Shown piece by piece: positions 1-64,000 of a DNA stretch of 64,000 nt. Location: the IMG/VR virus record IMGVR_UViG_3300032315_000748. One strand, given 5' to 3'. This stretch comes from a virus. Made by a program: the position numbers and the translations under genes. Under the pieces are notes generated by a model. It did no database searches. It was not told the origin of the DNA and saw nothing but the letters and a program-made list of their open reading frames with translations. Position 1 is the stretch's first letter. Each line of letters begins with the position of its first letter.

Positions 1-1
1 T

Positions 2-1189
2 GGAGCTGTTGCTACTGGACCTGTTGCTGGTTTTGACCCCGTTCTAATCAGCTTGATTCGTCGTTCTATGCCCAACTTGGTCGCTTATGACCTCGCTGGC
101 GTACAACCAATGAACGGTCCTACTGGACTTATCTTTGCGATGCGTTCACGTTACACCAACCAATCCGGAACTGAAGCATTCTTCAACGAAGTAGATACTT
201 CATTCTCTGGTGAGAATGCAGGTCAGAACCTTACTGGTTCCTTCACTGACGGTGTTGCTGGTTTCGGTACTACTTCAAATCCAGCAGGTACAAACCCAGG
301 TCTTCTTAACCCAGTAGGAGTTGCGGCAACCAACACCTATGCTACTGGTCAAGGCATGAACACTGGCGATGCTGAAAATCTTGATGGTAGTGGCGCTAGT
401 GCGTTCAACCAGATGGCGTTCTCAATTGAGAAAGTCACCGTTACTGCAAAGTCACGCGCATTGAAAGCTGAGTATTCACTAGAACTCGCTCAAGACCTCA
501 AGGCTATCCACGGTCTAAACGCAGAAGCAGAACTTGCTAACATTCTCTCAACTGAAATCCTTGCGGAAATCAACAGAGAAGTTATTCGTACAATCTACAA
601 GATTGCCGAGCAAGGCGCTGCTGTTAATACTGCAACCGCTGGTATCTTTGACCTTGACGTTGACTCCAACGGTCGTTGGTCTGTTGAGAAGTTCAAGGGT
701 CTTCTTTTCCAAATTGAGCGCGATGCTAACGCAATCGCACAAAGAACTCGTCGTGGAAAGGGCAACATGATCCTCTGCTCTGCTGACGTTGCTTCTGCAC
801 TCACCATGGCAGGTGTTCTTGATTACACCCCTGCTCTTAACGCTAATCTTAACGTTGATGACACCGGAAGCACCTTCGCTGGTGTTCTCCAAGGCAAGTA
901 TAAGGTCTATATTGATCCTTATTCTGCAAACGTATCTGCTAACCAGTACTACGTTGTAGGTTATAAGGGTTCTTCACCTTATGATGCTGGTCTCTTCTAT
1001 TGTCCTTATGTTCCTCTCCAAATGGTTCGTGCCGTTGGTGAGAACAGCTTCCAACCAAAAATTGGATTCAAGACTCGTTACGGAATCGTTGCTAACCCAT
1101 TTGCTGAAGGCACCGCTCAAGGTTCAGGTCGTCTTCTTGCTAATGCAAACCGTTACTACCGTCGTGTTCGCGTTGACAACCTAATGTGA
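2..1189 (+). CDS. gp23: Major capsid protein gp23 (5'-truncated by window edge)
   Basis: Frame is open from base 2 (GAVATGPVAGFDPVLISLIRR...); motifs GVQPMNGPTGLIFAMRSRY, KSRALKAEYSLELAQDLKAIHGL and FQPKIGFKTRYG. Confidence 0.98.
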   Translation, partial: GAVATGPVAGFDPVLISLIRRSMPNLVAYDLAGVQPMNGPTGLIFAMRSRYTNQSGTEAFFNEVDTSFSGENAGQNLTGSFTDGVAGFGTTSNPAGTNPGLLNPVGVAATNTYATGQGMNTGDAENLDGSGASAFNQMAFSIEKVTVTAKSRALKAEYSLELAQDLKAIHGLNAEAELANILSTEILAEINREVIRTIYKIAEQGAAVNTATAGIFDLDVDSNGRWSVEKFKGLLFQIERDANAIAQRTRRGKGNMILCSADVASALTMAGVLDYTPALNANLNVDDTGSTFAGVLQGKYKVYIDPYSANVSANQYYVVGYKGSSPYDAGLFYCPYVPLQMVRAVGENSFQPKIGFKTRYGIVANPFAEGTAQGSGRLLANANRYYRRVRVDNLM

Positions 1190-1211
1190 GTCTTTCTCGC
1201 ATCTCTTTTAC

Positions 1212-1240
1212 AAGGGACCCCAATATGGGGTCCTTTTTTT
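1212..1240 (+). terminator. Intrinsic terminator after gp23
   Basis: AGGGACCCCA-ata-TGGGGTCCTT stem followed by a T run. Confidence 0.9.
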
Positions 1241-1262
1241 ATGAAAATAAATAGAAATAAAA

Positions 1263-1811
1263 ATGACGCAAACTCCTTGGTCTAAGCAATTATCAAATAG
1301 AAATTTTTTATCTCCAGTTGGATTCAAATTTTCTGTCACAAAATTGCCAAAAGTAGACTTCTTTTCAAATACAGCAGAAATTCCAGGAATTAATCTTGGT
1401 GTTGCGATGCAACCAACATACCTCAAAGACATTCCAGTTCCAGGTGATAAAATATCTTATGATGATTTTTCTTTAGAATTTTTTATAGATGAAAATTTGG
1501 AAAACTATCTTGAAGTTCATAAGTGGTTAAGGGGACTTGGATATCCATATAGTATTCAAGAATTTATAGATTTGAAATCTAATGATGAGTATTTGCCAGA
1601 TAATGCTGCTAAAAATTCATATAATGAATACTCCGATGCTACTTTATTCATCTACAATAGTAATTTTAATATTATATCGCAAGTTCATTTTAAAGACTTA
1701 TTTCCAATAAGTTTATCTACCGTTCAATTTAATTCAAAGGAATCTGACATCAATTATGTGACTGCAAGCGTCCAATTTAAGTATTCTATATATGATATAG
1801 TTGTTTTATGA
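1263..1811 (+). CDS. gp3: Tail completion / tube terminator protein gp3
   Basis: NRNFLSPVGFKF, PGDKISYDDFSLEF, FKDLFPISLS; lies between gp23 and uvsY; ATAAATA late-type box at 1247. Confidence 0.85.
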   Translation: MTQTPWSKQLSNRNFLSPVGFKFSVTKLPKVDFFSNTAEIPGINLGVAMQPTYLKDIPVPGDKISYDDFSLEFFIDENLENYLEVHKWLRGLGYPYSIQEFIDLKSNDEYLPDNAAKNSYNEYSDATLFIYNSNFNIISQVHFKDLFPISLSTVQFNSKESDINYVTASVQFKYSIYDIVVL

Positions 1812-1814
1812 TTT

Positions 1815-2243
1815 ATGAATCTTGATGAAATTCAATCGTTATGGGAAGAAGACGCAAAAATAGACCCGGACAATTTACACGAAGAATCTATTAAAATTCC
1901 TTCACTTCACGCAAAATATTATAAAATTTATAACAATATTCTTCTTCTCAAAAAATTAGAAGAAAACAAATTCAAAATATTAAAAAAAGAAAAATGGATG
2001 TACTTTTCTGGAAAATCAGACCCAGAAATTTATATAAAAAATCCATTTGATTATAAGGTATTGAGACAGGATATAGATAAGTATATGGATGCCGATGAGG
2101 ACATTTTAAAATCCATATCCAAAATGGAGTATTATCAAACAATGTTAAGTTATTTGGATAGTATTCTAAAAACAATAATGAATAGGTCTTATCAAATTAA
2201 AAATAGTATTGAATATATGAGGTTCACTGCAGGTTATGGTTGA
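1815..2243 (+). CDS. uvsY: Recombination mediator UvsY
   Basis: ESIKIPSLHAKY...NRSYQIKNSIE; directly upstream of uvsW. Confidence 0.92.
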   Translation: MNLDEIQSLWEEDAKIDPDNLHEESIKIPSLHAKYYKIYNNILLLKKLEENKFKILKKEKWMYFSGKSDPEIYIKNPFDYKVLRQDIDKYMDADEDILKSISKMEYYQTMLSYLDSILKTIMNRSYQIKNSIEYMRFTAGYG

Positions 2244-3699
2244 TTTAATTATACAAAAAAAGAATGAAATTTATCTAAAGATAGAAGCAGAGCCGCATAT
2301 ACATCAAGAGTTATTTGATTATTTCACTTTTGAAGTTCCTGGCGCAAAATTTATGCCTCAGTACAGAAACAAATACTGGGATGGAAAAATTCATTTATAT
2401 AGCAATCACACTGGAGAAATTTATGCTGGACTACTTGATAAAGTTGTATCTTGGGCAAAAAAATCTGATTACAAAGTAGAGTTCAAACATAATAAATTCT
2501 ACGGAGATCCATTTGAAGAAAATGAAAATATATCCAAAGAAGGTGTAAAGGATTACATCAATTCAATTTGTAAGTATTCGCCAAGAGATTATCAAATTGA
2601 TGGAGTTTATGATGCTTTGAAATATAATCGTAAACTTTTAATCTCTCCAACTGGAAGTGGAAAGAGTTTGATGATTTATTCTTTGGTTCGTTATTATACA
2701 GACAAAGATTTGAATACTTTGATTATTGTTCCAACTACTTCTCTTGTAAGTCAAATCTATAAAGATTTTGAAGATTATGGGTGGGATGTGAATGAGAACT
2801 GTCATCAAATTTACTCAGGAAAAGAAAAACAAACAGATAAAAGTGTAACCATTTCAACTTGGCAAAGTCTTTATAAAATGGATAGAAAGTTCTTTAATAC
2901 TTTTGACACTGTTATCATAGATGAGTGCCATCTTGCCCGTAGCAAGTCTATTACAGGCATTATGACAAAGATGGATGACACCAAATACAGATATGGGTTC
3001 ACGGGCACTCTAGATGGGTCTCAGACGCATAAATGGGTTCTTGAAGGATTGTTTGGTCCTTCTTACAAAGTCACACACACAAAAGAACTCATAGAAAAGG
3101 GTCATCTATCAAAATTAGATATTAAAGTTCTTTTGTTGAAGCACAACCCACAAAAATTTGATGAATATGAAGAAGAAATTCAGTATTTGATTACCCACGA
3201 AAAAAGAAATAAATTTATCAAAAATCTGACTTTGGATCTAAAAGGAAATAGTTTAGTTCTTTTTAATCGTGTGGAAACTCACGGACAACCTCTCTATGAA
3301 CTCATAAATAGTTCAGCATCAGATGAAAGAAAAATATTTTTTGTTCATGGTGGAGTGGATGCTGAAGAGAGAGAACAAGTAAGAGCAATTACCGAAAAAG
3401 AAAATAATGCAATTATTGTTGCATCTTATGGCACATTTTCTACTGGAATTAACATTAAAAACTTACACAATGTTGTATTTGCTTCTCCCTCTAAATCTAG
3501 AATTAGAAATTTGCAGTCAATTGGTAGAGTTCTCAGAACAAGTGAAAGTAAAACAGAAGCAATATTATACGATATAGCAGATGATACTACTTTTAAATCA
3601 AAGAAAAATTATACATTGAATCATCTTGTAGAAAGAATTCGAATTTATAATGAAGAAAAATTTAATTATGAAATTATTCAAATAGACTTTAAAAATTAA
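2236..3699 (+). CDS. uvsW: SF2 helicase UvsW
   Basis: SPTGSGKS, DECH, QSIGRVLR motifs. Confidence 0.96.
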   Translation: MVDLIIQKKNEIYLKIEAEPHIHQELFDYFTFEVPGAKFMPQYRNKYWDGKIHLYSNHTGEIYAGLLDKVVSWAKKSDYKVEFKHNKFYGDPFEENENISKEGVKDYINSICKYSPRDYQIDGVYDALKYNRKLLISPTGSGKSLMIYSLVRYYTDKDLNTLIIVPTTSLVSQIYKDFEDYGWDVNENCHQIYSGKEKQTDKSVTISTWQSLYKMDRKFFNTFDTVIIDECHLARSKSITGIMTKMDDTKYRYGFTGTLDGSQTHKWVLEGLFGPSYKVTHTKELIEKGHLSKLDIKVLLLKHNPQKFDEYEEEIQYLITHEKRNKFIKNLTLDLKGNSLVLFNRVETHGQPLYELINSSASDERKIFFVHGGVDAEEREQVRAITEKENNAIIVASYGTFSTGINIKNLHNVVFASPSKSRIRNLQSIGRVLRTSESKTEAILYDIADDTTFKSKKNYTLNHLVERIRIYNEEKFNYEIIQIDFKN

Positions 3700-3700
3700 A

Positions 3701-4099
3701 ATGTACGAAGAAGAATTTTACGCAGCTATAAAAATGGTGTCCGGAGAAGAAGTTTTCTCAAAAGTTTGTCCTTGTGAAGAAGAAGATAGAACTATCTTAA
3801 TTTTAGACAATCCAGTTGTAATGGAAACTATTACCATGAAACAACTTGGAATGACCGCACTTAAAGTTGTTCCTTGGATGAAACTTACAGATGACACAAT
3901 GTTTATTGTGGATATGGAAAAAATTATCACTATGACGGAAGTAAATGAATCTTCAATCATTAAAGTATATGAAAAATATATTAAAGATGTAAATAAAAAA
4001 ACTAATAAATCAAAAATAAGTCCTAATATGGGATATATTTCTTCCATTTCTGAAGCTAGAATATCTTTGGAAAAACTTTATAAATCATCTAATACTTAA
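3701..4099 (+). CDS. Conserved cyanomyovirus hypothetical protein (Sm-like fold suspected)
   Basis: IKMVSGEEVFS...LDNPV pattern; position between uvsW and gp55. Confidence 0.7.
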   Translation: MYEEEFYAAIKMVSGEEVFSKVCPCEEEDRTILILDNPVVMETITMKQLGMTALKVVPWMKLTDDTMFIVDMEKIITMTEVNESSIIKVYEKYIKDVNKKTNKSKISPNMGYISSISEARISLEKLYKSSNT

Positions 4100-4132
4100 A
4101 GATATAACTTATCTATCAACCCTAACAGAGTG

Positions 4133-4161
4133 ATTCTAACTGTTACCAAAACTAATGTCAA
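4133..4161 (-). promoter_or_regulatory. Antisense sigma70-type promoter
   Basis: Minus strand TTGACA-17 nt-TAGAAT; followed by a leader shared with 38412-38443. Confidence 0.7.
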
Positions 4162-4164
4162 GTC

Positions 4165-4194
4165 TTTACAGATAAAGAAATATTATGGTATAAT
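4165..4194 (+). promoter_or_regulatory. Sigma70-type promoter for gp55
   Basis: TTTACA-18 nt-TATAAT with TG extension. Confidence 0.6.
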
Positions 4195-4220
4195 AGAGAT
4201 AAATCAAAATTCATAAAATA

Positions 4221-4727
4221 ATGAAAGAAAGAAAAAATCCACATTATGTAAATAATAAAGATTTTCATGATGCCTTAATTGCATACAAAATGAAAATTGA
4301 TATTGCAAAGGAAAAATATTTCCAAAAATATGAAAAGTATCCTCCAAACAATGGACCCTGGGAAGGAAAACCAAGAATACCAAATTATTTGGGAGATTGC
4401 TTTTTAAAAATTGCTACACACCTTTCATATCGTCCGAACTTTGTAAATTATATGTTTCGTGAAGATATGATAAGTGATGGAGTGGAAAATGCAGTTCAAT
4501 ACATTCATAATTTTGATGTAGAAAGAACTAATCCATTTGCTTACTTTACTCAGATTGTTTATTATGCTTTTCTTCGCAGAATTCAAAGGGAGAAGAGGCA
4601 AATGGAAATTAAAGATAAACTAATTGAACGTAGTGGATTTGAAGAAGTATTTACATCAGATGAAAGTGGTTTTAATTCTGATTACAATACGATTAAAGAT
4701 AATGTACATATTAAGATGAATCAATGA
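4221..4727 (+). CDS. gp55: Late-transcription sigma factor gp55
   Basis: HYVNNKDF, IATHLSYRPNFVNYMFREDMISDG, NPFAYFTQI. Confidence 0.97.
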   Translation: MKERKNPHYVNNKDFHDALIAYKMKIDIAKEKYFQKYEKYPPNNGPWEGKPRIPNYLGDCFLKIATHLSYRPNFVNYMFREDMISDGVENAVQYIHNFDVERTNPFAYFTQIVYYAFLRRIQREKRQMEIKDKLIERSGFEEVFTSDESGFNSDYNTIKDNVHIKMNQ

Positions 4728-5767
4728 AACTTGGACTCATAACGGATACTCACTATGGATTCAAGAAAGCAAATAAATCTTTTCACGATTACTTTGCTAA
4801 ATTTTATGGTGAAGTATTTTTCGCTACATTAGAAAAAAGAAAAATCAAAACAGTAGTTCATTTGGGTGATGCTTTTGATAATCGGAAGGGTGTTGATTAT
4901 TGGGCACTTGAATGGGCAAAAAAGAATGTTTATGACCGATTTGAAAAATTGGGGATTACAGTTTATAATATAGTAGGAAATCACGATTCTTATTATAAAA
5001 ATTCTAATGAAGTAAATGCAGTTGATGGATTATTACGACAATATGATAATGTAATACCAATCTCAAGACCAACAGAAATTTGTATTGGAGGAATGAATTC
5101 TTTGGTTCTTCCTTGGATTTGTTCGGATAATGAAGAAGAAACTTTTAATTTAATTCAAGAAACCAAAGCAAAAGTTGTTTTTGCACATTTGGAGTTGAAT
5201 GGATTTTCTGCTTATCCTGGCCATATTATGACTGATGGTTTGTCTGCTGAAAAATTTGAAAAATTTGATAGAGTATTTACCGGTCATTATCATACTAAAT
5301 CTAATAATGAAAAAGTATTTTATCTCGGAAATCCTTATCAAATGTTTTGGAATGATGTGGATGATGCTAGAGGATTTCATATTTTTGATACTGATACTTA
5401 TGAATTGGAATATTTTAAAAATCCATACAATATATTTGAAAGAATCTACTATGAAGACAGTAATATAAAACAAATTGATAGTTCAATTTTAAAAGATAAA
5501 ATTGTAAAAGTTATAGTTCGCAAAAAAACAAATCAATTAAATTTTGATAAATTTTTAGATAAAATTGTAAAATCTTCACCTTTAGATTTGAAAGTTGTAG
5601 AAATTATTGATGTTGATGATGAAGATGTAGATTGTGAAGAAATATCTGCAGAAGATACATTATCCATTTTGGATAAATATGTAGAAGAAGCAGAATTTGG
5701 TTTAGACAAAACTATAATCAAAAAACTACTTCGGGATGTGTATAAAGAAGCATTGGAAACAAACTGA
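4724..5767 (+). CDS. gp47: Recombination endonuclease subunit gp47 (Mre11/SbcD-like)
   Basis: DTHYG, GDAFD, GNHD, GHYH metallophosphoesterase motifs. Confidence 0.96.
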   Translation: MKLGLITDTHYGFKKANKSFHDYFAKFYGEVFFATLEKRKIKTVVHLGDAFDNRKGVDYWALEWAKKNVYDRFEKLGITVYNIVGNHDSYYKNSNEVNAVDGLLRQYDNVIPISRPTEICIGGMNSLVLPWICSDNEEETFNLIQETKAKVVFAHLELNGFSAYPGHIMTDGLSAEKFEKFDRVFTGHYHTKSNNEKVFYLGNPYQMFWNDVDDARGFHIFDTDTYELEYFKNPYNIFERIYYEDSNIKQIDSSILKDKIVKVIVRKKTNQLNFDKFLDKIVKSSPLDLKVVEIIDVDDEDVDCEEISAEDTLSILDKYVEEAEFGLDKTIIKKLLRDVYKEALETN

Positions 5768-6051
5768 TGTATTTACTTACAATTAAAGGAAAAGAAGACG
5801 AAGGGGCATATGCCGTAACCGATGAAGATGGAGAAAAGGCTCTGTATCTTTTTGAGGATGGTGATGATGCTGAACGTTATTCTGGATTATTGGAGGCAGA
5901 AGATTATCCTGAAATGACTATAGTTGAAGTTGATGATGATCTTGCAGTAAAAACCTGCGAGATCTATGGGTACAATTATGTTATAATTAATTCAAATGAT
6001 TTTGTAATACCACCAAGAGAATATGATACTGTTCAAGCGAATAAAATTTAA
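5767..6051 (+). CDS. Conserved cyanophage hypothetical protein
   Basis: Acidic 94-aa ORF coupled between gp47 and gp46. Confidence 0.75.
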   Translation: MYLLTIKGKEDEGAYAVTDEDGEKALYLFEDGDDAERYSGLLEAEDYPEMTIVEVDDDLAVKTCEIYGYNYVIINSNDFVIPPREYDTVQANKI

Positions 6052-7738
6052 GAATTTTTTGTCTTCTGGAAATACGCCAACAGAAATTAATTTTGCCGAA
6101 GTTTCAACAACATTAATTGTTGGAACAAATGGTTCTGGCAAAAGTACAATGTTGGATGCCTTGTGTTTTGTTTTATTCAATAAAGCATTTAGAAAGATTG
6201 TAAAAAATCAACTCATCAATTCAACCAATGAAAAAGAATGTCTGGTTGAAATTGAATTTAATATTTCAGACAAAGAATATAAAGTCATAAGAGGAATTAA
6301 ACCAAATATTTTTGAAATTTGGATTGATGGTGTTCTGCAAAATCAAGTAGCAGCATCAAATGACCAACAAAAATACCTAGAAGATACAATACTGAAATTA
6401 AATTATAAATCATTTACACAAATTGTAATTCTTGGAAGTGCTTCTTTTGTGCCTTTTATGCAACTTTCGGCAGCACATCGCCGTGAAGTTGTGGAAGACT
6501 TATTGGATATTAAAATATTTTCAACAATGAATTCTATTTTAAAAGAAAAAATAAGAAATTCAAATGAAAAAATAAAAGAATTCACTTTGCTTGAAAAATC
6601 AATTGACGAAAAGATTTTGATGCAGACTGATTTTATTGAAGAATTGGAAAAAAGAGGTAAAAAAAATATAGAGCAAAAGCAAAATAAAATTCAAGAACTT
6701 TCTGATTTGGAAGTTTCTGTGAGTGATGAAATTGACGCGATACAAAAAAAAGTTGTTTCATTAAATTCGCAACTTGAAGAGTTTTCGGATGCAGCAACTA
6801 AACTCAAAAAACTCACCTCCCTTAAAGGAAAAATACAACAAAAAGTTATTTCTATTACTGAAGAGCACAAATTTTTTAATGAGAATTCTGTATGTCCAAC
6901 TTGCAAACAATCAATTGAAGAAGATTTTAGGTTCAATAAAGTAAATGAAATAGAAACAAATTCAAAAGATTTGAAAGAAGGATATGTTGAATTGGAAAGG
7001 ACAATTGAAGATGAAGAAAAAAGAGAAGAACAATTCATTCAAATTTCAAAAGAAATATCAAGATTGAATAATGAAATTTCCAAAGATAATATTTGTATTT
7101 CAAATTACAGAAAAAATATTAAAGAATTGCAGAATGAAATTCAAACCATTACAGAGCAATTTGAAAATAAAAACATTGAAACCGAAAAATTAAAATTTTT
7201 ACATAAAGAAAAAGAAGATAATTTTAAAAAGAAATCAAAATATAAAGAAACTGTAAATTATTTTGACTTTGCTCAACTTTTAATGAAAGACGGTGGAGTT
7301 AAATCAAAAATTATTCAAAAGTATATTCCATTGATGAATCAACAAATCAATAAGTATTTGCAGATGATGGAGTTTTATATTAATTTTACTCTTGATGATG
7401 AATTCAAAGAACATATTAAATCTCCAATTCACGAAGATTTCAGTTATGAAAGTTTCAGTGAAGGTGAAAAAATGAGAATTAACTTGGCAATTCTTTTCAC
7501 TTGGAGGGAAATTGCTAGAATGAAAAATAGTGTCTCTACAAATCTTTTGATTTTGGATGAAGTTTTTGATAGTTCTTTGGATAATACTGGAACTGATTAC
7601 TTCACAAAAATTATTAAATATGTCATTAAAGATACTAATGTATTTGTGATTTCACATAAGACAGATGAATTGATTGATAAGTTTGATAAAATTATTACAT
7701 TTGAAAAAGTGAAAGGATTTTCTAAGATAAGCACTTGA
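6023..7738 (+). CDS. gp46: Recombination ATPase gp46 (Rad50/SbcC-like)
   Basis: GTNGSGKS, CPTC zinc hook, FSEGEKMRI, LDEVFD. Confidence 0.97.
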   Translation: MILFKRIKFKNFLSSGNTPTEINFAEVSTTLIVGTNGSGKSTMLDALCFVLFNKAFRKIVKNQLINSTNEKECLVEIEFNISDKEYKVIRGIKPNIFEIWIDGVLQNQVAASNDQQKYLEDTILKLNYKSFTQIVILGSASFVPFMQLSAAHRREVVEDLLDIKIFSTMNSILKEKIRNSNEKIKEFTLLEKSIDEKILMQTDFIEELEKRGKKNIEQKQNKIQELSDLEVSVSDEIDAIQKKVVSLNSQLEEFSDAATKLKKLTSLKGKIQQKVISITEEHKFFNENSVCPTCKQSIEEDFRFNKVNEIETNSKDLKEGYVELERTIEDEEKREEQFIQISKEISRLNNEISKDNICISNYRKNIKELQNEIQTITEQFENKNIETEKLKFLHKEKEDNFKKKSKYKETVNYFDFAQLLMKDGGVKSKIIQKYIPLMNQQINKYLQMMEFYINFTLDDEFKEHIKSPIHEDFSYESFSEGEKMRINLAILFTWREIARMKNSVSTNLLILDEVFDSSLDNTGTDYFTKIIKYVIKDTNVFVISHKTDELIDKFDKIITFEKVKGFSKIST

Positions 7739-7763
7739 CTTTTTTTGATTTTTGTGTTAGTAT
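7735..7763 (+). promoter_or_regulatory. Sigma70-type promoter
   Basis: TTGACT-17 nt-TAGTAT. Confidence 0.55.
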
Positions 7764-7787
7764 TTTAAGGTAGTTTGATACTAAATT

Positions 7788-8096
7788 ATGAAATGGAAGT
7801 ACAATGAAGAACAAATTCTAAAAGATATTGGTGAATATGTTCTCAGTACATATGGTAGTCATTACGTCGGCAGTGAAGAAGGATATGAAGATATTCAAAC
7901 GATTGATTTGGCTGCTTCCAAAGGACTTGCTCAAGACTTCTGTCAAGTGAATATTTTGAAGTATGGTTCTAGATATGGGCAAAAGAATGGTCGCAATAAA
8001 AGAGATTTGCTTAAAGTCATTCATTATGCTATGCTACTTCTTCACTTTGACAGGCACTATAGCCGTGTTGATAATGGACTGGATGAATTTAAATGA
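7788..8096 (+). CDS. Conserved phage protein (DUF3310-like)
   Basis: FCQVNILKYGSRYGQKNG...DLLKVIHYA pattern. Confidence 0.7.
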   Translation: MKWKYNEEQILKDIGEYVLSTYGSHYVGSEEGYEDIQTIDLAASKGLAQDFCQVNILKYGSRYGQKNGRNKRDLLKVIHYAMLLLHFDRHYSRVDNGLDEFK

Positions 8097-8758
8097 AACT
8101 ATCTGAAAATACAATTTCAATTCTTAAAAACTTTGCGTCAATTAATCAATCTATTCTTGTGAAGAGTGGATCAAAAATTCGCACTATGTCTGTAATAAAA
8201 ACTATCTTGGCACAGGCAGAAGTAGAAGAAGAATTTCCAAAAGACTTTGCAATTTATGATTTAAATCAATTTCTAAACGGTCTTAGCCTTCACCAAGACC
8301 CAGAACTTGATTTTTCAAATGATAATTATCTTGTAATCCGAGAAGGGAAACGTAAGGTAAAGTATTTCTTTGCTGATCCAGAAGTAATTGTTTCTGCGCC
8401 AGAAAAAGAAATTGAACTTCCTTCCAAAGATGTTTGTTTTCAACTTGATCATTCCCATTTAGATAAATTGAAAAAAGCATCAGCAGTATATCAGTTGAAT
8501 GATCTATCTGTAATTGGTGATGCTGGTGTAATTCGTTTGGTTGTAAGAGATAAGAGAAACGATACTTCTAACGAGTATTCAATTACTGTGGGAGAAACTG
8601 ATAAGGAATTTGTGTTTAATTTTAAAGTTGAAAATCTTAAAATTATTCCAACAAATTATGATGTTGTGATTTCATCTAAACTCATTTCCCAATTTACAAA
8701 TGAGAAGTATAATTTGAATTATTGGATTCCAATGGAACCCGATTCTGAATTTAAATAA
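8093..8758 (+). CDS. gp45: Sliding clamp gp45
   Basis: MKLSENTISILKNFASINQSI, FAIYDLNQFL. Confidence 0.96.
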   Translation: MKLSENTISILKNFASINQSILVKSGSKIRTMSVIKTILAQAEVEEEFPKDFAIYDLNQFLNGLSLHQDPELDFSNDNYLVIREGKRKVKYFFADPEVIVSAPEKEIELPSKDVCFQLDHSHLDKLKKASAVYQLNDLSVIGDAGVIRLVVRDKRNDTSNEYSITVGETDKEFVFNFKVENLKIIPTNYDVVISSKLISQFTNEKYNLNYWIPMEPDSEFK

Positions 8759-8775
8759 CTTTATTTTTTTATATT

Positions 8776-9303
8776 ATGAATATATTCGTGGTCAATTCGT
8801 GTCCAGTTCTTTCTGCCGTGGCACTTCCTGATAAACACGTTGTCAAAATGCCTTTGGAGACCTGTCAAATGGTCTCCGTCATCTTCTCCAAGTGGTACTA
8901 TAATTGGGGGCACATTCCCAAAAAAGACGGTCTGCCGTACAGTACAGAAAAAGGTGCGTTCCGTAATCATCCTTGTACTCAATGGGCAGCAAAATCCCAC
9001 GAGAACCTTGCTTGGTTGATTCGGCACGGATTTGCCCTTTGTAATGAGTATCGGCATCGTTATGAAAAAGACCACGCTTGTATGAAAGGTCTTGAAGTTG
9101 CGGAGAATATCTTTGCTACTAAAAGTGGAAAAGAAATCGGTATCTACAAAAATGTGGTAGAATTCACAAGGGCAATGCCGGATGAGTTCAAGTGCGATAC
9201 TTCAATTGATACATTTGAGGCATATAGAAGATATATTGCCTCCAAACCTTGGGTTGCATCTAATTATCTTCGTATCCCTGAAAGACGACCGCAATGGATC
9301 TAA
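8776..9303 (+). CDS. Pyrimidine-dimer DNA glycosylase-like protein (DenV/Pyr_excise family)
   Basis: MNIF...DKHVVKMPLETCQM, NHPCTQWA, EYRHRY, AYRRY. Confidence 0.7.
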   Translation: MNIFVVNSCPVLSAVALPDKHVVKMPLETCQMVSVIFSKWYYNWGHIPKKDGLPYSTEKGAFRNHPCTQWAAKSHENLAWLIRHGFALCNEYRHRYEKDHACMKGLEVAENIFATKSGKEIGIYKNVVEFTRAMPDEFKCDTSIDTFEAYRRYIASKPWVASNYLRIPERRPQWI

Positions 9304-9319
9304 ATTGTGATAGAATGTA

Positions 9320-9619
9320 ATGGAAGACTATTTTTTTCGCCCTTCAAAAGAATTGGATTCCTATCTTTATTCTATTTTTTTAAAATATGCTTCTGTTGAA
9401 GAATTAGAACGAGATACTCTACACATTCAAACAAATTGGAAGTTGGCAAATCATTTTGGTGATGGTTGCAAAGAGTATAACGTTTGGTTTGTTGGTGAAG
9501 TGGCAGTTACAAAACAACCAACTATTGTTGATAAAAAAATGATTAGAAGGTATTATGATTGGGCAAATCCAAATAACCCTTTACACGGGGCAATTATTCA
9601 ACCAAATATTGAGGTATAA
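9320..9619 (+). CDS. Hypothetical protein
   Basis: 99-aa ORF in co-directional operon. Confidence 0.6.
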   Translation: MEDYFFRPSKELDSYLYSIFLKYASVEELERDTLHIQTNWKLANHFGDGCKEYNVWFVGEVAVTKQPTIVDKKMIRRYYDWANPNNPLHGAIIQPNIEV

Positions 9620-9626
9620 TTAAATT

Positions 9627-10079
9627 ATGACTACGATTAAAACCTATGCGATTAATGAACTAACCAGAATCGGAATGTATAATTCTGGGGAAGAAATGAA
9701 TGATGAAATGTGTCAACATATTCTCAAAATAGTGGATGTATTTGACGAAGAGGGGCACTCTGGATTTTCGGCAGAATATGCGATTGGTATTCTTCAAAAA
9801 CTTCTAAGATGGGAACCACTTTCGCCCTTGACTGGTGATGATGATGAGTGGAAGAATTTGGAGAATGAAGGATTTCAAGATAAAGGATTTCAAAATAAGA
9901 GATGCTCTCGTGTCTTCAAGGATGAAAAAGGTGGACAAGCATATGATATTCGTGGCAAAGTCTTCGTGAATCCTGATGGTGTTGCTTTTACTAGTCGTGG
10001 CAGTCGGGTGTATATTGACTTTCCGTATGTTCCTAAAACTGAATATGTAAATGTAGAACACGAAACTACTGAAGACTGA
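9627..10079 (+). CDS. Conserved phage hypothetical protein
   Basis: GHSGFSA...PLSPLTGDDDEW...QNKRCSRVFK motif; GAGG RBS. Confidence 0.75.
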   Translation: MTTIKTYAINELTRIGMYNSGEEMNDEMCQHILKIVDVFDEEGHSGFSAEYAIGILQKLLRWEPLSPLTGDDDEWKNLENEGFQDKGFQNKRCSRVFKDEKGGQAYDIRGKVFVNPDGVAFTSRGSRVYIDFPYVPKTEYVNVEHETTED

Positions 10080-10081
10080 CT

Positions 10082-10360
10082 ATGACTTTTAAATTAACAC
10101 AAGAACAGACCGAAACTATTCAAGCAGTATTTGATAATCAACGACCCGGAAAGTCTGACTATGATTGTTGGGAAGGAATAAACAAACAACTTCAATCAAC
10201 AGATGAAAATCGGATTAGAATAAATGAAGAAGGAAAAGAAGAATTTACAATCTTTTACAGTGAAATTATTACCCCAAATAGGACAAGACTTCATATAATG
10301 AAAGTCTATGTGGATATGCAAGAGAGGTTGAGATTATTTGCGAATTGTGGTTACCTTTGA
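10082..10360 (+). CDS. Hypothetical protein
   Basis: 92-aa ORF in operon. Confidence 0.6.
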   Translation: MTFKLTQEQTETIQAVFDNQRPGKSDYDCWEGINKQLQSTDENRIRINEEGKEEFTIFYSEIITPNRTRLHIMKVYVDMQERLRLFANCGYL

Positions 10361-10373
10361 ACTTATTTAAATT

Positions 10374-11327
10374 ATGAACACAGACAGAACTGACTTCTTG
10401 TGGTGCGAAAAATATCGCCCAAAGACGATTGAAGATTGTATCCTTCCAGAAGGTATTAAAAAGACTTTCCAAGACTTTCTAAATAGGGGTGAAATTCCAA
10501 ATATGCTACTTGCCGGTCCTGCCGGATGTGGTAAGACTACAGTAGCAAAAGCACTATGTAATGAATTAGGAGTAGATTTTTATGTCATTAACGGATCCGA
10601 CGAAGGTAGATTCCTTGATACTGTCAGAAACAATGCGAAAAACTTCGCTTCGACCGTCTCACTTTCTTCGGATGCTAAACACAAAGTCATCATCATTGAC
10701 GAAGCAGATAACACAACCAATGATGTACAACTCCTCTTACGGGCATTTACTGAGGAATTTAGTAGGAATTGTAGATTCATCTTCACCTGTAACTACAAAA
10801 ATAAAATCATTGAACCCCTCCACTCCCGATGTGCAGTTGTTGAGTTCTCAATCAAAGGAAAAGAAAAAGCGCAGTTGGCAGGATCCTTTTTCAAGCGTCT
10901 TCAAAACATCTTGGATGAAGAGAGGATCCGATATGATCCGAAAGTCCTTGCGGAACTGATCAATAAGCACTTTCCTGATTTCAGACGAGTCACCAACGAA
11001 TGTCAAAGGTATTCTGTAAGTGGTGAAATTGATTCTGGTATTCTTGCATCGTTCTCTGACGTAAAAGTAAATGATCTCATTAAATGTCTCAAGGAAAAGA
11101 ACTTTACGGAAGTTCGTAAATGGGTTGTATCCAATCTTGATAATGACACTTCTGTTATTCTTCGTAGGGTGTATGATGCACTTTATGAATCTTTGGTTCC
11201 TGCCAGTATTCCTGCTGCTGTTCTTGTTATTGCGAAATATTTGTATCAAGGGGGATTTGTAGCAGATCAGGAGATAAATCTTCTTGCTTGCCTGATTGAA
11301 ATAATGTGTGAGTGCGAGTTTCTATGA
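10374..11327 (+). CDS. gp44: Clamp loader large subunit gp44
   Basis: EKYRPKTI, GPAGCGKTT, IIIDEAD, PLHSRC. Confidence 0.97.
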   Translation: MNTDRTDFLWCEKYRPKTIEDCILPEGIKKTFQDFLNRGEIPNMLLAGPAGCGKTTVAKALCNELGVDFYVINGSDEGRFLDTVRNNAKNFASTVSLSSDAKHKVIIIDEADNTTNDVQLLLRAFTEEFSRNCRFIFTCNYKNKIIEPLHSRCAVVEFSIKGKEKAQLAGSFFKRLQNILDEERIRYDPKVLAELINKHFPDFRRVTNECQRYSVSGEIDSGILASFSDVKVNDLIKCLKEKNFTEVRKWVVSNLDNDTSVILRRVYDALYESLVPASIPAAVLVIAKYLYQGGFVADQEINLLACLIEIMCECEFL

Positions 11328-11491
11328 GACCTGAAACAAGAGAAGCAATGGAAATGCTTTTTGCTGCTAAGTGGAACCTTCCAAAGGCAGCAGAGCATTG
11401 TAATCTTACTCATAAGGAGTGTAAGATTGTGTTTAATGAGTATTGTAATTTTCACCCAAAGACTTATGAAATCCCTGAAAACCTGTCTTAG
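11324..11491 (+). CDS. Small hypothetical protein (55 aa, not in ORF track)
   Basis: MRPETREAMEMLFAAKWNLPKAAEHCNLTHKECKIVFNEYCNFHPKTYEIPENLS; ATGA overlap with gp44 stop. Confidence 0.7.
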   Translation: MRPETREAMEMLFAAKWNLPKAAEHCNLTHKECKIVFNEYCNFHPKTYEIPENLS

Positions 11492-12371
11492 ATACCCCGG
11501 CGGTAAGTCTCGTGCTTGCGTCAAGATGGACCCATATTTTCCGGACTTACGAGACTATGATGAGTTTCGGGAACCATTTCTTGGTGGTGGAAGTGTTGCA
11601 ATTCACATTACAAAGAAGTATCCAAACTTGGATATTTGGGTGAATGATCTTTATGAACCTCTGGTAAATTTCTGGCAGCAACTCCAGATGTTTGGGGAAG
11701 AAATGAAAAACATATTGGCGGAATTAAAAACCGAACATAATACTCCAGAACTAGCAAGGGATTTATTTACAGCAGCTAAGACACATATTAATAATGAAGA
11801 TTATCCAAATCTTGGTCGTGCTGTAGATTTTTATATTGTTAATAAATGTTCTTTTAGTGGACTCACAGAAAGTTCCTCATTTTCGCCACAGGCAAGCAAC
11901 TCCAACTTCTCCCTGCGTGGTATTGAAAAACTGCCAGAGTATTCTAAACTGATTGAGAAGTGGCGTATAACTAATTATTCCTATGATTATTTGATGGATG
12001 GAAACAAAGGTGCGTTTATGTATCTTGATCCTCCTTATGATATTAAGGATAATCTCTATGGGTGCAAAGGATCAATGCACAAAGGATTTGATCACGATAA
12101 GTTTGCTGCTGATTGCGATGCTAATGATATGGATCAGTTGGTGAGTTATAATTCTGACCAACTTGTAATGGATAGATTTAAAAACTGGAATGCTGCGGAG
12201 TTTGATCTAACTTACACGATGCGTTCTGTGGGTGAATATATGCGAGAACAGAAAGAACGAAAAGAACTTCTGTTATTCAATTACAGCAAAAATCCTAAAA
12301 TACAGTTTAGTTTTGATGGATGTTATAATTATGATAGATTGAAGAAAGGGGGATTATTGGATGACGTATGA
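11466..12371 (+). CDS. dam: DNA adenine methyltransferase (Dam/D12 class)
   Basis: LRYPGGKS, EPFLGGGS, YLDPPY; start re-called at ATG 11466. Confidence 0.92.
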   Translation: MKSLKTCLRYPGGKSRACVKMDPYFPDLRDYDEFREPFLGGGSVAIHITKKYPNLDIWVNDLYEPLVNFWQQLQMFGEEMKNILAELKTEHNTPELARDLFTAAKTHINNEDYPNLGRAVDFYIVNKCSFSGLTESSSFSPQASNSNFSLRGIEKLPEYSKLIEKWRITNYSYDYLMDGNKGAFMYLDPPYDIKDNLYGCKGSMHKGFDHDKFAADCDANDMDQLVSYNSDQLVMDRFKNWNAAEFDLTYTMRSVGEYMREQKERKELLLFNYSKNPKIQFSFDGCYNYDRLKKGGLLDDV

Positions 12372-12747
12372 ATTGAAAGATTGGTTGAATTCTATCAACC
12401 AGAATAAAAAAAATATTATGAATGATGACCCATCATCAGAAAAAGATTATTCTCCTTATGTTATTAATCATTGCCTTTCGGGACATATTGATTGCGTAAT
12501 GTACGCAAATGAGATGAATAAGTATAACTTTTTGCCAAAAAGACTTCAATATGATTTTTTTATAAATATAATTAGGAAAAAGAAGAGATTCTCTCCTTGG
12601 TTAAAAAAGGAAAAAATCAAAGATATTGATTATGTCAAACGTTATTATGGATATAATAATGAAAAGGCACTACAAGCTTTGTCTATTCTATCAAAAGAAC
12701 AATTAACATTTATTAAAGCGAAATTTGAAACTGGAGGAACAAAATGA
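12361..12747 (+). CDS. gp62: Clamp loader small subunit gp62
   Basis: ELKDWLNSIN, RKKKRFSPWLKK, YYGYNNEKA. Confidence 0.93.
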   Translation: MTYELKDWLNSINQNKKNIMNDDPSSEKDYSPYVINHCLSGHIDCVMYANEMNKYNFLPKRLQYDFFINIIRKKKRFSPWLKKEKIKDIDYVKRYYGYNNEKALQALSILSKEQLTFIKAKFETGGTK

Positions 12748-13181
12748 GTGTAATTCAAGAACCTGTTGTAAATTGGACACCTGACCAAATGGTAGAAGTG
12801 ATCCTAAATGAACCTGATGACTTTCTGAAAGTTCGTGAAACTTTGACACGCATCGGAGTTGCTTCACGCAAGGAAAAGAAAATCTATCAATCTTGCCATA
12901 TTCTTCACAAGCAAGGCAGATACTATCTTGTGCATTTTAAAGAATTATTTGCACTTGATGGAAAACACGCAAATCTTACGGTAAATGATGTCCAACGTCG
13001 TAATCGTATTGTACAACTTCTTGCGGATTGGGGACTTATTACTGTAATTTCTCCGGAAAAAATTACTGATATTGCACCTTTAAATCAAATTAAAGTTCTT
13101 GCATTTAAGGATAAAGGTGAATGGGAACTTGAAACCAAATACAATATTGGTAAAAAGACTAAACCACAGGAAACCGAATGA
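12744..13181 (+). CDS. regA: Translational repressor RegA
   Basis: DDFLKVRETLTRIGVAS, QSCHILHKQGRYYLVHFKELF. Confidence 0.98.
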   Translation: MSVIQEPVVNWTPDQMVEVILNEPDDFLKVRETLTRIGVASRKEKKIYQSCHILHKQGRYYLVHFKELFALDGKHANLTVNDVQRRNRIVQLLADWGLITVISPEKITDIAPLNQIKVLAFKDKGEWELETKYNIGKKTKPQETE

Positions 13182-13187
13182 TTTTGT

Positions 13188-13213
13188 AGGGAGTTCAACA
13201 CTCCCTTTTTTTT
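13188..13213 (+). terminator. Intrinsic terminator after regA
   Basis: AGGGAGT-tcaac-ACTCCCT followed by a T run. Confidence 0.85.
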
Positions 13214-13288
13214 ATGTTTTGTGATATATACTAGTGATGTTGCCTTCGGGGACATCATTCATTTACAGACGCTTTAAGGAGGTCTATT

Positions 13289-13774
13289 ATGTTTGGAACA
13301 GATTCATTTACACTCACAGTACCACAAACTGCAAAGTATTTGTTGGAAATTCAAAAGAATAGTATTGGGATGGATGAGTGGTTTAAAAAATTTGATAGTG
13401 CGTTTGATACACACACAAATTATCCACCATACAATTTAGTCAAAGAAAGTAGCGTTGAATTTAGATTAGAAATCGCACTTGCTGGATACAAAAAAGAAGA
13501 TATTAGGGTATCTACGGAAGAAAATATACTTACCCTTGATGTAGCAGAAGATAAAAAATCCAAAGATGCTACCGAATATCTTCATAATGGAATAGCAAAA
13601 AGAAGATTGAAAAGAACTTGGACTTTATCTAATGATGTAGTTCTTGGTGATGTTTCTTTTGTTGATGGATTGCTTACCATCAAACTAAATAGAGTTATTC
13701 CAGAGCATCAAAAGAGAAAAGTTTATGAAATCATTTCAGGAGTTCGTGAAGACAATTCGGGAAATGAAGGGTGA
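13289..13774 (+). CDS. hsp20: Small heat shock protein Hsp20
   Basis: NYPPYNLVK, LEIALAGY, YLHNGIAKR, DGLLTI; AGGAGG RBS. Confidence 0.93.
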   Translation: MFGTDSFTLTVPQTAKYLLEIQKNSIGMDEWFKKFDSAFDTHTNYPPYNLVKESSVEFRLEIALAGYKKEDIRVSTEENILTLDVAEDKKSKDATEYLHNGIAKRRLKRTWTLSNDVVLGDVSFVDGLLTIKLNRVIPEHQKRKVYEIISGVREDNSGNEG

Positions 13775-13886
13775 TTTTGGCGCTGATGAAAAGATGAGTG
13801 ATCAACCAGTTAATTGTTATGGTAAAACCGTGAAATATAAAATGGCGCCAAACAAAAAAGTATGTGCCTTTAAAAGAAAAAGATAA
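13725..13886 (+). CDS. Small protein with capsid-targeting-like N-terminus (53 aa, not in ORF track)
   Basis: MKSFQEFVKTIREMKGDFGADEK...CAFKRKR; overlaps the hsp20 3' end. Confidence 0.55.
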   Translation: MKSFQEFVKTIREMKGDFGADEKMSDQPVNCYGKTVKYKMAPNKKVCAFKRKR

Positions 13887-13923
13887 ATAATTGTGGGCTA
13901 CCCCAATTAACTATCGTCGCCGC

Positions 13924-13978
13924 AGAGGGGAAGACTGGCAGAATCAGTCTTGACACCCCTCTTTTTTCTTGTTATAAT
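13924..13978 (+). promoter_or_regulatory. Hairpin/terminator overlapping a sigma70 promoter
   Basis: AGAGGGG/CCCCTCT and AAGACTG/CAGTCTT nested stems plus T run; TTGACA(13950)-17 nt-TATAAT(13973). Confidence 0.8.
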
Positions 13979-13999
13979 ATATGAACGTATGAGGAATTT

Positions 14000-14392
14000 A
14001 TGTCAATTAAATTAGCACTTCTTAAATCAGGAGAAGAAGTGATTGCCGATATTAAAGAGATTGTGAATGAAGAAGAAAAGATAGTTTCTCTTCTATTTTC
14101 AAATCCATATGTCGTTAAACTGATTACTCCACAAATTTTAGTTGAAGAATTGTCCGAATCACCAGAGATGGAATATAAAGTTTCCTTTTCTTCTTGGTTG
14201 CCATTATCTCTAGAAAAAGATATTGTGGTTAGGACTGATTGGGTGGTTTCAATTGTAGAACCAGTAGAAATGGTAAAAAAATCTTACGAGGAAAAATTTA
14301 ATGGAAGAGGAAATGACATTGCCGATGGACGAGCAGGTGGAGGAAACGACAATTCAAGTATTGATCTTAACGAATCAATTAGTTTTAGTTAG
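14000..14392 (+). CDS. Conserved cyanophage hypothetical protein (Sm-like)
   Basis: MSIKLALLKSGEEVIADIKE...WLPLS...DWVVSIVEP; upstream of gp43. Confidence 0.75.
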   Translation: MSIKLALLKSGEEVIADIKEIVNEEEKIVSLLFSNPYVVKLITPQILVEELSESPEMEYKVSFSSWLPLSLEKDIVVRTDWVVSIVEPVEMVKKSYEEKFNGRGNDIADGRAGGGNDNSSIDLNESISFS

Positions 14393-14612
14393 TGAAGTAA
14401 GGGAAGTTTTAGCTGACATTGGGCAACCTGATTGTTTGCTAATCAAACCTTTCCAAATCAAAAAAGGAATTTCTGAAAACAATTACCTAGTACCTTGGTT
14501 ATTTGGTGATTATACAAATGAAAAAGAAATTGCTATAAGTTCTGATAAAATTTTAGCATTAGTAGATCCAAAAAAAGATTTACTTGAAGAATATTTAAAA
14601 CTTTCCAAATGA
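14301..14612 (+). CDS. Conserved cyanophage hypothetical protein
   Basis: DIGQPDCLLIKPF...ISSDKILALVDP. Confidence 0.7.
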   Translation: MEEEMTLPMDEQVEETTIQVLILTNQLVLVSEVREVLADIGQPDCLLIKPFQIKKGISENNYLVPWLFGDYTNEKEIAISSDKILALVDPKKDLLEEYLKLSK

Positions 14613-14618
14613 GGATAA

Positions 14619-17114
14619 ATGCGTTTTTATACATCAGTTTATGAGAAATTTAATAAAATTTATGTGAGAGGGTATGAAGACGGAAAGTATTTTGAATCAA
14701 TAGAAGATTTTTATCCCACATTTTATGTTTCTTCAAAAAAGGAAAGTAAGTATAAAACTTTGAGTGGAGAATCAGTAGAACCGATTCAACCCGGAAAAAT
14801 ATCAGAGTGTAAAGATTTTCTTCAAAAATATTCAAATGTTGATGGATTTTCTGTGTATGGAAATGATAATTATAAAGCACAATATATTTCCCAAACATAT
14901 CCAGAAGACGAAATTGAGTTTGATATTAAGAAAATTCGTCTTGTGACAATTGATATTGAGGTTGCTTCTGAGAATGGATTTCCAAATGTATTTGATTGTG
15001 CGGAAGAACTTCTAGCAATCACATTACAAAACTACGCAACAAAGAAGTTGGTATGTTTTGCTTCTCGTCCTTATATTAATACCCGTAAGGATGTTGAATA
15101 TGTTGAGTGTAGAGACGAAATTGATTTAATTCAACATTTTCTCGGATTTTGGGAAAGGGAAACTCCAGATGTGATTACAGGATGGAACTGTGAATTGTAT
15201 GATATTCCTTATATTGCTGGAAGAATTGAAAGAATTTTGGGAGAGAAAGAAGCACGTCGTCTTTCTCCTTGGGGAAATATTCGCAGAAGAGAACTTGTAA
15301 TTAAAGGAAGAGAACAAATCTCTTATGAAATTTCTGGAGTTTCTGTGATTGATTATCTTGATCTTTATAAAAAGTTTACTTACAAAGCACAAGAATCTTA
15401 TCGTCTAGACCATATTGCGAATGTGGAATTAGGCCAAAAGAAATTAGATCACTCTGAATTTGAGACCTTCAAGGATTTTTATACAAAAGATTGGCAGAAG
15501 TTTATTGATTATAATATTAGAGACGTAGAACTTGTAGATCAACTAGAAGATAAAATGAAATTAATTGAACTTTGTTTTACAATGGCGTATGACGCAAAAG
15601 TAAATTTTAATGATGTTTTCTATCAAGTAAGAACTTGGGATGCTATCATTTATAATTACTTAAAGAAAAGAGATATTGTCATTCCTCCTAAGGACCATTC
15701 GGAAAAGAGTGATAAATTTGCTGGTGCATATGTAAAAGATCCAATTCCCGGAAAATATGATTGGGTAGTGAATTTTGACCTTAACAGTCTATACCCTCAC
15801 CTGATTATGCAATATAATATAAGTCCAGAAACTTTAATTGACCAAAGGCATCCTTCTGTAACTATTGATAAAATTTTAAATCAAGATATTACTTTTGATA
15901 AGTATAGTGATTATGCAGTTTGTGCGAATGGCGCGATGTATCGCAAAGATGTTCGTGGATTTCTTCCAGAACTAATGGAAAAAATGTATAACGACCGTGT
16001 AATCTTCAAGAAAAAGATGTTGGTTGCAAAGCAGCAATATGAAAAAACCAAGACAAAAGAATTGGAAAAAGAAATTGCAAGATGCAACAACATCCAAATG
16101 GCGAAAAAGATTTCTCTTAATAGTGCTTATGGTGCTATTGGAAATCAGTATTTCAGGTATTATAAACTAGCAAATGCCGAAGCAATCACAATGTCGGGAC
16201 AAGTTTCCATTCGTTGGATTGAAAGCAAAATGAACTTATACTTGAATAGAATTCTCAAAACTAATAATATTGATTATGTAATTGCTTCTGATACAGATTC
16301 TATCTATCTTAATGTGGGTCCATTGGTTGATAAAGTGTATAGCGAAAAGGAAAAAGATACTAAAAATATTGTTTCATTCCTAGATAAACTCTGCAAGGTA
16401 GAACTTGAAAAATATATTGACAGTTGTTATCAGGAACTGGCAGATTATGTAAATGCTTATGACCAGAAGATGCAAATGAAACGTGAAAATATCGCGGAAC
16501 GTGGAATCTGGACTGCCAAAAAACGATACATCTTAAATGTCTGGGATAGTGAAGGTGTTCGTTATGAAGAACCTAAACTTAAAATAACAGGTATTGAAGC
16601 AGTTAAATCGTCAACTCCTGCCCCTTGTCGTCAAATGATTAAAGACGCACTTAAAATAGTGATGACAAAAACAGAAGATGATCTAATTTCTTTTATAGAT
16701 AATTTTCGTAAAGATTTCAATCAACTTTCCCCAGAAGAAATTTCATTTCCGAGAACAGTTTCTGATGTAAATAAGTATAAATCTTCATCAACTCTTTATA
16801 GTAAAGGAACGCCAATTCACGCAAGAGGAGCAATTCTTTATAATTATTTAATTAAAGAAAAAAAGTTAGATAAGAAGTATGCGAAAATTCAAAATGGCGA
16901 GAAGATTAAATTTTGTTATTTAAAACTTCCAAATCCAATTCAAGAAAATGTTATTTCTTATATTCAAGAATTTCCGAAGGAATTTGGGCTGGACAAATAC
17001 ATTGATTATGACCTACAATTTAGTAAAGCATTTTTGGAGCCAATGAAAGTAATTTTGGATTCAATTGGTTGGAGAACAGAAAAAACAGTAACACTTGACT
17101 CATTTTTTATATAG
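14619..17114 (+). CDS. gp43: Family B DNA polymerase gp43
   Basis: DIEV exonuclease motif, DLNSLYP, KISLNSAYG, ASDTDS, KKRY; no intron or intein. Confidence 0.98.
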   Translation: MRFYTSVYEKFNKIYVRGYEDGKYFESIEDFYPTFYVSSKKESKYKTLSGESVEPIQPGKISECKDFLQKYSNVDGFSVYGNDNYKAQYISQTYPEDEIEFDIKKIRLVTIDIEVASENGFPNVFDCAEELLAITLQNYATKKLVCFASRPYINTRKDVEYVECRDEIDLIQHFLGFWERETPDVITGWNCELYDIPYIAGRIERILGEKEARRLSPWGNIRRRELVIKGREQISYEISGVSVIDYLDLYKKFTYKAQESYRLDHIANVELGQKKLDHSEFETFKDFYTKDWQKFIDYNIRDVELVDQLEDKMKLIELCFTMAYDAKVNFNDVFYQVRTWDAIIYNYLKKRDIVIPPKDHSEKSDKFAGAYVKDPIPGKYDWVVNFDLNSLYPHLIMQYNISPETLIDQRHPSVTIDKILNQDITFDKYSDYAVCANGAMYRKDVRGFLPELMEKMYNDRVIFKKKMLVAKQQYEKTKTKELEKEIARCNNIQMAKKISLNSAYGAIGNQYFRYYKLANAEAITMSGQVSIRWIESKMNLYLNRILKTNNIDYVIASDTDSIYLNVGPLVDKVYSEKEKDTKNIVSFLDKLCKVELEKYIDSCYQELADYVNAYDQKMQMKRENIAERGIWTAKKRYILNVWDSEGVRYEEPKLKITGIEAVKSSTPAPCRQMIKDALKIVMTKTEDDLISFIDNFRKDFNQLSPEEISFPRTVSDVNKYKSSSTLYSKGTPIHARGAILYNYLIKEKKLDKKYAKIQNGEKIKFCYLKLPNPIQENVISYIQEFPKEFGLDKYIDYDLQFSKAFLEPMKVILDSIGWRTEKTVTLDSFFI

Positions 17115-17122
17115 GAGGTAAA

Positions 17123-18127
17123 ATGGATTTTTTAAAAGATATAGTAAACGAAATTGGTGGAGAATACACACAACTTGCATCAGAGATTGACGAAACTGAA
17201 ACGTATGTGGATACTGGTAGTTACATATTCAATGCTCTTGTTAGCGGGAGCATCTTTGGTGGGGTATCTGGTAATAAAATTACTGCAATTGCGGGCGAAT
17301 CAAGCACTGGAAAAACTTTCTTTAGTTTGGCAGTCGTTAAGAATTTTCTTGATAATAATCCTACTGGATACTGTCTGTATTTTGATACTGAAGCTGCAAT
17401 CACCAGATCCTTATTAGAGGGGAGAGGCATTGACACAACTCGCTTGGTCGTTATCAATGTTGTCACCGTAGAAGAGTTCCGTGGGAAGGCGCTTAAAGCA
17501 GTTGATCTTTATATGAAGAAACCCGAAGCAGAACGCAATCCTTGCATGTTTGTGCTAGATTCTTTGGGAATGCTTTCTACCAGTAAGGAGATCAACGATG
17601 CTCTGAACGACAAGGAGGTGCGAGATATGACCAAATCTCAACTCATCAAAGGTGCATTCCGTATGCTCACACTGAAACTGGGTCAGGCAAATATTCCAAT
17701 GATCGTGACAAATCACTTATATTCTGTTGTGGGAGCTTATGTTCCAACACAAGAACAATCTGGAGGAAGTGGATTGAAGTATGCAGCCTCTTCTATAGTT
17801 TATCTTTCCAAAAAGAAAGAAAAAGATGGAACGGAAGTTATTGGTAACATTATTAAATCAAAATTAGTCAAATCTCGTTTAAGCAAAGAAAATCAAGAAG
17901 TAGAAATACGACTTTATTATGATGAAAGAGGTCTTGATAAGTATTATGGTTTATTGGAACTTGGAGAGATTGGTGGATTGTGGAAAAATACTGCTGGTAG
18001 ATATGAAATGGATGGAAAAAAAATATATGGAAAGGAAATATTAAAAAATCCAGAACAATATTTTACACCTCAAGTATTACAAGCACTTGATGAAATTGCT
18101 AGACAAAAATTTTCTTATGGAAAATGA
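17123..18127 (+). CDS. uvsX: RecA-like recombinase UvsX
   Basis: GESSTGKT, YFDTE, VLDSLG, GGSGLKYAAS. Confidence 0.96.
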   Translation: MDFLKDIVNEIGGEYTQLASEIDETETYVDTGSYIFNALVSGSIFGGVSGNKITAIAGESSTGKTFFSLAVVKNFLDNNPTGYCLYFDTEAAITRSLLEGRGIDTTRLVVINVVTVEEFRGKALKAVDLYMKKPEAERNPCMFVLDSLGMLSTSKEINDALNDKEVRDMTKSQLIKGAFRMLTLKLGQANIPMIVTNHLYSVVGAYVPTQEQSGGSGLKYAASSIVYLSKKKEKDGTEVIGNIIKSKLVKSRLSKENQEVEIRLYYDERGLDKYYGLLELGEIGGLWKNTAGRYEMDGKKIYGKEILKNPEQYFTPQVLQALDEIARQKFSYGK

Positions 18128-18135
18128 TATAAATA
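18128..18135 (+). promoter_or_regulatory. T4-type late promoter for the HNH gene
   Basis: Exact TATAAATA immediately after the uvsX stop. Confidence 0.75.
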
Positions 18136-18159
18136 AGTATGGTTACTAACCATACGCAA

Positions 18160-18717
18160 ATGTTTATAGATACGCACCACATAATACCAAGATCTGAAGG
18201 TGGAACTGATGATCCAAAAAATCTTGTTAAACTTCCAAGAAGATTACATCAAGAAGTTCATCATCGTAGGTGGTTAGTTGGTGGATCTATTAATGATTTG
18301 TATGCTTTCCAAATATTAGGTGGAAATTTGTCTGATGATGAATTAAATAAAATTTATGAAGATCAAGTTTATAGATGTAAAAGAGATCAAACTAAATTGA
18401 CCGAATCTAGAATAAATTCTGATAAATGGAAACAATCACATCAAAATGATGAATATAAACAAAAGAAAAGAGAGCAGAGTATTTTATTGAATAAACTTGG
18501 AAAGATTAATTCTGAAGAATCCTCAAAACTTATAAGTGAAAAGAAAAAATCGGTGAAAAATTACAATTCAAAATTAATTTCAGTTTATGGTAAAATATGG
18601 GAGGATGCTTCTAAATGTGTGAGGAATGGTGGCTCTAATGGATTAAGTTTAAGACAATTGAGATACCGAGCGAATGAAATTAATTATCCCGATATATTTT
18701 ATGTGGAGCAAATTTAG
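18160..18717 (+). mobile_element. Free-standing HNH homing endonuclease
   Basis: HHIIPRSEGGTDDPKNLVKLPRRLHQEVH HNH motif; inserted after uvsX; start likely ATG 18160 because ATG 18139 is too close to the promoter. Confidence 0.8.
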
Positions 18718-18719
18718 TT

Positions 18720-19280
18720 ATGGTAATTGATTTAAATTATTTTGTTCAAGTTTATGAAAATGCACTGGAAGAAAATATTTGTGATTTCTTAATTTCATTA
18801 TTTGATCAAGTTCCAGACAAACACGAGAGAGTAGAAAATGAAAGAAAACCAAACTTTACTCAATTCAATCTTACTGAAAATTGTAAAATTACGGAAGAAG
18901 TAAATACTGTTCATAATCATCTAATCAAAAAGACATTTGATTATCGTAATGAATATTATGATATGATTGATAAGAGAGTTTTTCCGGAAGAACACGCATT
19001 TGAACAATTTCGCATTAAGAGGTACAATAATGATGGCAACGATGAATTTGACACTCACGTAGATGTTATAGATCACGCAACATCAAGAAGATATTTGGCA
19101 TTCTTTTGGTATTTGAATGATGTAGAACAGGGAGGAGAAACTAAATTTGCTGATATGATTATACAACCAAAGAAAGGGAGTCTTCTTGTATTCCCTCCTC
19201 TTTGGATGTTTCCTCACGCAGGATTGCAACCAATAAGCAATCCAAAATATATTTTACACACGTATTTGCACTATAAGTAA
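18720..19280 (+). CDS. 2OG-Fe(II) oxygenase
   Basis: HVD...YLNDVEQGGET...FPPLWMFPHAG...KY. Confidence 0.9.
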   Translation: MVIDLNYFVQVYENALEENICDFLISLFDQVPDKHERVENERKPNFTQFNLTENCKITEEVNTVHNHLIKKTFDYRNEYYDMIDKRVFPEEHAFEQFRIKRYNNDGNDEFDTHVDVIDHATSRRYLAFFWYLNDVEQGGETKFADMIIQPKKGSLLVFPPLWMFPHAGLQPISNPKYILHTYLHYK

Positions 19281-20656
19281 TGGAAAAAGTCGAAACTACT
19301 ATTTTAAGAAATTTACTTTTTAATAATGATTATTGTAGAAAAGTATTACCATTTATTAAAAATGAATATTTTGAAAACCTTCACGAAAAAGTAGTTTTTG
19401 AAGAGATTTGTAAATTTATTGTTGCTTATGATGGTCTTGCGACAAAAGAAGTTCTTTTAATTGAAACTGAAAAAAGAACTGATATTACAGAAGATACTTA
19501 TAAAACAATTTGTGAATATGTTTCTAATTTAGATAATACTCCTGCTGATACGAATTGGGTTACTGATACTACAGAAAAATGGTGTCGTGATAGAGCAATC
19601 TATCTTGCACTTATGGAAAGCATTAAAATTGCTGACGGGCAAGATGACAAGAAGAATAGAGATGCAATTCCAACTATTCTTCAAGAAGCACTTGCTATTT
19701 CTTTTGATGACCATATTGGCCATGATTATCTAAACGATTATGAGGACAGATTTGATTCTTATCACAGAAAAGAAGATAAAATTTCTTTTGATTTGGAATA
19801 TTTTAACAAAATTACCAAAGGTGGTATTCCCAATAAAACACTCAATATTGCTTTAGCTGGAACTGGTGTGGGAAAATCTCTGTTTATGTGTCATTTTGCT
19901 GCATCAGTTCTTCTTCAAGGAAAGAATGTTTTATACATTACACTTGAAATGGCAGAGGAAAAGATTGCTGAAAGAATTGACGCAAATCTTCTAAACATTA
20001 ATATTAAAGACATTGAAACATTACCTAAAATGATGTTTGACTCAAAAATAAATAGTATTGCGAAGAAGACTCAAGGAACTTTAATTATTAAAGAGTATCC
20101 AACTGCTTCCGCACACGCAGGACATTTCAGAGCACTTCTAAATGAACTTTCTCTTAAGAAATCATTCAGACCTGATATTATTTTTATTGACTACCTTAAT
20201 ATTTGTGGCTCCTCAAGATATAAGAGTAATTTTTCAGTTAATTCTTATTCATATATTAAAGCAATTGCAGAAGAACTTCGTGGTCTTGCAGTTGAAGCAA
20301 ATGTTCCAATTGTTTCCGCTACTCAAACTACTCGTAGTGGTTTTTCTAGCTCTGATCCTGATCTTACTGATACTTCTGAATCCTTTGGTCTCCCTGCTAC
20401 TGCTGATCTTATGTTTGCCCTTATTAGCACAGAAGAGTTGGAACAACTCGGGCAGATTATGGTAAAACAATTGAAGAATAGATACAATGACCCAACAATG
20501 AATAAAAGATTTGTAGTTGGTATTGACCGTGCGAAGATGAGATTATTTGATGTAGAGCAAAGTGCTCAAACCGATATACTTGACTCTGGACAAGAAGAAG
20601 AGTATACTTATGAAGAAGATAAACCCAAAAAACAATTCTCTGGATTTAAATTTTAA
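19280..20656 (+). CDS. gp41: Replicative helicase gp41
   Basis: AGTGVGKS, ITLEMAEE, IDYL, SATQTTR, KNRY. Confidence 0.97.
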   Translation: MEKVETTILRNLLFNNDYCRKVLPFIKNEYFENLHEKVVFEEICKFIVAYDGLATKEVLLIETEKRTDITEDTYKTICEYVSNLDNTPADTNWVTDTTEKWCRDRAIYLALMESIKIADGQDDKKNRDAIPTILQEALAISFDDHIGHDYLNDYEDRFDSYHRKEDKISFDLEYFNKITKGGIPNKTLNIALAGTGVGKSLFMCHFAASVLLQGKNVLYITLEMAEEKIAERIDANLLNINIKDIETLPKMMFDSKINSIAKKTQGTLIIKEYPTASAHAGHFRALLNELSLKKSFRPDIIFIDYLNICGSSRYKSNFSVNSYSYIKAIAEELRGLAVEANVPIVSATQTTRSGFSSSDPDLTDTSESFGLPATADLMFALISTEELEQLGQIMVKQLKNRYNDPTMNKRFVVGIDRAKMRLFDVEQSAQTDILDSGQEEEYTYEEDKPKKQFSGFKF

Positions 20657-21066
20657 TGACTAAAAAAATTGACTTTTCAAAATATCAAAATTTTGTAGAT
20701 GTAGTAACTTCTGATGCATCTAAAGACTTTCTTGCTCTTTCTGACCGTATGGTAGAACTTGATGAGAAGGGTGCTAATATTGAAAGACTTTTGACTGCTG
20801 GTGTTGGCATTAATGCCGAAGGTGGTGAATTTCTTGAGATTGTAAAGAAAATGCTATTTCAGGGAAAACCTTGGAATGACGAAACCCGTACTCACCTGAT
20901 TAAAGAACTTGGAGATACGATGTGGTATGTTGCCCAAGCTTGCATTGCTCTTGAAGTTTCTTTTGATGAAGTAATTCAAACCAATATTGACAAGCTAATG
21001 AAGCGTTATCCAGAAGGTTACTTTGATGCTTACTACAGCGAAAATCGTGAAGTGGGAGACATTTGA
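20656..21066 (+). CDS. mazG: MazG nucleotide pyrophosphohydrolase
   Basis: EGGEFLEIVKK...KELGDTMWY...NIDKLMKRYP. Confidence 0.92.
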   Translation: MTKKIDFSKYQNFVDVVTSDASKDFLALSDRMVELDEKGANIERLLTAGVGINAEGGEFLEIVKKMLFQGKPWNDETRTHLIKELGDTMWYVAQACIALEVSFDEVIQTNIDKLMKRYPEGYFDAYYSENREVGDI

Positions 21067-21230
21067 TGAATGCTTCAACTTGACCATATAATCATAGACA
21101 TTCTTCGGAATTGTGGGACATTACTGCTGAAATTCTTACAGAACTTTCCAGAAGGGATGGAGTTCGGTATCAAGTGAAAGCAACACCAGAATCTATAAAG
21201 AAAAAATTGGAGAATTTGAAGAACAAGTAA
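21066..21230 (+). pseudogene. Small ORF interrupted by in-frame TGA (or translated from a downstream TTG)
   Basis: ATG overlapping the mazG stop: MNAST*PYNHRHSSELWDITAEILTELSRRDGVRYQVKATPESIKKKLENLKNK*. Confidence 0.45.
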
Positions 21231-21241
21231 AATAATAATTT

Positions 21242-21280
21242 AATCCCCCCTCTTTCTAAATATAAGAAAGAGGGGGGATT
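21242..21280 (+). promoter_or_regulatory. Perfect 16-bp hairpin with late-promoter-like CTAAATA in the loop and the RBS in the 3' arm
   Basis: AATCCCCCCTCTTTCT-aaatata-AGAAAGAGGGGGGATT; ATG at 21287. Confidence 0.75.
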
Positions 21281-21286
21281 TCTTAT

Positions 21287-22354
21287 ATGGCAAATATCGT
21301 AAGACGTGTTCCTATAGATCCATATAAGGTTCAGGGATTGGTTGAAAAAATTGTAAGTAAAAAAGATAATTTGATTTACAAAAAAAATGAAACGATTTAT
21401 ATAATTCCCAAAGATTTAAATAACGGTCCATATATACACAAACTTATATACGAAAAATTAGTTTCTGAGTTTCCAATATCAGAATTTAAAGAATGGACTG
21501 ATGGAGATATAAAAAAAATAAGATCAGTTTCTAATGGAAAGGGTGGAGTTTATACTCAATGCCCCAAGAAAAAAAATCCATCTGTGTTGGGTGCTGGTAG
21601 AGCATATGAATTATATTTTTACTCTGTTATAATGGATGGATTGGTAGATATTAAAGATTTGAGGAAAAAATGGCAAGATATTCCCAATTCAATATTTAAT
21701 ATGTACAATAACTTAACTGTAGTCGTAACATCTAAATCTAAACGTTTTCCTATTGGTCCAATCATATCAGTTGATGATGTAGCAGGAAAAAATGAAAAAT
21801 CAGACATAACAATAACTACTTTGCCCAAAAACGGAAAAAATAAATTTAAAATATCTCTAAAACAATCTAATTTTTTCTCTTGGGGAAGTGCCGGAACTTT
21901 TAATGAAAAACATTCCGCTAGAGCCAAAAAAATATTATTGCAAGCAATTTCTCAAGAAATAGTATCATTAGACACTAATGATGAAAATAGAGTAATATTC
22001 CCATCTGGAATGATGGGTTTGAGATGTCCCGCTACAGATGATGAAATTAATTATTATTGCTTTGGAAGTGGCGACAATACTGCGGATTATATAATTATAA
22101 ATGCTAAAGGGGCAAAATATGATAATCCACAATTAATACATATGGAAGCAGAAAGGGTATATAAAAGAGGCAAGCAATCTGATTTAAATGAACTTCGTTC
22201 TGATGTTTATTTGGTAGTATATGAAAGTAAATCAAATTCTACTGCTTTGAGTCCATATAAAAATTTATCAGTTCAATTTGTCAATAAAAAACACGCTTAT
22301 AATGGAGATATTAAAACTAAGAAAAAATACATACCAATTGATTTTAAAGATTGA
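21287..22354 (+). CDS. Hypothetical protein, putative PD-(D/E)xK nuclease fold
   Basis: GRAYE...KSDITI...KISLKQ motif spacing. Confidence 0.55.
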   Translation: MANIVRRVPIDPYKVQGLVEKIVSKKDNLIYKKNETIYIIPKDLNNGPYIHKLIYEKLVSEFPISEFKEWTDGDIKKIRSVSNGKGGVYTQCPKKKNPSVLGAGRAYELYFYSVIMDGLVDIKDLRKKWQDIPNSIFNMYNNLTVVVTSKSKRFPIGPIISVDDVAGKNEKSDITITTLPKNGKNKFKISLKQSNFFSWGSAGTFNEKHSARAKKILLQAISQEIVSLDTNDENRVIFPSGMMGLRCPATDDEINYYCFGSGDNTADYIIINAKGAKYDNPQLIHMEAERVYKRGKQSDLNELRSDVYLVVYESKSNSTALSPYKNLSVQFVNKKHAYNGDIKTKKKYIPIDFKD

Positions 22355-22378
22355 ATAAATAATTAAAAACCAATATAA

Positions 22379-23572
22379 ATGAAGACTTTTGTCCAGTTCA
22401 TAATAGAAGCACGAACTACTGCCGCATCCACGGAAGCAAAAAATCGTGGTCTTAAAAGTGATGCCCACGGAGATTATTACGATAATCAAGGAAATCTTGT
22501 AGCAAAGACTGTTGGAGGAAAGTTGCAGTATTTTGGTCAAGGTGGTGCCGGAGCACAACAGCAGCAACAAACACAACAAAAGACTTCACAGACCGCACCA
22601 CAACAAACTGCGCCACAGCAGACTCAAACTGCACCACAGGAAGAGCAACAAGAACCAAATGGTGCAGTAATTGTATTGGGAAGATTCAATCCGCCATCCA
22701 AAAATCACGAAGCACTTTTGAGAGCAGGATATTCGCAAGCAAATAGAAGAAAATTTGAATATCGCATATACCCAAGTCGTATTCAGGATGATGCTACAAA
22801 TCCATTGAATGTAAGACTTAAAGTTTCTTATATGCAATCAATGTATCCACAATATGCAGAATATATTGTGGATAGTGATAAAATGAAAACAATATTTGAT
22901 GTTCTTGAATCTTTATATGGTGATGGATATACCGATGTAGTTATTGTGGTTGGACAAGATAGACTTGGAGAGTTTCAAAGTTTGGCACATAAAGGCGAAG
23001 GAGAAGCATATCAATTCAATACCATTCAGGTAATTTCTGCTGGTGTGAAAGATCCAGATAGTGATGTTGGAGGTGCTGGTTCTTCTGCGATGATGAGAAC
23101 TGCTGCTGCTATGGGAGACTTTGAAAAGTTTTCAAGTGGCCTTCCCGCTACTATGAAGATTAGTGAAAGAAAAGAAATGTTTAATACTATAAAAAGGTCT
23201 ATGAAGGTAAATGAAAATACTGAATTATGGAAAATAGCGCCTGAACTTGATTATAATGGAATGAGATGGAACTATAAGAAAAATGGATTATTTGAGGTGG
23301 GAGCATTCGTTGAAAATTTAAATACTGGATTAATTGGAAGAATACTTCGCAAGGGGTCAAATCATCTTATCTGTGTAACGGAAGATGGAGTAATGTTTAA
23401 GAGTTGGTTAAGAGATTTGAGAGAAGTTCAAGAGATTGGGACTTGTGATTATAGAGCACACGCACAATCAATAACACCCGGACAACCTGTTGTTTCTTAT
23501 ACAGATACTGAAGTTAAAATAACAATGCCAAAGAAAAAGATAAATACTAAAAGAAATAGTGCGCTTAAGTAA
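22379..23572 (+). CDS. Cytidylyltransferase/nucleotidyltransferase-like virion protein
   Basis: GRFNPPSKNH (degenerate HIGH), NPL, VVGQDR, VISAG, SSAMMR; MKTFVQFIIEA N-terminus; Q/T/A/P linker. Confidence 0.75.
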   Translation: MKTFVQFIIEARTTAASTEAKNRGLKSDAHGDYYDNQGNLVAKTVGGKLQYFGQGGAGAQQQQQTQQKTSQTAPQQTAPQQTQTAPQEEQQEPNGAVIVLGRFNPPSKNHEALLRAGYSQANRRKFEYRIYPSRIQDDATNPLNVRLKVSYMQSMYPQYAEYIVDSDKMKTIFDVLESLYGDGYTDVVIVVGQDRLGEFQSLAHKGEGEAYQFNTIQVISAGVKDPDSDVGGAGSSAMMRTAAAMGDFEKFSSGLPATMKISERKEMFNTIKRSMKVNENTELWKIAPELDYNGMRWNYKKNGLFEVGAFVENLNTGLIGRILRKGSNHLICVTEDGVMFKSWLRDLREVQEIGTCDYRAHAQSITPGQPVVSYTDTEVKITMPKKKINTKRNSALK

Positions 23573-23576
23573 AAAA

Positions 23577-25418
23577 ATGAAGACTTGGAAAGAAATCATT
23601 ACAGAAGCAGAATCAAGAATACAGAAACAACGTAGAATTGAAGTAGAGAAACTTGCCGATACAGATCCAGATTTTGAAGGAAGTAAAAGACTTCAAAGTA
23701 AAGGAAACAGAACAAAATATATAGAAAAAAAGAAATCTGACTATCAAGATTATTTGGACAGACAACTTGCATTTAAAACGCAAAAATATGAAGACCAAAA
23801 GAAAGCACAAATTGAAAGATTAAGAAAAAAAGGAGTAGAGGGACACGCAGCAGCAGCAAAAGCATCTCTTTCTGGTATTAAAACTCAACAGATTAGTAGT
23901 GATGATAAAGAAGGAACTGCATATTCCAAAGCAATGGGAAATGTAGGGTCTGCTGCTGCTGGCGTTGCTGGTGCGGCTATTCATGGTGTAAAGTTGTTGG
24001 CTGCGAAAAGAAAAGCAGAAGCAGCAGCAAAGGCAGCAAAAGAAGCACAACCAGAAAAGAAAGAGCCAGGAGCACCTGGAAGACCACCACGAGCAAAAAC
24101 AACTACACCAGCATCTACACCAAAAACTACTACATCAACCGCACTAGCAACTAGACCTGCTCCTCCTATGGCGGCCAATAAAAGAAAAATGCTTCCTGCT
24201 TCAAGTCAAGGCGGAACAAGAGTAGGGCAACCAGCACCACGACCCGCTTTGCCTGGGCAAGGTATGAACCAGAAAAAACTTTCTTCCGCAAAAACAATTG
24301 GACAACCAGCACCCCAAAGACCTGCTCTTCCTATGGCAGTTGATAAAAGAAAGATGCTTCCTGCCTCAAGTCAAGGTGGAACAAGAGTAGGACAATCTGC
24401 TACTGGAACAAGACCACAACTTCCAGGAAGTCAAAAGAGAAAGGCAATTCAAGCAGGAACTTATAAACCAATCAAATCTGTCAATGAAAAATATTCCAAT
24501 TGGAGGGAAGAGTTTTTGTTTGAAATTGATGATTTTGGATTAAAAGATAACAAAAAAGAAAAAGGAGAGAAAAAGATTATTGACGTGATGAAAGGAAAGA
24601 ATAAGATTGATATTAATCCAAATGAAACTTCGGTTAAAGAAGAGGTGTCTGGTGTGGATACTCAACAAAATCCAAATCAAGCAAATGATTTAGAAAAAAA
24701 ACAAAAAGCAATACAAAGACAAATCTTATTGAAAAAAATACAGTCATTATCTGTTCCTGGTCCAACTGATATTACTGCATCTTATGACCCAAGAATTGAA
24801 GAGGCATATAAAGACGAAGAAGGCGGAATGTCCCGCAATGAACTTTCTACTGTGGAAAGAGCAATCAAATCTCTTCGTAAAAAAATAAAGTCTAATAATC
24901 AACAGTTGCCTGCTTGGGTCCAATCTAAAATCACAAAAGCAGCAGACTATATTGATACTGCTGCAGATTATATGTCAGGTGAAACTGAACAAGTTAAAGA
25001 AGCATATGATGATGACAATGAAACTTTCCGTCAGCATTCTCGTGAGAGATTTACTGCTGGTCCTGCTGATGATGATAGAGCACAAAGAACTTCTAGAATT
25101 CTTCAAAGAATGAAAGAAATGAATAAAGATGCTGAACCAAAGAAAAAGAAAAAGAAAAAAAAAATTAAACTAGAAGAAGAAGGTCCAGTATTATCTGTTG
25201 GAAGAGGTGAAAAACTTTCAGTAGAAAGGGGTGGAGGACTTACTCAAAAAGGTAGGGATAAATACAATCGTGCTACTGGTTCAAATCTTCAAGCACCAGT
25301 TACTGGTGATGTAAAACCAGGAAGTAAAGCAGCACAACGCCGTAAGAATTTCTGTTCTCGTAGTAGAAGTTGGAAGGGTGAAAGAGGTTTAGCAGCAAGA
25401 AGACGTTGGAAGTGTTAG
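23577..25418 (+). CDS. Large mosaic putative internal virion protein
   Basis: MKTWKEIITEA start; low-complexity repeats; LPAWVQSKITKAADYIDTAADYM module; basic C-terminal GGLTQKGR...RRKNFCSR...RRWKC module. Confidence 0.7.
   Translation: MKTWKEIITEAESRIQKQRRIEVEKLADTDPDFEGSKRLQSKGNRTKYIEKKKSDYQDYLDRQLAFKTQKYEDQKKAQIERLRKKGVEGHAAAAKASLSGIKTQQISSDDKEGTAYSKAMGNVGSAAAGVAGAAIHGVKLLAAKRKAEAAAKAAKEAQPEKKEPGAPGRPPRAKTTTPASTPKTTTSTALATRPAPPMAANKRKMLPASSQGGTRVGQPAPRPALPGQGMNQKKLSSAKTIGQPAPQRPALPMAVDKRKMLPASSQGGTRVGQSATGTRPQLPGSQKRKAIQAGTYKPIKSVNEKYSNWREEFLFEIDDFGLKDNKKEKGEKKIIDVMKGKNKIDINPNETSVKEEVSGVDTQQNPNQANDLEKKQKAIQRQILLKKIQSLSVPGPTDITASYDPRIEEAYKDEEGGMSRNELSTVERAIKSLRKKIKSNNQQLPAWVQSKITKAADYIDTAADYMSGETEQVKEAYDDDNETFRQHSRERFTAGPADDDRAQRTSRILQRMKEMNKDAEPKKKKKKKKIKLEEEGPVLSVGRGEKLSVERGGGLTQKGRDKYNRATGSNLQAPVTGDVKPGSKAAQRRKNFCSRSRSWKGERGLAARRRWKC
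24153..24395 (+). repeat. Intragenic direct repeat (about 78 nt, period 165 nt)
   Basis: RPAxPMAxxKRKMLPASSQGGTRVGQ encoded twice (24153 and 24318). Confidence 0.9.
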
Positions 25419-25419
25419 T

Positions 25420-26418
25420 ATGTCCCAAGAATTGAATGATTTCTTTAAATTATTAGCAGAGGATAAAAAACAGAAAAAAGAAGAATTCAATTCCATAGTG
25501 GGAGACTTGGGATTGAATTCTCTTTTTGGTGAATTTGCTGCGATTAAAAAAGAACAAAAAGAAAAGAAAATAGAAGAGAAGAGAGAACAAGAGTCTATTG
25601 TTGGTGAAATTAGTTTAGATTCTATTTTTGAAGAAGTTACTAATTTAAAGAAAGAAACTAAAAAGAAAAAAGTACAAGAACAAAAGACCGTAAAGGCATT
25701 TGAGAAGTGGTTGTATTCAGAGACACCCAAAGAACAAGAACAGATTATTGATGATGTAATTGAAGAATCTTTGGATGAAGTTCTTGAAGTTCTTGAAGAG
25801 CATAAAGAAGAACTAAAAGAACCAACACTTATTGAAAGATCATTGGGACTTCTTGCCGAACCTTCAAATGTTAAAGTTCAACAAGATCCAATTACCCCAT
25901 TAGATCAAAAGTTCGCAACACTTGATGACTTACATAAGCATTACAGTACTTTCCTTTCTCGTATTCAACAACAACTCTCCACATTAGGTGGTGGTGGAGA
26001 AACTCGTCTAAGATACTTAGATGATGTCGTAGGTATTGCAACAAATTCTGGTGCTTATAATAATAAATTTTTACAATGGAATTCTACAACGAATAAAGCA
26101 GAGTTTGTTGACCCAAATGATGTTGGTGGAACAACAATAGTCAATATTAGTGGAACTACTAACTACTATCAGGCATCAAATGTTGATGATTATATTGGTG
26201 TAAATGCAAATGTTCCAGTAACAATAGTCCTTCCAACATCTCCAAATACTGGCAAAAAACTTATCGTAAAAGACGAGGGTAATAAGATTGCTACATACAA
26301 TATAACAGTCCAGGCAGGTGCTGGAACAAGTGTAGAGAATGATAGTTCAGTTATTATGACTATCAATCATCAAAGTTTTACTTATTTTTACAATGGTTCT
26401 AATTGGTTCTTAATCTAA
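25420..26418 (+). CDS. Putative virion structural protein
   Basis: Coiled-coil N-half, GGGGETRLRYLDDV linker, fibre-like C-terminal VTIVLP...IVKDE...NWFLI domain. Confidence 0.65.
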   Translation: MSQELNDFFKLLAEDKKQKKEEFNSIVGDLGLNSLFGEFAAIKKEQKEKKIEEKREQESIVGEISLDSIFEEVTNLKKETKKKKVQEQKTVKAFEKWLYSETPKEQEQIIDDVIEESLDEVLEVLEEHKEELKEPTLIERSLGLLAEPSNVKVQQDPITPLDQKFATLDDLHKHYSTFLSRIQQQLSTLGGGGETRLRYLDDVVGIATNSGAYNNKFLQWNSTTNKAEFVDPNDVGGTTIVNISGTTNYYQASNVDDYIGVNANVPVTIVLPTSPNTGKKLIVKDEGNKIATYNITVQAGAGTSVENDSSVIMTINHQSFTYFYNGSNWFLI

Positions 26419-26419
26419 T

Positions 26420-28129
26420 ATGTCTTATAATCCTCTTCCCCAACCAGCACAATCCGTAGTTCTTACAGGTGCTGGAACATCATTAGTTACTTATGCTAAT
26501 CCATTTCCAGTATCTCTTGGAAGTTCAAGTATTACAATTAATGGAAGCATTACAATTCCAACAACTGTAAGTGTTGCAAGTTCTCCTGCAAATCCAGTTC
26601 ATACTCATATTACTCAAATTGGTTCAAGTGGTCTTTTGGAAGATGAAAGTATTCCTTATATGCCCGTTGGCATTGGAACTAATAATTTAAATCTTACATA
26701 TCTTCCAGTTGGTATTTCCACATTACTGAATACTGTATCAATCTCCAATACAAGTTTTTATATCCTAAATCCAGTTACAACAGTCGCAGTATCAGGTATT
26801 GGTTCTACTGTTACAGTTCAAGGAACAGTAGGAATTGGAACAACGGGGCAAGTATCAATCAACCTCAACAATTCACCAGTCAGCACCACAAATCCATTTC
26901 CGGTTACAGGAACTGTTGATATTGAATTACCACCAATAGCAACTGATGCATTTGGTCGTTTAAGAACTTCAACTCCACTCACACTTTTTGATAGTTCCCA
27001 CAGATACAGGGACAATAATCTTTGGAGTAGTTTAGTTGTAGGAACTGGTTCTACAGTTGGATTTGTAACAACACAAGGTTTAATCAATATTGGTATAGGA
27101 ACTACTGCTGGATGTTCTGTGATTAGGGAAACCACAAAAGTATTCTCTTATCAACCAGGAAAATCATTACAGGTATTGAATACATTTATAATGAACCCAG
27201 CAAAAGCAAATCTTCGTCAAAGAGTAGGATACTTTGGTGCAGATAATGGAATGTATCTGGAACTTGATGGAAGCACTTTATATTTTGTGGAAAGAAGTTT
27301 ATCTACTGGAACAACAACAAGAGTTGCACAAAACAACTGGAATATTGATACGATGCTTGGTGCAGGGCATCTCAATCCATCTGGTGTTACATTAGATATT
27401 TCCAAAGCACAAATTTTGTGGATGGATATTGAATGGTTGGGACTTGGAACAGTTAGATTGGGTTTTGTAGTTGATGGGAAGTTTATTCACTGCCATTCAT
27501 TCCATCACGCAAACTTAATTGAATCAACTTATATTACAACGGCATCATTACCAGTTAGATATGAGATTGCAAATACTGGAATTACAACAAGTTCAAGCAC
27601 ACTGAAACAAGTTTGTTCTAGTGTAATTTCAGAGGGTGGTTATGAACTTCGTGGAATACAGCAGGCAGTTGGTATACCAATCAATTCTCCAAGAACATTA
27701 GGAACTGCGGGAACATTTTATCCTGTAATATCTTTGCGTCTCAAAGCATCACCAAATCGTTTGGATGCTATTGTAATTCTCACGGCACTTTCTATAATGC
27801 CAATTAGCACTGGTAATTTTAATTGGCAGGTTATAGCATCTGAAACTACTACTGGTGGTGCTTGGGTAAGTGCTGGTACTGATAGTGCTGTTGAATATAA
27901 TATTACTGGAACTTCTGCTGCTGGGGGAAGAATACTAGCAAGTGGATTTTTTAATGCATCAAATCAAGGAGCAAGTCAAGTTGATATTCTGAAAGAAGCA
28001 TTATTTAAGTTTCAGTTAGAAAGAAATGGATTAACTTCAACTCCTTATGAACTTACACTTGTGGTTGCTTCTGATAGTAGTAATGATACTGTTGTTGCTT
28101 CTTTGGACTGGGAAGAGATTAGTAGGTAA
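26420..28129 (+). CDS. Putative virion structural protein
   Basis: T/G/V-rich repeats (VGIGT); DAFGRLRTSTPLTLFDSSHRY...YQPGKS...DIEWLGLGTVR domain. Confidence 0.7.
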   Translation: MSYNPLPQPAQSVVLTGAGTSLVTYANPFPVSLGSSSITINGSITIPTTVSVASSPANPVHTHITQIGSSGLLEDESIPYMPVGIGTNNLNLTYLPVGISTLLNTVSISNTSFYILNPVTTVAVSGIGSTVTVQGTVGIGTTGQVSINLNNSPVSTTNPFPVTGTVDIELPPIATDAFGRLRTSTPLTLFDSSHRYRDNNLWSSLVVGTGSTVGFVTTQGLINIGIGTTAGCSVIRETTKVFSYQPGKSLQVLNTFIMNPAKANLRQRVGYFGADNGMYLELDGSTLYFVERSLSTGTTTRVAQNNWNIDTMLGAGHLNPSGVTLDISKAQILWMDIEWLGLGTVRLGFVVDGKFIHCHSFHHANLIESTYITTASLPVRYEIANTGITTSSSTLKQVCSSVISEGGYELRGIQQAVGIPINSPRTLGTAGTFYPVISLRLKASPNRLDAIVILTALSIMPISTGNFNWQVIASETTTGGAWVSAGTDSAVEYNITGTSAAGGRILASGFFNASNQGASQVDILKEALFKFQLERNGLTSTPYELTLVVASDSSNDTVVASLDWEEISR

Positions 28130-28134
28130 TTTTT

Positions 28135-28224
28135 ATGAGTGATAATATCTACTTAGGTAATCCACTTTTAAAAAAAGCAAATACACCTATACAATTTTTA
28201 CTGGATTATATTGAGAACTTATAA
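28135..28224 (+). pseudogene. 5' remnant of terminase large subunit gp17
   Basis: MSDNIYLGNPLLKKANTPIQF resembles the cyanophage gp17 N-terminus (YLGNPxLKKAN), then diverges and stops at codon 30. Confidence 0.75.
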
Positions 28225-28264
28225 TAAATAAATAATATAGGATCATTCATTACACGAGGTTATT

Positions 28265-28444
28265 ATGTCAGCACTTATCGCATGGGCATTTGCTAATCAA
28301 GCACTCATCGCAACTGTACTTTTTGCAGTTTCAGAAGCACTTGGAGCAAACCCAAAAATCAAAGCAAACGGTCTTCTTTCGCTCATTCTTTTGCAAGTCC
28401 AAGGACAACTAAAAGCAAAGGGTGGTAAAGATTTAACACCTTGA
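28265..28444 (+). CDS. Small membrane protein (59 aa, not in ORF track)
   Basis: MSALIAWAFANQALIATVLFAVSEALGANPKIKANGLLSLILLQ...; GAGG RBS; ATAAATA upstream. Confidence 0.75.
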   Translation: MSALIAWAFANQALIATVLFAVSEALGANPKIKANGLLSLILLQVQGQLKAKGGKDLTP

Positions 28445-28465
28445 ATATAAATCAAATAAATTACT

Positions 28466-28507
28466 AAATGGAGACTTAATTTATAGGTCTCCATTTTTTT
28501 ATAAATA
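28466..28507 (+). terminator. Terminator fused to a late promoter
   Basis: AAATGGAGAC...GTCTCCATTT plus T run, then TATAAATA at 28500. Confidence 0.8.
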
Positions 28508-28533
28508 AAAATAGGAAACTTACGGAAAAAAGA

Positions 28534-29568
28534 ATGGCACTCTGGGGCATTTCAACAACAACCGAAACTGCGGCAAATAATTATAACATTCCAAAGTTTA
28601 TGCACATCGTTGACAAAAACATTACAGGGCATAATGTTTTTGCTGATGGTCGAGGATGGATACACAGACACTACAAGAGTTCTGAAAACTCTGGAATTAG
28701 CACCAGGTATTGTGATGAGATTTTAGTTCCTATTGCTGGTCTGAATACTACTGGTATTAGTTCAAATACTACAGGACTCGGAAATGCTACTCCAGTAGCA
28801 GTTTTCTTCGAAGACCCAAACAAGGCATCGTCAATTTCTGTTGGTGGTGGCGGAACTACCGGTATTGCTACTAATACTACTGGACATGTTCATCTTGTTT
28901 ATAATGAACTGGTTTATGTTTCTGCCGGAGCAACAGTTAGAATTCGTACCTTTGATGCTAATAATGCAAATGAAAGTACTGCAATTGTTGGGACAGCAGC
29001 ATCAGTCGCACCTGGAGCACCAGTTGTTAACTATGTAAATGGCAACGGATTGACTGTTTTTACAAATTACAACGGACAAATCACCAACAGAGTAGCATTT
29101 GCCTTTACTTCACCAAGTTCAGTTCTTACTGCAAACGTTCCATTCACAACATCAGTAACTACGACAGGACAAACTGTTGCGATTGGTGGAACTAATATCT
29201 TTGTTGACTCAGTAACGGGTGTTTCTATTGGAAGTTCACTTACAGTAGCAGGTAAACTTACAAATGTTTCTGTTGTTGCTGTTGGAACTACTTCTGTTCA
29301 AATTGGAACTGCAAGTACAATTTCTTCAACAATTACTGCAGGACTTGGAGTTACATTTAGCACAAGAACAAATGCTACAAAGTTGTTTATTGATATGAGT
29401 AGAGGATTTATTGGTGTTGGTACTGATGGTGCAACTGGCGTTGGTATCATTAGCTCCTTTACTTCTGACATCATTCGTCAAATAGGCGGTGCTGGAACTT
29501 ATCTTTCTTTACAAAAAGATGGAGTAACTGCCGTTGGACTTGGAACAACTACATTAACAGTTAGATAA
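28534..29568 (+). CDS. Putative virion structural protein
   Basis: MALWG start, T/G/S-rich beta composition, late promoter. Confidence 0.7.
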   Translation: MALWGISTTTETAANNYNIPKFMHIVDKNITGHNVFADGRGWIHRHYKSSENSGISTRYCDEILVPIAGLNTTGISSNTTGLGNATPVAVFFEDPNKASSISVGGGGTTGIATNTTGHVHLVYNELVYVSAGATVRIRTFDANNANESTAIVGTAASVAPGAPVVNYVNGNGLTVFTNYNGQITNRVAFAFTSPSSVLTANVPFTTSVTTTGQTVAIGGTNIFVDSVTGVSIGSSLTVAGKLTNVSVVAVGTTSVQIGTASTISSTITAGLGVTFSTRTNATKLFIDMSRGFIGVGTDGATGVGIISSFTSDIIRQIGGAGTYLSLQKDGVTAVGLGTTTLTVR

Positions 29569-29576
29569 TATACAAT

Positions 29577-29948
29577 ATGAGATTTGATGAATTGAATGAA
29601 GAAAATTATATAATCTTTGCTATCAAACATTATGAAAATCCTCAAGCAATGACGCAAGAGGATTTTTTTGAAGATATGAAAAGATTCAAATGGATTAAGA
29701 GACTTCTAAACAAATACAAAAATACAGGTGAATTAAATATTCATCTAATTATTAATCATTTTATGGTTCTTTATAATGTATTTGGAGAAGCAGCAACACC
29801 TTTGTTGTTTTACAAATTAAATAAAGAATTGTGGAGTATATTAAAGACTTTTGTTTTATATCTTGGGCGACTTCCAGAGTATCCAAAGACATCTATACAC
29901 GATATACCAATTGATATTGAATGTCTTAAAATTTTAAAATCAATCTAA
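29577..29948 (+). CDS. Conserved T4-like hypothetical protein
   Basis: FAIKHYENP...EDMKRFKWIKRL...LIINH...LYNVFG. Confidence 0.8.
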   Translation: MRFDELNEENYIIFAIKHYENPQAMTQEDFFEDMKRFKWIKRLLNKYKNTGELNIHLIINHFMVLYNVFGEAATPLLFYKLNKELWSILKTFVLYLGRLPEYPKTSIHDIPIDIECLKILKSI

Positions 29949-30169
29949 TGAAAGAAGAAACTCTTTTAAAGTTAATTAATATTATTCGTAATCTTCGTGA
30001 AGATGGTGAGATGGTTATTACTAATAATGCATCAAGTGGAAAAATTGCGGGATTGCCACCGGATAATCCTCCGGTTTTCAAAAAAAGAAAAACTGAACCA
30101 AAAAGAAAAAATCACAATCCATTTTTCAAAAACTTATCTCAAATAGAAAGACGAAACCCACCGCAATAG
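29948..30169 (+). CDS. Hypothetical protein
   Basis: LREDGE..TNNASSGKIAGLPPDNPPV; translationally coupled. Confidence 0.65.
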   Translation: MKEETLLKLINIIRNLREDGEMVITNNASSGKIAGLPPDNPPVFKKRKTEPKRKNHNPFFKNLSQIERRNPPQ

Positions 30170-30173
30170 AAAA

Positions 30174-30638
30174 ATGTTCAACCAAAACTCCTCTTCGCCT
30201 GAAACAAAAATTGCAGTTCTTGAAGAAAGGCTTTCCGTGTACGAACAAATGATATCTCGTATTGATGCAGCAATCGAAAAGATTAGTGAGACTAATCAAA
30301 ATATCAGTAAGATGTTAGCAGTTCACACAGAAAAAATAGAACAAGCAGTCAAAACAGATAACTTAATTGTTTCTATGATAGAGGAGATAAAAATATCATC
30401 AAAAGAACAACATGATTTGATTAGTGAAGAATTAGGAGAAAGAATAGAAAAATTAGAACTGAAAGTGGAAAATATATCAAAAATAAAATGGATGGTGGTT
30501 GGAATGGGAACATTGACAGCATTGGTTGTTACCATATTATCCCAATTGGCCGGTGGAATTATACGTCACCCAGAAAAACCCAATCAACAAATTTTACAGA
30601 ATAATTTGACAGCATTAAATATTAGCGGTAAGATGTAG
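30174..30638 (+). CDS. Coiled-coil protein with C-terminal transmembrane helix
   Basis: Heptad pattern, then WMVVGMGTLTALVVTIL; upstream of primase. Confidence 0.7.
   Translation: MFNQNSSSPETKIAVLEERLSVYEQMISRIDAAIEKISETNQNISKMLAVHTEKIEQAVKTDNLIVSMIEEIKISSKEQHDLISEELGERIEKLELKVENISKIKWMVVGMGTLTALVVTILSQLAGGIIRHPEKPNQQILQNNLTALNISGKM
30606..30634 (+). promoter_or_regulatory. Sigma70-type promoter for primase/nrd
   Basis: TTGACA-17 nt-TAAGAT. Confidence 0.65.
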
Positions 30639-30655
30639 GACCTGATCCTTTTGTG

Positions 30656-31660
30656 ATGAATTTTATTGATCAAAAATACATTGGTCTGGTTTCTTCAAGA
30701 CTGGAGAAGTTTAAACAAGTTAAAACTGGACTGTATAATTTTAGATGTGTATATTGTGGGGATTCACAAAAGAATAAAAGCAAGACAAGAGGATATATTT
30801 ACGGTTATAAGAACGATCATAATTACAAGTGTCACAATTGTGGAGTATCTAAATCTTTTACTAATTTTCTAAAAGATATTGACACCACTCTTTATGATCA
30901 ATATATTATGGAGAGATATAAGAATGGTTCTACTGGCAAGGGATCTAATACACCAGAACCAAAATTCACCTTTGAAAAACCAAAATTCACAAAAAAAGCA
31001 TTTGATTTGCCATCCATCGCAGAACTAAATAAAGAACATTCGGCAAGAATTTATTTAGAAAACAGAAAAATTCCTCAAGATTTTTTGAGTCAATTATTTT
31101 ATTGTGAAAAGTTCAAACAATGGACGAATGAACAAAAAAAAACTTTTGAATCTACAAAATACGATGAACCTAGAATCATCATTCCACTTATCAACAATGG
31201 AGAAATATTTGGATTTCAGGGTCGTAGTTTAAGTAAGAAACCAAAAGTAAAATACATCACAATTATTCTAGATGAAGATCAACCAAAAATTTATGGATTA
31301 AACAGAATTGATTGGAACAAAACTGTTTATGTTGTAGAAGGTCCATTTGATAGTATGTTTATTGAAAATTCAATTGCGATGGTTGGTGCTGATATTGATA
31401 AAATGTTTTTCATAGCAAATTTTGAAACCAATTTTGTTATGGTCTATGATAATGAAAAAAGAAATAAAGAGATGGTTGCACGATTGGAAAAAAGCATTGA
31501 GATGAAATTTCCTGTGGTAATTTGGCCAAAAGATTTAAAGGAAAAAGACATTAATGATATTGTATTATCTGGACAAGACGTGGAATCTATGCTAAAATTA
31601 AATACTTACCAAGGATTAGAAGCAAAACTTAAATTTACCAACTGGAAAAAAGTAGCATGA
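30656..31660 (+). CDS. gp61: DNA primase gp61
   Basis: CVYCGDS..CHNC zinc finger, FQGR, VEGPFDS, YDNE, KDIND. Confidence 0.96.
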   Translation: MNFIDQKYIGLVSSRLEKFKQVKTGLYNFRCVYCGDSQKNKSKTRGYIYGYKNDHNYKCHNCGVSKSFTNFLKDIDTTLYDQYIMERYKNGSTGKGSNTPEPKFTFEKPKFTKKAFDLPSIAELNKEHSARIYLENRKIPQDFLSQLFYCEKFKQWTNEQKKTFESTKYDEPRIIIPLINNGEIFGFQGRSLSKKPKVKYITIILDEDQPKIYGLNRIDWNKTVYVVEGPFDSMFIENSIAMVGADIDKMFFIANFETNFVMVYDNEKRNKEMVARLEKSIEMKFPVVIWPKDLKEKDINDIVLSGQDVESMLKLNTYQGLEAKLKFTNWKKVA

Positions 31661-33954
31661 GTAACGGCATAAACGTAGTTAAGAGAGATGGGTCTATTGA
31701 AAGTTTAGACCTCAATAAACTTCATTTGATGGTTGAAGAGTCTTGTAAAGACCTTGCTGGAGTGTCTGCATCTCAAGTTGAGATGACTTCCGGAATTCAA
31801 TTTTATGATGGAATTTCAACAAGAGAAGTTCAAGAAATTTTGATCAAATCTGCAGCAGATTTGATTGATTTAGAAAATCCAAATTATCAGTTTGTGGCAG
31901 CAAGACTTCTTTTGTTCTCTGTTCGTAAATCACTTTACGGAAAAATTAAAGATCATCCTACATTCTTTGAACATATTAATAAATGTGTAGATGCAAGTGT
32001 TTATGATAAGGAAATCTTATCATATTATACGGAAGAAGAACTAAATCGTCTTGGTGATTATATCAAACATAAACGGGATTATCTCTTCACCTATGCCGGT
32101 CTTCGTCAAGTTGTTGATAAATATCTTGTTCAAGATAGAAGCACCGGACAAGTATATGAAACTCCACAGTTCATGTATATGATGATTGCTGCAACAAAAT
32201 TCTCCCAATATCCAAAAGAAACTCGTCTTTCATATGTAAAGAGGTACTATGACGCAATATCAAAACACAAAATCAACATCCCAACACCAATTATGGGAGG
32301 AGTTAGAACTCCTTTACGACAATTTGCAAGTTGCGTTCTTGTTGATCCTGATGATACCCTCGATAGCATCGGTCACTCTGATTTGGCTATTTACAAGTAC
32401 GTTGCTCAAAGGGCTGGCATCGGTATCAATGCGGGCAGAATACGTGGTATCAATTCTAAAATCAGAGGCGGAGAAGTACAACACACAGGTGTTATTCCCT
32501 TCCTTAAAAAGTTTGAATCAACTGTCAGAAGTTGCACTCAAAACGGCATCCGAGGTGGTTCAGCAACTGTTCACTTTCCAATTTGGCACCAAGAAATAGA
32601 AGATATTATTGTTCTGAAGAATAATAAGGGAACTGAAGATAATCGTGTTCGCAAGTTAGACTATTCCATTCAAATCAGCAAAATCTTCTATGAACGATTT
32701 ATCCGCAACGAAGAAATCACACTCTTCTCTCCCCACGATGTTCCTGGTCTTTATGATGCTTTTGGTACTGATGGATTTGATGACCTTTATGTGGGTTATG
32801 AACGAAATGGATCTATTCCAAGAAAAACTATCGGTGCTCAAGAACTCTTTCTGGACCTTCTAAAAGAACGTGCAGAAACAGGTCGTATTTATATTATGAA
32901 TATTGACCATTGCAATTCTCATAGTTCTTTCGTTGATAAGGTTTCAATGTCAAACCTCTGTCAGGAAATTACTCTTCCCACCAAACCTCTTCAACATATT
33001 GATGATCCAGATGGAGAGATTGCTCTCTGTATTCTTTCTGCAATCAATGTCGGTAAAGTTAAGGATGATAGTGAATTTGAAGAACTTTGTGATTTGGCTG
33101 TTCGTGGGTTGGAAGAACTCATTGATTATCAGCAATATCCAATAGTTGCTGCTGAAAAATCAACAAAAGCACGTAGATCTCTTGGTGTTGGATTTATTGG
33201 TCTGGCACATTATCTTGCTAAACTTGGTTTTGATTATGATTCTCAAGAAGCATGGGATGCAGTTCATGGTCTTTCTGAATCATTCCAATATTTCTTACTC
33301 AAATCTTCTAATCAGATTGCCAAAGAAAAAGGTGCTTGTGAATATTTCAATCGCACAAAGTATTCCCAAGGAATTCTTCCAATTGATACATACAAAAAGG
33401 ATGTTGATGAACTGTCAAATCCAACTCTTCAACACGATTGGGAAACACTTAGAGAAGATATAAAACTGTATGGTCTTAGGCACTCCACACTATCCGCACA
33501 GATGCCCTCTGAGAGCAGTTCAGTCGTCTCTAATGCAACTAATGGAATTGAACCACCTAGAGGTTATTTGTCCGTCAAACAGTCTAAAAAAGGTCCTCTC
33601 AAGCAAATTGTTCCACAGTTTCAAAGTCTTAAAAACAATTATACGCTTCTTTGGGATATGCCTAGCAATCGTGGTTATATTAATATTGTTGCAGTTATGC
33701 AAAAATTCTTTGATCAAGCGATTTCTGGAAACTGGTCATATAATCCGGAGAATTATCCCGATAATGAAGTTCCTGTTAGCGTAATGGCACAAGATATGCT
33801 TACCTGCTTTAAGTATGGACACAAAACTGCATATTATCAGAATACTTATGATGGTAAGTCCGATGAAATCAAAGAAGAAAAATCCAACCTTGACAGTTTA
33901 GTGCAGGACATACTAAACTCAGTTGAAGATGACTGCGAGAGTTGTAAAATTTGA
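31657..33954 (+). CDS. nrdA: Ribonucleotide reductase class Ia alpha subunit
   Basis: ATP cone (VVKRDG), ASCVL, SNLCQEI, C-terminal CESCKI. Confidence 0.98.
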   Translation: MSNGINVVKRDGSIESLDLNKLHLMVEESCKDLAGVSASQVEMTSGIQFYDGISTREVQEILIKSAADLIDLENPNYQFVAARLLLFSVRKSLYGKIKDHPTFFEHINKCVDASVYDKEILSYYTEEELNRLGDYIKHKRDYLFTYAGLRQVVDKYLVQDRSTGQVYETPQFMYMMIAATKFSQYPKETRLSYVKRYYDAISKHKINIPTPIMGGVRTPLRQFASCVLVDPDDTLDSIGHSDLAIYKYVAQRAGIGINAGRIRGINSKIRGGEVQHTGVIPFLKKFESTVRSCTQNGIRGGSATVHFPIWHQEIEDIIVLKNNKGTEDNRVRKLDYSIQISKIFYERFIRNEEITLFSPHDVPGLYDAFGTDGFDDLYVGYERNGSIPRKTIGAQELFLDLLKERAETGRIYIMNIDHCNSHSSFVDKVSMSNLCQEITLPTKPLQHIDDPDGEIALCILSAINVGKVKDDSEFEELCDLAVRGLEELIDYQQYPIVAAEKSTKARRSLGVGFIGLAHYLAKLGFDYDSQEAWDAVHGLSESFQYFLLKSSNQIAKEKGACEYFNRTKYSQGILPIDTYKKDVDELSNPTLQHDWETLREDIKLYGLRHSTLSAQMPSESSSVVSNATNGIEPPRGYLSVKQSKKGPLKQIVPQFQSLKNNYTLLWDMPSNRGYINIVAVMQKFFDQAISGNWSYNPENYPDNEVPVSVMAQDMLTCFKYGHKTAYYQNTYDGKSDEIKEEKSNLDSLVQDILNSVEDDCESCKI

Positions 33955-33956
33955 TT

Positions 33957-35114
33957 ATGGAAGAAACTAAAACAATACAAGGTATGACTGTTCTTAATAC
34001 TCAACAAGTAGATTCCAAAAAACAACCAATGTTTTTTGGAGCACCTCAAGGAATCCAAAGATATGATTCTTATAAGTATCCTGTCTTTGATAAACTCACA
34101 CAGCAGCAACTTGGTTTCTTCTGGAGACCAGAAGAAATCTCTCTTCAAAAAGATCGTTCTGACTATCTGACACTGCGACCTGAACAAAGGCATATGTATA
34201 CTTCAAATTTGAAGTATCAGATTATGCTTGATAGTGTTCAGGGTCGTGCTCCTGGTATGGCATTTATTCCATATTGCTCTCTTCCTGAACTGGAAGCTTG
34301 TATGACAGTCTGGGGATTTATGGAGATGATTCACTCTAGATCTTATACTTACATTATTAAAAACATCTATTCAGATCCATCAGAAGTCTTTGATACTATT
34401 TTAAATAATGATAAGATTTTAGAAAGAGCATCTTCTGTTACCGGAACTTATGATGATTTCATCAATTCCGCACAACAATATGGATCTTCAAATCTATGGA
34501 TTCACGCGCAAGAAGGTGCTGGTGGTGCAAGAGAGGAAAGATTAGAACTCAAAAGAAAACTTTATCGTGCGGTCGCAAATGTCAACATTCTCGAAGGTAT
34601 CAGATTTTATGTCTCATTCGCTTGCTCGTTTGCGTTTGGTGAACTCAAACTTATGGAAGGATCCGCTAAAATTATCTCTCTCATCGCAAGAGACGAAAAT
34701 CAGCACCTTGTCATTACTCAAAACATCCTCAATAAGTGGCGTGAAGGAGATGATCCTGAAATGCAACAAATTGCTGGAGAAGAAGAAGGGTGGGTAAGAA
34801 ATGCGTTTAAGATTTGCGTAAATGAAGAAAAGAGATGGGCAGAATATCTCTTCAAAGATGGTTCTATGATTGGTTTGAATGATAAACTACTTTGGAACTA
34901 TGTTGAATGGATTGCGAATCGTCGTATGAAGGCAATTGGTCTTAAACCAGAATATGATATTCCGGCAAAGAACAATCCACTTCCTTGGACAGACCACTGG
35001 TTAAACAGTAAATCAGTTCAAGTCGCACCCCAAGAAACAGAAATTTCTAGTTATGTGGTAGGTGGTATTAAACAAGACATTAAAAACGATACATTCTCTG
35101 GATTTCAGTTGTGA
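33957..35114 (+). CDS. nrdB: Ribonucleotide reductase class Ia beta subunit
   Basis: FFWRPEE, EMIHSRSY, LEGIRFYVSF, DENQH, APQETE. Confidence 0.98.
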   Translation: MEETKTIQGMTVLNTQQVDSKKQPMFFGAPQGIQRYDSYKYPVFDKLTQQQLGFFWRPEEISLQKDRSDYLTLRPEQRHMYTSNLKYQIMLDSVQGRAPGMAFIPYCSLPELEACMTVWGFMEMIHSRSYTYIIKNIYSDPSEVFDTILNNDKILERASSVTGTYDDFINSAQQYGSSNLWIHAQEGAGGAREERLELKRKLYRAVANVNILEGIRFYVSFACSFAFGELKLMEGSAKIISLIARDENQHLVITQNILNKWREGDDPEMQQIAGEEEGWVRNAFKICVNEEKRWAEYLFKDGSMIGLNDKLLWNYVEWIANRRMKAIGLKPEYDIPAKNNPLPWTDHWLNSKSVQVAPQETEISSYVVGGIKQDIKNDTFSGFQL

Positions 35115-35117
35115 CGC

Positions 35118-35150
35118 AAGAGGGGTTTTACCCCTCTTTTTTTATAAATA
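35118..35150 (+). terminator. Terminator fused to a late promoter
   Basis: AAGAGGGG..CCCCTCTT plus T run, then TATAAATA at 35143. Confidence 0.85.
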
Positions 35151-35173
35151 ACTAAAAAGTATTTCTTATTCAT

Positions 35174-36862
35174 ATGTCTGGAACTTATAAGTCTAAAGAA
35201 ATTTACAGTGAAGGAGTATTGAGAGGGTCTCAAAGTCAAATTAAAAAATCTAGTGGAGCATCAGCATTAACACCAGATGCGGCAGCACAACTTGGACCCA
35301 AAGCAGTAGAATTACAAAGAAAAAAAGCAAAACAAGTAGATGTTCCTAATTTTGTGAAGACTGTAAGAAAAGAAGAAGTTGAACTTGGTGAAGCAAAAGT
35401 AGAAAGTGGGAAGTCTCAAGAAGAAAAAGAAATTATTAGAAATAAAAGAGCTGGAATTGATAAAGACCCAATGGCTTTTCCGGGCAGAAAAATGCAAAAT
35501 ATCTATAGAATGGAATTACATATGGATACGAGAGGAGAAAAAAAAGAAAGAGGTAAAAAAGTAAATGAAAAGATTGATGTAGGTGCTGATGCTGGTACAA
35601 CAATCAGTGATTTCGTTCATTCAAAGAGTGCTACATTCAAAGGTGATAGTAAGAAGCAAAGAATTAAGAGAGCACTTGGTGCCTATTACGCAGCACAAAA
35701 AGAAGAAACAGAAAACATTTATAATTATGTAATTGAAACTTTGGTTGATAGTGAATTCGCAGAAGATTATGAGACTGCTGAAAATATGTTTGAACATATG
35801 AGTAGTGAATTTGTAGCAGTCATTCTTGAAGAGTATATTGAAGAAAAGGCAAGAGGAACCAGACCAAAAAGAACAGTTCACGCATATGATGTTGACGAGA
35901 CTTTGGTTGGACACGGTAAGAAAGGAAAAACAAACGTGAAAGTTCACGTAAATGATGCATCCGGTAAAAGAGTTAAGAGTTTAAGCAATCAAGAATTCAA
36001 TACTCATAAACTTGATAAGGGACATTCTTATGATTTTAGTGAATTCAGAAGTGCTAAAAAGTTTGGAGAAACTTCAAGCGCAAACAAAAAAGTAATTAAA
36101 GATGTAAAAAGAAAGCAGGCAAGAGGACAAAATGTTCATATCATCACTGCTCGTGCGAAGTTTGATAATCCATCAGAGTTTCAAGGACATTTGAAGAAGA
36201 AAGGTGTTGATGTTCCTTTGAATAAAATTCATTATACTGGTGGAATGAAAGGTAGTGATATTGGAAAGAAAAAAGTAGATGTAGCAAAGGGGGTTGCAAA
36301 GCAGAGTGGTGCCAAGGAGATCCATATGTATGATGATGCCGCAAAGGTTCATAAGGCATTTGAGGGGGAAAAGAAAAATCAACCAACTTCCACAAAAATT
36401 AAAACTCATTTGGCAAAACCAAATGCATCTGGCGAAACACAACTTCGTTCTTATCAAGGAACAAAAGGCGGAAGAACTAGTGATAATCCATCATCAACTA
36501 CTAAACAAACACAACGTAGAAGAAACAAAGCAAGAAAGAATATGGGAGAAGAAGTATTTTCTTATCTAAATATAGAAGAAGGAAAAGTCAAAGGAGAAAT
36601 TATGTCACATTCCTACCAAGAAATCAAAGAAGATTTTGATCTTAGAGATAAACTCTTTATCAATTTCTCTGGGACTTCAAAAGCAAAAAATGAATTAAAA
36701 GAAGAAACTGAAATGACTCCATACGAACAATGGAAGTCTTTTGTTAAAGAAAATGAAGTTGAAGAAATTCAAGAGTCTGTTGAAATTGAAACAGAACTAA
36801 ACGAAGAGTTAGTACCTATGAATTCCTATCAAGCTTGGAAATCATATCTAGAATCAATTTGA
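35174..36862 (+). CDS. Putative internal virion protein with an embedded HAD-superfamily domain
   Basis: Glu-punctuated modules; HAD motifs YDVDET, ITAR, K, MYDD; late promoter. Confidence 0.7.
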   Translation: MSGTYKSKEIYSEGVLRGSQSQIKKSSGASALTPDAAAQLGPKAVELQRKKAKQVDVPNFVKTVRKEEVELGEAKVESGKSQEEKEIIRNKRAGIDKDPMAFPGRKMQNIYRMELHMDTRGEKKERGKKVNEKIDVGADAGTTISDFVHSKSATFKGDSKKQRIKRALGAYYAAQKEETENIYNYVIETLVDSEFAEDYETAENMFEHMSSEFVAVILEEYIEEKARGTRPKRTVHAYDVDETLVGHGKKGKTNVKVHVNDASGKRVKSLSNQEFNTHKLDKGHSYDFSEFRSAKKFGETSSANKKVIKDVKRKQARGQNVHIITARAKFDNPSEFQGHLKKKGVDVPLNKIHYTGGMKGSDIGKKKVDVAKGVAKQSGAKEIHMYDDAAKVHKAFEGEKKNQPTSTKIKTHLAKPNASGETQLRSYQGTKGGRTSDNPSSTTKQTQRRRNKARKNMGEEVFSYLNIEEGKVKGEIMSHSYQEIKEDFDLRDKLFINFSGTSKAKNELKEETEMTPYEQWKSFVKENEVEEIQESVEIETELNEELVPMNSYQAWKSYLESI

Positions 36863-36869
36863 GATTGAT

Positions 36870-36900
36870 AAAGGTCTTTCTAGTCCTAGAAAGACCTTTT
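36870..36900 (+). terminator. Intrinsic terminator
   Basis: AAAGGTCTTTCTAG-tc-CTAGAAAGACCTTT. Confidence 0.8.
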
Positions 36901-36957
36901 ATTTTTTATAATAAATAAATAACTAAATAATAATAAGAAAAAGTATTTTTCAGTCAT

Positions 36958-38361
36958 ATGGAAACTTGGAACACTGTCAAAACTCTTAAAGATATCGCAG
37001 GGGCATATCAATCAATCTACGAAGCAAAGAAGCAAGTAGATCAGGATGAAGATGGTGATAATGATTTTGCCGATAATATGATTGCGAGAATGGTTGCTTC
37101 TGGTATGTCTAGAGAAGAAGCAATTAAAAAAGTAAAGAATAAGGAATACAATAAAGAAGAGTATTCCTTGGACGAGGAAACCAAAGCAGAAAAAGAAGCA
37201 AGAATAGCAGCAAGACGAGCAAGAGTTAAGCAAATGGAAGATGAAGGTGCAGTAATGACATCTTCTCGTAGAGCAAGTGAAGTAGCAAAGCAAAGAAAAG
37301 AAGCCAAGAAAGCGGAGGCACTTGAAAGAGCAGGGTCATCTGTCCTCAATCAAATGCGTGGAGCATCTGGAAGGGTCTCCGAGAGGCCTATGGGATCAGA
37401 AGCACCCAAGGCAAAGGAGAAGGCACCAGAAGCAACCAGAAGACTAAATCCGAACCTTAGAAAGGACAATCTTGGATCTGCTGCTGACCGAGTTCTCAAA
37501 TCAATGAAAAAAGAAGAATTGGAACTTTGGGTAAATGAACTCATTGAAGAAGGTTATGACCTAAGTGAATATACTTGGGATGAGATGGCAGAGATTTATC
37601 TCGATGAAGCAACAAGAATGGGAAAGGAACTTGGTAAGGAAGGTGAGATTGCGACCCGTAAGGAACTTGCGGCACGTTCTAATGCTCACCAACGTTCTGG
37701 TAGTATAGATAAGACCATTGCGGCGGCAGAGAGACGTGCAGACCGTCCTTACATCAAACCAGTGCGTGATGAAAGTAAATCTGATTATAATAAGAGACTG
37801 CAGAAAAGTTCGGACACTATGTCAAAACTTGCAGCATCAAGAAGAGGTTCAGTAAGAGACAAACCCCGTGCTGGTCTAAGAGGTTATGGTGCTGACGTAA
37901 AAGGTAATGATAAAGAACTGCAAAATTCAAGACGTTCTGCTATGGCTGCAGGAACTCTAACTCCCAGAGAGAAAAAAATGCTCAACAGAGAAGCATACGA
38001 AACTTATGAGTTTGTAGCATCATATCTTTTAGAGAATAACTTTGCTGAATCCGTTGAAGATGCAAATGCAATTATCAACAATATGAGTGAGAACTGGTTT
38101 GAGAGTATTATGGAAGAAAAGAAACCACTTCCTGTTGCTAAAATGAAAAGAAAGGAAGAAAAGTTAGACAAAGAACTTGAAAGTGAGATGCCCAAAGTAT
38201 TAAGAACCGAAATTGATTCTCCCGAAAGAAAAGAATTTTTAGGAAAAAATAGAAGATTTGGTGATATGCATGATGTGAGACGTAGTGTTTCTACCAGAGG
38301 GGGTAAGAGACCATTACCAATGCCCGAAGTTGGTAGATATAAGCCAAAAGACGAAGATTGA
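36958..38361 (+). CDS. Putative internal virion protein
   Basis: Modules LIEEGYDLSEYTWDEM and YLLENNFAESVEDANAIINNMSENWFESIMEE; DQDEDGDND acidic loop; ATAAATA boxes upstream. Confidence 0.7.
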   Translation: METWNTVKTLKDIAGAYQSIYEAKKQVDQDEDGDNDFADNMIARMVASGMSREEAIKKVKNKEYNKEEYSLDEETKAEKEARIAARRARVKQMEDEGAVMTSSRRASEVAKQRKEAKKAEALERAGSSVLNQMRGASGRVSERPMGSEAPKAKEKAPEATRRLNPNLRKDNLGSAADRVLKSMKKEELELWVNELIEEGYDLSEYTWDEMAEIYLDEATRMGKELGKEGEIATRKELAARSNAHQRSGSIDKTIAAAERRADRPYIKPVRDESKSDYNKRLQKSSDTMSKLAASRRGSVRDKPRAGLRGYGADVKGNDKELQNSRRSAMAAGTLTPREKKMLNREAYETYEFVASYLLENNFAESVEDANAIINNMSENWFESIMEEKKPLPVAKMKRKEEKLDKELESEMPKVLRTEIDSPERKEFLGKNRRFGDMHDVRRSVSTRGGKRPLPMPEVGRYKPKDED

Positions 38362-38373
38362 TATTAATATATT

Positions 38374-38411
38374 AAGCACCTCTTGACAGGTGCTTTTTTT
38401 ATGACTATAAT
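38374..38411 (+). promoter_or_regulatory. Terminator overlapping a sigma70 promoter
   Basis: AAGCACCT..AGGTGCTT plus T run; TTGACA(38383)-17 nt-TATAAT(38406). Confidence 0.8.
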
Positions 38412-38472
38412 CACTCTGTTAGGGTTGAAGATAAGTTGTATCTATATAACTTGAAGAATATTAAGAACCCGA

Positions 38473-38895
38473 ATGAGTTATGATAATCCTTGGTTATATC
38501 AAGGAAAGATTTTTGAGACAGAAGATATTGGAGAGCACTTTGGATTTATCTACTTAATAGAGTGTGAAGAGAACAGTAGAAAATATCTGGGAAGAAAATA
38601 CTTCTGGTCTTTTAGGACACCAAAAGGAAAGAAAAGAAAAGTAAAACAAGAAAGTGATTGGAAGAAATATTATGGGTCTTGTCCAGAACTAAAAGACGAT
38701 ATTAAGATATTAGGTAAAGATAAGTTCAAAAGAAGTATTCTGTCTCTTCATAAGACCTTAGGTAAGACAAACTATGAAGAGACAAGATTGTTGTTTTTGA
38801 ATAATGTTTTGACGGAAGCATTAGAAGATGGGTGTCCAAGATATTACAACTCAAATATTCTTTCAAGATATTACCGAAAAGATTACTTTAATTGA
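38473..38895 (+). CDS. GIY-YIG family endonuclease
   Basis: GFIYLI...KYLGRK...YYGS...YEE...YN. Confidence 0.75.
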   Translation: MSYDNPWLYQGKIFETEDIGEHFGFIYLIECEENSRKYLGRKYFWSFRTPKGKKRKVKQESDWKKYYGSCPELKDDIKILGKDKFKRSILSLHKTLGKTNYEETRLLFLNNVLTEALEDGCPRYYNSNILSRYYRKDYFN

Positions 38896-38933
38896 CAAAT
38901 TAATAAATAAGTTATGTGTTAGTAAATATTTCC

Positions 38934-39605
38934 ATGACCCTAGATCTTCATAACTTTTTTAAGTATTATGATGATAAGAATCCAAATCACGTAGCAGCAG
39001 TTCAATGGTTAGAGGATAATCTACCTGCTGAGTTTATGGATGATTCTGAAACAGAGTGGATAGGAATGTTCAGAACAAAACCTCCAACTCCAGCAGTATT
39101 GGAGGTTCCTTATTTTAATCAAGTAGACAACTACAGAGATGCACATAGAACTTGTAATAGTTCATCGTGTGCTATGTGCCTTGCTTTCCTCAAGCCAGGA
39201 AGTATCAAAGGTGATGACGAATATGTTAAGAAAGTATTTGCGATTGGTGATACGACCGATCATGCGGTTCAAACCAAGGTTCTTGCAGGTTACGGTGTTA
39301 AGTCACACTTTAGTTATAATTTGAGTTTTGCTGATATTGATAAGAGTCTTGATAGAGGAAAACCAGTTGTTATTGGTATTCTGCACAGGGGTTCTCTTAC
39401 TTCACCTACTGGTGGTCACATGTGTGTTGTAATCGGTAAAACACCAGATGGTAAAGGATACTTTGTGAATGATCCTTATGGATCTCTAAATGATAACTAT
39501 ACTGGACCCGTAACAAACGGTAAGAAGACCGTTTACACCAAAGCAGTTCTTAAGCACCGTTGGGCCCCTGGTGGCACAGACGGATGGGGACGTATTTTTG
39601 ATTGA
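38934..39605 (+). CDS. C39-like cysteine peptidase (cell-wall hydrolase candidate)
   Basis: VPYFNQ...CNSSSCAM...GH...VNDPYG. Confidence 0.8.
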   Translation: MTLDLHNFFKYYDDKNPNHVAAVQWLEDNLPAEFMDDSETEWIGMFRTKPPTPAVLEVPYFNQVDNYRDAHRTCNSSSCAMCLAFLKPGSIKGDDEYVKKVFAIGDTTDHAVQTKVLAGYGVKSHFSYNLSFADIDKSLDRGKPVVIGILHRGSLTSPTGGHMCVVIGKTPDGKGYFVNDPYGSLNDNYTGPVTNGKKTVYTKAVLKHRWAPGGTDGWGRIFD

Positions 39606-39623
39606 TACATAAGGAGAAAACCA

Positions 39624-40295
39624 ATGGCAAGAATCGATTTACACAACTTCTTCAAGTTTTATGACGAGAAGAATCCTAATCACATCAAAGCAGTTCAGTG
39701 GTTAGAAGATAACCTACCTGTCAAGTATCTTGAGGATAACATTGATTGGGCGGAGATTTATAGAGGAAAAAAGTCTAGTGCTGCACAAGCATCTACACCA
39801 ACTGCTAGTGCTCCTGTAACTGGTGGTGATGATATGCCTATGACTGGTCTAAAACTCATTAAAGAGTTTGAAGGATGTCATCTAAAAGCATATCCAGATC
39901 CTCTGTCAGGTGGACTTCCAATCACTATAGGTTGGGGGACCACTCGTAAGAAGGATGGATCACCATTCCATATGGGTGATACAATCACTCAACAGGAAGC
40001 AGATGAGTTATTGATTACTCAATGTAAGAACCAGTTTCTTCCATCACTTCGTAAAATTCCACACTGGAATGAAATGTCTGATGGTAAAAGAGGTGCATTA
40101 CTTTCTTTTGCTTATAATCTTGGTGCTGGTTTTTATGGCAGTGGTGATTTTAATACTATCACTAAAAGACTGAAGAATAAAGAATGGGACTTAGTTCCCG
40201 ATGCGCTTTACCTATACAGAAATCCTGGATCTAATGTAGAAGCAGGACTTGCTCGTAGAAGAAAAGCAGAAGGTGAATCTTGGAAAAAAGGTTAA
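39624..40295 (+). CDS. GH24 lysozyme (endolysin)
   Basis: LIKEFEG...AYPD...TIGWGTT, ALLSFAYNLG, GLARRRKAE. Confidence 0.92.
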   Translation: MARIDLHNFFKFYDEKNPNHIKAVQWLEDNLPVKYLEDNIDWAEIYRGKKSSAAQASTPTASAPVTGGDDMPMTGLKLIKEFEGCHLKAYPDPLSGGLPITIGWGTTRKKDGSPFHMGDTITQQEADELLITQCKNQFLPSLRKIPHWNEMSDGKRGALLSFAYNLGAGFYGSGDFNTITKRLKNKEWDLVPDALYLYRNPGSNVEAGLARRRKAEGESWKKG

Positions 40296-40313
40296 CCTAT
40301 TAAACTAACAAAA

Positions 40314-40676
40314 ATGAACAACAAAAAGGAAAATGGTATGGGGCAACTAATTCGTGTTGTGATTTTGAGTTGGTCTGCCGCACTACTTACCGCAAGTTAT
40401 GCTGGTATGTTTGCTAAAATGGATCCCACATTCATTGCTACAGTATTTACTGCATCTGCTGCCACTTTTGGTATTAATACAATGAAGAAAGGTGGAGATG
40501 ATGACGATGAAAAAAAGGAACAACCACGCAGAGAAGAATTTGTAGAAGCACCTCCTGAACCACCTGCTTCACTAAAACAACCTGTTTCAACAATTGCTGA
40601 AACAACAGTATCTCTTGAAGAAAGAGTTGAAGCATTAGAAGAAGGACAAGTTCAACCTCGTACAGGTGGAGTATAA
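40314..40676 (+). CDS. Two-TM membrane protein (holin candidate)
   Basis: Two hydrophobic helices and a charged tail, directly after the lysozyme. Confidence 0.55.
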   Translation: MNNKKENGMGQLIRVVILSWSAALLTASYAGMFAKMDPTFIATVFTASAATFGINTMKKGGDDDDEKKEQPRREEFVEAPPEPPASLKQPVSTIAETTVSLEERVEALEEGQVQPRTGGV

Positions 40677-40780
40677 TGGCAAAATCCGCAAACAAAGGTA
40701 AGAAAGGTTCCAATGGTTCTAAACAGAATCAGGGGAATGCGACAGCAAAGAAGGCAAAGAACGGTGGCAAGAAAAAATGA
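40676..40780 (+). CDS. Small basic peptide (34 aa, not in ORF track)
   Basis: MAKSANKGKKGSNGSKQNQGNATAKKAKNGGKKK; coupled at both ends; GGAG RBS. Confidence 0.65.
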   Translation: MAKSANKGKKGSNGSKQNQGNATAKKAKNGGKKK

Positions 40781-41082
40781 AAACTTATAATGAATTTATT
40801 ATTGAAGCAAATCTAGCAAAAAAAGCAAAAGATTGGTGGAATAAGGGAAGAGATGAAAGAGTTCCTAATGAGAACAAAGCATCTTGGAAAGAATTGATGG
40901 ATGATGATAAAAAACAACTCACCAGAAGTGATAAGGCACATAAGTCGGGAGCAACTGGTATTAAGGGTTGGAGACCTCATAAAGCATTCAGTCCAGAGAT
41001 GGTCAAAACAGGACCTACACCAGCAGTTAGACAAGCATTTGAAAGACCAGTACGAGCAGTTAAATCACTACTTAAAAGGTAA
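40777..41082 (+). CDS. Putative internal head protein
   Basis: N-terminus MKTYNEFIIEA closely resembles the T4 capsid-targeting sequence MKTYQEFIAE. Confidence 0.65.
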   Translation: MKTYNEFIIEANLAKKAKDWWNKGRDERVPNENKASWKELMDDDKKQLTRSDKAHKSGATGIKGWRPHKAFSPEMVKTGPTPAVRQAFERPVRAVKSLLKR

Positions 41083-41088
41083 AATACT

Positions 41089-41292
41089 ATGGCACGAGAA
41101 TGGAACACTCCAGTTCGTGAGTGTTGGAATAAACCCATTCACCAAATATTAAAGGCAATAGATAATCATACCCGTCTTCATTTGGAGACGGGTAATTTTT
41201 GGCACGAAGAGCAGGCAAATATATTAAGACAATACTTAAGAGATTTAAAAGACTTTATACATAAAGAAGAAGGTGGACAATACGATGACTGA
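41089..41292 (+). CDS. Hypothetical protein
   Basis: 67-aa ORF in operon. Confidence 0.65.
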   Translation: MAREWNTPVRECWNKPIHQILKAIDNHTRLHLETGNFWHEEQANILRQYLRDLKDFIHKEEGGQYDD

Positions 41293-41395
41293 GTTTCCTT
41301 GGGGAGTTTTTATTATTCTTGGTTCTGGTTTAATTTTTACCTGTTATTGCATTTACTATATACTAAGAATGGCATATTTAGAGGAAAGGGAATGA
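41285..41395 (+). CDS. Small single-TM protein (36 aa, not in ORF track)
   Basis: MTEFPWGVFIILGSGLIFTCYCIYYILRMAYLEERE; ATGA overlap with the next gene. Confidence 0.6.
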   Translation: MTEFPWGVFIILGSGLIFTCYCIYYILRMAYLEERE

Positions 41396-41616
41396 AAGAA
41401 CTATCACTAATTCTATCAGCACTCAGTCTAACCGTATCTTTAGGTTTAGCAGTTGGTGCTTATATCACATACAAGAAAGCAGAGACAATTATCAATCATC
41501 CAGAAGACTTTGTGAATTCTATTGTAGATAAAGTTGTGGAGGAACAAATCAGTAAAGCATTTGAAAAACTACCTATTCCCAAACTAAATACTGGGAAGTT
41601 TCAGTTACCATTCTGA
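41392..41616 (+). CDS. Membrane-anchored hypothetical protein
   Basis: Start re-called at ATG 41392 (MKELSLILSALSL...). Confidence 0.65.
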   Translation: MKELSLILSALSLTVSLGLAVGAYITYKKAETIINHPEDFVNSIVDKVVEEQISKAFEKLPIPKLNTGKFQLPF

Positions 41617-42035
41617 TGTCATTAAAGGATCCTTACATTTACAGAATTAAACAAATTTTAAAAGTAGTTGATGGTGATACGATTGACGCATCAATAGATT
41701 TAGGGTTTGATATTAGTTTAGAAAAAAGAATACGTCTTGCTGCTGTTGATACTCCAGAGAGTCGCACAGCAGACGCAAACGAAAAGAAATATGGTCTTGA
41801 ATCAAAAGAATGGTTGAAGCATAAAGTAGAAAATGCTAAGAACATTTTAATCAAAACCGAACTCCCCGATAGCACTGAGAAGTATGGTAGAATCATTGGT
41901 CATTTATTCATTAACGACCAAGAGACATCACTGAACGATCAAATGGTTGTTGAGGGATATGCCTGGCCGTACAAGGGAGACACAAAGAAGAAAAACTTTG
42001 CTGAGTTAGATGCCAAACGTACCAGAAATTCCTGA
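41616..42035 (+). CDS. Thermonuclease (SNase-like) family protein
   Basis: KVVDGDTID...RIRLAAVDTPE...KYGRIIG. Confidence 0.88.
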   Translation: MSLKDPYIYRIKQILKVVDGDTIDASIDLGFDISLEKRIRLAAVDTPESRTADANEKKYGLESKEWLKHKVENAKNILIKTELPDSTEKYGRIIGHLFINDQETSLNDQMVVEGYAWPYKGDTKKKNFAELDAKRTRNS

Positions 42036-42744
42036 TATAAAAACAAATAATATAGAAATACCAAAGGTGGAGGTTCCAGTTATTCGTAATCTGGAACCTC
42101 CACCTATTCTTGTACCAATCAATAGGAAATTACCAATACCCGTTGTTGATGTTCCTATGGATGGTATTCCAAGTTATGAACCGATTGATGCTCCTACAAC
42201 TGAACAGTTTAGGAAAATGATAAATGCTCAACAGGAACCAAAGAAAGAAGAACAAGTACAAGACAAACCCAGAGCACTTCCAGATCTTAAGGGGATTACT
42301 GAAGCATTAAAACAAGTACCTCAAGTACCTCAAGCATCTCAACCACAAGAACAAGTTGCTCCACCAGTACCAAAAATAGATGCTCCAACTATTACTGTCC
42401 CGTATATTGGGGCAATTCCAGTTCCATCCACCGAAACTGTTGTATTATCTGGCACCACTGCTACTGCTAGTGTCGCTGCGGCTCTTATTGGTAAATCTAT
42501 GGTGGAATGGTTGGTAGGAAAAATGAAACCTATTATTAATCAGATCTTTATTAGGGGGAAACAATTGTTGAACCGAGATCTGACGCCTTACGAGACTCAG
42601 TTACTTTTTGCTTTGGAACTGGATAAGAAGACTTTGAAACTCTTGAAGAAGGAACAAAAGGCTGAGAAATTACGCCAGAAGCAGGTTTTTGTTGAATCAC
42701 AACAACATCCGCACATATCTTTGCGTAAGGAGAAGAAGGATTAA
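42010..42744 (+). CDS. Proline-rich hypothetical protein with a hydrophobic segment
   Basis: Pro-rich N-half, then VVLSGTTATASVAAALIG. Confidence 0.65.
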   Translation: MPNVPEIPDIKTNNIEIPKVEVPVIRNLEPPPILVPINRKLPIPVVDVPMDGIPSYEPIDAPTTEQFRKMINAQQEPKKEEQVQDKPRALPDLKGITEALKQVPQVPQASQPQEQVAPPVPKIDAPTITVPYIGAIPVPSTETVVLSGTTATASVAAALIGKSMVEWLVGKMKPIINQIFIRGKQLLNRDLTPYETQLLFALELDKKTLKLLKKEQKAEKLRQKQVFVESQQHPHISLRKEKKD

Positions 42745-43255
42745 AGAAAATCCCACCTTTCATTGCTTCACCACATTTGAGTAATCTTACAAGTTCAAAA
42801 TCTAATCGTGCTTTATCAGTTTCTGCTCTTTGTCTAGCAGTCCAAGTATCAGCAGCAGTCTTACATCTTTCTTGTAATCCACCATCTAATGGAAATGAAA
42901 GAGTTGCTGATAGTCCAAAGTTATTTGCAAAACTATCTTTCTGACCCGTTCTTTCTAATCCATTAATACCTGTTGTCATATCATTATCAATATTTGCATA
43001 TTCTTCAAAAGGTCTTGAACCACTTTTAGATGTGGTCATAAAGGGAGTAAGATTAAAGGTTGGACCCTGACAACTTACTCCACCACCGTATGAGTTGGTC
43101 ACGTATGGACCCTGTAGCACCTGTACTGCCTGGTTTGTTACACTTCCTGTTGATGTTGCCTGTGGATTTGCAATCGCAGTTACAGGGGTATCCCCCTCTG
43201 CATACGCAGGGAGAACAAAGACACTTAGGGCAAGGATTACTTTGAGACATTTCAT
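42551..43255 (-). CDS. Secreted hypothetical protein
   Basis: Signal peptide (..PAYA), ANPQATSTGSVTNQAVQ, paired cysteines. Confidence 0.75.
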   Translation of the reverse strand: MKCLKVILALSVFVLPAYAEGDTPVTAIANPQATSTGSVTNQAVQVLQGPYVTNSYGGGVSCQGPTFNLTPFMTTSKSGSRPFEEYANIDNDMTTGINGLERTGQKDSFANNFGLSATLSFPLDGGLQERCKTAADTWTARQRAETDKARLDFELVRLLKCGEAMKGGIFFNPSSPYAKICADVVVIQQKPASGVISQPFVPSSRVSKSSYPVPKQKVTESRKASDLGSTIVSP

Positions 43256-43256
43256 C

Positions 43257-43616
43257 TTACTGGGTGAATACTGACATTGAATCCGTAACAGATTGAATTG
43301 TCGTGGTTCTTTCTACTGTTGTATCTTTAATCAATCCAGGACCCATATAAGTTTCTGAAAACTGAAATGGTTGTCCTTGATTCACAATACTATACTTTGT
43401 TCCAAGAGTTGGAGTTCCTGGAATATTAATATTTGTTCCCGTAACTGTATAACTAAATCCAGTTTGGAAATCTTGTTGTCTAATTATTTCATTTACTGTT
43501 GTGGTGGATTCAGTATGAGAAGTTACAGTACCACTAGTAAAGTTTGGTGTGACTGGCGCTGCTAGGGATGGTAGGGAAAACCCTAGCAGACAAATGCCTG
43601 CTAGGATATATTTCAT
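43257..43616 (-). CDS. Secreted hypothetical protein
   Basis: Signal peptide, then PVTPNFTSG...FQFSETYMGPG. Confidence 0.75.
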   Translation of the reverse strand: MKYILAGICLLGFSLPSLAAPVTPNFTSGTVTSHTESTTTVNEIIRQQDFQTGFSYTVTGTNINIPGTPTLGTKYSIVNQGQPFQFSETYMGPGLIKDTTVERTTTIQSVTDSMSVFTQ

Positions 43617-44107
43617 TTGAATACACTCAGTTCTGAACTGCGTTGACCGATTGCAGTGGTTCCAGCACCACCACCAGTAACTGTAAGAGCACCAGTAGAG
43701 GTATCAATCGTACCTGCAAGAGTACCTTTCTCACCTGCTAGTTGTGTGGTGTTCTTACCATACAGAGTTGGTGATGCAATTGCACCATTAGAAACTGTCT
43801 GTGATGTAACAGTACTGTCTCCAACAGTTAGTGACTCTGTAAATGAGAATGCCTGACCATCATTGTTAATAGCATAAGTGCCAGCACTCATTGTTGCTGC
43901 TGCACTTGATGTGCCACCAGTCAATCCACCAAGTGCCGAGACACCGATGTTAGTTCCACCAACTGCGTAGGAACTACCAATTCTTTCTGTTTGTACCGCT
44001 GCACCCTGTACTGTTAATTGAACGGAATCAGTGATTCTTGATGTAATTTCACCTGCAAAAACAGGAGTAGTTAAGAATAACGAAAAGAGTAGTGTTAGTC
44101 TTTTCAT
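43613..44107 (-). CDS. Secreted G/T/S-rich hypothetical protein
   Basis: Signal peptide (PVFA), ITDSVQLTV; minus-strand ATAAATA at 44131-44137. Confidence 0.75.
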   Translation of the reverse strand: MKRLTLLFSLFLTTPVFAGEITSRITDSVQLTVQGAAVQTERIGSSYAVGGTNIGVSALGGLTGGTSSAAATMSAGTYAINNDGQAFSFTESLTVGDSTVTSQTVSNGAIASPTLYGKNTTQLAGEKGTLAGTIDTSTGALTVTGGGAGTTAIGQRSSELSVFK

Positions 44108-44163
44108 TGTTCTGTTAAATTGGATACTATTATTTATTAATAGAATTTTTCAAATTGAACCAC

Positions 44164-44192
44164 TTGACAAATCATAAATAATCACTTATTAT
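44164..44192 (+). promoter_or_regulatory. Sigma70-type promoter with a late box in the spacer
   Basis: TTGACA-17 nt-TATTAT; CATAAATA in the spacer. Confidence 0.6.
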
Positions 44193-44319
44193 GAGGAAAC
44201 CCAAACACATTGGGTCATATCATGAGATTTTGATGTGAAACTTAGAGCCGTGGGCAATGCCTCCCGAGAGGGTTGGAACTTCTCCTTTGCCTATACGGAT
44301 GTCGAATTCTATTAAACTA

Positions 44320-44691
44320 ATGCTTTTCAAAAAAACAATTCAAACCCTTTCGGTCATTGCTCTGAGTCTTGGTGCTCTTGCTCCAAGTCCTGCTCAAGCA
44401 TTGACCTGTTCTTATGCCTCACATTATGGAATTGGTGATGGTTACGATGGTCAAAGAACTGCTAATGGTGAACGGTTTAATGCCTATGGTAACTCAGCCG
44501 CACATCGTGATCTTCCATTTGGCACTAGATTGAGAGTAACTAATGAATCAAATGGAAAATCTGTTGTTATACGGATCAATGATCGCGGTCCATATGTAAG
44601 TGGTAGGAGTCTTGATCTTTCTTATGGTGCTTTCTCAACGATTGCATCACCAAGTAGGGGAGAGATTAGGGTTTGTTATTCTAGACTGTAA
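44320..44691 (+). CDS. rlpA: RlpA-like lytic transglycosylase (DPBB)
   Basis: Signal peptide; ASHYG, TANGERF, AAHRDLPFGT, INDRGPY, LDLS. Confidence 0.9.
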   Translation: MLFKKTIQTLSVIALSLGALAPSPAQALTCSYASHYGIGDGYDGQRTANGERFNAYGNSAAHRDLPFGTRLRVTNESNGKSVVIRINDRGPYVSGRSLDLSYGAFSTIASPSRGEIRVCYSRL

Positions 44692-44725
44692 TTGATAAAT
44701 AGGGGAGAGTTCATCCTCTTCCTTT

Positions 44726-45154
44726 ATGTTTAATTTTAATTTTGGAAATAAAAAACCAGATATTAAACAATATGCAATCATAGGAATTATCTTAAGTTCT
44801 GTGATTGCAACTCTTACACAATGTACTGGAATAAAAGAAACATCTTTATGGGATGTATTTGATGAAGTTCAACGTAAGTTCTTTCCTCAGACGATGTTGA
44901 ATGATTTCATCATCAAAGATCCCGAAAAATTGGATCGTAGGGTGAAGAGAGATGTTGATTTGGCAATTGCTGAGTATGAAAGATTGACAGGAGATGATGG
45001 AAAGATTAGGATGCCTAAACCACGATATTCAGAGAAACCACCAGACGGGTCTTATGCCCAATCAGTTTTGGGTGGTGAAATGAGATTGTGTGCTCCTTGG
45101 GTAAACGATTGCCCCTTGACAGACCAGAATAATGCGGATGTAACTCAGCGGTAG
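44726..45154 (+). CDS. Hypothetical membrane-anchored protein
   Basis: N-terminal hydrophobic helix; C-terminal LGGEMRLCAPW. Confidence 0.65.
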   Translation: MFNFNFGNKKPDIKQYAIIGIILSSVIATLTQCTGIKETSLWDVFDEVQRKFFPQTMLNDFIIKDPEKLDRRVKRDVDLAIAEYERLTGDDGKIRMPKPRYSEKPPDGSYAQSVLGGEMRLCAPWVNDCPLTDQNNADVTQR

Positions 45155-45205
45155 AGTTCCTGCTTGCCAAGTAGATTGTCGTCGGTTCGAATCCGATCAT
45201 CCGCT
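45134..45205 (+). tRNA. tRNA-Gly (GCC)
   Basis: GCGGATG/CATCCGC acceptor stem, TTGCCAA anticodon loop, GTTCGAATC T-arm; no encoded CCA. Confidence 0.9.
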
Positions 45206-45262
45206 TTCCCAGAAACACTGGGATATAAATAAACTTCGTAGTTATAAAACTTAACAAACTTT

Positions 45263-46756
45263 ATGAAATTTTTCAATCAACTGATGCTTGCACCTGTTGC
45301 ACTTGGAATGATTGCTCCTACTGTTGCGAATGCTGCAGACCTTAATATTGCTGGAGTCAATCAATACAGTTCCTCAGAGCAGGTCACAAGTATCAGTCAA
45401 TTCTCCGATGTTCAACCTACGGATTGGGCATATGGAGCACTGAGCAATCTTGTGGAACGTTATGGTTGCGTTGCTGGTTATCCTAATGGCACCTTTGGTG
45501 GTGGTAAGGCACTGACCCGTTTTGAAGCAGCAGCACTTCTTAACTCCTGCTTGGATCGTGTTACTGAAGTCACCGATGAACTTCGTCGTCTGATGGCAGA
45601 ATTCAAATCCGAACTTGCTGTTCTCAAAGGTCGTGTAAGTGGTCTTGAAGCAAAAGTGGGCAAACTTGAGGCAACTCAGTTCTCTACCACAACCAAACTG
45701 AAAGGTGAAGCATCCTTCATTCTTGGTGGAGTTCCTGGTTATACTACGAATACTGGCACTGTTGCTGGTAGCACTGCGTTTAACTATGACCTTCGTCTGA
45801 ACCTGGATACTTCATTCACTGGTAAGGATTTGCTTCGCACCCGTCTGCGTTCTGGTAACTTCTCCAGTCAACCTTTCGGTTCTTCTTCGTCACTGTTCAA
45901 ACTTGACAAGGCAGAATCTTCACAAGGTACTGGTACTTCCAGCAATGTTTGGTTGGACCGTCTTTACTATCAGTTCCCTGTCAGCAAGAGTGTAACTTTG
46001 ACTGCTGGTCCTCTGGTTCGTAACACTGAGATGGCATGGGTTCCTTCTGTTTATAAGTCGGATGTTCTTGACTTCTTTCAACTTGGTGGTGCTTCTGGTG
46101 TCTATAACAAGGCAACTGGTGCTGGTTTCGGTGCTCAATATCGTCAACCAGGAACACAAGGTTTTGTTGCTTCTGTGAACTATGTTGCAGAAGATGGTAG
46201 CAATACTTCTACTGGTGAGTTTGATGCAACTGGTAAACTGAACACTCTGGTACAGATTGGTTACCGTGCTCCTCAATGGGGTCTTGGTTTCGGTTATCGT
46301 TATGGTACTGAGGGAACTCGTGTTCGTAACTTTAATGCTCTTGGTGGTGGTTCTGGTGCTCTTGCATACGGTCAAGTCTCCAACAGTTACGCATTCAATG
46401 GTTACTGGCAACCCAAGAAGAGTGGTATTGTTCCTTCCGTCAGTGCTGGATATGGTTCTAACACCATTAACGGTAATGCTACTGTACGAGGTGCTACCAA
46501 CTCTAACTCTTGGTTCGCAGGTCTTCAATGGTCTGATGTGTTCGGTAAAGGCAATGCTGCTGGTGTTGCATACGGACAACCTGGAAACGCACAAGGTCTG
46601 ACTGCAACTGCTTCTATGTTTGAGGCATTCTACAAGTACCGTGTAAGTGATAATATCAGTATCACTCCTGCCGTGTTCTATGTTTCCAATAATCAGGCAA
46701 CTCGGAATACTGCTTCCAATTGGGGTGGTGTAATTCAGACAACTTTCCGTTTCTGA
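45263..46756 (+). CDS. Cyanobacterial outer-membrane porin (SomA/SomB-type, SLH + beta-barrel)
   Basis: Signal peptide, FSDVQPTDWAY..L..LVERYGC..GYP SLH domain, QFSTTTKLKGE, C-terminal TTFRF; TATAAATA at 45224. Confidence 0.93.
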   Translation: MKFFNQLMLAPVALGMIAPTVANAADLNIAGVNQYSSSEQVTSISQFSDVQPTDWAYGALSNLVERYGCVAGYPNGTFGGGKALTRFEAAALLNSCLDRVTEVTDELRRLMAEFKSELAVLKGRVSGLEAKVGKLEATQFSTTTKLKGEASFILGGVPGYTTNTGTVAGSTAFNYDLRLNLDTSFTGKDLLRTRLRSGNFSSQPFGSSSSLFKLDKAESSQGTGTSSNVWLDRLYYQFPVSKSVTLTAGPLVRNTEMAWVPSVYKSDVLDFFQLGGASGVYNKATGAGFGAQYRQPGTQGFVASVNYVAEDGSNTSTGEFDATGKLNTLVQIGYRAPQWGLGFGYRYGTEGTRVRNFNALGGGSGALAYGQVSNSYAFNGYWQPKKSGIVPSVSAGYGSNTINGNATVRGATNSNSWFAGLQWSDVFGKGNAAGVAYGQPGNAQGLTATASMFEAFYKYRVSDNISITPAVFYVSNNQATRNTASNWGGVIQTTFRF

Positions 46757-46802
46757 TAGACTACTCATAAACTGATAAACTTTGCCTCTTCGGAGGCATT
46801 AC

Positions 46803-46874
46803 TGCGGAGTGGGCAAGTGGTATGCCATCAGACTCATAATCTGAAGATCGTAGGTTCAATTCCTACCTCCGCCA
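46803..46874 (+). tRNA. tRNA-Met (CAT), initiator-like
   Basis: TCAGA-CTCATAA-TCTGA anticodon arm, GTAGG-TTCAATT-CCTAC T-arm, unpaired 1:72 (T/C). Confidence 0.85.
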
Positions 46875-46898
46875 TATAAATAAAAAGAAAAGTCTATA

Positions 46899-47333
46899 AT
46901 GGAAACTTTATTTAAATCTTTGAGTGATGCTCAGGCATCACTTTTTGTTTTATTTCAAAAGACGTGGATTTATCACTGGAATGTTGTTGGGCCAGACTTT
47001 CAACAACTTCATACACTCTTTGGTGAACAATATAATGAAATGTTTGAAGAGATTGATACTCTCACAGAACATATGAGGTATTTGGGAATGAAACCAGTCA
47101 GCACTCTCACAAGAGTAGTTGAAGTATCTCAAATTTCAGAAGCAGATAGTTCAATTGGTGCTATGGAAATGGTTTCCCAACTACGTGATGATAATAAGAA
47201 ACTCATTGAAATGCTTACTGTAATATCAGAAGAAGCAGATGACCAAAAGCAATACGCAACATCAAATTTAGTTCAAAGTTTATGTGAAACTCACGGTAAA
47301 TTTGTTTGGATGCTAAGAAGTATTTTAGAATAA
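46899..47333 (+). CDS. dps: Dps / ferritin-like protein
   Basis: HWNVVGPDFQQLHTLF..QY....D...E, HGKFVWML; TATAAATA at 46875. Confidence 0.92.
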   Translation: METLFKSLSDAQASLFVLFQKTWIYHWNVVGPDFQQLHTLFGEQYNEMFEEIDTLTEHMRYLGMKPVSTLTRVVEVSQISEADSSIGAMEMVSQLRDDNKKLIEMLTVISEEADDQKQYATSNLVQSLCETHGKFVWMLRSILE

Positions 47334-47364
47334 AGACTTGAATTTTTTGAATAGGTATGGTAAG

Positions 47365-47619
47365 ATGTTAAAGGTTAGATGTAAAAATTGTAATGCTGTG
47401 TTGGAGTCTCATCCGACACAGACCAGATGTTGTGGTTGTGATAATTTCACAACTTTAAGAGGAGAGAATATCTCTGGGTTAGATTTAACACGAATAGAAT
47501 TAATTTCAAATTTTCGTGGTGAATCTAATTCAACAACACTTCTTACACAAGAAGATATTGCTTATCACGAAGCAAGACGAAACCGCAAAATTAGAAAAAT
47601 GGAGTTTGAAATTAGATGA
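47365..47619 (+). CDS. Small zinc-ribbon protein
   Basis: CKNC...CCGC. Confidence 0.7.
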   Translation: MLKVRCKNCNAVLESHPTQTRCCGCDNFTTLRGENISGLDLTRIELISNFRGESNSTTLLTQEDIAYHEARRNRKIRKMEFEIR

Positions 47620-47774
47620 GTTGGGAATCCCCAAAACTTTCAAAAAGAGATATTGAACTACTTACAGTCACTCTTGATGATTATATTTTTTATGCCAAAA
47701 ACGATGGTGGCCCTGATACGGGAGAAGTTGAAAGATTTCTTCATAGATTAGAAGATCATTTAAATAAGTTTTGA
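47616..47774 (+). CDS. Small hypothetical protein (52 aa)
   Basis: MSWESPKLSKRDIELL...LEDHLNKF; ATGA overlap. Confidence 0.6.
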   Translation: MSWESPKLSKRDIELLTVTLDDYIFYAKNDGGPDTGEVERFLHRLEDHLNKF

Positions 47775-47835
47775 TTTCAACATAGTTATAGATTTTAACA
47801 TTTATAACTATTAGTATCCTCTTGATACAAAATAA

Positions 47836-47985
47836 ATGGATCAACACACCTATGATAATTGGATTAAGATCAAAGAAACTTTTGAAAAATCCGGCAATAC
47901 TAATAATATGTTTTATAGACGTGCTTGTGAAATTATAAAATCAAAAAAAGACCCATTAGCAAAATATCTTGGTGATGAAAAATGA
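47836..47985 (+). CDS. Small cyanophage-type hypothetical protein (49 aa)
   Basis: MDQHTYDNWIKIKETFEKSGNTNNMFYRRACEI...DPL. Confidence 0.65.
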   Translation: MDQHTYDNWIKIKETFEKSGNTNNMFYRRACEIIKSKKDPLAKYLGDEK

Positions 47986-48125
47986 ATCGTGATGAAATTG
48001 AAAAATTGATTGACGAAAAAATTCAACAGCACGAATTTAGAATTGGTGCCATTAGTGGAATTTTGGGGTCTTTATTTGTATTTGGAATTATTCACGCAAT
48101 TTGGTTAATTAAAGAAAGCATATAA
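47982..48125 (+). CDS. Small single-TM protein (47 aa)
   Basis: MNRDEIEKLIDEKIQQHEFRIGAISGILGSLFVFGIIHAIWLI; ATGA overlap. Confidence 0.6.
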   Translation: MNRDEIEKLIDEKIQQHEFRIGAISGILGSLFVFGIIHAIWLIKESI

Positions 48126-48131
48126 ATTCTC

Positions 48132-48160
48132 TTGACAGGTTAACAGATTTATGGTATAAT
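48132..48160 (+). promoter_or_regulatory. Consensus sigma70 promoter
   Basis: TTGACA-17 nt-TATAAT with TG extension. Confidence 0.85.
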
Positions 48161-48185
48161 TAATTCACACAACTTAAATGTGATT

Positions 48186-48386
48186 ATGGAAACTTTTACA
48201 ATTGAAGAATTTCAAAAAGATTTTGATAATCTTTTAGGAAGAGTTGAGACTGGTGAATCTTTTATGATTACTAGTGAAGGGAAGGAAGTTATTATAATGC
48301 CTGCTGAAGATTATAATTACATAGTTTATGGTGATGATATGGACGACCTTATCCGAATACACACGGATCACGAAGAAGGTAGTTGA
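48186..48386 (+). CDS. Phd/YefM-like antitoxin-fold protein
   Basis: METFTIEEFQKDFDNLLGRVETGESFMITSEGKEVIIMP fits the Phd/YefM pattern. Confidence 0.6.
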   Translation: METFTIEEFQKDFDNLLGRVETGESFMITSEGKEVIIMPAEDYNYIVYGDDMDDLIRIHTDHEEGS

Positions 48387-48411
48387 CAAAAAATCCTAGT
48401 TTCCATATACT
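48383..48411 (+). promoter_or_regulatory. Sigma70 promoter for the tRNA-like RNA
   Basis: TTGACA-17 nt-TATACT; predicted +1 near 48418. Confidence 0.75.
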
Positions 48412-48420
48412 AGGTCTTAT

Positions 48421-48508
48421 GGTCGTCAGAACAGGTGTTCAGAGGAGTCTTATAAACTCTTTGCCCCAGATTAGGGCCTTTGGCAGGGATCGTTACCCTG
48501 GGCGACTA
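48421..48508 (+). ncRNA. Non-canonical tRNA-like RNA, anticodon TAT
   Basis: Acceptor GGTCGTC/GGCGACT; D-arm GAAC-aggt-GTTC; GGAGT-cttataa-ACTCT; variable arm GCCC-cagatta-GGGC; T-arm CAGGG-atcgtta-CCCTG. Confidence 0.7.
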
Positions 48509-48570
48509 TTACTAAATACAACGAGAGAGTTTATTACTCTCTTTTTTAATATAATATTGTAAAATTTTTT

Positions 48571-49071
48571 ATGAAAATTGGTTTTAATTGTAGTTCATTT
48601 GATTTGTTTCACGCTGGGCACGTTACTATGCTCAAAATGGAAAAAGAATTATGCGACTATTTAAAAGTTGCACTTCAAGTTGATCCAACCGTAGATCGTC
48701 CTGGCATTAAAAATAAACCAGTACAATCTGCTTACGAACGTTATGTTCAACTTCAAGGATGCAAGTATGTTGATGAAATCCTTGTTTATGAAACAGAAGA
48801 AGATCTTCTTAATTTAATTCAATCTCAAACAATTCATATAAGATTTTTGAGTGAAGAATATAAAGATAGAGATTTTACTGCAAAGCAATACTGTATTGAT
48901 AATGGAATAGAATTGTTTTTTCATTTGAGGAGACATAAGTATTCTTCAACTGAAATTAGAAATAGAGTTCATTATCTTGAAGAACAAAAAAGAATAAAAA
49001 AATCAGAAGAAAATGTAATAGAACAATATTCCCCAGAAATTTTAGAAAAATATTCTATTAAAGATAATTAA
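48571..49071 (+). CDS. Cytidylyltransferase (TagD/RfaE-like)
   Basis: SFDLFHAGH, KPVQSAYER, YVDE, YSSTEIR. Confidence 0.88.
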   Translation: MKIGFNCSSFDLFHAGHVTMLKMEKELCDYLKVALQVDPTVDRPGIKNKPVQSAYERYVQLQGCKYVDEILVYETEEDLLNLIQSQTIHIRFLSEEYKDRDFTAKQYCIDNGIELFFHLRRHKYSSTEIRNRVHYLEEQKRIKKSEENVIEQYSPEILEKYSIKDN

Positions 49072-49073
49072 CT

Positions 49074-49994
49074 ATGACAATTTTAGTGACTGGTGGGTGT
49101 GGATTTATTGGCAGTAATTTTATTCACCATTTAAAAAAGAGAACAAGTGAAAAAATCATTTGTATTGATAAAATGACTTATGCTGCTGATTATGGAAATA
49201 TTTCAAATTTAGATATTGAATTATATCCACTTGATATTAATAATTCGGATTATGTATTTAAAGAAAATAAAATTAAAACTGTCTATCATTTTGCTGCGGA
49301 AAGTCACGTAGATAATTCAATTAAAAGTTGCTCCGAATTTATCAATACTAATATTAATGGAACAGTCAATCTTTTGAATCTTTCTATGAAATATAATGTT
49401 GAGAAGTTCATTCATATTTCTACGGATGAAGTTTACGGTTCAATTGAACACGGTAAATTTACGGAAACAACAACATATAATCCAAGAAATCCATATTCAG
49501 CATCAAAGGCTGCAAGTGATCATTTTGTGATGGCTTTTCATAATACTTACGGTCTTCCTGCTATCATTACAAATTGTTCAAATAACTATGGACCAAGACA
49601 GCACGAAGAAAAATTAATTCCAAAGACAATTAAAAATTTAATGATGGGGAATAAAGTTCCTATCTATGGTGATGGGCAACAAATTCGTGATTGGTTATAT
49701 GTTCAAGACCATTGTGAGGCAATTTTAGTTGTGGCAAAAAAAGGAAAGTTTGGTGAAAAGTATAATATTGGTGGAGAATGTGAAGTCAAAAATCTTGATT
49801 TGATAAAAAATATTCTTAATATTATGAAAAAAGAAGAAGATGTGATAGAATATGTGAAGGACCGTCCGGGGCACGACCGTAGATATTCAACTGATATTAC
49901 TAAAATACAAACTGAACTTGGTTGGTCTCCTAGATTTAATTTAGAACAAGGATTGGAAAAAACTATTGAATGGTATAAAAGTCATTTACAATAA
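49074..49994 (+). CDS. rfbB: dTDP-glucose 4,6-dehydratase
   Basis: GGCGFIG, AAESHVDNSI, STDEVYG, YSASK, DRPGHDRRY. Confidence 0.93.
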   Translation: MTILVTGGCGFIGSNFIHHLKKRTSEKIICIDKMTYAADYGNISNLDIELYPLDINNSDYVFKENKIKTVYHFAAESHVDNSIKSCSEFINTNINGTVNLLNLSMKYNVEKFIHISTDEVYGSIEHGKFTETTTYNPRNPYSASKAASDHFVMAFHNTYGLPAIITNCSNNYGPRQHEEKLIPKTIKNLMMGNKVPIYGDGQQIRDWLYVQDHCEAILVVAKKGKFGEKYNIGGECEVKNLDLIKNILNIMKKEEDVIEYVKDRPGHDRRYSTDITKIQTELGWSPRFNLEQGLEKTIEWYKSHLQ

Positions 49995-50041
49995 AGGCAT
50001 TTTAAACTAGAATACATAGTAAAGACATTAATGATTGGTTT

Positions 50042-51088
50042 ATGAGTCAATATAAAAAAACTGCACTTGTTCTCGGTGCAGGTGGCTTTATTGGAAGTCA
50101 TATGGTAAAACGATTGAGGTCCGAAGGATATTGGGTTACCGGAGTAGATATTAAATATCCAGAATATTCTAAAAGTGAAGCAAATGAATTTATTATTGGA
50201 AATTTGACAGATCAAATTTTTACTAGTAAAGTAGTAATGTTTAAAGGATATCAACAAAATTTTCACAATTTTGTTCCTTCAAAATACATATCAACATTTG
50301 ATGAAATCTATCAGTTTGCTGCCGATATGGGAGGTGCTGGGTATATCTTTACTGGAGAGCACGATGCTGATGTGATGAATAATTCTTGTTCTATCAATTT
50401 GAATATTCTTCGTTCAGTTAAAAATTTAAATGATACTTTTGGGTTGAATAAAACAAAAATCTTTTATTCATCATCAGCGTGTATGTATCCAGAGCACAAT
50501 CAATTAGATCCCAACAATCCAAACTGTCGTGAAGAATCCGCTTATCCTGCTAGTCCAGACTCTGAATATGGATGGGAAAAACTTTTTTCAGAACGTCTTT
50601 ACTTTGCGTACAATAGGAATTATAATATACCTGTGCGTGTATGTCGCTATCATAACATCTTTGGCCCCGAAGGGACCTGGAAAGGTGGAAAAGAAAAGTC
50701 CCCAGCAGCAATTTGTCGCAAAGTAGCAGAAATTCCCGATCTTGGTGGGTCTATTGAAGTTTGGGGTGATGGGCGGCAAACTCGTAGTTTTCTTTATATT
50801 GATGAATGTATTGAAGCAACACGAAGATTGATGGAATCTGATTTTATGGGACCAGTTAATATTGGTTCCGAAGAAATGGTAACAATCAATCAACTTGTAG
50901 ATATTACTGCTAAAGTTTCTGGCAAAGCAGTACAGAAAAGATATAAATTGGATGCTCCCCTTGGCGTCCGTGGTCGTAATTCTAATAATGACTTAATTCG
51001 TAAAGAACTCGGTTGGGATTATAGTATGACTTTAGAAGAGGGTATTACAAAAACTTACAAATGGATTGAGGAACAATTAAATGGTTGA
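50042..51088 (+). CDS. NAD-dependent epimerase, GDP-mannose 3,5-epimerase-like
   Basis: GAGGFIG, AADMGGAGYI, SSACMYP, YGWEK, GVRGRNS; own promoter TTTACA(49985)-17 nt-TAGAAT. Confidence 0.88.
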   Translation: MSQYKKTALVLGAGGFIGSHMVKRLRSEGYWVTGVDIKYPEYSKSEANEFIIGNLTDQIFTSKVVMFKGYQQNFHNFVPSKYISTFDEIYQFAADMGGAGYIFTGEHDADVMNNSCSINLNILRSVKNLNDTFGLNKTKIFYSSSACMYPEHNQLDPNNPNCREESAYPASPDSEYGWEKLFSERLYFAYNRNYNIPVRVCRYHNIFGPEGTWKGGKEKSPAAICRKVAEIPDLGGSIEVWGDGRQTRSFLYIDECIEATRRLMESDFMGPVNIGSEEMVTINQLVDITAKVSGKAVQKRYKLDAPLGVRGRNSNNDLIRKELGWDYSMTLEEGITKTYKWIEEQLNG

Positions 51089-51734
51089 AAATTTTTCTTG
51101 GATTGAAAATAGAAAAAGTAATTTTAGAGAATATGTTCGCTCTTTAGAGGATACTAATATAAGTGAAATTTTGGGAGCAATTCCTTCTGGTTGGAATCTA
51201 CCTCCAAAAAGTCATAATGAGTTTGTTATTTGGTTGATGAATAGAATACAACCAAATCTGACTGTAGAACTTGGTGTAGATTATGGGTATTCTTCATTTT
51301 TGCTTGCATTAAATACTAAAAATAAAGTAATTGGTATTGATTGTTTTGAAGCAGAAAAACATGCAATAAGAGAATCTGATGATTATCAATTTGTTTTGGA
51401 TGTCAAAGAAAAATTAAAACTTGATAATTTGGAAATTATTAAATCATACTTTAATGATGTAGCAAAAACTTGGGACCAAAAAATTGATTTGCTTCATATT
51501 GATGGTCTTCATGACTATGATAATTGTAAGAATGATTGCGACACTTGGGCACCATTTTTGCAAGAAAATGGGGTAATTATATTTCATGATACTATATCTG
51601 CTCCAGATGGAGTTGGGCGTTTCTTTTCGCAACTTGAAGTTCCAAAAGTGAATTTTGAAAATTCTTATGGATTGGGAGTTGCTTCAAATAATAAAGAATT
51701 AATTGAAGAAATTAAACAAGTTTTTAATTTATGA
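51081..51734 (+). CDS. Class I SAM-dependent methyltransferase (Methyltransf_24-like)
   Basis: VELGVDYGYS, LLHIDGLHDY, GVIIFHD. Confidence 0.85.
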   Translation: MVENFSWIENRKSNFREYVRSLEDTNISEILGAIPSGWNLPPKSHNEFVIWLMNRIQPNLTVELGVDYGYSSFLLALNTKNKVIGIDCFEAEKHAIRESDDYQFVLDVKEKLKLDNLEIIKSYFNDVAKTWDQKIDLLHIDGLHDYDNCKNDCDTWAPFLQENGVIIFHDTISAPDGVGRFFSQLEVPKVNFENSYGLGVASNNKELIEEIKQVFNL

Positions 51735-51793
51735 TGTTTGTGTGTGAAATGTGAACAATTATAAAAAATTAGAAATATTTGATTTTTTAAAAA

Positions 51794-52654
51794 ATGAAAA
51801 AAATAACTATTCTTGGATCTAGTGGACAGATCGGCGCTTATCTTACAGATCATCTACGTGAGAAAGGTCATATAGTTGAAGAGTTTGATATAGTCAATGG
51901 ACCTTCGCAAGATATGACTGTGATACCTAACCAATATCTTGAAATAAAAATTAGAGATTCTGATTTTGTATTCTTTCTTGCATTTGATGTTGGTGGTTCT
52001 CGTTACCTCAAAAAGTATCAACATACCTTTGATTTTATTGATAATAATACCAGATTGATGGCAAATGCTTTTGGTTTATTGGAAAAACATAAAAAGCCAT
52101 TTGTATTTGCTTCTTCTCAAATGAGTAATATGACTTATTCTCCATATGGTGTTCTTAAAAATGTTGGAGAACTTTATACCAAATCTCTAGAAGGTTTAAT
52201 TGTAAAATTCTGGAATGTTTATGGTATTGAAAAAGATCACGAAAAAGCACACGCAATTACTGACTTTATTCGTAAGGGATTTGAAACTGGCGTAATTGAT
52301 ATGCTCACAGATGGACAAGAAGAACGTGATTTTCTTTATGCCGAAGATTGCTGTGAAGCACTAGAAACTATAATGAATAATTATAAAGAATTTCGTTCTG
52401 ATGATGATCTACACGTTACAAGTTTTAGATACACAAAGATTATTGATATTGCTGAAATAATTAAAGGTCAATTTAATTTGATTGGTAAGTATGATGTTAA
52501 AATTGTACCATCTAAAGAAACAGATAATATACAATTGAATAAAAAAAATCAAGCAAATACATTCATCACAAAATGGTGGTTGCCTAAAACAACAATAGAT
52601 CAAGGAATTTCAAAAGTTTTTAAAGATATGGAGAAAAATTATGTTAGCGTGTAA
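51794..52654 (+). CDS. NAD-dependent epimerase/dehydratase
   Basis: GSSGQIG, YGVLK, NVYG, ERDFLYAED. Confidence 0.85.
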   Translation: MKKITILGSSGQIGAYLTDHLREKGHIVEEFDIVNGPSQDMTVIPNQYLEIKIRDSDFVFFLAFDVGGSRYLKKYQHTFDFIDNNTRLMANAFGLLEKHKKPFVFASSQMSNMTYSPYGVLKNVGELYTKSLEGLIVKFWNVYGIEKDHEKAHAITDFIRKGFETGVIDMLTDGQEERDFLYAEDCCEALETIMNNYKEFRSDDDLHVTSFRYTKIIDIAEIIKGQFNLIGKYDVKIVPSKETDNIQLNKKNQANTFITKWWLPKTTIDQGISKVFKDMEKNYVSV

Positions 52655-53483
52655 TCAACTTGGCAATAATGGAAGACTTGGGAATCAAATGTTCCAATAT
52701 GCTGCATTAAAAGGTATCGCACATCGTAGAGGATTTGATTATTGTATTCCCCCATTTGACCAACAAGGAATTGATAATTATGGACTTGGTGATGCTTTTG
52801 ATATTAAATCTTTTACTGGTGTAGCAAATCTTCCATCAGTTGGAGAACCTCACTTTCATTATAGTGAAGAATTTCATAATACTTGCCCAGATGATGTGAC
52901 TCTTGTTGGATATTTTCAAACTGAAAAATATTTCAAAGAGATTGAAGATCAAATTCGCAAAGATTTTATTTTTAGAGATGAATGGATGGAACCTTGTAAA
53001 GGGTTTCTGCAAGAGTTTGGGGGGCAAGAGATTGCTTTCCTTCACGTTCGCCGTGGAGATCCAAATCTAGTAGATCGTAGGGGATTTAAATGGGCATACG
53101 TGAATTGCTCTGATCAACACCCAGTTCAACCTTTGGAATACTACGAAGAGGCAATAAAACGGTTGCCAGAAGATATGCCAATATTGGTATTTTCGGATTC
53201 AATTGAATGGTGTAAAGAGCAAGAATTCTTTCAACCGGATAGATTTTTATTTTCAGAACCAGAAGACAAATATTCAGATGGTGCTTTGGTTCCTTATGTG
53301 GATTTGTGCTTGATGTCTTTGTGCGATCATGCTATAATTGCTAATAGTAGTATGAGTTGGTGGGGTGCTTGGTTGATGAAAAATCCAAACAAGAAAGTAA
53401 TCGCACCAAAAATGTGGTTTGGGACAGCGTATTCTCAACATAACATAAAAGATATTTACTGTGATGATTGGGAGATTATTTGA
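52641..53483 (+). CDS. GT11 alpha-1,2-fucosyltransferase-like protein
   Basis: GRLGNQMFQYA, GYFQTEKYF, HVRRGD, ANSSMSWWGAW. Confidence 0.9.
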   Translation: MLACNQLGNNGRLGNQMFQYAALKGIAHRRGFDYCIPPFDQQGIDNYGLGDAFDIKSFTGVANLPSVGEPHFHYSEEFHNTCPDDVTLVGYFQTEKYFKEIEDQIRKDFIFRDEWMEPCKGFLQEFGGQEIAFLHVRRGDPNLVDRRGFKWAYVNCSDQHPVQPLEYYEEAIKRLPEDMPILVFSDSIEWCKEQEFFQPDRFLFSEPEDKYSDGALVPYVDLCLMSLCDHAIIANSSMSWWGAWLMKNPNKKVIAPKMWFGTAYSQHNIKDIYCDDWEII

Positions 53484-54310
53484 TGATTTATATTTCTGGA
53501 TCTAATGGATTGATTGGAACAGAACTGACAAAAAATATTCAAAACTATATTCCAATTTCCTACAGAAATCAATATCCAGAAATAAATTTCTTACCAAATT
53601 CTACATTAATTCATTTATCATCATCAACTACTCCAAGAAATAGTTTTGATGAATTGGAATCATCATTTAATAGTGATGTTTTGATTCCTTTTGAATTGTT
53701 TCAAAATTATTTAAAAGTAAATCCAAATGGAAGAATTATTTTTCTTTCTACTGCTGGGGATTTGCATAGTTCTGAATTTGATATTTGTTCTAATGAAGAA
53801 TCGCAACCTATCCCAAAGTCAATTTATGGAACACACAAATTACTTTTAGAACATTATACAAAGTTGCTTCATAGTCAATATGATTTTACGAGTATAGTTT
53901 TAAGAACTACAAATGTTTATGGCGGAAAGATTGACTCAAAAAGAGTGAATGGATTGATTGATAAGTTGATTTGTAATAATGGTGAAATCGTAATGACATC
54001 AAATATCAAAACAACTGTCAATTTTATTCATATTAGTGATTTGATTAATTTAATTTTACAATCATTAGATGTTAGTCTTAAAGGATTTAATTTATTTTTG
54101 GTTGGTAGTGAAAAGTCCATCTCTATTCAAGATTTGATAGAAAAAATATCCACATATATTTCTCCAAATATTGTATTTAAAAATGAGAATTCAAATCCTT
54201 CATACATAAACATAGACACCTCAAAGGTGCAAAAATATTTCAATTGGAAATGTAATTATTCAATTGATAGTGGCATAATTAAACAAGTACAATCTTTGAA
54301 TTCTTTATGA
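53483..54310 (+). CDS. NAD-dependent epimerase/dehydratase
   Basis: GSNGLIG, YGTHK, NVYG; start re-called at ATG 53483. Confidence 0.8.
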   Translation: MIYISGSNGLIGTELTKNIQNYIPISYRNQYPEINFLPNSTLIHLSSSTTPRNSFDELESSFNSDVLIPFELFQNYLKVNPNGRIIFLSTAGDLHSSEFDICSNEESQPIPKSIYGTHKLLLEHYTKLLHSQYDFTSIVLRTTNVYGGKIDSKRVNGLIDKLICNNGEIVMTSNIKTTVNFIHISDLINLILQSLDVSLKGFNLFLVGSEKSISIQDLIEKISTYISPNIVFKNENSNPSYINIDTSKVQKYFNWKCNYSIDSGIIKQVQSLNSL

Positions 54311-55026
54311 AAATTGCTATTTCATTTTTTGGAACAGGAAGTTATTTAAATTTCCTTCCAAATTGGTATACGTCCATTCACGATAATTTTCTTCCCGGTG
54401 TAGAAAAAAAGTTTATTGTATTTACAGATGGAGAGGGTGATTTTCCAGAAGACATCACTAAAATAGAAATAGAACATTTTGGGTGGCCTGATGTTTTCTA
54501 CAAAACATTTGAAACAATTTTGAAAGCAAAGGAAATTATTTCTGAATGTGATTGGTTTATTTCTATTGACGCAGATATGATTGTTAATGGTAAAGTATCT
54601 ATTGAAGAGTTTATTGATGAAACCAAAGATTATATTGGAGTTCATCATCCTTGTGCTTATTTGAAACTTCCGCCACACGACAAATATCCAGGATCGTTTG
54701 ATGTAAATCCATTATCAAATGCCTGCATCACCGAAGATATGGATACTTCTGTTTATTATCAAGGATGTTTGTGGGGTGGAAAGGTTCCTGAAATTCTTGA
54801 AATGATGAAACTTTTAGATGAATGGACAAAGAAAGATATTGAAAAGAATTCTACTCCCGTTTGGTATGAAGAATCTTATTTTAATAAATTTTTTATTGCA
54901 AACAAAGAAAGAGTACATACACTTCCTCCGTCATTTGCTTATCCAGAAGACTTTAAACAATATTGCGATTTTGAAGAAAAAATCACACACGTATCCAAAA
55001 ATAATCAACAATATCATAATCAATGA
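54307..55026 (+). CDS. GT6 family glycosyltransferase
   Basis: GTGSY..F, VFTD, WP, DAD, YYQGCLWGG, WYEESYFNK. Confidence 0.85.
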   Translation: MKIAISFFGTGSYLNFLPNWYTSIHDNFLPGVEKKFIVFTDGEGDFPEDITKIEIEHFGWPDVFYKTFETILKAKEIISECDWFISIDADMIVNGKVSIEEFIDETKDYIGVHHPCAYLKLPPHDKYPGSFDVNPLSNACITEDMDTSVYYQGCLWGGKVPEILEMMKLLDEWTKKDIEKNSTPVWYEESYFNKFFIANKERVHTLPPSFAYPEDFKQYCDFEEKITHVSKNNQQYHNQ

Positions 55027-55805
55027 CTATGACCAAAAATTTATCACTTTATTATCATATCTGGAGTCCTGGTGGAACAGATCTTTGGAAATTGATGGTA
55101 GATGAACAACTCAAAAGAATTTATCGCAATGGACTTACGGAAAGTGCTTCTATCTATTGTGCTATCAATGGACCACAAGCAAACCGAATTGCAGAATATG
55201 TTTCTATCTATGATTGGTTGAATGTTCTTGATGTTTCAATTGATGAAAGTGAATATGAAGGATTCACTTTAAAGAGAGCATACGAAGAGGCACATTTCAA
55301 TCCAGATTTAAAGGCAGTTGCTTATCTTCACACAAAAGGCATTAGTCATATGTGTGGAGTTCGGGATCACTACTCTGATCGTAAATTTAGAGCAGTGAAT
55401 AGTTGGAGACATCAAATGGAATGGGGCATTCTTGATCGGTGGAGAGAAGCAGTAGAAAAACTTGACGAACATCAAGTTTCTGGTGTAAACTATTGTTTAG
55501 ATCCTTGGCCTCATATGAGTGGAAACTTTTGGTGGGCACGAGCAGATTATCTTAAAACTTTAATTCATCCCACTAGAGATAGATTTCCAAATGACAATAG
55601 AGATTTTGGACCAATTCAAAGAATGAATTTTGAAAAATGGATTGGACTGAATAACCCAAAATCTTTCAGTTTTTATGATGCTCCATTTAGTTATGATTTT
55701 AAAGGAATGACACCAGACGTACAACCAACTCCACCTGGAGAACCACATTGGTTCTGGTTATACAGAGACGACATTGAACCCTATTATAGAAAGGAAGGTA
55801 AATGA
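55023..55805 (+). CDS. Putative glycosyltransferase-associated protein
   Basis: YLHTKG and HMSGNFWWA motifs; located in the sugar cluster. Confidence 0.55.
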   Translation: MTMTKNLSLYYHIWSPGGTDLWKLMVDEQLKRIYRNGLTESASIYCAINGPQANRIAEYVSIYDWLNVLDVSIDESEYEGFTLKRAYEEAHFNPDLKAVAYLHTKGISHMCGVRDHYSDRKFRAVNSWRHQMEWGILDRWREAVEKLDEHQVSGVNYCLDPWPHMSGNFWWARADYLKTLIHPTRDRFPNDNRDFGPIQRMNFEKWIGLNNPKSFSFYDAPFSYDFKGMTPDVQPTPPGEPHWFWLYRDDIEPYYRKEGK

Positions 55806-55806
55806 T

Positions 55807-56529
55807 ATGACTTTTGGATGCTTTCATACAGTGTATGAAAATAAAAGAGCAACAGAGTTTATTTTGCAAGAGTTTAGGAAATTTTATCCAGATGCTCCTT
55901 ATACTCTAATTTGTGATGGTGGAGTAGATTACTCCGATCTAGCAAAAAAATATAACTGCAAATACGTTCATTCTTATATGCGTATTGGTAGAAGGAATTG
56001 GGGAGATCCTTCTGGGATTTATGGATTTACAAAAGATGAAAGTCTTCATTGGATTCATCATTTTCGTGAAGCAGCACTTCATGTTAGAGAGAATGGCGGA
56101 ACTCATATGATTATGATGGAAGATGATGTCCTCACACAGGGGAAAGTTAAAATTGATCCTTCTTGGGAATGTGCTGGATTTGATGTTCCTGGAAATAAAA
56201 TTGAAACAGGACTTTTGGATTACATCTCGCTCAAATATGGAGCAAAACCAAATGTAGATTGGTATGGTGCTGGGGGCGGAAGCATCTATAATATTGACAC
56301 CTTTCTGGACAATTATCATAAAATTTATGATTTTATTGATTTTGAATTTGATTATATTTTAGAAAATCTAGATCATAGATTTGGATGGTTGGATCTTTAT
56401 ATGCAAATTGCTTATTTTATTTGCGGTAAAGATTATACGATTAATACTAATTTGACTGAAACTTGGAAAACACCAGATTTTAGAAATTCAAATTACTCAC
56501 TTGTTCACGCATATAAAGAACTTTATTGA
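55807..56529 (+). CDS. Putative GT-A fold glycosyltransferase
   Basis: LICDGG, MMEDDV, GGGS; start re-called at ATG 55807. Confidence 0.55.
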   Translation: MTFGCFHTVYENKRATEFILQEFRKFYPDAPYTLICDGGVDYSDLAKKYNCKYVHSYMRIGRRNWGDPSGIYGFTKDESLHWIHHFREAALHVRENGGTHMIMMEDDVLTQGKVKIDPSWECAGFDVPGNKIETGLLDYISLKYGAKPNVDWYGAGGGSIYNIDTFLDNYHKIYDFIDFEFDYILENLDHRFGWLDLYMQIAYFICGKDYTINTNLTETWKTPDFRNSNYSLVHAYKELY

Positions 56530-56530
56530 T

Positions 56531-57496
56531 ATGAATGTTGCTCTGATTGGTCCTGGCATTATGCCCATTCCTCCTGATGGATGGGGCGCAGTTGAAAGTT
56601 TAATTTGGGATTATGCTCTTGAGCTTGATAAGTTGGGACATACTGGTACGATTATTAATACTCCAAACTGGAATGAGATTTTAAATTACTTAAAGCAAGA
56701 TAAGTATGATTTTGCTCATCTTCATTACGATGTCTTTCACGAGATATTAGATCTCATTCCAGACATTCCTAAAATTGCTTTAAGTAGTCATTATCCATAT
56801 ATTGATCAATCTTATATGCATCGTAGAGATGGATATGATAAAACTTTTGATTTTATTATCAAAAACAAAAAGTATTATATCTTCTGTATCTCCAAAAAAG
56901 ATTATCAAACTTTCAAAAATGCCGGTGCCGATGAAAGCAAATTGCTTCTTTCTGAAAATGGTGCAAATCACGAGACCTTTACTTATTCCAAAGAACCAAC
57001 AAAAGCAAATCGCTCATTATACCTAGGGCAGATTTATCATCGCAAAAAGCAGTGGTTGTATCAATCTATTAATTGTATTGATTTTGTTGGAAAGGATAGC
57101 AAATCTACTCCATTTGATACCTCAATCAATTATCTTGGAGAATGGACAGATGAATATAAAAAAGAACATTTGACCGATTATGGGAATCTTGTACTTCTTT
57201 CTGATGGAGAAAATGGAACACCACTAGTTGTAAAAGAAGCACTGATTAATGGTCTTGGTGTTGTGATTTCCAAATATGCAGCACACGATGTAGATACTTC
57301 TCTTCCTTTTATTACTTTAATTGATGACGATAAACTAGAAGATATTGACTATGTAAAGAATAAAATTGAAGAAAATCGTCAAGCATCTTTACCTATTCGT
57401 GATGAAATTCGTGATTATGCTATGGAAAATTTCTCTTGGGAAAAACTTGTCAAACTTTATATTCAAAATATTGAAAAGATGGAGACCATTCAATGA
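56531..57496 (+). CDS. GT4-like glycosyltransferase
   Basis: PIPPDGWGAVE, E...PLVVKEAL..GL, FSWEK; start re-called at ATG 56531. Confidence 0.82.
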   Translation: MNVALIGPGIMPIPPDGWGAVESLIWDYALELDKLGHTGTIINTPNWNEILNYLKQDKYDFAHLHYDVFHEILDLIPDIPKIALSSHYPYIDQSYMHRRDGYDKTFDFIIKNKKYYIFCISKKDYQTFKNAGADESKLLLSENGANHETFTYSKEPTKANRSLYLGQIYHRKKQWLYQSINCIDFVGKDSKSTPFDTSINYLGEWTDEYKKEHLTDYGNLVLLSDGENGTPLVVKEALINGLGVVISKYAAHDVDTSLPFITLIDDDKLEDIDYVKNKIEENRQASLPIRDEIRDYAMENFSWEKLVKLYIQNIEKMETIQ

Positions 57497-58446
57497 AAAT
57501 TTGCATCATTGGTCCTGGGTTTTCTCAAATTCCACCAGTTGGTTGGGGTGCTGTTGAAATTGTAATTTGGGATACAGCAAATACGTTGAAAGAATTAGGA
57601 CATCAAGTAGATATTATTAATACTACTGATCCTCAACAAATTCTTTCAACGATTAATCAAATTAATCCTGATTTTGTCCATGTTCATTATGATGATTATG
57701 TCTTCTTATATCCATATATTCAATTTCCAAAAGCAATTACAACGCATTATGGATATCTAGAAAGACCAGAAATGTATGGTGCTTATTCACATAAAGCAAA
57801 TGGATTTGCAAATATCAAACCAAATATTTTTGCTTTGTCTGATGGCATTAAAAGCATCTATCAAAATCAAATGAGAATTGCAGAACAGAACTTATATACT
57901 GTTCCAAATGGTGTGATTAATGACAATTTTAGATTTACTAATGTGCCAGAATTTCCAAATAGATCAATTTATCTAGCAAAGGTAGATTACCGAAAGAGAC
58001 AGTGTTTATTTCAATCAATACCTTCAATTTATTATGCTGGCAATATTGTAGATGAAAGATTTGATAGAAATAAAAATTATCTTGGGGAATGGTCAAAGGA
58101 ATATTTGTATAATAATTTAACTGATTATGCGAATCTTATTTTGCTCTCTGATGGTGAAGCACATCCACTTGTTTGTATGGAAGCACTCTCTGCTGGATTG
58201 GGTCTTGTGATTTCTGAATGGGCAACTGCTAATTTGGATTTAAATAAAGATTTCATTACTGTTATTCCCGAAAGTAAAATTATAGATTTGGAATATGTGT
58301 CTTTAAAAATTGAAGAAAATAGAACAATATCTTTACAAAAAAGAAATGAAATAGTAGAATATTCAAAAGAATTTGCTTGGAAAAAACAAATTAAAAACTA
58401 TTATATTCCTGCCGTAAAACAAGTTATACAAAAATCTAATGGATAA
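57493..58446 (+). CDS. GT4-like glycosyltransferase (paralogue of upstream gene)
   Basis: IPPVGWGAVE, LSDGEAHPLVCMEAL..GL. Confidence 0.82.
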   Translation: MKICIIGPGFSQIPPVGWGAVEIVIWDTANTLKELGHQVDIINTTDPQQILSTINQINPDFVHVHYDDYVFLYPYIQFPKAITTHYGYLERPEMYGAYSHKANGFANIKPNIFALSDGIKSIYQNQMRIAEQNLYTVPNGVINDNFRFTNVPEFPNRSIYLAKVDYRKRQCLFQSIPSIYYAGNIVDERFDRNKNYLGEWSKEYLYNNLTDYANLILLSDGEAHPLVCMEALSAGLGLVISEWATANLDLNKDFITVIPESKIIDLEYVSLKIEENRTISLQKRNEIVEYSKEFAWKKQIKNYYIPAVKQVIQKSNG

Positions 58447-59236
58447 AAACAAATCTACCTACAAACTTCAAGGAATTGGTCCAATTTATTACATTAATCT
58501 TGATGGGCAACCAGAAAGAAAACAATATGTAGAAGATCAATTTGAGTATTGGGAAATTGAAAATTATACTAGAATTTCTGCTTATGATGGTCGTAATGAT
58601 GATTTAAGTGATGTTATATCCGGGCGTTATCCGGATAATATGACTTCTGGTGAGATTGGGTGTGTTACCTCCCACCTTAAAGCAATCAGGCATTGGTACG
58701 AAACAACAGATAGTCCATATGCAATTATTATGGAAGATGATGTTGATCTGCAACTTGTGAAGAATTGGGATTTTTCCTGGAAAGATTTTTATTCATTAGT
58801 TCCTTATGATTGGGATGTAGTTCAACTTGCTATTATTTGTACTGGACCTCTTCATGTGAAACTTCATAAAAGATTTGTAAATGATTTTTCAACTGCTGCT
58901 TATATGATTAATCGGCATCACGCAGAAAAACTTTTAAAGTTTCATATTCGTGGCGATAAGTATAAGCTTGATAATGGATGCAAACCAAGAGCGGTTGCAG
59001 ATGATCTAGTTTATAATTCTGGAAATACTTATAGTATTCCTTTACTTCTTTATAAAATTCAATTGGGTTCTTCTATTCACCCAGAGCACGTTGATATTTT
59101 TCACAAATCAAGTCACGATGGTCTTTTGGAATTTTGGCAACAGAAGGGGGCAGGGTTGAATATTCGGGAACTGATGGATTATGATCCTTATCTCGGCAGA
59201 ATTACAGAAAATGCCCCAGAACAAAGTAACACTTGA
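58439..59236 (+). CDS. GT25 family glycosyltransferase
   Basis: YINLD...R, RISAYDG, GEIGCVTSH, IMEDD. Confidence 0.88.
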   Translation: MDKNKSTYKLQGIGPIYYINLDGQPERKQYVEDQFEYWEIENYTRISAYDGRNDDLSDVISGRYPDNMTSGEIGCVTSHLKAIRHWYETTDSPYAIIMEDDVDLQLVKNWDFSWKDFYSLVPYDWDVVQLAIICTGPLHVKLHKRFVNDFSTAAYMINRHHAEKLLKFHIRGDKYKLDNGCKPRAVADDLVYNSGNTYSIPLLLYKIQLGSSIHPEHVDIFHKSSHDGLLEFWQQKGAGLNIRELMDYDPYLGRITENAPEQSNT

Positions 59237-59261
59237 CAAGTCTTAACATTTCCTATATAAT
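59233..59261 (+). promoter_or_regulatory. Consensus sigma70 promoter for hli
   Basis: TTGACA-17 nt-TATAAT. Confidence 0.85.
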
Positions 59262-59288
59262 TTTGTAGTAAAACTTCATAAAACGAAA

Positions 59289-59498
59289 ATGACTGTAACA
59301 ACCAATGAGCGTGGACAAAATAATATGTGGGCACTTGAGCCAAAAGTTTATATTTCTGATGAAGATGCAATCAAATATGGAATTAAAACTTATGCCGAAC
59401 GTGCTGAATCCGCAAATGGACGTTGGGCAATGCTTGGATTTGTTGCAGCAATTGTATCTTATGCAACTACTGGACACCTCTTTTTTGGGGTGCTATGA
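59289..59498 (+). CDS. hli: High-light-inducible protein
   Basis: AESANGRWAMLGF chlorophyll-binding motif. Confidence 0.92.
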   Translation: MTVTTNERGQNNMWALEPKVYISDEDAIKYGIKTYAERAESANGRWAMLGFVAAIVSYATTGHLFFGVL

Positions 59499-59584
59499 TG
59501 AGTGAAGCAATCTTTACCATCACAAGCATTGCCTTCTTTGTGCTTCTTGCACATTCTATCAATCAACTTTCAGAAACTTACTAA
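59495..59584 (+). CDS. Small hydrophobic peptide (29 aa)
   Basis: MMSEAIFTITSIAFFVLLAHSINQLSETY; coupled between the two hli genes. Confidence 0.55.
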   Translation: MMSEAIFTITSIAFFVLLAHSINQLSETY

Positions 59585-59595
59585 GGAGAACTAAA

Positions 59596-59715
59596 ATGAA
59601 ATTCGGATGGACCCCTGAAGCAGAGACTCTTAATGGTCGCCTCGCTATGCTTGGTTTCGTAATCGCAGTCGGAACCTATCTCACCACCGGGCAAATTGTG
59701 CCTGGAGTATGGTGA
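59596..59715 (+). CDS. hli: High-light-inducible protein (39 aa, not in ORF track)
   Basis: MKFGWTPEAETLNGRLAMLGF...TGQIVPGVW; AGGAG RBS. Confidence 0.93.
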   Translation: MKFGWTPEAETLNGRLAMLGFVIAVGTYLTTGQIVPGVW

Positions 59716-59754
59716 GACCCTAACACAAGTAAGCAATTATGCTTATCCTTTGCT

Positions 59755-59787
59755 ATCCTCACTCTAAATACGAGTGAGGATTTTTTT
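59755..59787 (+). terminator. Hairpin/terminator with late-promoter-like CTAAATA in the loop
   Basis: ATCCTCACTC-taaatac-GAGTGAGGAT plus T run. Confidence 0.75.
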
Positions 59788-59793
59788 ATTTAA

Positions 59794-59871
59794 ATGATCT
59801 ATCATATTTTGGAAATTTATTTTTTGATTATGTTTTTATTTTTAGTGATGAGAGCGGCAACTTATAAGTAG
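59794..59871 (+). CDS. Putative 25-aa hydrophobic peptide
   Basis: MIYHILEIYFLIMFLFLVMRAATYK; GAGGA RBS lies in the hairpin 3' arm. Confidence 0.35.
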   Translation: MIYHILEIYFLIMFLFLVMRAATYK

Positions 59872-59922
59872 CATTTGTATTGCGATGGAATAAATATTCT
59901 ATAATGTAGAGAATATTGTTGG

Positions 59923-62472
59923 ATGAAATTTGATAAAATAAAAAAATATTCTAAAAAATCATCCAAGCATATTGATGAAAAGTTGCAATTTTTGAATTCT
60001 AAATTGCAACAAACCAATATGCTTTCTGAAATTCCAGCCAACAATACTTCGGGAATTTATGTAGTAGAACCAGAATATATTAGAACTGATATTGGGGAAC
60101 CTGAAGTTCCAGTTGATTTAACACTAAATGGATCAAGTGGAAGAGATACTAGTGGTATCTTTGATTATGGAATTTCTTTGATGCAAGATCCGCCAGGGGA
60201 TGCAAGTTATTTTCTTGGCCCAATAGTTTCCATTTATGATTCTGATACAAATTCTACACAGATTGGATATGTCCGTGAATCTGATAGACATATGGTTAAT
60301 CTGGGAAGAGTTGCTGGAACTTTAGATGCTTGGGATGGTTCTAGTGGATTTACCAGTTATGGACAACTTACTGCTGAACAAGTCTCTTGGTATAGAACAC
60401 AATATTCATCAAATAAAGTAGCAGATTATCCGGTATTTTATACAGGTCTTTCTAGAACTCAAAACAATTTATTACAAACTTTTGATAACTTTGGAAGAGT
60501 TGTAGCACAAATTCTAAATCTTCCGAAAGCATCATACGAAATTCCAAATAGCAAACAATTCTCTTCTCCTGTTCCTCCTGGTGGTTTAAATTGGTATGCA
60601 CTTCCGGGCCCTCCGTCAAACTTCAATGTCTTCTATTATGATACAAATAATCCTCAACAATTGACTGATTATTTAATTCAAAGGGGGCAACAAAATAATA
60701 TGGGATCATATCTTAATGGTGGTAATGGTCCTGGGTCTGCCATTAATGAACCTGCAAGTAGTGTTCAAGTCAATCGCCTTACAGGAGATGATTCTGGTTA
60801 TGTTGAAGTAAGGATTAATGGTAAATTGAGTCTTCGTTGGTTGAACATCTATAATGCTAGTGATCCAATGTCCGATTGGATTGTAGGTATTACCAATTTG
60901 TTGAATCTAAATGCACAACCAATGACAGTACAGGGAATAAGAAAGGTTACTACTACTAGAGTTCCTCCAGTAGTAGGACCATTTGATAAGAATTTGGCTC
61001 CTGGTTCTGCACTTCCAAAAAACCAACAAAAGGGTGGATTAATTAATAGTCTTCTGAATGCAATTGGTCAAGTTACTAAAACTGCCGGAAATTTTATGAA
61101 AGGTTTGGAAGATAAGATAAATGCCTATTTGAAATCTGCAGGGTCTCCTGCCGCAACATATTTGTCTTATGTGGCTGCTCAATTGGATTTAATTGATCCT
61201 ACTCCCGATAAACCTTTTCGCGTTCCATTTACACAACAAGATGCTCAACAATATTCAAATGCTATTAATGATGCATTGAATAAATTGAATATTGATGATC
61301 CATCCAAAATGACTCAAAGTGATTATAATAAATTAAATAAATTAATCACCACTTCTACTTCTAAAAGTGAAGTTAGTGGATCCTCAATGGGTCAAAGTGC
61401 TTATCAAACTTTTTACAATTTAAGTGAGAAAGGAAGTAAAATAACAAAAAATCCAGATGGTAGTATTACAGTAACTGATACTTACCAATTTGATGGTCCT
61501 ACTGATGTTGCTGGGGGAAATGTTCCTGGTGTAAAGGAATTATTAATATTGGCAGGACAGCATAGAATGAATACTCTTACACCAGCAGAAAGAAAAAATG
61601 ATATTCAATGGAGTTCCCAGGAAACAGGTGATCCTAGATATTATGTAAATGATGTAAGTTTAAAACCAATCTATATTACTGCAACTTTACCTCCTCCATC
61701 ATCTACTAAATCAACTCTCAAACAATCTACTGAATATTCAAGAAGACTTCAAATTCTCAAAGAAGTCAAAAAACCTTATGTTCTTCCAGAACAAAAGAAA
61801 GTAAAGATAACTAGAAGACCAAGAGTGATTGGATCTTCTATGATGAAAGATCCTAAAATTGAACAACCTTTTAAACAAAGAGAAGAAAACATTTGGGGAC
61901 GAAAAGAATATCAACAAAATGTAAGACTATCACAAGGAAGAATGAATGAAGTATTAGATAGAGTTGGAACTGGAGATCATTTCTGGGAATGGATGACTGA
62001 AAGAAATCATCAAAAGGGAAAGGATATTGCTTATAATAATTTCAACGTCAATACTGACAAAGTAAAAGGAAAAGTAGTTCATAAAGAAGAAATTCGTGGT
62101 GATAAAATATTGATTGTTGAAGATCCTGAAACTCATAAAAAAAGCAATATACTTCAATCTGAATTGAATGAATTGTTAGAAAAACAATTTGGTCATATTG
62201 CCGAAGAACCAAAAGAAGATGATTATACTGATAGTCTTTATAGAAAGTCACTAAAGAAACTTGGATATAATTTTAAGTATGATGACAAACCATCTTCAAG
62301 TGGTTATCCAAATAATCCACCGCCAGAAATGGTAAATGGTTGGCATCCAGAATACGGAAAGAGAGATGCAATGTATAATAGGATGGACCCTAAAAGTGCT
62401 GAAGTTATGCAAAGAGTGAAGAAACTGGAAAAGGTAAAATCAATAGTAAAGAAATCCAAAGAAACCTCTTGA
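59923..62472 (+). CDS. Large hypothetical protein (late, probably virion-associated)
   Basis: 849-aa ORF; AATAAATA upstream; C-terminal GYPNNPPPEMVNGWHPEYG. Confidence 0.7.
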   Translation: MKFDKIKKYSKKSSKHIDEKLQFLNSKLQQTNMLSEIPANNTSGIYVVEPEYIRTDIGEPEVPVDLTLNGSSGRDTSGIFDYGISLMQDPPGDASYFLGPIVSIYDSDTNSTQIGYVRESDRHMVNLGRVAGTLDAWDGSSGFTSYGQLTAEQVSWYRTQYSSNKVADYPVFYTGLSRTQNNLLQTFDNFGRVVAQILNLPKASYEIPNSKQFSSPVPPGGLNWYALPGPPSNFNVFYYDTNNPQQLTDYLIQRGQQNNMGSYLNGGNGPGSAINEPASSVQVNRLTGDDSGYVEVRINGKLSLRWLNIYNASDPMSDWIVGITNLLNLNAQPMTVQGIRKVTTTRVPPVVGPFDKNLAPGSALPKNQQKGGLINSLLNAIGQVTKTAGNFMKGLEDKINAYLKSAGSPAATYLSYVAAQLDLIDPTPDKPFRVPFTQQDAQQYSNAINDALNKLNIDDPSKMTQSDYNKLNKLITTSTSKSEVSGSSMGQSAYQTFYNLSEKGSKITKNPDGSITVTDTYQFDGPTDVAGGNVPGVKELLILAGQHRMNTLTPAERKNDIQWSSQETGDPRYYVNDVSLKPIYITATLPPPSSTKSTLKQSTEYSRRLQILKEVKKPYVLPEQKKVKITRRPRVIGSSMMKDPKIEQPFKQREENIWGRKEYQQNVRLSQGRMNEVLDRVGTGDHFWEWMTERNHQKGKDIAYNNFNVNTDKVKGKVVHKEEIRGDKILIVEDPETHKKSNILQSELNELLEKQFGHIAEEPKEDDYTDSLYRKSLKKLGYNFKYDDKPSSSGYPNNPPPEMVNGWHPEYGKRDAMYNRMDPKSAEVMQRVKKLEKVKSIVKKSKETS

Positions 62473-62497
62473 CAAGGCCCAGGGTCCATGCTATGAT
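62469..62497 (+). promoter_or_regulatory. Sigma70 promoter overlapping a late box (copy 1)
   Basis: TTGACA-17 nt-TATGAT, then ATAAATA. Confidence 0.75.
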
Positions 62498-62504
62498 AAA
62501 TAAA

Positions 62505-62625
62505 TAAGTCAGGAAACGAAGACGAATCTTTACGTTCCGTAACCTTCTGCAACCGAGATCATCAGAAGTAAAGCATCTCTCGTACCTATACTGGAGGGTG
62601 GTGTAGGAATACTGTACTTGTTCAG
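62505..62625 (+). ncRNA. PhotoRC-II-like structured leader, copy 1
   Basis: AACCGAGA..TCTCTC, GAGGGT-loop hairpin; direct repeat of 63868-63990. Confidence 0.6.
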
Positions 62626-62655
62626 CATAAATAAGATATAAATGAAATTTATAAA

Positions 62656-63816
62656 ATGTCTCTATCCACCAATACTGTTTATAGACTTTTTGTAGAAAAA
62701 CTTGGTGGTTCTAATCCAACTACCTTTGTGGGGGATGAAGGTGAAGTATTTTATAATCCAAATGATGGTGTTCTAAAAATATCAGATGGTTCTACTCCAA
62801 CTGGAATAGTTATGAACCCAATAATGCCAGTTGGTTTTTTTACACCACCAGATAATCACTGGTATGTAAATCCAAATAGAACTGATACATACACTTCAAC
62901 TGGTTCTGTTGCCGCTCCTTATAAAACTGTTGGTGCAGCATTAAGTGCAATTCAAAATGCTCTACAAACTGGAATTGTATCTTTTACTGATAATGGAGAT
63001 AGTATTGCAAATCCACAATTTGTTATTCTTCAAAGTTCTACAACAGAGAATATAGGACTTACAACAGGACACATTTATATTCAAGGAGATACTACAAGTG
63101 GTTCTCAAATGCCCATATGGATTTATGGAACAGTCACCATCAATCCAACAGTAGGAAGTTTATATCAAAACCGATTTGGTATTTCTAATCTTGGTATTGT
63201 AAATACTGGAAGTAATCCTGGTATTGGGACAACACACTCATTAATAGTTACTGGTTCAGCACCTCTTCGTTGTTATCTAAATGATTGTAATATCATTGCA
63301 GGTTCTACAGGAAACCAGGCAATTTTTATGGATAATAGTGGAACTGGAACTCAATTATATGCAGAAGTTCAACAATTATCCAGAGCAGGTACATCAGGAA
63401 CTGATTATGTTGTAAAAGTCAGTAAAGGATATGCATTTTTTAGTAACTGCTCAACTGGTGGTTCAACTGCTACATTTAATGTAAGTGGAACAGGAACTCT
63501 ACAAATCCAGTATAGTAAAATTGACAGTGCTGGAGAAGCATGTGTAAAAGTTGATGGTGGAACTGCCATAGTTACTAGCACATCTCTAACAAATACTGTA
63601 GGACATGGAGTATCAATGACTGCTGGTACTCTTGTAACAATCAATAATTACTTTGATATACCTTTATCTCCTGCCAGTAACAGAGCAATTGCTGGTGTCT
63701 CTGGAGTTACTGTTCTTCATTCCAATACAGTAGTTGCTTATGGAAAAAATGCAAAGTATAGCACTGCAATTGGTGCTGGATATATTGGATTAGTAACTGC
63801 ATTAACTGCAACATAA
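62656..63816 (+). CDS. Fibre/spike-like virion protein (beta-helix candidate)
   Basis: N-terminal FVGDEGEVFYNP...LKISDGSTP, GSVAAPYKT motif, G/T/S/N-rich; CATAAATA upstream. Confidence 0.6.
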   Translation: MSLSTNTVYRLFVEKLGGSNPTTFVGDEGEVFYNPNDGVLKISDGSTPTGIVMNPIMPVGFFTPPDNHWYVNPNRTDTYTSTGSVAAPYKTVGAALSAIQNALQTGIVSFTDNGDSIANPQFVILQSSTTENIGLTTGHIYIQGDTTSGSQMPIWIYGTVTINPTVGSLYQNRFGISNLGIVNTGSNPGIGTTHSLIVTGSAPLRCYLNDCNIIAGSTGNQAIFMDNSGTGTQLYAEVQQLSRAGTSGTDYVVKVSKGYAFFSNCSTGGSTATFNVSGTGTLQIQYSKIDSAGEACVKVDGGTAIVTSTSLTNTVGHGVSMTAGTLVTINNYFDIPLSPASNRAIAGVSGVTVLHSNTVVAYGKNAKYSTAIGAGYIGLVTALTAT

Positions 63817-63834
63817 TTTATTTGAGGAAGGGGG

Positions 63835-63863
63835 TTGACAGCAGGTTCTGATGGTGTTATGAT
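63835..63863 (+). promoter_or_regulatory. Sigma70 promoter overlapping a late box (copy 2)
   Basis: TTGACA-17 nt-TATGAT, then ATAAATA. Confidence 0.75.
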
Positions 63864-63867
63864 AAAT

Positions 63868-64000
63868 AAGTCAGGAAACGAAGACAAAACTTTACGTTTC
63901 TTAACCTTCTGCAACCGAGACCATCAGAAGTAAAGTGTCTCTCATATCCGTACTGGAGGGTGGTATGGAAATAACTGTAACATTCAGTTCCCCCTGAATT
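63868..64000 (+). ncRNA. PhotoRC-II-like structured leader, copy 2 (probable psbA 5' UTR)
   Basis: AACCGAGAC..GTCTCTCATATCC..GAGGGTG..GGAAATA resembles cyanophage psbA leaders; the downstream gene is outside the window. Confidence 0.65.

Follow-up and report, generated by a model that had tools for sequence, protein, structure and literature searches.

Comparative analysis of a 64,000-nt stretch of cyanophage DNA (the window below) revealed a gene for a non-canonical tRNA, 88 nt long and with the anticodon UAU, which by comparison with its homologues is real, widely conserved and unannotated. It was quite probably a functional phage tRNA gene, most likely encoding a decoder of AUA codons that would carry isoleucine and would not depend on the lysidine synthetase TilS. 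What is new here is the structural variant of the tRNA body; TilS-independent tRNA-Ile(UAU) is already known as a kind.

AUA is the only sense codon that most bacteria read solely after a dedicated modification, lysidine. In the GC-richer picocyanobacteria AUA is rare and is read by a single lysidine-dependent tRNA. The window had a G+C content of 34% and contained two PhotoRC-II elements. Its codon use, taken from the window alone, included 221 AUA codons among 16,847 (13 per 1000), which was 18% of the isoleucine codons. Phage-borne bypasses of lysidine show how the genetic code is kept readable when the base composition of virus and host differs.

Locus and anatomy of the 88-nt RNA

The tRNA gene followed a short Phd/YefM-like reading frame on the same strand. 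The features of the locus were the following.

48132..48160, plus strand: sigma-70-type promoter of the Phd/YefM-like gene, TTGACA-17-TATAAT with TG, 12/12 consensus positions
48180..48386, plus strand: Phd/YefM-like open reading frame of 68 aa, GTG at 48180 (ATG at 48186), matching Pfam PF02604 with 36 bits and PHROG 375, Phd-like antitoxin
48383..48411, plus strand: the tRNA's own sigma-70-type promoter, TTGACA-17-TATACT, 11/12 consensus positions
48395..48414, no strand: inverted repeat CCTAG-N10-CTAGG bracketing the -10 hexamer, occurring only once in the window (0.04 expected by chance)
48421..48508, plus strand: 88-nt non-canonical tRNA(UAU), supported by the MFE and centroid fold, RNAalifold, covariation in five helices and homologues
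48421-27 with 48501-07, plus strand: acceptor stem, 7 bp, with G1-U72
48428, plus strand: one-nucleotide connector A8
48429-40, plus strand: D-arm, 4-bp stem and 4-nt loop AGGU
48442-62, plus strand: anticodon arm, 7-bp stem around CUUAUAA
48451..48453, plus strand: anticodon UAU in the loop CUUAUAA, with U33 and A37 present (TAT in all 152 listed loci)
48463-77, plus strand: variable arm, 4 bp and 7-nt loop CAGAUUA
48469..48471, plus strand: GAU at the centre of the variable-arm loop (pseudo-anticodon), in 23/23 distinct sequences of the set selected blind to this arm
48478-83, plus strand: 6-nt linker CUUUGG
48484-500, plus strand: T-arm, 5-bp stem and loop AUCGUUA
48508, plus strand: discriminator A73
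48523..48549, plus strand: intrinsic terminator, 8-bp hairpin (48523-48543) and then a T-run; with the terminator, the fold of 48412-48555 had z = -3.07

An earlier note on this DNA had proposed a TTGACA-17-TATACT promoter about 10 nt before the RNA and a terminator-like hairpin at about 48524-48547. Both were recovered, with the RNA beginning 9 nt after the -10 box at 48383-48411 and a T-run after the hairpin at 48523-48543. The TTGACA of this promoter overlapped the stop codon of the Phd-like reading frame, whose 36-bit match was above the PF02604 cut-off of 29.8 bits. A similar promoter was present in 36 of the 125 distinct upstream regions of the 88-nt family, and 32 of these 36 promoter-bearing relatives had an equivalent repeat with different arm sequences. 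Autoregulation would require the CCTAG...CTAGG palindrome at the promoter of the Phd-like gene itself, where it was sought and was absent. The copy over the -10 box would also offer the Phd-like protein a possible means of controlling the tRNA.

The MFE and centroid folds of 48421-48508 were exactly the cloverleaf described previously, from the acceptor stem with its A discriminator, the connector and the D-arm to the anticodon arm, the variable arm and the T-loop. The anticodon stem had been described as extendable to 7 bp, and it did fold as 7 bp; covariation, however, backed the inner 5 bp only. Several features departed from those of a canonical tRNA. A single A stood between the acceptor and D stems in place of the two nucleotides U8 and N9, the D-loop NGGU had 4 nt instead of the canonical 7-11 nt, and the T-loop AUCGUUA of the window copy kept U55 and C56 but had A and U at positions 54 and 58 instead of U54 and A58. 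Compared with shuffled sequences, the fold of the window copy was no better than chance (z = -1.55), so the reality of the RNA rested on its homologues.

A conserved family of homologues in cyanophages

By BLAST, the element was found in four cultured Synechococcus phages of differing kinds (S-CBWM1, S-SKS1, S-CRM01 and S-SRM01). It was unannotated in all four and often stood among tRNA genes. IMG/VR was then scanned with exact patterns, one for the motif of the variable arm and the other for that of the D-arm in the window's subtype. The two scans gave at least 152 loci of the 88-nt RNA, and the family was common on cyanophage contigs from both freshwater and marine sources. The loci comprised about 60 distinct sequences, nearly all exactly 88 nt long, with three distinct ones of 87 nt, and the exact RNA sequence of the window occurred on five contigs among the matches listed. 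Two D-arm 18-mers gave 16 matches in 185,579 prokaryotic species genomes, and the family was absent from these genomes but for one case. This sole real match lay in an array of 20 tRNAs on a Haliscomenobacter MAG contig that resembled phage DNA. The variable-arm pattern identified no family member among the at least 120 matches listed from the prokaryotic genomes.

An alignment of 59 distinct sequences was given to RNAalifold without an imposed structure and independently yielded the same cloverleaf. Standard pairs filled 99.6% of the pair cells, compared with 39-45% when the partners were slid. Changes on both sides were present in 17 of the 27 pairs, and each of the five helices had covariation. 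Covariation as opposed to decay among homologues had been named as the check that would tell a tRNA from a pseudo-tRNA, and the compensatory changes found here argued against the latter. The outer pairs of the anticodon stem (G-U and A-U) never varied, so that only its inner five pairs were backed in this way.

Invariant or nearly so were G1-U72 (58/59), A73, A8, the GG of the D-loop (58/59), the AGAG strand 5' of the anticodon stem, U33, UAU, A37, the UUU after the anticodon stem, the variable-arm loop and the linker CUUUGR. The anticodon UAU (TAT) was present in 152 of 152 listed loci, and in each of the 55 member loci, with 23 distinct sequences, that had been picked by the D-arm alone. The anticodon loop YUUAUAN was canonical, having 7 nt, an invariant U33 and A37 in at least 90% of the 59 sequences. 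The same was true of the branch of 7-bp acceptor and 5-bp T stems, which covaried fully and ended in the invariant discriminator A73. Of 106 distinct contexts, 15 had CCA directly after A73, where chance would give 1.6%, and this roughly ninefold excess fixed the 3' end. An 8-bp acceptor stem, in which position -1 would pair with A73, was rejected, position -1 being T in only 66 of the 106 contexts.

Positions 54 and 58 of the T-loop were U and A in 54 of the 59 sequences and switched jointly to A and U in the other five, including the window. This swap keeps what would be a 54-58 pair. The AUCGUUA loop thus marked a minority subgroup, and the same loop was present in other phage tRNAs that scanners call. 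As a side observation, the AGAG strand could pair equally well with the CUUU of the linker. All the bases concerned in this alternative AGAG/CUUUG pairing were invariant, so covariation could not decide between the two.

Linkage to a Phd/YefM-like gene and a position shared with ordinary tRNA-Ile(UAU)

A homologue of the Phd-like protein (35-60% identity), encoded on the same strand, ended no more than 61 nt upstream of the RNA in 101 of 140 family loci. The genes flanking the pair differed, with 15 families upstream and 30 downstream. In the reverse test, 80 IMG/VR loci were chosen by the Phd-like protein alone, and 75 of them had enough downstream DNA. A tRNA(UAU) was located within 130 nt downstream in 72 of these 75 loci. 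It was of the 88-nt type in 27 loci, an ordinary class I tRNA of 72-76 nt in 41, and a long form with a normal D-arm and the GAU arm in four. Thus, one locus and one anticodon were common to several tRNA bodies, and the position of the window's gene was held in sister phages by class I tRNA(UAU), which cannot be of the Leu, Ser or Tyr type. This was the strongest argument that the window's gene encodes an isoleucine tRNA that reads AUA.

Cultured phages gave further examples. In S-SM2 the order was tRNA-Pro, the Phd-like gene, tRNA-Ile(UAU) and tRNA-Met, where the tRNA-Ile is annotated in RefSeq. S-CRM01 had retained, next to a complete gene of the other long type, a 3' part of the window-type gene as a trace of replacement. 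S-SKS1, an unrelated siphovirus, also carried the cassette of Phd-like gene and tRNA. Phd-like genes that were more distant, those of S-PM2, S-CAM4 and S-H9-2, had the same syntenic position but no adjacent tRNA. Therefore, the adjacency of the two genes may be inherited gene order and not a sign of shared function.

These last three phages also bore on a different reading of the pair. In it, the RNA would be a tRNA mimic without a part in translation, engaged in the phage-host conflict together with the homologue of a Phd/YefM antitoxin, for instance as a decoy or a spare against an anticodon nuclease of the host or some other toxin that targets tRNAs. The tight linkage seen from both sides (101 of 140 and 72 of 75 loci), the differing flanks around the pair (15 and 30 families) and its presence in the unrelated S-SKS1 would all suit such a role, but the tRNA-less Phd-like genes in the same syntenic place would not, and no toxin gene adjoined the pair. 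The use of at least three tRNA bodies with one constant anticodon could reflect an arms race. In addition, allo-tRNA(UAU) genes are reported to stand near toxin-antitoxin systems, with six tested variants inactive in translation in E. coli (PMC5389517). On the other hand, the 88-nt RNA kept all the features needed for decoding and charging, namely the 7/5 branch, U33, A37, the contacts of GG with U55-C56, and A73 with CCA. The tRNA(CAU) gene that followed within 400 nt in 79 of 147 listed loci, and the tRNA-Leu(UAA) gene that followed in some, also matched the pattern of a codon-supply cluster. On balance, we considered a mimic unlikely.

The neighbouring tRNA(CAU) lay within 12 nt in 47 of the listed loci. 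On E. coli ribosomes, a tRNA with the anticodon UAU reads AUG as well (PMC3575796), and as a speculation, the neighbouring tRNA(CAU) might offset such misreading by competition. Among 100 of these neighbours, the 29:41 pair was G:C in 53, A:U in 23, C:G in 22 and U:A in 2. A BLAST comparison of the window's tRNA(CAU) with E. coli, meant to separate Met from Ile2, gave no match.

Isoleucine identity marks and the GAU loop

GAU is the anticodon of the ordinary (major) tRNA-Ile, and in the 88-nt RNA it occurred at the centre of the variable-arm loop. Since the pattern of the first scan had fixed the variable arm and so forced its constancy, conservation of the arm was judged from the D-arm-selected set of 23 distinct sequences as an independent sample. 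In this set the loop was CAGAUUA in 20 of 23 sequences, while GAU itself was present in 23 of 23, as was a C:G at the stem pair third from the loop. One 46:54 pair had switched from C:G to G:C, which supported the variable-arm stem.

The set of identity elements of bacterial tRNA-Ile includes C29-G41, G34, A35, U36, A37, A38 and A73 (PMC9976931). The window copy had A73, A35, U36, A37 and A38; in the family, A73, A35 and U36 were invariant, A37 was nearly so and A38 was the majority base. Other marks were missing. Position 34 was U and neither G nor lysidine, with GAU solely in the variable-arm loop, and the 29:41 pair of the window's anticodon stem was A:U instead of C29-G41. C29:G41 was present in 6 of 70 distinct long-armed tRNA(UAU) compared with 29 of 30 class I tRNA(UAU), although these represented few independent lineages, and in only 8 of 12 phage tRNA-Ile(GAU). 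The 12:23 pair was C:G or A:U, so the isoleucine mark U12-A23 was absent, and the D-loop was too short for the marks G16, D20 and D21. The 4:69 pair was C:G in the window and A:U, C:G and G:C in 35, 21 and 3 family members, respectively.

The E. coli IleRS charges a UAU tRNA poorly because of its residue W905 (PMC3575796). Three cyanobacterial IleRS, none of them that of the real host, had W at the equivalent site. We tentatively suggest, from the sequences at hand, that the recognition marks have moved to the extra arm, where GAU and the C:G pair would let a host IleRS of the W905 type charge a tRNA with U34. It is likewise conceivable, though we would not favour it strongly, that two jobs are split over two arms, with the UAU arm serving the ribosome and the GAU variable arm serving as a substitute anticodon arm. 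Possibly there is even a switch in which AGAG pairs alternately with one CUUU strand or the other. On a normal L-shape, a 4-bp variable arm would fall short of the anticodon-binding domain of IleRS, so the use of the arm as a handle needs a rearranged fold. If it is true that the GAU arm recruits IleRS, this would be a natural case of a synthetase identity element that has moved into an arm of its own, which would be of interest for tRNA identity and for the engineering of orthogonal tRNAs. With regard to the arm's necessity, class I tRNA(UAU) without it evidently work in sister phages.

The GAU loop was no faithful anticodon loop, having A in the place of U33 and U in the place of A37. Accordingly, the GAU hairpin was rejected as the true anticodon arm; it also stood at the normal position of a variable arm in relatives of the S-CRM01 type.

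The long arm could also be that of a class II tRNA whose synthetase, LeuRS being the likeliest, is blind to the anticodon; the tRNA would then put leucine (or tyrosine or serine) at AUA and cause either recoding or a deliberate mistranslation of host proteins. We regarded this as quite unlikely, although a long variable arm with A73 is the pattern of bacterial tRNA-Leu and tRNA-Tyr (PMC9976931), and A73 would fit Leu or Tyr and argues against Ser. The absence of the isoleucine marks U12-A23, C29-G41 and those of the D-loop also points in this direction. Moreover, the nematode nev-tRNA-Ile(UAU), which is long-armed and has the same anticodon, took only leucine in vitro (PMC3333845), and the likeness to this leucine-charged tRNA was our reason for leaving the recoding reading a small probability. 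However, the short-armed tRNA(UAU) at the same position in sister phages are incapable of class II identity. In the 88-nt RNA itself the arm was present, but all members had the anticodon UAU, and the 4-nt D-loop lacked the tertiary features on which bacterial LeuRS relies. As in isoleucine tRNAs, the anticodon loop had A37 and mostly A38. Class II synthetases read the length and orientation of the arm and not the sequence of its loop, whereas this loop was invariant and spelled GAU. Finally, with 13 AUA codons per 1000 in the phage itself, recoding would also strike the phage's own proteins.

Proposed route of AUA decoding

The decoding of AUA as isoleucine therefore remained the preferred role. 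A TilS-independent AUA decoder for AT-rich phage genes had already been put forward in the earlier note, and it was the best supported reading in view of the UAU anticodon with U33 and A37, the CCA, the 18% share of AUA among isoleucine codons and the position shared with class I tRNA(UAU). The other two readings in that note were a mis-acylated tRNA that recodes AUA and a decoy; the conserved GAU of the variable arm, the covarying 54/58 swap of a minority subgroup and the large family tied to a Phd/YefM-like gene were absent from it. In the model of an AUA decoder, the gene would be transcribed early from its own host-type promoter. The transcript would be trimmed to an 88-nt tRNA ending in A73, CCA would be added, and the product would most likely be charged with isoleucine by the host IleRS. 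It would then read AUA with its UAU anticodon, which would be unmodified or lightly modified and for which no lysidine synthetase (TilS) is needed. In this way, the AT-rich phage would be supplied with a decoder that its GC-richer picocyanobacterial host makes sparingly.

The body of the tRNA was probably derived from the ordinary cyanophage tRNA-Ile(UAU). In this derivation, the D-arm would have been cut to 4 bp and NGGU, the connector left with a single nucleotide, and the variable region extended by a hairpin. The core is probably rebuilt by the invariant AGAG, CUUU and CUUUGR strands. With GAU in its 7-nt loop and C:G where pair 29:41 would lie, the extra hairpin copies the main identity marks of the anticodon arm of tRNA-Ile(GAU), and it may help an IleRS of the E. 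coli type to accept a U34 tRNA otherwise charged poorly.

Comparison with known tRNAs

The closest functional parallels were tRNA-Ile2 of Mycoplasma mobile (PMC3575796) and the tRNA-Ile(UAU) of lactobacilli and of the phage S-SM2, which share UAU, U33, A37, A38 and A73 with the 88-nt RNA and which, like it, are presumed to read AUA without lysidine. That of S-SM2 also matched it in position, lying between the Phd-like gene and a tRNA(CAU). In contrast, these are all class I tRNAs of 72-76 nt with a normal D-arm, a short variable loop and C29:G41, whereas the 88-nt RNA had the one-nucleotide connector, the 4-nt D-loop, the extended anticodon stem, the GAU hairpin and the 6-nt linker. M. mobile solved the problem of charging by a change in its IleRS (Arg865, PMC3575796), while in the cyanophages the tRNA itself may carry the solution.

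The allo-tRNA(UAU) (PMC5389517) resemble the 88-nt RNA in the long variable arm, the tetraloop of the D-arm, the lengthened anticodon stem, the anticodon UAU and the toxin-antitoxin neighbourhood. According to the same report, their acceptor/T branch is 8/4 or 9/3, their discriminator is mostly G73 or U73, and their identity is of the serine type, whereas the cyanophage family was strictly 7/5 with A73. The 88-nt RNA was no allo-tRNA on account of this branch and discriminator. The sources of allo-tRNAs given there are soil Acidobacteria, Clostridia and Proteobacteria, as opposed to the cyanophages of the present family, and no GAU loop is described for them in the text consulted (PMC5389517).

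The nev-tRNA-Ile(UAU) of nematodes (PMC3333845) is likewise long-armed with the anticodon UAU. However, it is eukaryotic, derived from tRNA-Leu and charged with leucine, having kept its leucine determinants, while the cyanophage RNA had no sign of descent from tRNA-Leu. In a search that lay largely outside the subscription literature, we found no published description of a layout that combines UAU with a GAU arm.

Detection by tRNA finders

It had been anticipated that standard scanners may miss the RNA, and this was the case for both methods applied. On the window, ARAGORN called only a tRNA-Gly and a tRNA-Met, and the Rfam tRNA model RF00005 did not match the window copy even at E up to 10. 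Thus, by the RF00005 gathering threshold of 29 bits or by a call from a standard finder, the window copy did not count as a canonical tRNA. The sole Rfam match in the region 48300-48620 was OxyS (E = 6.6), which was taken as chance.

The missed calls, the abnormal T-loop and the single-sequence z of -1.55 would be expected of a decaying pseudo-tRNA or a chance cloverleaf, but this reading was refuted by covariation and has a negligible probability, since the length was fixed at 88 nt (87 in three distinct sequences) over about 150 listed loci, 99.6% of pairs were kept with many double changes, the anticodon was invariant, and the T-loop change was a paired 54/58 swap shared with phage tRNAs that scanners do call.

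Relatives of the window copy were recognised to varying degrees. RF00005 scored 38.3 bits for the copy of S-CRM01 and 28.8 bits for that of S-SRM01, and gave no score for those of S-SKS1 and S-CBWM1. Because the family was unannotated in every cultured carrier and ARAGORN missed 46 of the 152 listed loci, this tRNA is under-represented in tRNA counts and in studies of codon adaptation in cyanophages. In the other 106 listed family loci, ARAGORN called a tRNA-Ile(tat).

A cassette of a Phd/YefM-like gene and tRNA(UAU)

The tRNA with the UAU anticodon was associated with a small Phd/YefM-like gene located immediately upstream, and together the two genes make up a cassette. The same arrangement was seen among the IMG/VR loci L289-L368, which were chosen only by their Phd-like protein.

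Window 48180-48386 (+), Phd/YefM-like small gene
Window 48421-48508 (+), tRNA with anticodon UAU

This cassette persisted across 35-60% protein identity, and its Phd-like gene was paired with at least three different tRNA bodies, while the anticodon was UAU throughout. Its hosts were T4-like cyanophages and also the siphovirus S-SKS1. No toxin gene adjoined the cassette. More distant Phd-like genes without an adjoining tRNA were found in S-PM2, S-CAM4 and S-H9-2.

The genome of the cyanophage S-CRM01 (L003) had two tRNA elements about 10 nt apart.

L003 2404-2493, complete tRNA(UAU) of the long-armed type whose D-arm is normal
L003 about 2505-2555, 3' fragment of a window-type tRNA

The fragment spanned the region from the variable arm to A73, had the same T-loop (AUCGUUA) and showed ~91% identity. 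It resembles a scar left by the replacement of one tRNA body with another. We also observed two tandem tRNA(UAU) genes of differing body types on single contigs at L345 and four other family loci.

Small HNH endonuclease genes were located within 3 kb of tRNA(UAU) in 68 loci (family loci, cluster 2; e.g., L258 3521-3826), and these endonucleases may help the tRNA cassette to move between phages.

An inverted repeat at the tRNA promoter

In the tRNA promoter, the two arms of an inverted repeat lay on either side of the -10 hexamer.

Window 48395-48414, inverted repeat with arms CCTAG/CTAGG

Such a repeat was present in 32 of the 36 promoter-bearing relatives (e.g., L006, L018, L031, L038 and L077). 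The sequence of the arms varied from phage to phage with complementarity kept (CCAGATC/GATCTGG, CCAAGTC/GACTTGG, CAGGTA/TACCTG). The repeat may serve as the operator of a dimeric protein, or it may form a hairpin in the 3' end of the mRNA from the Phd-like gene. It was absent from the promoter of the Phd-like gene itself.

A family member that is probably outside cyanophages

One relative came from a Haliscomenobacter MAG contig (NZ_JBBAKG010000001.1).

L245 947-6568, 6-kb array of 20 tRNA genes

The array contained a tRNA(UAU) family member with an encoded CCA, as well as a tRNA-Ile(GAU) whose loop was CCGAUAA. Its source was probably a large phage or prophage outside cyanobacteria; therefore, the tRNA(UAU) family is probably not confined to cyanophages.

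Neighbouring genes and RNA motifs

A tRNA(CAU) gene was located downstream of tRNA(UAU) in 79 of the 147 family loci, at a distance of 12 nt or less in 47 (e.g., L002 2592-2666, L007). Since pair 29:41 was mixed among these neighbours, they could be either Met or lysidine-type Ile2 tRNAs. In the window, the tRNA(CAU) gene was 1.5 kb upstream of tRNA(UAU), and the top of its acceptor stem was mismatched (U1-C72).

Window 46803-46874, tRNA(CAU)

ARAGORN also predicted tRNA-Leu(UAA) genes of just 73-77 nt adjoining the cassette (L002 2806-2882, L004 3143-3215, L014 2985-3060), a length insufficient for the long variable arm usual in bacterial tRNA-Leu. Additionally, the window had two PhotoRC-II RNA motifs that scored above the Rfam threshold; these motifs are usually close to cyanophage photosystem genes.

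Window 62530-62620, PhotoRC-II motif, 48.5 bits
Window 63892-63982, PhotoRC-II motif, 59.5 bits
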